In this document: positions 1-5,824 of the stretch, piece after piece
Layout: each line of letters opens with the position of its first letter
Position numbering within the stretch: the first letter of the stretch is position 1
NCBI GenBank assembly: GCA_022786965.1
Contig: JALFXH010000004.1
Coordinates: forward strand, 1 to 5,824
Length of the DNA: 5,824 nucleotides
Reading direction: 5' to 3'
Origin: Clostridiales bacterium
GTDB taxonomy: Bacteria > Bacillota > Clostridia > Oscillospirales > Oscillospiraceae
Program-made: the position numbers and the translations under genes
The notes under the pieces: generated by a model
What the model was told of the DNA's origin: nothing
Database searches by the model: none
The model's input: the letters and a program-made list of their open reading frames with translations, nothing else

Positions 1-1
1 A

Positions 2-1258
2 AATACCGAAAGTGTCCAGCCCAGCGCCGAGTACCGGGAGGCTCTGTTGGTGCTGGATGATACCAGCTACCTCCATGTTCAGCCCTGTGACACCGGCTGG
101 GACTATACGCTCTACGATGTGGTAACCATGAAGCAGATGGACGGCGGCCAGTTAAACGGGCCGGATATGGGCCGTTCCACAGCGGTAAACCATATCTGCG
201 AGGACCTGGGAATGGGCGGCAAGTCCATCAAGTATGAGCCGCTGTCTATGATCGAAACTTTGCAGGAGGCGGCCTCCCAGCAGATGCAGGAGCAGGTCAG
301 CCAGCAGACCGCAGAAACCGCCGCCCAGCTGCCGGATGCCCAGGAACAGGCGTTGGACGAGTATCCCATGCCGGACCCGGTGCTGACCCAGGACGATCTG
401 GAGAAATGCGGCTGTCTGGACAGCGACCTTCTGCCCCTCTCCAAAGAGCGGGCCTATGAGTTGATGGAGCGTGACCTGACCGTTTACATTATCCAGGAGG
501 GCGAAAATCCGGTGATGGCCTTTGACACCGCCGACCTGGACGCCCATGACGGTATCTTCGCCCTGCCCCGCGAGGAATGGGAGGAAAGCCCGGAGTTTGA
601 TAAGCTGGTCAAGGACCGCATGGCCCACCAGGAGGAACGGGAGCAGGCATTTCTCACCCACAAGGGGGACTGCTTTGCCATTTATCAGGTGAAACACACC
701 GACGAGTTGCGGGACATCCGCTACGAGGGCCTGGAATGGCTCCAATCCATCGGGCGGACGGTGCAGAGGGAAAACTATGAGCTGGTCTACACCGCTCCGT
801 TGCTGCCTTCTGATCTGAAAGGCGATACCGCTGAACAGCTCTTTTACCGCTTCAACAATGAACATCCTGTCGATTATGGCCATCCGTCCATGAGCGTCAG
901 CGACATCGTTGCCATCAAGCGGGATGGCAAGGTATCCTGTCATTACTGCGACAGCTTCGGCTTTGAGCAGGTTCCCGGATTTCTGCCGGACAATCCGCTG
1001 AAGAACGCGGAAATGGCGGTGGAGGATGACTACGGCATGATCGACGGAATCATCAACAACGGCCCCAAGGAGCCGATGGTGGCCCAGCTGGAACAGCAGG
1101 CCCGCAGCGGCCAGCCGACCTTCCTCATGGATTTGGCTGTCGCCACCCACCGGGAGGACCGGCAAAAGAAAAAGTCCGTCATGAAGCAGTTGAAAAGCCA
1201 GCCTAAGACGGAACCAAAAAAGGCAGCGCAAAAAAAGAGCGCGGAAAGGGAGCTTTGA
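2..1258 (+). CDS. YodL-like / DUF4316-like conjugative-element protein (5' end probably outside the window; alternative internal starts TTG47 or GTG50)
   Basis: The reading frame is open from base 2 to TGA 1256-1258. The track ORF starts at TTG47, with GGGAGG at 36-41 just upstream, and GTG50 is also possible. However, the 15 codons upstream keep the GC-rich third-position pattern, so the true start may lie upstream of the window. The translation carries a YodL-like signature at about nt 671-982 (FAIYQVKHTDELRDIRYEGLEWL...YELVYTAPL...EQLFYRFNNEHPVDYGHPSMSVSDIVAIKRDGKVSCHYCDSFGFEQV). A DUF4316-like motif NPLKNAEMAVEDDYGMIDGIINNG follows at about nt 992-1063, then a Lys-rich basic tail. Recognition is from memory of these families, not from a search. 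Confidence 0.8.
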   Translation, partial: NTESVQPSAEYREALLVLDDTSYLHVQPCDTGWDYTLYDVVTMKQMDGGQLNGPDMGRSTAVNHICEDLGMGGKSIKYEPLSMIETLQEAASQQMQEQVSQQTAETAAQLPDAQEQALDEYPMPDPVLTQDDLEKCGCLDSDLLPLSKERAYELMERDLTVYIIQEGENPVMAFDTADLDAHDGIFALPREEWEESPEFDKLVKDRMAHQEEREQAFLTHKGDCFAIYQVKHTDELRDIRYEGLEWLQSIGRTVQRENYELVYTAPLLPSDLKGDTAEQLFYRFNNEHPVDYGHPSMSVSDIVAIKRDGKVSCHYCDSFGFEQVPGFLPDNPLKNAEMAVEDDYGMIDGIINNGPKEPMVAQLEQQARSGQPTFLMDLAVATHREDRQKKKSVMKQLKSQPKTEPKKAAQKKSAEREL

Positions 1259-1259
1259 T

Positions 1260-1475
1260 ATGAACAACTTCACCTTTGAGGAAACGAGCCTTCTTTGCAT
1301 CTATAACACCGGCAGCCGCACCGGGCTGATCGACGCTCTGACGGAGATGCGCGGCGAGCTTTCGACGGATGAAGCCGAGTTGCGGAAGTTGACGGACAGC
1401 GCCATGGAGAAACTCCAGGCTATGAGCGATGCCGAGTTTGCTGAGCTGGAGCTGTACCCGGATTTTGAAACTTGA
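1260..1475 (+). CDS. small 'transposon-transfer assisting' family protein (71 aa)
   Basis: ATG 1260 lies 1 nt after the upstream stop (TGAtATG), and an SD GGGAG at 1248-1252 sits 7 nt upstream, which indicates translational coupling. The sequence MNNFTFEETSLLCIYNTGSRTGLIDALTEMRGEL...MSDAEFAELELYPDF matches my recollection of the small acidic family annotated as transposon-transfer assisting protein in Clostridia conjugative transposons. The stop is TGA 1473-1475. Confidence 0.8.
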   Translation: MNNFTFEETSLLCIYNTGSRTGLIDALTEMRGELSTDEAELRKLTDSAMEKLQAMSDAEFAELELYPDFET

Positions 1476-1479
1476 TTGC

Positions 1480-1507
1480 TTGTAAGTAATGAGAAATGTG
1501 GTATAAT
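1480..1507 (+). promoter_or_regulatory. SigA/sigma70-type promoter with extended -10
   Basis: The -35 is TTGTAA (1480-1485), followed by a 16-nt spacer and then TGgTATAAT (1499-1507), a perfect TATAAT with the TGn extension. It sits immediately after the stop of the preceding gene. The predicted transcription start is around 1513-1515. Confidence 0.6.
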
Positions 1508-1754
1508 TCAAAAGCAGAAAACGCCGAGCCAAGCCTCAGTTGAGGAAGGTGTAACGACTGGACACGGAGCATCCCATGTGGATGAAGGCACAGTCTGAAC
1601 TTATGGGTGACCATAAGAGCTACACAGAAATGATGTAGTCCCACAATAGTGGTGTAACAATGATGAACAAGTAGCATGAAGAATGTGAAAAGAATCGCCT
1701 CGAGCCTTGCAAAGCTCTGGGGCAAGTAGATTTTCAGTTCCGTACTAAAACAGG

Positions 1755-1768
1755 CAACTGATCAGTTG
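1755..1768. repeat. perfect 14-nt palindrome CAACTGATCAGTTG (contains GATC)
   Basis: The sequence reads the same on both strands. Flanking bases 1749-1753 and 1770-1774 extend the pairing with one G-G mismatch. A second 8-nt palindrome, AGCCGGCT, follows at 1784-1791. Confidence 0.9.
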
Positions 1769-2110
1769 GTTGTTCGTTTGCTCAGCCGGCTTTAGAAAAG
1801 TAAAAGTAAGCCACGCAAAAAGAAATCAACCAAGAGGCGTGTAATAAAATTCTTGGCTCTGATCCTAAGCATCGGAACCATGTGCTTGTGCTTGGTTTCT
1901 GATTAGATGCTCATAAGCTCAAATGACAATGTGGCTACAATCGTTGTCGTGGAAACAAACCATTGTAGCGCCGACGAAGAGGAGGTATTCAGTTGCCTCC
2001 CCATGCAGCAATGTATGGAAAACAACTCCGTAAATTCGGTGAAAGTCTGCACTAAGGGGTAGCCTATGTAATAGGTTACCCTCTACTATTAAACATTAAA
2101 ATATCAGATT

Positions 2111-2148
2111 GAAGCAGGAAATCTTTCGGGATTTCCTGCTTCTCTTTT
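2111..2148 (+). terminator. Rho-independent terminator
   Basis: GAAGCAGGAAATC (2111-2123) pairs perfectly with GATTTCCTGCTTC (2130-2142), giving a 13-bp stem. The loop is the 6-nt TTTCGG, and the stem is followed by TCTTTTA (2143-2149). Confidence 0.75.
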
Positions 2149-2161
2149 ACCCAAAAACGAA

Positions 2162-2167
2162 AGGAGG
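2162..2167 (+). promoter_or_regulatory. Shine-Dalgarno of the giant ORF
   Basis: AGGAGG lies 10 nt upstream of ATG 2178. The nearest upstream in-frame stop is TAA 2097-2099, and no earlier in-frame ATG exists. Confidence 0.7.
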
Positions 2168-2177
2168 ACAAGCAACT

Positions 2178-5100
2178 ATGCCATCCAAAGCTGAATTTTA
2201 CCGGCAGATGGCCGAACAGGTATCGACCCAGCTTGTGGGCAGCTGGAAGGAATGGACGGCTTTTCTTACCACTGCCGCCCGCCTTTATAAATACCCGTTC
2301 CATGAGCAGATGATGATATACGCCCAGCGCCCGGACGCTACCGCCTGCGCCGAGTATGACCTATGGAATGACAAAATGGGTCGGTATGTGCGCCGTGGCT
2401 CCAAGGGCATTGCCCTGGTGGACGATTCCGGCGACAAGCCCCGCCTGCGCTATGTGTTTGATATTTCCGATACTGGCACCCGTGAACATTCCCGTACACC
2501 CTGGTTGTGGCAGTTGGAAGAACAGCATATCGGCCCTGTGTCGGCCATGTTGGAGCGCAGCTACGGCGTTGCCGGTGACGATCTCGCCCAGCAGCTCACC
2601 GATGTGGCCGGAAAGCTGGCGAGTGAGTATTGGGACGAGCATCAGAGGGACTTTCGCTACATCGTTGACGATTCGTTCCTTGCGGAGTACGATGATTACA
2701 ACATCGAAGTCCAGTTTAATTCCGCCGCCACCGTCAGTATCGCCTATGCCCTGATGTCCCGCTGTGGGCTGGAGCCGGAAAACTACTTCCAGCATGAGGA
2801 CTTCATGGCGATTTTCGATTTCAACACCCCGGCCACTATTGGCGCGCTGGGAACGGCAGTCAGCCAGATCAACCAGCAGGTTTTGCGGCAGATTGGCGTC
2901 ACCATCCAGAACTATGAGCGTGAACATATCGCGGAAAGGAGCGTTACACATGGAGAACAGCCTGACTTACACGAGGAACGGAGATTACCTGATTCCCGAC
3001 CTGAAGCTGACCGAGCAGCCGGAGAAGCCCCTGGGCAAGTACGGCAGGATGCGGAAAGCGTACTTGAAGGAACACCGGCCCCTGATCTACAACCAGCTGT
3101 TGTTGACGGAGAAACTGTACCCGCACTTGCTGGAGATCGACGAGACGGCGAACAGCCGTCTGGAGCAGATGATGCCTCAGCTGGCGAAAGACGCGGGCGC
3201 GACGGAGGAGCTGAAAGCCCGCGATCCGATGCGCTGGGTGGGCCTGATGAACACCTGCAAAGCACAGGCAGAGGAGATTCTGATGACGGAGCTTATTCAC
3301 AGCTGAGTTTCTTCCTCTCCGAAGCAGAACAAATCAGAATCATAGATGAAGCAGAGAATGTGAAAACATACTCTGCTTTTTCTTTTGCCCAGGAACAGCC
3401 GCAGCCAGAAACTACCGGCCATGAGGCAGAGTCGGCAAAACTGACCCTCCGGGAACTGCATGAGCAATACAAGCCCATCGTGCTGGAGGCTGTTACCCAG
3501 GACACCAGATACCGAAACGCCTGCGGTCACAGTGACTATGAAAATGCCGTGATCGAGGGTAATGCCGCCATCCGCCGTGCTGTCCTGGGGTCTGGAAACA
3601 TGGAGCTGCTCCGCCTCTATTCCGACACGCCGGAGTTCCGTCAGCGTCTTCATTGGGAAATCATCGACGAGACCTATCCCAAGCTCCACGAGCTGCTGCG
3701 CCCTCTCTCGGACAATAACATCGACAAAGCTATCCAGGACTGGAACGGAAAAATCGAAAGTAAACACGCCGTTGTCCGTTACATGGAGAAGCATGGGCGG
3801 GAAAAAGACACCGCCGCATGGCTGGCCCATGAGTTTGACGGCAGCGACGGCAAGACTCCGTTTTCGGTTCGCCCAGAAAGCCCTGAAGGAACGGTGCTGC
3901 CCTGGCCCAAGGTACAGCGCCGGATTGCCCAGCTCATCAAGGAGAATCGGTTCTACACCGAAGCGGAACAGGACCGATTTGACAACATCGACCCTATCGC
4001 CATCCGGGAGGCGCTGGCAGAGCGCGGCATTGTGAATGGTGAGCTGGTGGACGAGGAAAAGCTGGACAATGACTCGTTCATCCAGCGTGTTATGGCGGAT
4101 GTGGAGCAGATTGCCGCTGAAGAACAGGAGCAATCAATCGAACCGCTCTCCGATGCCGAGTATGCCCGCCAGAACCTCATTCCGGGCGAAACCACCTTTG
4201 CGTTGGATGGACGCACTTTCCAGGTCAGCAAGCTGGAACCAGATATCGACCGGGTAGAGCTGCAAGATGTGACCTTTGCAAACGCGGCGGGATTCCCCAT
4301 CTTCCGGGTTGAGCCAATTTCAGTGATCCGTCAGCATTTGGAGCAGGAACCAGAACCGCCCACGCCTGCTGTCGAGCCGGAAAAAACTCTGGATGAGGTG
4401 CTGGACGAACATCCCGTTTCCATTCAGGTAAATGGCGAGTGGCAGACCTTCCCCAATGTCAAAGCTGCCGAGGAAGCCTCTTATGAGGAATACAAGGCCA
4501 ATCTGCGCCGCACCGCCGAGAATTTCCGTATCACCGACGATCACCTGGGCGAAGGCGGCCCGAAAGCCAAGTTCCAGGACAATATCACAGCAATCAAACT
4601 ACTGAAACATCTGGAGGAAACCACCGGGCAGGCAACGCCGGAACAGCAGAAAATCCTTTCCCGGTATGTGGGCTGGGGCGGGTTGGCGGATGCCTTTGAC
4701 CCCGACAAAGAAAGCTGGAGCAAGGAATATGCCCAGCTGAAGGAGCTGCTGACCCCGGAAGAATATGCCGCTGCCAGAGGTTCCACCCTCAACGCGCACT
4801 ACACCAGCCCTACGGTCATCAAAGCGATTTACGAGGCTGTGGGCCGTATGGGATTTGAGACCGGCAACATCCTGGAGCCGTCCTGTGGTGTGGGCAATTT
4901 CTTCGGTATGCTGCCGGAGGAAATGCAAAACAGCCGTCTTTACGGCGTGGAGCTGGATTCCATCAGCGGGCGTATTGCCCAGCAGCTCTATCCCAAGGCC
5001 GACATCACTGTGGCAGGGTTTGAGACCACCGACAGGCGGGATTTCTACGATCTGGCGGTGGGCAATGTTCCGTTTGGCCAGTATCAGGTTCGGGATAAAG

Positions 5101-5824
5101 TCTATGACAAGCTGAATTTCAGCATTCACAACTACTTTTTCGCCAAGGCTCTGGATCAGGTTCGTCCCGGTGGCGTGGTGGCATTTGTCACCAGCCGCTA
5201 TACGATGGACGCCAAAGATTCCACCGTGCGCCGGTATCTTGCTCAGCGCGCCGAGCTGCTGGGGGCCATCCGTCTGCCCAATGACACTTTCAAAAAGAAC
5301 GCCGGTGCCGAGGTCGTTTCGGACATCATCTTCCTGCAAAAGCGTGACCGTCCGTTGGACATCGTGCCGGAGTGGACTCAGACCGGGCAGACCGAGGACG
5401 GCTTTGCCATCAACCGCTATTTCCTGGACCACCCGGAAATGGTGCTGGGTCGACAGGAACCGGAAAGCACCGCCCATGGTATGGACTACACCGTGAATCC
5501 CATTGAGGGGCTGGAGCTGGCCGATCAGCTGCATGATGCCGTGAAGTACATTCGCGGCACTTACCAGGAGGCCGAGCTGCCGGAGCTGGGCGAGGGCGAA
5601 GCCATCGACACTTCTATCCCTGCTGACCCCAATGTGAAAAACTACTCCTACACCGTTGTGGACGGTGATGTGTACTACCGTGAAAATAGCCGTATGGTGC
5701 GGCCTGACCTGAACGCCACCGCTGAGGCCCGTGTGAAAGGGCTGGTGGGGCTGCGGGAATGTGTCCAGCAGCTCATTGATCTGCAAATGGACGCCGCCAC
5801 ACCGGACAGCGCCATCCAGGATAA
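2178..5824 (+). CDS. giant polyvalent conjugative-element protein, N-terminal >=1215 aa (3' partial): ArdC-N-like ssDNA-binding domain, disordered linker, helical modules, N6-adenine DNA methyltransferase (N12-class / phage P1 DarB-like)
   Basis: This ORF is not in the supplied track, presumably because it has no stop in the window. I translated the frame whose codons start at positions divisible by 3, from ATG 2178 to 5822, and checked every TAA/TAG/TGA-looking site; none is in frame. The N-terminus (about nt 2250-2463: LYKYPFHEQMMIYAQRPDATACAEYDLWNDKMGRYVRRGSKGIALV) resembles the ArdC N-terminal (DUF1738) ssDNA-binding fold. Positions 2950-3300 translate to a D/E/R/G/A/P-rich, low-complexity linker. 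From about 4500 the sequence NFRITDDHLGEGGPKAKFQDNITAIKLLKHLE...YVGWGGLADAFD...NAHYTSPTVIKAIYEAV leads into AdoMet motif I, LEPSCGVGNFFG (4872-4907), and catalytic motif IV, VGNVPFG (5058-5078). GC-rich third-codon positions are seen throughout except 2950-3306. It remains uncertain whether the whole ORF is translated as one chain across the nested tnpV. Confidence 0.8.
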   Translation, partial: MPSKAEFYRQMAEQVSTQLVGSWKEWTAFLTTAARLYKYPFHEQMMIYAQRPDATACAEYDLWNDKMGRYVRRGSKGIALVDDSGDKPRLRYVFDISDTGTREHSRTPWLWQLEEQHIGPVSAMLERSYGVAGDDLAQQLTDVAGKLASEYWDEHQRDFRYIVDDSFLAEYDDYNIEVQFNSAATVSIAYALMSRCGLEPENYFQHEDFMAIFDFNTPATIGALGTAVSQINQQVLRQIGVTIQNYEREHIAERSVTHGEQPDLHEERRLPDSRPEADRAAGEAPGQVRQDAESVLEGTPAPDLQPAVVDGETVPALAGDRRDGEQPSGADDASAGERRGRDGGAESPRSDALGGPDEHLQSTGRGDSDDGAYSQLSFFLSEAEQIRIIDEAENVKTYSAFSFAQEQPQPETTGHEAESAKLTLRELHEQYKPIVLEAVTQDTRYRNACGHSDYENAVIEGNAAIRRAVLGSGNMELLRLYSDTPEFRQRLHWEIIDETYPKLHELLRPLSDNNIDKAIQDWNGKIESKHAVVRYMEKHGREKDTAAWLAHEFDGSDGKTPFSVRPESPEGTVLPWPKVQRRIAQLIKENRFYTEAEQDRFDNIDPIAIREALAERGIVNGELVDEEKLDNDSFIQRVMADVEQIAAEEQEQSIEPLSDAEYARQNLIPGETTFALDGRTFQVSKLEPDIDRVELQDVTFANAAGFPIFRVEPISVIRQHLEQEPEPPTPAVEPEKTLDEVLDEHPVSIQVNGEWQTFPNVKAAEEASYEEYKANLRRTAENFRITDDHLGEGGPKAKFQDNITAIKLLKHLEETTGQATPEQQKILSRYVGWGGLADAFDPDKESWSKEYAQLKELLTPEEYAAARGSTLNAHYTSPTVIKAIYEAVGRMGFETGNILEPSCGVGNFFGMLPEEMQNSRLYGVELDSISGRIAQQLYPKADITVAGFETTDRRDFYDLAVGNVPFGQYQVRDKVYDKLNFSIHNYFFAKALDQVRPGGVVAFVTSRYTMDAKDSTVRRYLAQRAELLGAIRLPNDTFKKNAGAEVVSDIIFLQKRDRPLDIVPEWTQTGQTEDGFAINRYFLDHPEMVLGRQEPESTAHGMDYTVNPIEGLELADQLHDAVKYIRGTYQEAELPELGEGEAIDTSIPADPNVKNYSYTVVDGDVYYRENSRMVRPDLNATAEARVKGLVGLRECVQQLIDLQMDAATPDSAIQD
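2936..2941 (+). promoter_or_regulatory. Shine-Dalgarno of nested tnpV
   Basis: AAGGAG lies 8 nt upstream of ATG 2950, inside the giant ORF. Confidence 0.6.
2950..3306 (+). CDS. tnpV: TnpV-family transposon-encoded protein (118 aa), nested in the +1 frame within the giant ORF
   Basis: An ATG at 2950 has a canonical SD, and the stop is TGA 3304-3306. The translation MENSLTYTRNGDYLIPDLKL...PLGKYGRMRKAYLKEHRPLIYNQLLLTEKLYPHLLEIDETANSRLE...GATEELKARDPMRWVGLMNTCKAQAEEILMTELI follows the TnpV pattern as I remember it (GDYL.P.L...G.wG....YLKEHR..Y..LL...L..hL.eID..A...........G.tE.LKa.d...WV..mN....AeEi...E.I). Third-codon positions are strongly G/C-biased in this frame over 2950-3306, so this is the frame under coding selection here. 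The track's upstream extension to 2764 lacks family-like sequence. Confidence 0.8.
   Translation: MENSLTYTRNGDYLIPDLKLTEQPEKPLGKYGRMRKAYLKEHRPLIYNQLLLTEKLYPHLLEIDETANSRLEQMMPQLAKDAGATEELKARDPMRWVGLMNTCKAQAEEILMTELIHS

Follow-up and report, generated by a model that had tools for sequence, protein, structure and literature searches.

What does a 702-nt interval without a conventional gene, lying between two genes of a conjugative element, encode? The interval occupies positions 1476-2177 on the + strand of the window, the 5,824-nt stretch of DNA analysed here. The original prediction saw in it a self-contained, promoter-driven structured RNA gene without a conventional open reading frame (ORF), and this description stands. 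It placed the RNA in an unknown family of the OLE/ROOL/GOLLD kind and did not consider group I introns. Sequence homology leads us to a different assignment: the RNA encoded at 1476-2177 is a circularly permuted group I intron, its two halves swapped, and not an unknown RNA class. We put at roughly 80% the probability that the segment from 1476 to ~2100 is a stand-alone cargo cassette, namely a natural circularly permuted group I ribozyme (‘permuted intron-exon’, PIE) that releases a circular RNA.

A transcription unit in a variable cargo slot

The G+C content of 1501-2160 is 43.2% (285/660, exactly the hand count given in the original prediction); that of the flanks is 57.4% (1-1475) and 56.5% (2178-5824). 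The near-consensus promoter described at 1480-1507 consists of a -35 element TTGTAA (1480-1485), a 16-nt spacer and an extended -10 element TGgTATAAT (1499-1507), and is the top sigma-70 match of the window (10/12, plus the TG). Transcription is predicted to start at ~1513, as had been proposed, and this fits the position of the first ribozyme helix, which begins at 1514. In relatives, too, a TATAAT-like box precedes the P5 3’ strand, at the same distance as in the window.

The hairpin at 2111-2142 (AGCAGGAAATC..GATTTCCTGCT) with its T tract, ending at 2148, is real and is the sole strong + strand terminator, but it had been taken for the element’s own. We do not consider it part of the ribozyme, because an identical hairpin closes unrelated cargo cassettes of related conjugative elements (loci L003, L025, L027, L035, L041, L043, L044, L049, L050, L067, L068 and L076). 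By this comparison, the terminator at 2111-2148 is part of the conjugative element’s cargo slot. The cassette has a terminator-like stem of its own, a 12-bp hairpin with a weak U tract directly 3’ of P5 (2056-2082, + strand); in relatives, too, a hairpin stands immediately 3’ of the P5 5’ strand.

The strong structure claimed for this RNA is evident in its folding, which is far better than that of shuffled sequences. For 1513-2105, without the terminator, z is -4.9 on the + strand and -3.2 on the - strand; for 1951-2100 the values are -4.6 and -0.9. The + strand frames contain 13-15 stops each, and a Pfam search of all six frames of 1476-2177 matched no family. The absence of a conventional gene was called correctly, but the longest + strand ORFs are 51 aa (1907-2062) and 40 aa (1476-1598), not about 20 codons. 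A decayed protein gene was considered and rejected, since the six-frame Pfam search and a search of a composite six-frame pseudo-protein against 5.8 billion proteins both came back empty.

The cassette lies between the stop codon of the small TTRAP gene at 1260-1475 and the Shine-Dalgarno sequence of the next gene, which is not simply the ‘giant anti-restriction gene’ it had been taken for. In 80 related conjugative elements from GTDB species-representative genomes the cassette is missing, and most have a spacer of ~80 nt in its place. On this evidence the cassette does not belong to the backbone of the conjugative element, in which it sits as rare cargo at a variable slot. A conserved backbone function (oriT or a regulator) was rejected on the same grounds, and with it a conserved role in establishment or regulation of the element.

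Group I homology in reversed order

A scan of the isolated region and of the whole window against Rfam, one of the checks suggested originally, returned no family at gathering level and none of the ornate large RNAs. Covariance models of OLE, ROOL, GOLLD, HEARO and raiA gave no hit on the isolated region even at E ≤ 10, and there was no Rfam match to a group II ribozyme or intron (D5/D6, D1-D4), the core being that of group I. What the scan did return was a weak match to Intron_gpI (RF00028), whose scores, 15.7 and 14.1 bits, fall far short of the gathering score (50). Rfam misses the element because of the permutation. The group I model aligns, 5’-truncated, to 1513-1617 and assigns P5’, J5/4, P4’, P6, J6/7, P3’, P8, J8/7 and P9. 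The partners of its P5’, P4’ and P3’ strands are found 500 nt downstream, in the correct order and with the group I joiners AAA(U) and AAAG between them.

Neither a BLAST search of plasmids and phages with the native 702 nt nor an exact 37-mer search in IMG/VR found a match. Un-permuted in silico, the sequence aligns across the artificial joint with canonical group I introns of phages and plasmids (E 4e-9, 2e-6 and 3e-5). Three of these matches are introns confirmed by Rfam (71-92 bits), and the P5 hairpin of each is tiny. An HMM built from 74 canonical relatives (phage introns) hits the window twice and in reversed order, with HMM positions 103-246 on 1516-1623 and 26-96 on 1989-2053 (E 3e-8 for the latter), and hits the un-permuted construct once, with 69.8 bits and E 1e-22; these E-values are somewhat inflated because the intron set was gathered using window-derived motifs.

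All core helices (P3, P4, P5, P6, P7, P8 and P9) are present, and the joiners J3/4 AAA, J4/5 AAA, J6/7 and J8/7, together with the homology of the core, are those of a group I intron. J8/7 reads AAGGCA, which differs from the common consensus AAGAUA and is invariant within the clade. The linear order is not that of a group I intron, which runs from P1 to P9 with terminal splice sites. Here it is P5’-P4’-P6-P7-P3’-P8-P9, then the exon, then P1-P2-P3-P4-P5. This is the PIE layout, in which a 3’ half intron, an exon and a 5’ half intron lie on one transcript and the halves can pair.

Parts of the proposed permuted ribozyme

The 3’ half of the intron occupies 1514-1665. It begins, according to the 5’-truncated Rfam alignment, with the P5 3’ strand GCAGA (1514-1518), J5/4 AAA (1519-1521) and the P4 3’ strand CGCCGA (1522-1527). 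The P6 hairpin (GCC AAG CCUC aguu GAGG AAG GU, 1528-1550), which contains a conserved AGCCAAG motif, leads into a catalytic core (1551-1595) recognised by homology to canonical introns. Within this core we assign J6/7 GUAAC, the P7 5’ strand GACUG (1556-1560), the P3 3’ strand ACGGAG (1564-1569), P8 (1570-1584), J8/7 (1585-1590) and the P7 3’ strand CAGUC (1591-1595). P9 with a GUGA loop (1600-1617), P9.1 with the conserved loop AGAAAUGA (1619-1639) and P9.2 (1641-1652) follow; canonical relatives have an equivalent of P9 and an additional hairpin ahead of the 3’ splice site. A conserved GUAACAA (1654-1660) is succeeded by UGAUG, which ends at the predicted terminal guanosine, G1665.

Alignment with 30 relatives places the predicted 3’ splice site between 1665 and 1666, with G1662 as an alternative. 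Across the family a conserved G stands 3-5 nt downstream of GUAACAA (G1665 in the window), and a putative P10 has just 2-4 bp (3 bp in the window, AAC 1666-1668 with GUU 1992-1994). A 3’ splice site at G1617, which would give a 369-nt circle, was replaced by G1665: P9.1, P9.2 and GUAACAA are all conserved upstream of the latter.

The 5’ half (1987-2050) is preceded by the strand of P1 that carries the predicted 5’ splice site. P1 (GGAGGU^A uucagu UGCCUCC, 1981-2000) has a U1986.G1995 wobble, with cleavage predicted after U1986, and this wobble is retained in 24 of 26 relatives. P2 with a GCAA loop (2001-2018) and J2/3 come next, then the P3 5’ strand CUCCGU (2026-2031) and J3/4 AAAU, the P4 5’ strand UCGGUG (2036-2041) and J4/5 AAAG, and finally the P5 5’ strand UCUGC (2046-2050), which pairs with 1514-1518. 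Calculated pairing probabilities are 0.996 for P5 (1514-1518/2046-2050) and 0.96 for P4 (1522-1527/2036-2041). Intron sequence totals ~215 nt (1514-1665 plus 1987-2050). Several helices had been picked out correctly before they could be named: those at 1620-1638, 1981-2000 and 2001-2018 are real and conserved and correspond to P9.1, P1 and P2. The long-range closure suggested at the time (1526-1537 with 1834-1837 and 1852-1859) finds no support; the RNA is closed by 1514-1518/2046-2050, 1522-1527/2036-2041 and 1564-1569/2026-2031.

A predicted back-splicing reaction

From this arrangement we infer the following course of events. Starting at ~1513 from the cassette’s own promoter, the transcript would open with the intron 3’ half (P5’-P4’-P6-P7-P3’-P8-P7’-P9-P9.1-P9.2, to G1665), continue through a 321-nt ‘exon’ (1666-1986) and close with the intron 5’ half (P1-P2-P3-P4-P5, 1987-2050). 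Pairing of the transcript ends through P5, P4 and P3 would restore a normal group I core with a break in the P5 loop. A guanosine would then attack after U1986, and the freed 3’-OH of U1986 would attack after G1665. Because the splice sites stand in reverse order, the exon product would be circular, and the expected products are a 321-nt circular RNA and two intron halves. The predicted junction joins U1986 to A1666 (GAGGAGGU|AACAAGUAGC; with other flank lengths ...GAAGAGGAGGU|AACAAGUAGCAUG..., or as a 24-mer GAAGAGGAGGTAACAAGTAGCATG).

Alternatively, the two halves could act between molecules, either trans-splicing exons into linear concatemers or directing, by means of a guide, the cutting or splicing of other RNAs such as those of phages. 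Reactions in trans are possible for permuted and split group I introns, and engineered trans-splicing has been described (PMC12270912, PMC12336344). Any ..GGAGGU sequence, which is Shine-Dalgarno-like, could moreover serve as a target for the internal guide GCCUCC. We nevertheless regard action in trans as improbable. The terminal helix P5, often 11-21 bp long in relatives, favours intramolecular folding, and an exon length divisible by three combined with a closed reading frame is accounted for by circle formation only.

A covarying family of permuted elements

Relatives were retrieved at ~70 loci; 41 IMG/VR contigs and ~20 further metagenome contigs carry them, and the order is permuted in every one. 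The family comprises at least 31 distinct sequences, and no model in Rfam 15 detects these permuted elements. Testing homologues for covariation, another check proposed at the outset, showed that the helices are conserved with compensatory changes. In an alignment of 26 distinct sequences, bases pair at 94.6% of the core pair positions, compared with 33-40% in slid controls, and 34 of 64 pairs show a compensatory change. These changes fall in P5 (4/5 pairs), P3 (4/6), P9 (4/7) and P9.1 (6/6), and occur in P6 and P8 as well; P4 is 100% paired, and P7 is invariant and complementary. P5 is the helix formed by the RNA’s two ends. In the middle of the RNA, the helix noted originally at 1830-1856 and another at ~1923-1950 are likewise maintained through compensatory changes.

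These patterns bear on the idea that the locus is dead, a relic left when a tandem duplication or rearrangement scrambled a canonical group I intron, which has since travelled as junk cargo. Duplication followed by truncation is the obvious route to a permuted order, and the window copy has in-frame UAGs and has lost internal AUGs. Nine near-identical metagenome copies of the window element (0 differences in 635 nt) are silent on selection, and since they are identical they are uninformative on covariation too. A relic is quite improbable all the same: every core helix, those bridging the two ends included, persists with compensatory changes in no fewer than 31 distinct permuted relatives, the core joiners and P7 are invariant, promoters lie just upstream of P5’ throughout the family, and exon lengths remain multiples of three.

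Coding signal in the predicted circle

The predicted exon (1666-1986) is 321 nt, or 107 codons. In the window’s subclade the exons are homologous, 3n long and 300-336 nt in length; in the family as a whole the middle part ranges from ~135 to 336 nt. Circles that are 3n long and stop-free in one frame are found in 21 of 31 unique elements, where shuffling predicts 2.7. In seven further elements, including that of the window, the closed frame has only UAG stops (15 UAG, 0 UAA or UGA); of the stops in the two remaining frames, 18% are UAG. A GAGGU or GGAGGU at the exon 3’ end and an AUG near the exon 5’ end are general in the family. The GGAGGU of P1 doubles as the Shine-Dalgarno sequence of the predicted circle, since the back-spliced order sets it 10 nt upstream of AUG 1676, and the peptide spanning the junction would read ..ADEEEVTSSMKNV... 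Rather than forming part of one large fold, the central portion of the RNA is, we suggest, probably excised by splicing as a circle that is possibly translated.

If the circle serves as an mRNA, its frame would close on itself with three UAGs as the only interruptions. The first ends ORF1 (MKNVKRIASSLAKLWGK, 1676-1729, UAG at 1727-1729), whose Shine-Dalgarno sequence would be supplied only upon circularisation; a short ORF at the equivalent place, with a positionally conserved UAG end, occurs in eight relatives (L268, L259, L242, L215, L264, L267, L301 and L302). The second (1793-1795) is peculiar to the window copy. The third (1904-1906, conserved as ..VSD-UAG) is followed immediately by AUG 1907, and the codons before it specify a run of basic residues and a hydrophobic segment of membrane-like character (..KRRVIKFLALILSIGTMCLCLVSD). 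If UAG terminates, translation would first give a 17-aa peptide; with read-through, endless rounds of translation would yield a repetitive polypeptide with a membrane-like segment. The window’s internal membrane-peptide cistron is without the AUGs that L268 and L259 have, and with this loss and its three UAGs the window copy may have decayed in part. Comparison of relatives shows a weak codon-position bias. The exon also carries conserved hairpins, and some of its conservation may accordingly reflect structure instead of coding.

One might instead read the locus as an ordinary operon of short peptides, one of them a membrane peptide, with structured UTRs that resemble an intron by chance. Small ORFs with start codons do occur in relatives (a 35-aa membrane peptide in L268), and gene callers had called ORFs in these elements. 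We consider this very improbable, as the likeness to introns is not a matter of chance (E 1e-22; covariation), the ORFs lack a Shine-Dalgarno sequence in the linear RNA, and 21 relatives are stop-free between the splice sites.

Searches of the circle-encoded polypeptides against Pfam and PHROG gave no family with known function. No suppressor tRNA was found near any of the elements, and the flanking genes give no clear sign of a recoded genetic code, the UAG test being uninformative in these high-GC contigs. Apparent CAG codons at UAG positions in two database proteins (P0122 and P0123) were withdrawn as evidence: the DNA reads TAG, and the gene caller had used a TAG=Gln code.

Discussion

Our analysis describes a bacterial cargo cassette that is predicted to circularise its own exon. 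The rival view of a new ornate large non-coding RNA, its whole ~630 nt forming one fold that aids establishment of the conjugative element, could appeal to the lack of a gathering-level Rfam match, the strongly negative folding z-scores and a promoter and terminator of its own, but is scarcely credible: homology to group I introns is clear at both ends, the middle varies from ~135 to 336 nt and looks coding, and 80 related conjugative elements do without it.

Therapeutic circular RNA is made mainly with permuted group I introns. Engineered PIE constructs that make circular RNA were reportedly introduced by Puttaraju and Been in 1992, and to our knowledge such introns have so far been regarded as a laboratory invention. 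Our literature search, across a library of 8 million papers, found no report of a natural permuted group I intron in bacteria. A natural family of at least 31 sequences would mean that evolution reached the same trick as the engineers, and would supply compact ribozymes already optimised for circularisation in bacteria. The architecture is identical to that of engineered PIE constructs, with a circular exon and two half-introns as expected products; unlike them, the window family is natural, covaries and resides on mobile elements, and it is broken in L5 with its own promoter at the break. Engineered PIE has been used for circular RNA, and endless ORFs on circles have been engineered (PMC6035260; PMC8554844, ‘loopable translation’).

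Two natural systems invite comparison. Circularly permuted group II ribozymes (Roth et al., 2021; PMC8637638), in which D5/D6 have moved to the 5’ end, are stand-alone, often lie on mobile DNA and form circles in vitro of 15-86 nt that are poorly conserved and non-coding. The window element would likewise be a self-splicing ribozyme with permuted domains and a stand-alone organisation. It differs in being group I and in its predicted circles, which are longer (135-336 nt) and mRNA-like. The giant ND5-717 group I intron of mushroom-coral mitochondria (Chi et al., 2019; PMC6545197) is, like the window RNA, a natural group I RNA whose exon order demands back-splicing. Unlike the window element, ND5-717 belongs to a eukaryotic organelle and repairs a scrambled protein gene, with neither a stand-alone cassette nor an endless ORF.

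What the circle might do is a matter for conjecture. If our reading is right, these elements would be the first bacterial candidates for circular mRNAs made by a ribozyme, and their closed, stop-free frames raise the question of natural rolling-circle translation. One could envision an undescribed family of bacterial and phage genes whose product arises only after ribozyme circularisation, in the window a UAG-gated, endless, membrane-directed polypeptide that serves as an infection-triggered toxin (abortive-infection cargo) on the conjugative element; we think this unlikely. Back-splicing would here assemble the ribosome-binding site and close the frame, and the conserved in-frame UAGs of the window’s subclade would gate translation until read-through, as when a suppressor tRNA is brought in by a phage for which UAG is a sense codon. 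The DRT2 ‘Neo’ system, which a 2024 paper in Science is said to describe, generates a never-ending ORF by rolling-circle reverse transcription into concatemeric cDNA. Both are bacterial, mobile or defence-associated elements in which a stop-free, repeating ORF exists only after a change in nucleic-acid topology; the means differ, a reverse transcriptase making cDNA there and a ribozyme making an RNA circle, as we would have it, here. A role of the window element in defence is no more than conjecture.

The permutation also has a practical consequence, in that order-dependent covariance models miss permuted members of known RNA classes. The canonical RF00028 introns compared here, from Bacillus mycoides plasmid p53 (L094), Vibrio phage 1.193.O (L096) and Klebsiella phage RCIP0099 (L092), share with the window P3-P9, J3/4, J4/5, J6/7, J8/7, the P1 U.G wobble and GNRA loops on P2 and P9. 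Two 16-mers are common to the window and canonical introns: AAUUCGGUGAAAGUCU, which lies in the 5’ half and recurs in Rfam-confirmed introns, and GGAAGGUGUAACGACU. Unlike the canonical introns, the window element has a permuted order with a break in the P5 loop and internal, reversed splice sites, interrupts no host gene and has its own promoter. It is also without the P7.1/P7.2-type insert of its canonical relatives, and its J8/7-P7 segment reads AAGGCACAGUC.

A circularly permuted group I ribozyme

The window is one complete contig (5824 bp) from a Clostridiales metagenome-assembled genome. In it, the 702-nt spacer at 1476-2177 follows the 3' part of a YodL/LPD16/DUF4316 gene (up to 1258) and a gene for a 71-aa TTRAP protein (1260-1475). 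It precedes a long open reading frame (ORF) that starts at 2178 and holds an N-terminal domain, an Eco57I-like methylase region and, out of frame, a TnpV ORF. The original prediction described the spacer as ORF-free, low in G+C and bounded by a promoter and a terminator, and most of this description holds. The G+C content is 43.2% (285/660), against approximately 57% in the flanks, and the promoter at 1480-1507 is the best match in the window. Every reading frame carries 7-15 stops, and protein family searches of the spacer returned no match. Folding energies lie far below those of shuffled sequences, more so on the forward strand (1513-2105: z = -4.9, against -3.2 on the reverse strand). The spacer was rightly called an RNA gene, but its assignment to an unknown family was wrong: the RNA is a group I ribozyme in a new, circularly permuted form, with a 3' half at 1514-1665, an "exon" at 1666-1986 and a 5' half at 1987-2050.

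No Rfam family matches the window at the gathering level. The top weak match of the isolated region is the group I intron model (15.7 bits), which aligns to 1513-1640 alone in 5'-truncated form, from model position 82 to the last. This alignment places the 3' strand of P5 at 1514-1518, J5/4 at 1519-1521 and the 3' strand of P4 at 1522-1527, followed downstream by P6, J6/7, the 3' strand of P3, P8, J8/7 and P9. A thermodynamic fold, independent of Rfam, pairs the model's P5', P4' and P3' strands with 2046-2050, 2036-2041 and 2026-2031 (pairing probabilities 0.996, 0.96 and 0.67, respectively). These partner strands run in the order P3-P4-P5 and are separated by AAAU and AAAG, which are typical J3/4 and J4/5 joiners; P2, a hairpin capped by GCAA, and P1, a hairpin that contains a U.G wobble, lie 5' of them. 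Because the missing strands and joiners are found downstream and in order, both group I halves are present with their order swapped and the break in the P5 loop. The transcript start predicted from the promoter falls 1-2 bases ahead of the first ribozyme helix.

The permutation was tested against canonical introns, in which the halves have the ordinary order. An un-permuted construct assembled in silico (1979-2050, GAAA, 1514-1625) yielded collinear BLAST matches that span the artificial joint, to canonical introns of Klebsiella phage RCIP0099 (E = 4e-9), Bacillus mycoides plasmid p53 (2e-6) and Vibrio phage 1.193.O (3e-5), and further matches to introns in split terminase and capsid genes; the sequence in its native order had no BLAST match. 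Rfam verified three of the matched introns (71-92 bits), all of which have a very small P5 hairpin. From 74 canonical relatives in IMG/VR we built a profile HMM, which matched the native window twice, in reversed order (HMM 103-246 at 1516-1623, E = 9e-14; HMM 26-96 at 1989-2053, E = 3e-8), and the un-permuted construct once (HMM 32-246, 69.8 bits, E = 1e-22). These E-values are generous, since the canonical set was collected using window-derived motifs.

A conserved family of permuted relatives

A core-motif scan of IMG/VR gave 122 matches, of which 106 were canonical; several of the other 16 had the 5' half 300-560 nt downstream rather than upstream. A clade-specific pattern then recovered 41 viral contigs, and all of those with enough sequence were permuted and none canonical. 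Roughly 20 more permuted relatives came from a metagenome scan, and 71 fetched loci in total carry permuted elements. Close relatives of the window element from the metagenome scan include L266, L268/L291, L259/L274/L290/L295, L242/L254, L215/L276, L264 and L267. None of 80 related conjugative elements derived from GTDB has one.

We counted covariation in 26 distinct sequences with the exon removed, using the group I structure including the P7 pseudoknot. Standard pairs occupy 94.6% of pair positions, against 33-40% with slid partners; 34 of 64 pairs show compensatory changes, and none of 500 shuffles reached any of these measures. P5, the helix that joins the two ends of the RNA, has compensatory changes in four of its five pairs and is often lengthened to 11-21 bp in relatives. 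Four of six P3 pairs also covary, P4 is always paired and P7 does not vary. Of the 26 sequences, 24 retain the U.G wobble that marks the 5' splice site, and many family members have TATAAT-like boxes just upstream of P5'. Given this covariation and the wobble and promoters across the family, the permuted architecture is conserved and under selection rather than a one-off rearrangement.

L174 (IMG/VR 3300045988_123410) contains two group I 3' halves without an upstream 5' half (reverse strand, ~3170-3800 and ~4760-5500). Tape-measure-like coding sequence follows each, and a 5' half lies 555 nt downstream of one of them. They may represent additional permuted or split introns, located within a tape-measure gene of a phage.

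Splice sites and the predicted circle

The predicted 5' splice site follows a conserved GAGGU, in the window after U1986. Canonical relatives in phage tape-measure genes have P9, another hairpin and GRUAACAA shortly 5' of the 3' splice site. The permuted clade has P9, P9.1 (loop AGAAAUGA), P9.2 and GUAACAA, then a conserved G 3-5 nt further on. In the window this is G1665, the predicted 3' splice site, with a P10 of only 3 bp (AAC with GUU). The predicted product would be a 321-nt circle of 1666-1986. This prediction follows from standard group I chemistry and the behavior of engineered permuted introns (PMC6035260; PMC8554844); back-splicing to a circle is strongly implied. G1662 is a possible alternative terminal G and would give a 324-nt circle.

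In the literature searched, permuted group I RNAs appear only as these engineered tools, in a mushroom-coral mitochondrial case (PMC6545197) and, by analogy, through natural bacterial group II ribozymes that are circularly permuted (PMC8637638). Our literature search, which was not exhaustive and may have missed an earlier publication, turned up neither a natural permuted group I ribozyme from bacteria or phages nor a ribozyme-made circular mRNA with a closed reading frame.

Coding signal of the circle

With one fixed splice-site rule for all 31 unique elements, 21 have a circle that is a multiple of three in length (135-222 nt) and has one stop-free frame; shuffling expects 2.7. GAGGU or GGAGGU closes the exon, and the junction is followed 1-22 nt later by an in-frame AUG, so a ribosome-binding site and a start codon would be adjacent only in the circle. 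Some permuted relatives fall outside the simple splice-site rule: L236, grouped with L251, lacks P9.1 and has an atypical P1, and the predicted circles of L170 and L265/L272 are not multiples of three. These are probably cases of wrongly assigned splice sites or of variants that do not code.

Circles in the window's subclade are longer (300-336 nt), and all are multiples of three. Every stop in the junction-phased frame is UAG (three in the window and L267, two in L268, L259, L215 and L264, one in L242). This closed frame thus holds 15 UAG and no UAA or UGA, while UAG makes up 18% of 383 stops in the other two frames. The position of the first UAG is conserved (..WGK-UAG), and a further one comes after ..VSD; L301 and L302 share both. 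Whole-circle translations align between members and include a stretch of basic residues as well as a hydrophobic segment (..KRRVIKFLALILSIGTMCLCLVSD). Once the window's RNA is circularized, GGAGGU (1981-1986) ends 10 nt 5' of AUG 1676, and if UAG acts as a stop the first product would be MKNVKRIASSLAKLWGK. The internal AUGs at which the membrane peptide starts in L268 and L259 have been lost by mutation from the window copy, so this copy may rely on read-through or have partly decayed. Judged by these features the circle looks like an mRNA; that it is translated and that UAG gates this translation are hypotheses. Several results call for caution about coding: codon-position bias is weak, the exon also has conserved hairpins (compensatory change in 32 of 65 pairs, five sequences), and no suppressor tRNA was found near the elements.

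Within ORF1 of the circle, RNA structure and coding overlap at a hairpin (1697-1723, GCCUC GAGC..GCUC UGGGGC): L268, L259 and L242 preserve its pairing by compensatory changes, although the amino acids encoded there differ.

Glutamines in two database proteins, P0122 and P0123, were rejected as independent support, as the underlying codons are TAG and the source's gene caller supplied the Gln. On these short contigs (L301 57-542, L302 102-647) the source database read TAG as Gln, and the listed proteins run past the conserved amber codons into the ribozyme 5' half. Database "proteins" can conceal in-frame stops, as this example illustrates.

Genomic setting

We compared the window with 80 related conjugative elements from GTDB species-representative genomes (82-96% protein identity of the downstream gene). 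In most, TTRAP is separated from the next gene by only ~80 nt that include a GC-rich terminator; 18 of 80 carry low-GC cassettes of 0.5-1.6 kb with unrelated protein genes. The window's spacer shares just its final ~60 nt (hairpin 2111-2142 plus Shine-Dalgarno) with these elements, where this piece stands behind the unrelated cassettes. Positions 1476 to ~2100 are thus one variant of a cargo slot, and not backbone of the conjugative element. The terminator at 2111-2142 is indeed strong, but since the same hairpin recurs behind unrelated cassettes it belongs to the slot rather than to the RNA cassette. Nine metagenome contigs carry an identical insert (0 differences in 635 nt), also where the flanking genes differ by 4-11%, a pattern that indicates recent spread by recombination.

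Some relatives lie in mobilizable elements, where their neighbors are a MobA/MobL relaxase and a DUF3847 protein. Others adjoin an ABC ATPase together with a DUF4429 protein, others a type I restriction R subunit, and others again occur in prophage regions that encode Bro-N antirepressors and XRE-like repressors. In other copies of the window's conjugative-element family, the slot or its neighborhood holds restriction-modification, HamA and BREX genes. This setting is accessory or defense-type territory. Polypeptides encoded by the circles had no match among families with a known function, and proposals for the biological role of the circle or cassette are hypotheses.

The slot lies at window positions 1473-1480 and 2100-2177, and ~3915-4001 in L001-L080. 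Cargo in filled slots includes a methyltransferase, an HD hydrolase, a CPBP protease, GNAT plus VanZ, an HTH protein and others, and all filled slots share the closing hairpin AGCAGGAAATC..GATTTCCTGCT. In L086 (3396-9363) and L091 (3137-7447), copies that share TTRAP or the downstream gene with the window, type I restriction-modification with HamA, or BREX (BrxA, BrxB, BrxC), adjoins the region; the slot neighborhood is a hotspot of defense genes.

Downstream of the slot, the long ORF is open from 2178 through the window end and contains, in a different frame, a complete TnpV ORF (Pfam PF14198; 2950-3306) with its own Shine-Dalgarno and ATG. The same arrangement occurs in L001, L002, L004, L010 and L039, and many database relatives are instead 375-aa in-frame fusions of the N-terminal domain and TnpV. 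Overlapping genes or frameshifting could account for it.

Follow-up and report, generated by a model that had tools for sequence, protein, structure and literature searches.

Organization of the locus

The window, i.e., the whole stretch of 5,824 nucleotides that was analysed, carries on its forward strand a giant open reading frame (ORF) in frame 3 and, within it, the small gene tnpV in frame 1 (Table 1). Frame 3 shows no stop between 2100 and 5824, where the window ends (1241 codons). The ATG at 2178 is the start given to the giant ORF by gene callers in sibling contigs, and the start assigned to it in an earlier note on this DNA was corrected to this codon and its Shine-Dalgarno sequence. 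In sibling loci, the giant ORF totals more than 2300 amino acids and extends into a SNF2-type helicase, and SNF2-rel_dom, ResIII and Helicase_C domains are found in the same open frame past the window end (sibling contigs 93–99% identical; L001-type loci). The giant protein has more than 3000 homologues, the best matches of which read through the linker. A megablast search of positions 2100–4200 against plasmids gave no match.

Table 1. Features of the giant ORF and of the nested tnpV gene (positions in the window).
Feature	Position	Strand	Remarks
Shine-Dalgarno AAAGGAGG of the giant ORF	2160..2167	+	10 nt before the ATG; from sequence
Giant polyvalent-protein ORF	2178..5824	+	Frame 3, start ATG 2178; partial, leaves the window at its 3' end
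ArdC-N-like domain (predicted ssDNA-binding) and helical region	2178..2948	+	N-terminal part of the giant ORF
Internal Shine-Dalgarno GGAAAGGAG of tnpV	2933..2941	+	8 nt before ATG 2950; the giant frame reads ..E-R-S..
Overlap segment, giant frame	2949..3305	+	119-residue G/D/A/E/R/P-rich linker, F/I/M/W/C/K/N absent; translation and composition
tnpV	2950..3306	+	118 aa (119 codons with stop), frame 1; lies wholly inside the giant ORF, in its +1 frame
LSEAEQIxxIDEAENV motif	3315..3362	+	Giant-frame conservation restarts just past the tnpV stop; homologue alignment
Putative N6-adenine methyltransferase core	4869..5078	+	Motif I ILEPSCGVGNFF 4869-4904, motif IV GNVPFG 5061-5078; from translation

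Regarding the N-terminal part of the giant protein, the Pfam ArdcN model scores 15.6 bits on the domain of the window, below the threshold of 22.6, and 26.9 and 25.2 bits, both above it, on the orthologous domains of loci L105 and L011. The domain appears as two helices followed by four strands in an AF2 model of low confidence (mean pLDDT 43.5), ArdC-N being described as two helices and four strands (PMC5512222). A PDB sequence search with this domain returned no significant match. In the methyltransferase region, motif I (LEPSCGVGNF) and motif IV (NVPF) can be read in the translation; the Eco57I match is sub-threshold (21.1 versus a cut-off of 25.3 bits) and the MAD2/PglX matches are weak.

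The product of tnpV matches the Pfam TnpV family (PF14198) over the full profile (positions 1–111 of 111; E=8.7e-44; 148.5 bits, with a gathering cut-off of 27 bits), which agrees with its earlier assignment to a conserved family. The other features that the earlier note had ascribed to the gene can also be read from the sequence, namely a start signal of its own (AAGGAG at 2936–2941, 8 nt before the ATG), a G/C third-position bias in its frame (GC3 of 0.84), and nine T-ending codons, none of which is followed by AA, AG, or GA. The AF2 model of TnpV (pLDDT 87) displays a beta-hairpin together with a helical bundle. The AF2 alignment was shallow, because a third, profile-based homologue search gave mostly TnpVs 79–95% identical to that of the window. 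TnpV has been proposed to be similar to Xis (PMC3158075); a Xis-like fold is unsupported, since a PDB fold search with the model gave no match at E<=0.001. A PDB sequence search gave no significant match either, a PHROGs search found a single match type, a family of unknown function, and no NCBIfam model for TnpV was matched.

Read in the giant frame, the overlap segment yields peptides such as LPDSRPEADR, AAGEAPGQVR, and QDAESVLEGTPAPDLQPAVVDGETVPALAGDR, and translation bears out the biased composition noted earlier. The hydrophobic fraction of the −1 frame peptide is 10% in nested genes versus 17% in stand-alone genes, which hints at selection on the linker peptide itself. No secondary structure is seen at residues 259–382 of the modelled segment (2175–3698), although this AF2 model, which spans the N-domain, the linker, and the region that follows, is poor overall (mean pLDDT 43.5), serves qualitatively, and backs disorder weakly. 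The linker is probably disordered in the giant protein, as had been supposed; the low hydrophobic content, the structureless stretch in the poor model, and a linker-frame dN/dS of about 2 all fit this reading.

Conservation of both reading frames

The giant frame, uninterrupted across tnpV in the window, contains no stop across the gene in any of the 76 homologous loci that have an ArdC-N-like domain upstream, and an intact tnpV lies in the +1 frame of the linker in all 76, always after the ArdC-N-like domain. The homologue comparison suggested in the earlier note thus speaks for the overlapping pair. By comparison, 20 of 21 stand-alone tnpV genes carry 1–14 stops in the corresponding frame. 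The contrast between 76/76 and 1/21 open frames is associated with a Fisher p=7.7e-20, a value that overstates independence, because the counted loci, like the pairs used for dN/dS, are phylogenetically related; the 76 loci fall into 21 clusters at <70% TnpV identity and 13 clusters at <50%. The single stand-alone gene with an open −1 frame, L103, which has no N-domain, was considered as an intermediate and rejected, as its frame, open by chance, runs into a MobC-like gene.

The nested loci span GC contents of 24–62% and TnpV identities down to about 30%. They are found in C. perfringens, C. botulinum, Monoglobus, Subdoligranulum, Virgibacillus, Cohnella, Selenomonas, Listeria, Carnobacterium, E. 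faecalis, and B. thuringiensis plasmids; among the carriers are the C. perfringens plasmid NZ_CP102305, pKUB3006-2 of E. faecalis, pMC183 of B. thuringiensis, and a Listeria monocytogenes plasmid. The arrangement was also found in the genomes of about 62 species, the contig profile scan of genomes for TnpV being built from a 7-sequence alignment. Small stand-alone ArdC-like proteins of Lactiplantibacillus, Cutibacterium, and Sulfobacillus are without TnpV. Nested tnpV ORFs are intact (107–119 codons) with their own ATG and Shine-Dalgarno; a Shine-Dalgarno-like motif lies 3–13 nt before the start in 72 of the 73 loci scored, and all 10 deep-lineage ORFs scanned exceed the Pfam TnpV threshold (29–127 bits). 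The third frame across nested tnpV genes contains 6–20 stops. On this comparative record, the overlapping pair is real and old, with both frames open, deeply conserved, and in fixed phase.

Selection and codon choice

The dN/dS ratios obtained are 0.065 (N-domain), 0.136 (tnpV frame), and 2.06 (linker frame), the last as expected within an overlap. The dS of tnpV is 0.72 times that of the N-domain, a lowered synonymous rate of the kind that a second constrained frame leaves. The substitution pattern shows purifying selection on the TnpV amino-acid sequence, for which the earlier note had proposed a test in both frames. Selection on the giant frame appears to act mainly against stops, with a weaker component favoring hydrophilic residues.

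For the window alone, shuffling the synonymous codons of tnpV itself leaves the giant frame open in 0.03 of the trials, close to the few percent estimated earlier, and resampling with the codon usage of the flanks gives P = 0.0014. Across the nested genes, the latter procedure predicts 2–15 giant-frame stops per gene, with P(0 stops) <5e-5 in AT-rich lineages; on plasmids at 24–37% GC, 8–15 stops are expected and none is observed. Codons ending in T account for 8–18% of nested tnpV versus 27–44% in the flanks of the same gene, a shift which shows, at the level of codon usage, that codon choice in nested tnpV is biased against giant-frame stops. Given these comparative homologue data, a chance origin of the open frame is untenable.

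Probable translation of the locus and alternative explanations

In the window, the giant frame offers no ATG after tnpV before position 3600, and the GTG at 3360 is not preceded by a Shine-Dalgarno, as previously described. Among nested homologues, no conserved start was found for the downstream part, the first in-frame ATG being 5–830 nt away, and no consistent Shine-Dalgarno precedes it. Together with the absence of stops in all 76 loci, this supports the earlier proposal that the downstream part is made by read-through.

The locus is very probably a dual-coding one, in which a Bacillota conjugative element encodes a single read-through polyvalent protein and an internally initiated TnpV. 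One mRNA would be translated from ATG 2178 in frame 3 and through the tnpV region without break, to give an ArdC-N-like ssDNA-binding head, a disordered linker of about 120 residues, helical modules, an N6A methyltransferase, and a SNF2 helicase. Ribosomes binding the internal Shine-Dalgarno would initiate separately, in the +1 frame at ATG 2950, to produce a folded TnpV of 118 amino acids ending at TGA 3306. TnpV is selected for its amino-acid sequence, and the giant frame apparently mainly for the absence of stops and less for hydrophilicity. Both products are probably made, and a single polypeptide may be needed, for instance if the ArdC-N 'header' brings the enzymes into the recipient, a role put forward for polyvalent proteins by Iyer et al. 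(PMC5512222).

Since the linker amino acids are without purifying selection of their own, the selected thing could nevertheless be uninterrupted translation and not the fused protein. Both frames would then be translated, with the benefit lying in translational coupling or in avoidance of polarity into the methylase-helicase part; or else the precursor would be cleaved in the linker. While the unconstrained linker, the startless downstream part, and the suggestion that modules of polyvalent proteins are released by proteolysis (Iyer et al.; PMC5512222) are in line with such a scheme, a Pfam scan found no protease domain within the window, hydrophilicity is higher in the nested −1 peptide than in its stand-alone counterparts, and ArdC-N is typically the N-terminal 'header' of one polypeptide (PMC5512222). 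It is considered improbable.

It could also be that the giant protein alone is made, the TnpV frame being a relic that is not translated or a consequence of linker composition, and in the plasmids examined from Listeria, Enterococcus, Bacillus, Carnobacterium, and Clostridium, PGAP does annotate the giant CDS alone. However, the TnpV frame has a dN/dS of 0.14 (versus about 2 in the linker frame), the nested ORFs are intact, with an ATG and a Shine-Dalgarno, and are above the Pfam threshold at about 30% identity, the family also occurs as stand-alone genes, and the third frame is closed by stops; this explanation is very unlikely. Still less probability can be granted to a programmed +1 frameshift near the end of the N-domain, generating an ArdC-N-TnpV fusion without separate initiation of tnpV. 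In the window, the tnpV frame is indeed open for 65 codons before the ATG, from 2755, but in L011–L013 and L106–L108 it is closed 1–5 codons before the start, the Shine-Dalgarno and ATG are conserved, stand-alone TnpVs are of equal length, and the open giant frame would be left unexplained. Finally, the division of the locus into three genes (for ArdC-N, TnpV, and a methylase-helicase), with the giant frame open by chance, to which the 3% of open shuffles in the window and the chance-open frame of L103 lend some colour, is refuted by the homologue survey, with no stop in the 76 nested loci, no stop terminating the N-domain frame, no conserved start downstream, and a phase that is always +1.

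As for the origin of the dual-coding arrangement, it can tentatively be suggested, though we regard it as rather unlikely, that the nested state is ancestral to the TnpV family, which would have arisen or diversified in the unconstrained linker, the stand-alone tnpV genes of Tn4451-type transposons and other elements being repeated escapes. In favor of this scenario, nested lineages fall to either side of the midpoint in a rough, midpoint-rooted NJ tree of TnpV, which scatters stand-alone genes among them at at least five places. Moreover, the passage from nested to stand-alone needs a deletion only, while for the opposite change an insertion would have to hit precisely the right place and phase.

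Relationship with known systems

The Rz/Rz1 spanins of phage lambda and its relatives are a known case of a complete gene, start included, that is embedded at +1 within a larger one of the same strand. Rz and Rz1 both function in lysis and bind each other, and relatives show embedded as well as separated architectures. The tnpV locus resembles them in that the inner gene is at +1 to the outer one and has its own start, and in that embedded and separate forms both exist; unlike the small outer gene of Rz/Rz1, the outer gene here exceeds 2300 amino acids, and tnpV lies exactly in an inter-domain linker. In B. subtilis, comS (46 codons), which is not known outside the B. subtilis group, lies out of frame in srfAB, where it overlaps a catalytic NRPS module and is translated from an internal Shine-Dalgarno. 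Both cases involve a small Bacillota gene out of frame in a giant multidomain gene with an internal Shine-Dalgarno, but tnpV is longer (118 codons) and coincides with a linker, its family is widespread and includes stand-alone genes, and its nested form is kept across Clostridia, Bacilli, and Negativicutes.

The TnpV of Tn4451/Tn4453 (PF14198) belongs to the same family, full-length HMM match included, and is likewise found on mobile elements. In contrast to that of the window, tnpV of the Tn4451 type stands alone beside a large serine recombinase (L017), with a −1 frame full of stops. With regard to the outer gene, polyvalent proteins of conjugative elements have been described with an N-terminal ArdC-N 'header', an adenine methylase and SWI2/SNF2 dyad, MutS-I in some variants, and neighbours with YodL and LPD16 (Iyer, Burroughs, Anand, de Souza, and Aravind 2017; PMC5512222). 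The giant ORF probably shares the 'header' and the adenine methylase and, in sibling loci, shares the SWI2/SNF2 helicase, with MutS-I in some variants and the YodL and LPD16 neighbours also in common, the nested gene being an extra layer; TnpV, overlapping genes, and frameshifts are not mentioned in that paper (PMC5512222). Among open-access papers on TnpV with overlap, SNF2, or ArdC, no description of the nested arrangement was found.

Annotation and significance

In the records examined, annotation pipelines call either the giant gene or TnpV, never both. The read-through protein is called by NCBI and metagenome gene callers in many records; where TnpV is called, the giant gene is truncated, often with a spurious ORF added antisense to the ArdC-N domain. 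Mis-annotation is hence systematic, as either TnpV is dropped or the giant gene is cut short. Few long nested genes on the same strand are known from bacteria with solid comparative backing. The present pair is conserved in Clostridia, Bacilli, and Negativicutes, and the conjugative elements and plasmids that carry it are very common, among them elements of gut Lachnospiraceae and Oscillospiraceae, Listeria plasmids, a pXO2-like Bacillus plasmid, and plasmids of Enterococcus and Clostridium. It offers a natural model of a gene for a folded protein that doubles as a predicted disordered linker, with a constraint that is visible as avoidance of T-ending codons. The fixed linkage to an ArdC-N/methylase/SNF2 protein provides the first functional lead for TnpV and, if nesting were ancestral, TnpV would work with the giant protein, e.g., as a partner, chaperone, or regulator in DNA entry.

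Layout of the locus

The features of the window are collected in the table below. Upstream of the giant ORF, the window encodes the tail of a protein with LPD16, YodL and DUF4316 domains as well as a TTRAP protein (Pfam assignments), and a topoisomerase, ParB and an ArdC-N/YodL polyvalent protein can be found in the equivalent neighbourhood of sibling contigs; the window belongs to a conjugative element of Bacillota.

Features of the window, in order of position
Feature	Position	Strand	Remarks
Antisense ORF	152-1300	-	Opposite real coding frame
Non-coding unit, self-contained	1480-2149		Between TTRAP gene and giant ORF
Extended -10 promoter, near-consensus	1480-1507		TTGTAA, 16 nt, TGgTATAAT; start of non-coding unit
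Giant ORF, open frame	2100 to window end	+	Frame 3; 1241 codons
Terminator-like hairpin	2111-2149		Perfect 14 bp, then TCTTTT; ends non-coding unit, directly 5' of giant ORF Shine-Dalgarno sequence
Giant ORF, first ATG	2178	+	Preceded by AAAGGAGG at 2160-2167
Antisense ORF over ArdC-N-like domain	2361-2951	-	
tnpV	2950-3306	+	Frame 1; codons start 1 base after giant-frame codons
Antisense ORF	3297-4133	-	Opposite real coding frame
Antisense ORF	4599-5786	-	Opposite real coding frame

The earlier note had described tnpV as a member of a conserved family, with its own start signal and a G/C third-position bias following its frame. Indeed, the product matches the Pfam TnpV model over its full length (E=8.7e-44, 148.5 bits), AAGGAG is found again 8 nt before the ATG, and GC3 in this frame is 0.84. 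A recount likewise gives nine T-ending codons, none preceding AA, AG or GA; the giant-frame peptide described as low-complexity is again rich in G, D, A, E, R and P, and the nearest in-frame giant-frame ATG past tnpV, noted as near 3600, is placed at 3600.

An open frame by chance or by constraint

In the window alone, the probability of no stop in the giant frame across tnpV is 0.03 if synonymous codons are permuted within the gene and 0.0014 if codons are sampled from the giant ORF flanks, a modest case against chance. The linker is read through by all top giant-ORF protein matches (61-91% identity, some from NCBI). Searching plasmids with TnpV (tblastn) gives matches of 29-36% identity in C. 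perfringens, C. botulinum and Virgibacillus plasmids, within CDSs annotated as 'SNF2-related' or 'helicase-related'; each of these loci (24-32% GC) has an intact 117-119-codon ORF with its own ATG, +1 to the annotated CDS and immediately 3' of the ArdC-N-like domain. HMM scans also recover the nested ORF, with unchanged phase, from plasmids of Selenomonas, Listeria, Carnobacterium and E. faecalis and from B. thuringiensis pMC183; of the deep-lineage nested ORFs, ten were scanned, and each scores above the TnpV threshold set by Pfam. When one genome was scanned for each species, 80 loci were obtained (TnpV identity 54-94%): every locus with an upstream N-domain has no giant-frame stop across tnpV, the frame being mostly open to the locus end (>1700 codons), while loci without it have 1-7 stops, with one exception.

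The earlier note had proposed asking whether homologues carry stops in the giant frame across tnpV. The frame is open in 76/76 nested loci vs 1/21 stand-alone genes (Fisher p=7.7e-20, for loci that are related by descent, so that counts are not independent), the nested set forming 21 clusters that share less than 70% TnpV identity, and 13 that share less than 50%. Stops in the third frame number 6-20 in every case. Resampling of flank codons predicts that a nested gene would have 2-15 stops, P(0 stops) being <5e-5 in AT-rich lineages, and T-ending codons make up 8-18% of nested tnpV genes vs 27-44% of the flanks of the same gene. The homologues decide the matter: the open frame is more than chance. 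The sole chance-open case among the 21 stand-alone genes is at L103:3850-4785, where the open -1 frame continues into a downstream MobC-like gene having its own start.

Selection on the two frames

Among 30 closely related nested loci and the window (406 pairs, 265 with N-domain dS of 0.1-1), the median dN/dS values of the N-domain, the tnpV frame and the linker frame are 0.065, 0.136 and 2.06. By these values TnpV is under purifying selection, with a conserved protein sequence; tnpV dS is 0.72 times that of the N-domain. The amino-acid sequence of the linker is not conserved; its frame is kept stop-free. VILMFWC residues make up 10% of the nested -1 frame peptide vs 17% in stand-alone genes, and D/E/R/K/G/S/P/Q/N residues 72% vs 60%, part of this hydrophilicity being due to TnpV's own composition, as its codons seldom begin with T. 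In an AF2 model of residues 1-508 (window 2175-3698), residues 259-382, exactly the overlap, are predicted to have no secondary structure and the flanking regions are helical or strand; as the model is poor overall, this support for a structureless overlap is weak.

Probable production of the two proteins

In several lineages, the frame of tnpV closes 1-5 codons 5' of the ATG, ruling out a frameshift fusion into TnpV. The part downstream of tnpV, described earlier as lacking its own start, has no conserved one among nested loci: the first in-frame ATG is 5-830 nt away, without a consistent Shine-Dalgarno sequence. In 72 of the 73 nested loci scored, the tnpV start follows a Shine-Dalgarno-like motif at a distance of 3-13 nt. 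In the simplest model, one giant protein would be made by read-through translation across tnpV, and TnpV by internal initiation at its own start.

No record examined annotates both genes together. PGAP lists the giant CDS alone in Clostridium, Listeria, Carnobacterium, Enterococcus, Virgibacillus and Bacillus plasmids, and calls TnpV, with the giant gene truncated or not listed, in Selenomonas, Cohnella and Monoglobus records. For the loci from gut Clostridia (NCBI assemblies, ENA metagenomes), the gene calls of the collection follow the latter pattern and add an antisense ORF over the N-domain, and metagenome gene callers report sometimes the giant gene, sometimes TnpV. This antisense ORF (also L001:5199-6002 (-), in a comparison locus) accompanies every call of tnpV, as a 'hypothetical protein' of 215-267 aa, and the Cohnella plasmid record includes a similar ORF on the minus strand over the N-domain. 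The antisense ORF has no Pfam match; almost certainly it is a spurious call that arises because gene callers forbid overlaps. The other long antisense ORFs of the window (278-395 aa) are of a kind that this codon bias typically produces; none has support as a gene. A called protein, the giant-ORF homologue P0039, leaves the giant frame for the TnpV frame and later returns to it (..QIGVTISRTMSANILRKGALHMENNLTYTRNGDY...HLLEIERDGEQPSGADD...). Two indels within a single metagenome contig are the simplest explanation; the case demonstrates that either frame can be read and is not evidence for frameshifting.

Domains of the encoded proteins

The N-domain is under the Pfam ArdC-N threshold in the window and over it in orthologues, and its predicted topology (AF2), two helices then four strands, is that described for ArdC-N (PMC5512222); it is ArdC-N-like. 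The linker is followed by helical modules and N6A-methylase motifs I and IV, and SNF2 helicase domains can be found in sibling loci past the window's end. This is the arrangement of an ArdC-N header with a methylase-SNF2 dyad in the polyvalent proteins of Iyer et al., who mention neither TnpV nor overlapping genes (PMC5512222). Immediately past a conserved LSEAEQIxxIDEAENV...FSFAQ segment, at window ~3400-3450, homologues have differing inserted modules (e.g., a MutS-I domain or a ~350-aa block in P0005, P0013 and P0015) and then a common TLRELHEQYKPIV segment, making the giant protein a mosaic of cassettes 3' of the overlap. TnpV has a confidently predicted AF2 fold (pLDDT 87), a beta-hairpin with a helical bundle. 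It has no significant PDB match by sequence or by fold, so the Xis-like role proposed previously (PMC3158075) is unsupported here.

A probable structured RNA upstream of the giant ORF

The body of the non-coding unit (~600 nt) has low GC and folds well (z = -3.7). This insert is missing from ~100 related loci. Nine contigs share it at 100% identity, against just 93-98.6% for their flanks; one further copy, 81% identical, is found in another context (L122:1186-1804). For the two copies, RNAalifold gives 139 pairs, with 14 compensatory, 13 compatible and no broken ones, and Rfam 15 has no match at E<=1. The unit is probably an undescribed structured RNA of ~600 nt. The terminal hairpin (2111-2142) is common to related loci without the insert (blastn, last 60 nt). 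Possibly it is a terminator or attenuator that governs entry into the giant ORF.

Evolution of the nesting

In a rough tree (NJ, midpoint root, stand-alone genes under-sampled), stand-alone TnpVs are interspersed among nested lineages in at least five places, and the root is flanked on both sides by nested lineages. Repeated escape from nesting would be more parsimonious than repeated insertion at the exact phase and position. TnpV was not found in small stand-alone ArdC-like proteins.

Genes nested in the +1 frame of another gene are already known, Rz/Rz1 and comS/srfAB being examples. No description of the tnpV/giant-gene pair was found in the open-access literature searched, and judging from the sequences compared, the pair would be an unusually deep and widespread new case of such nesting.
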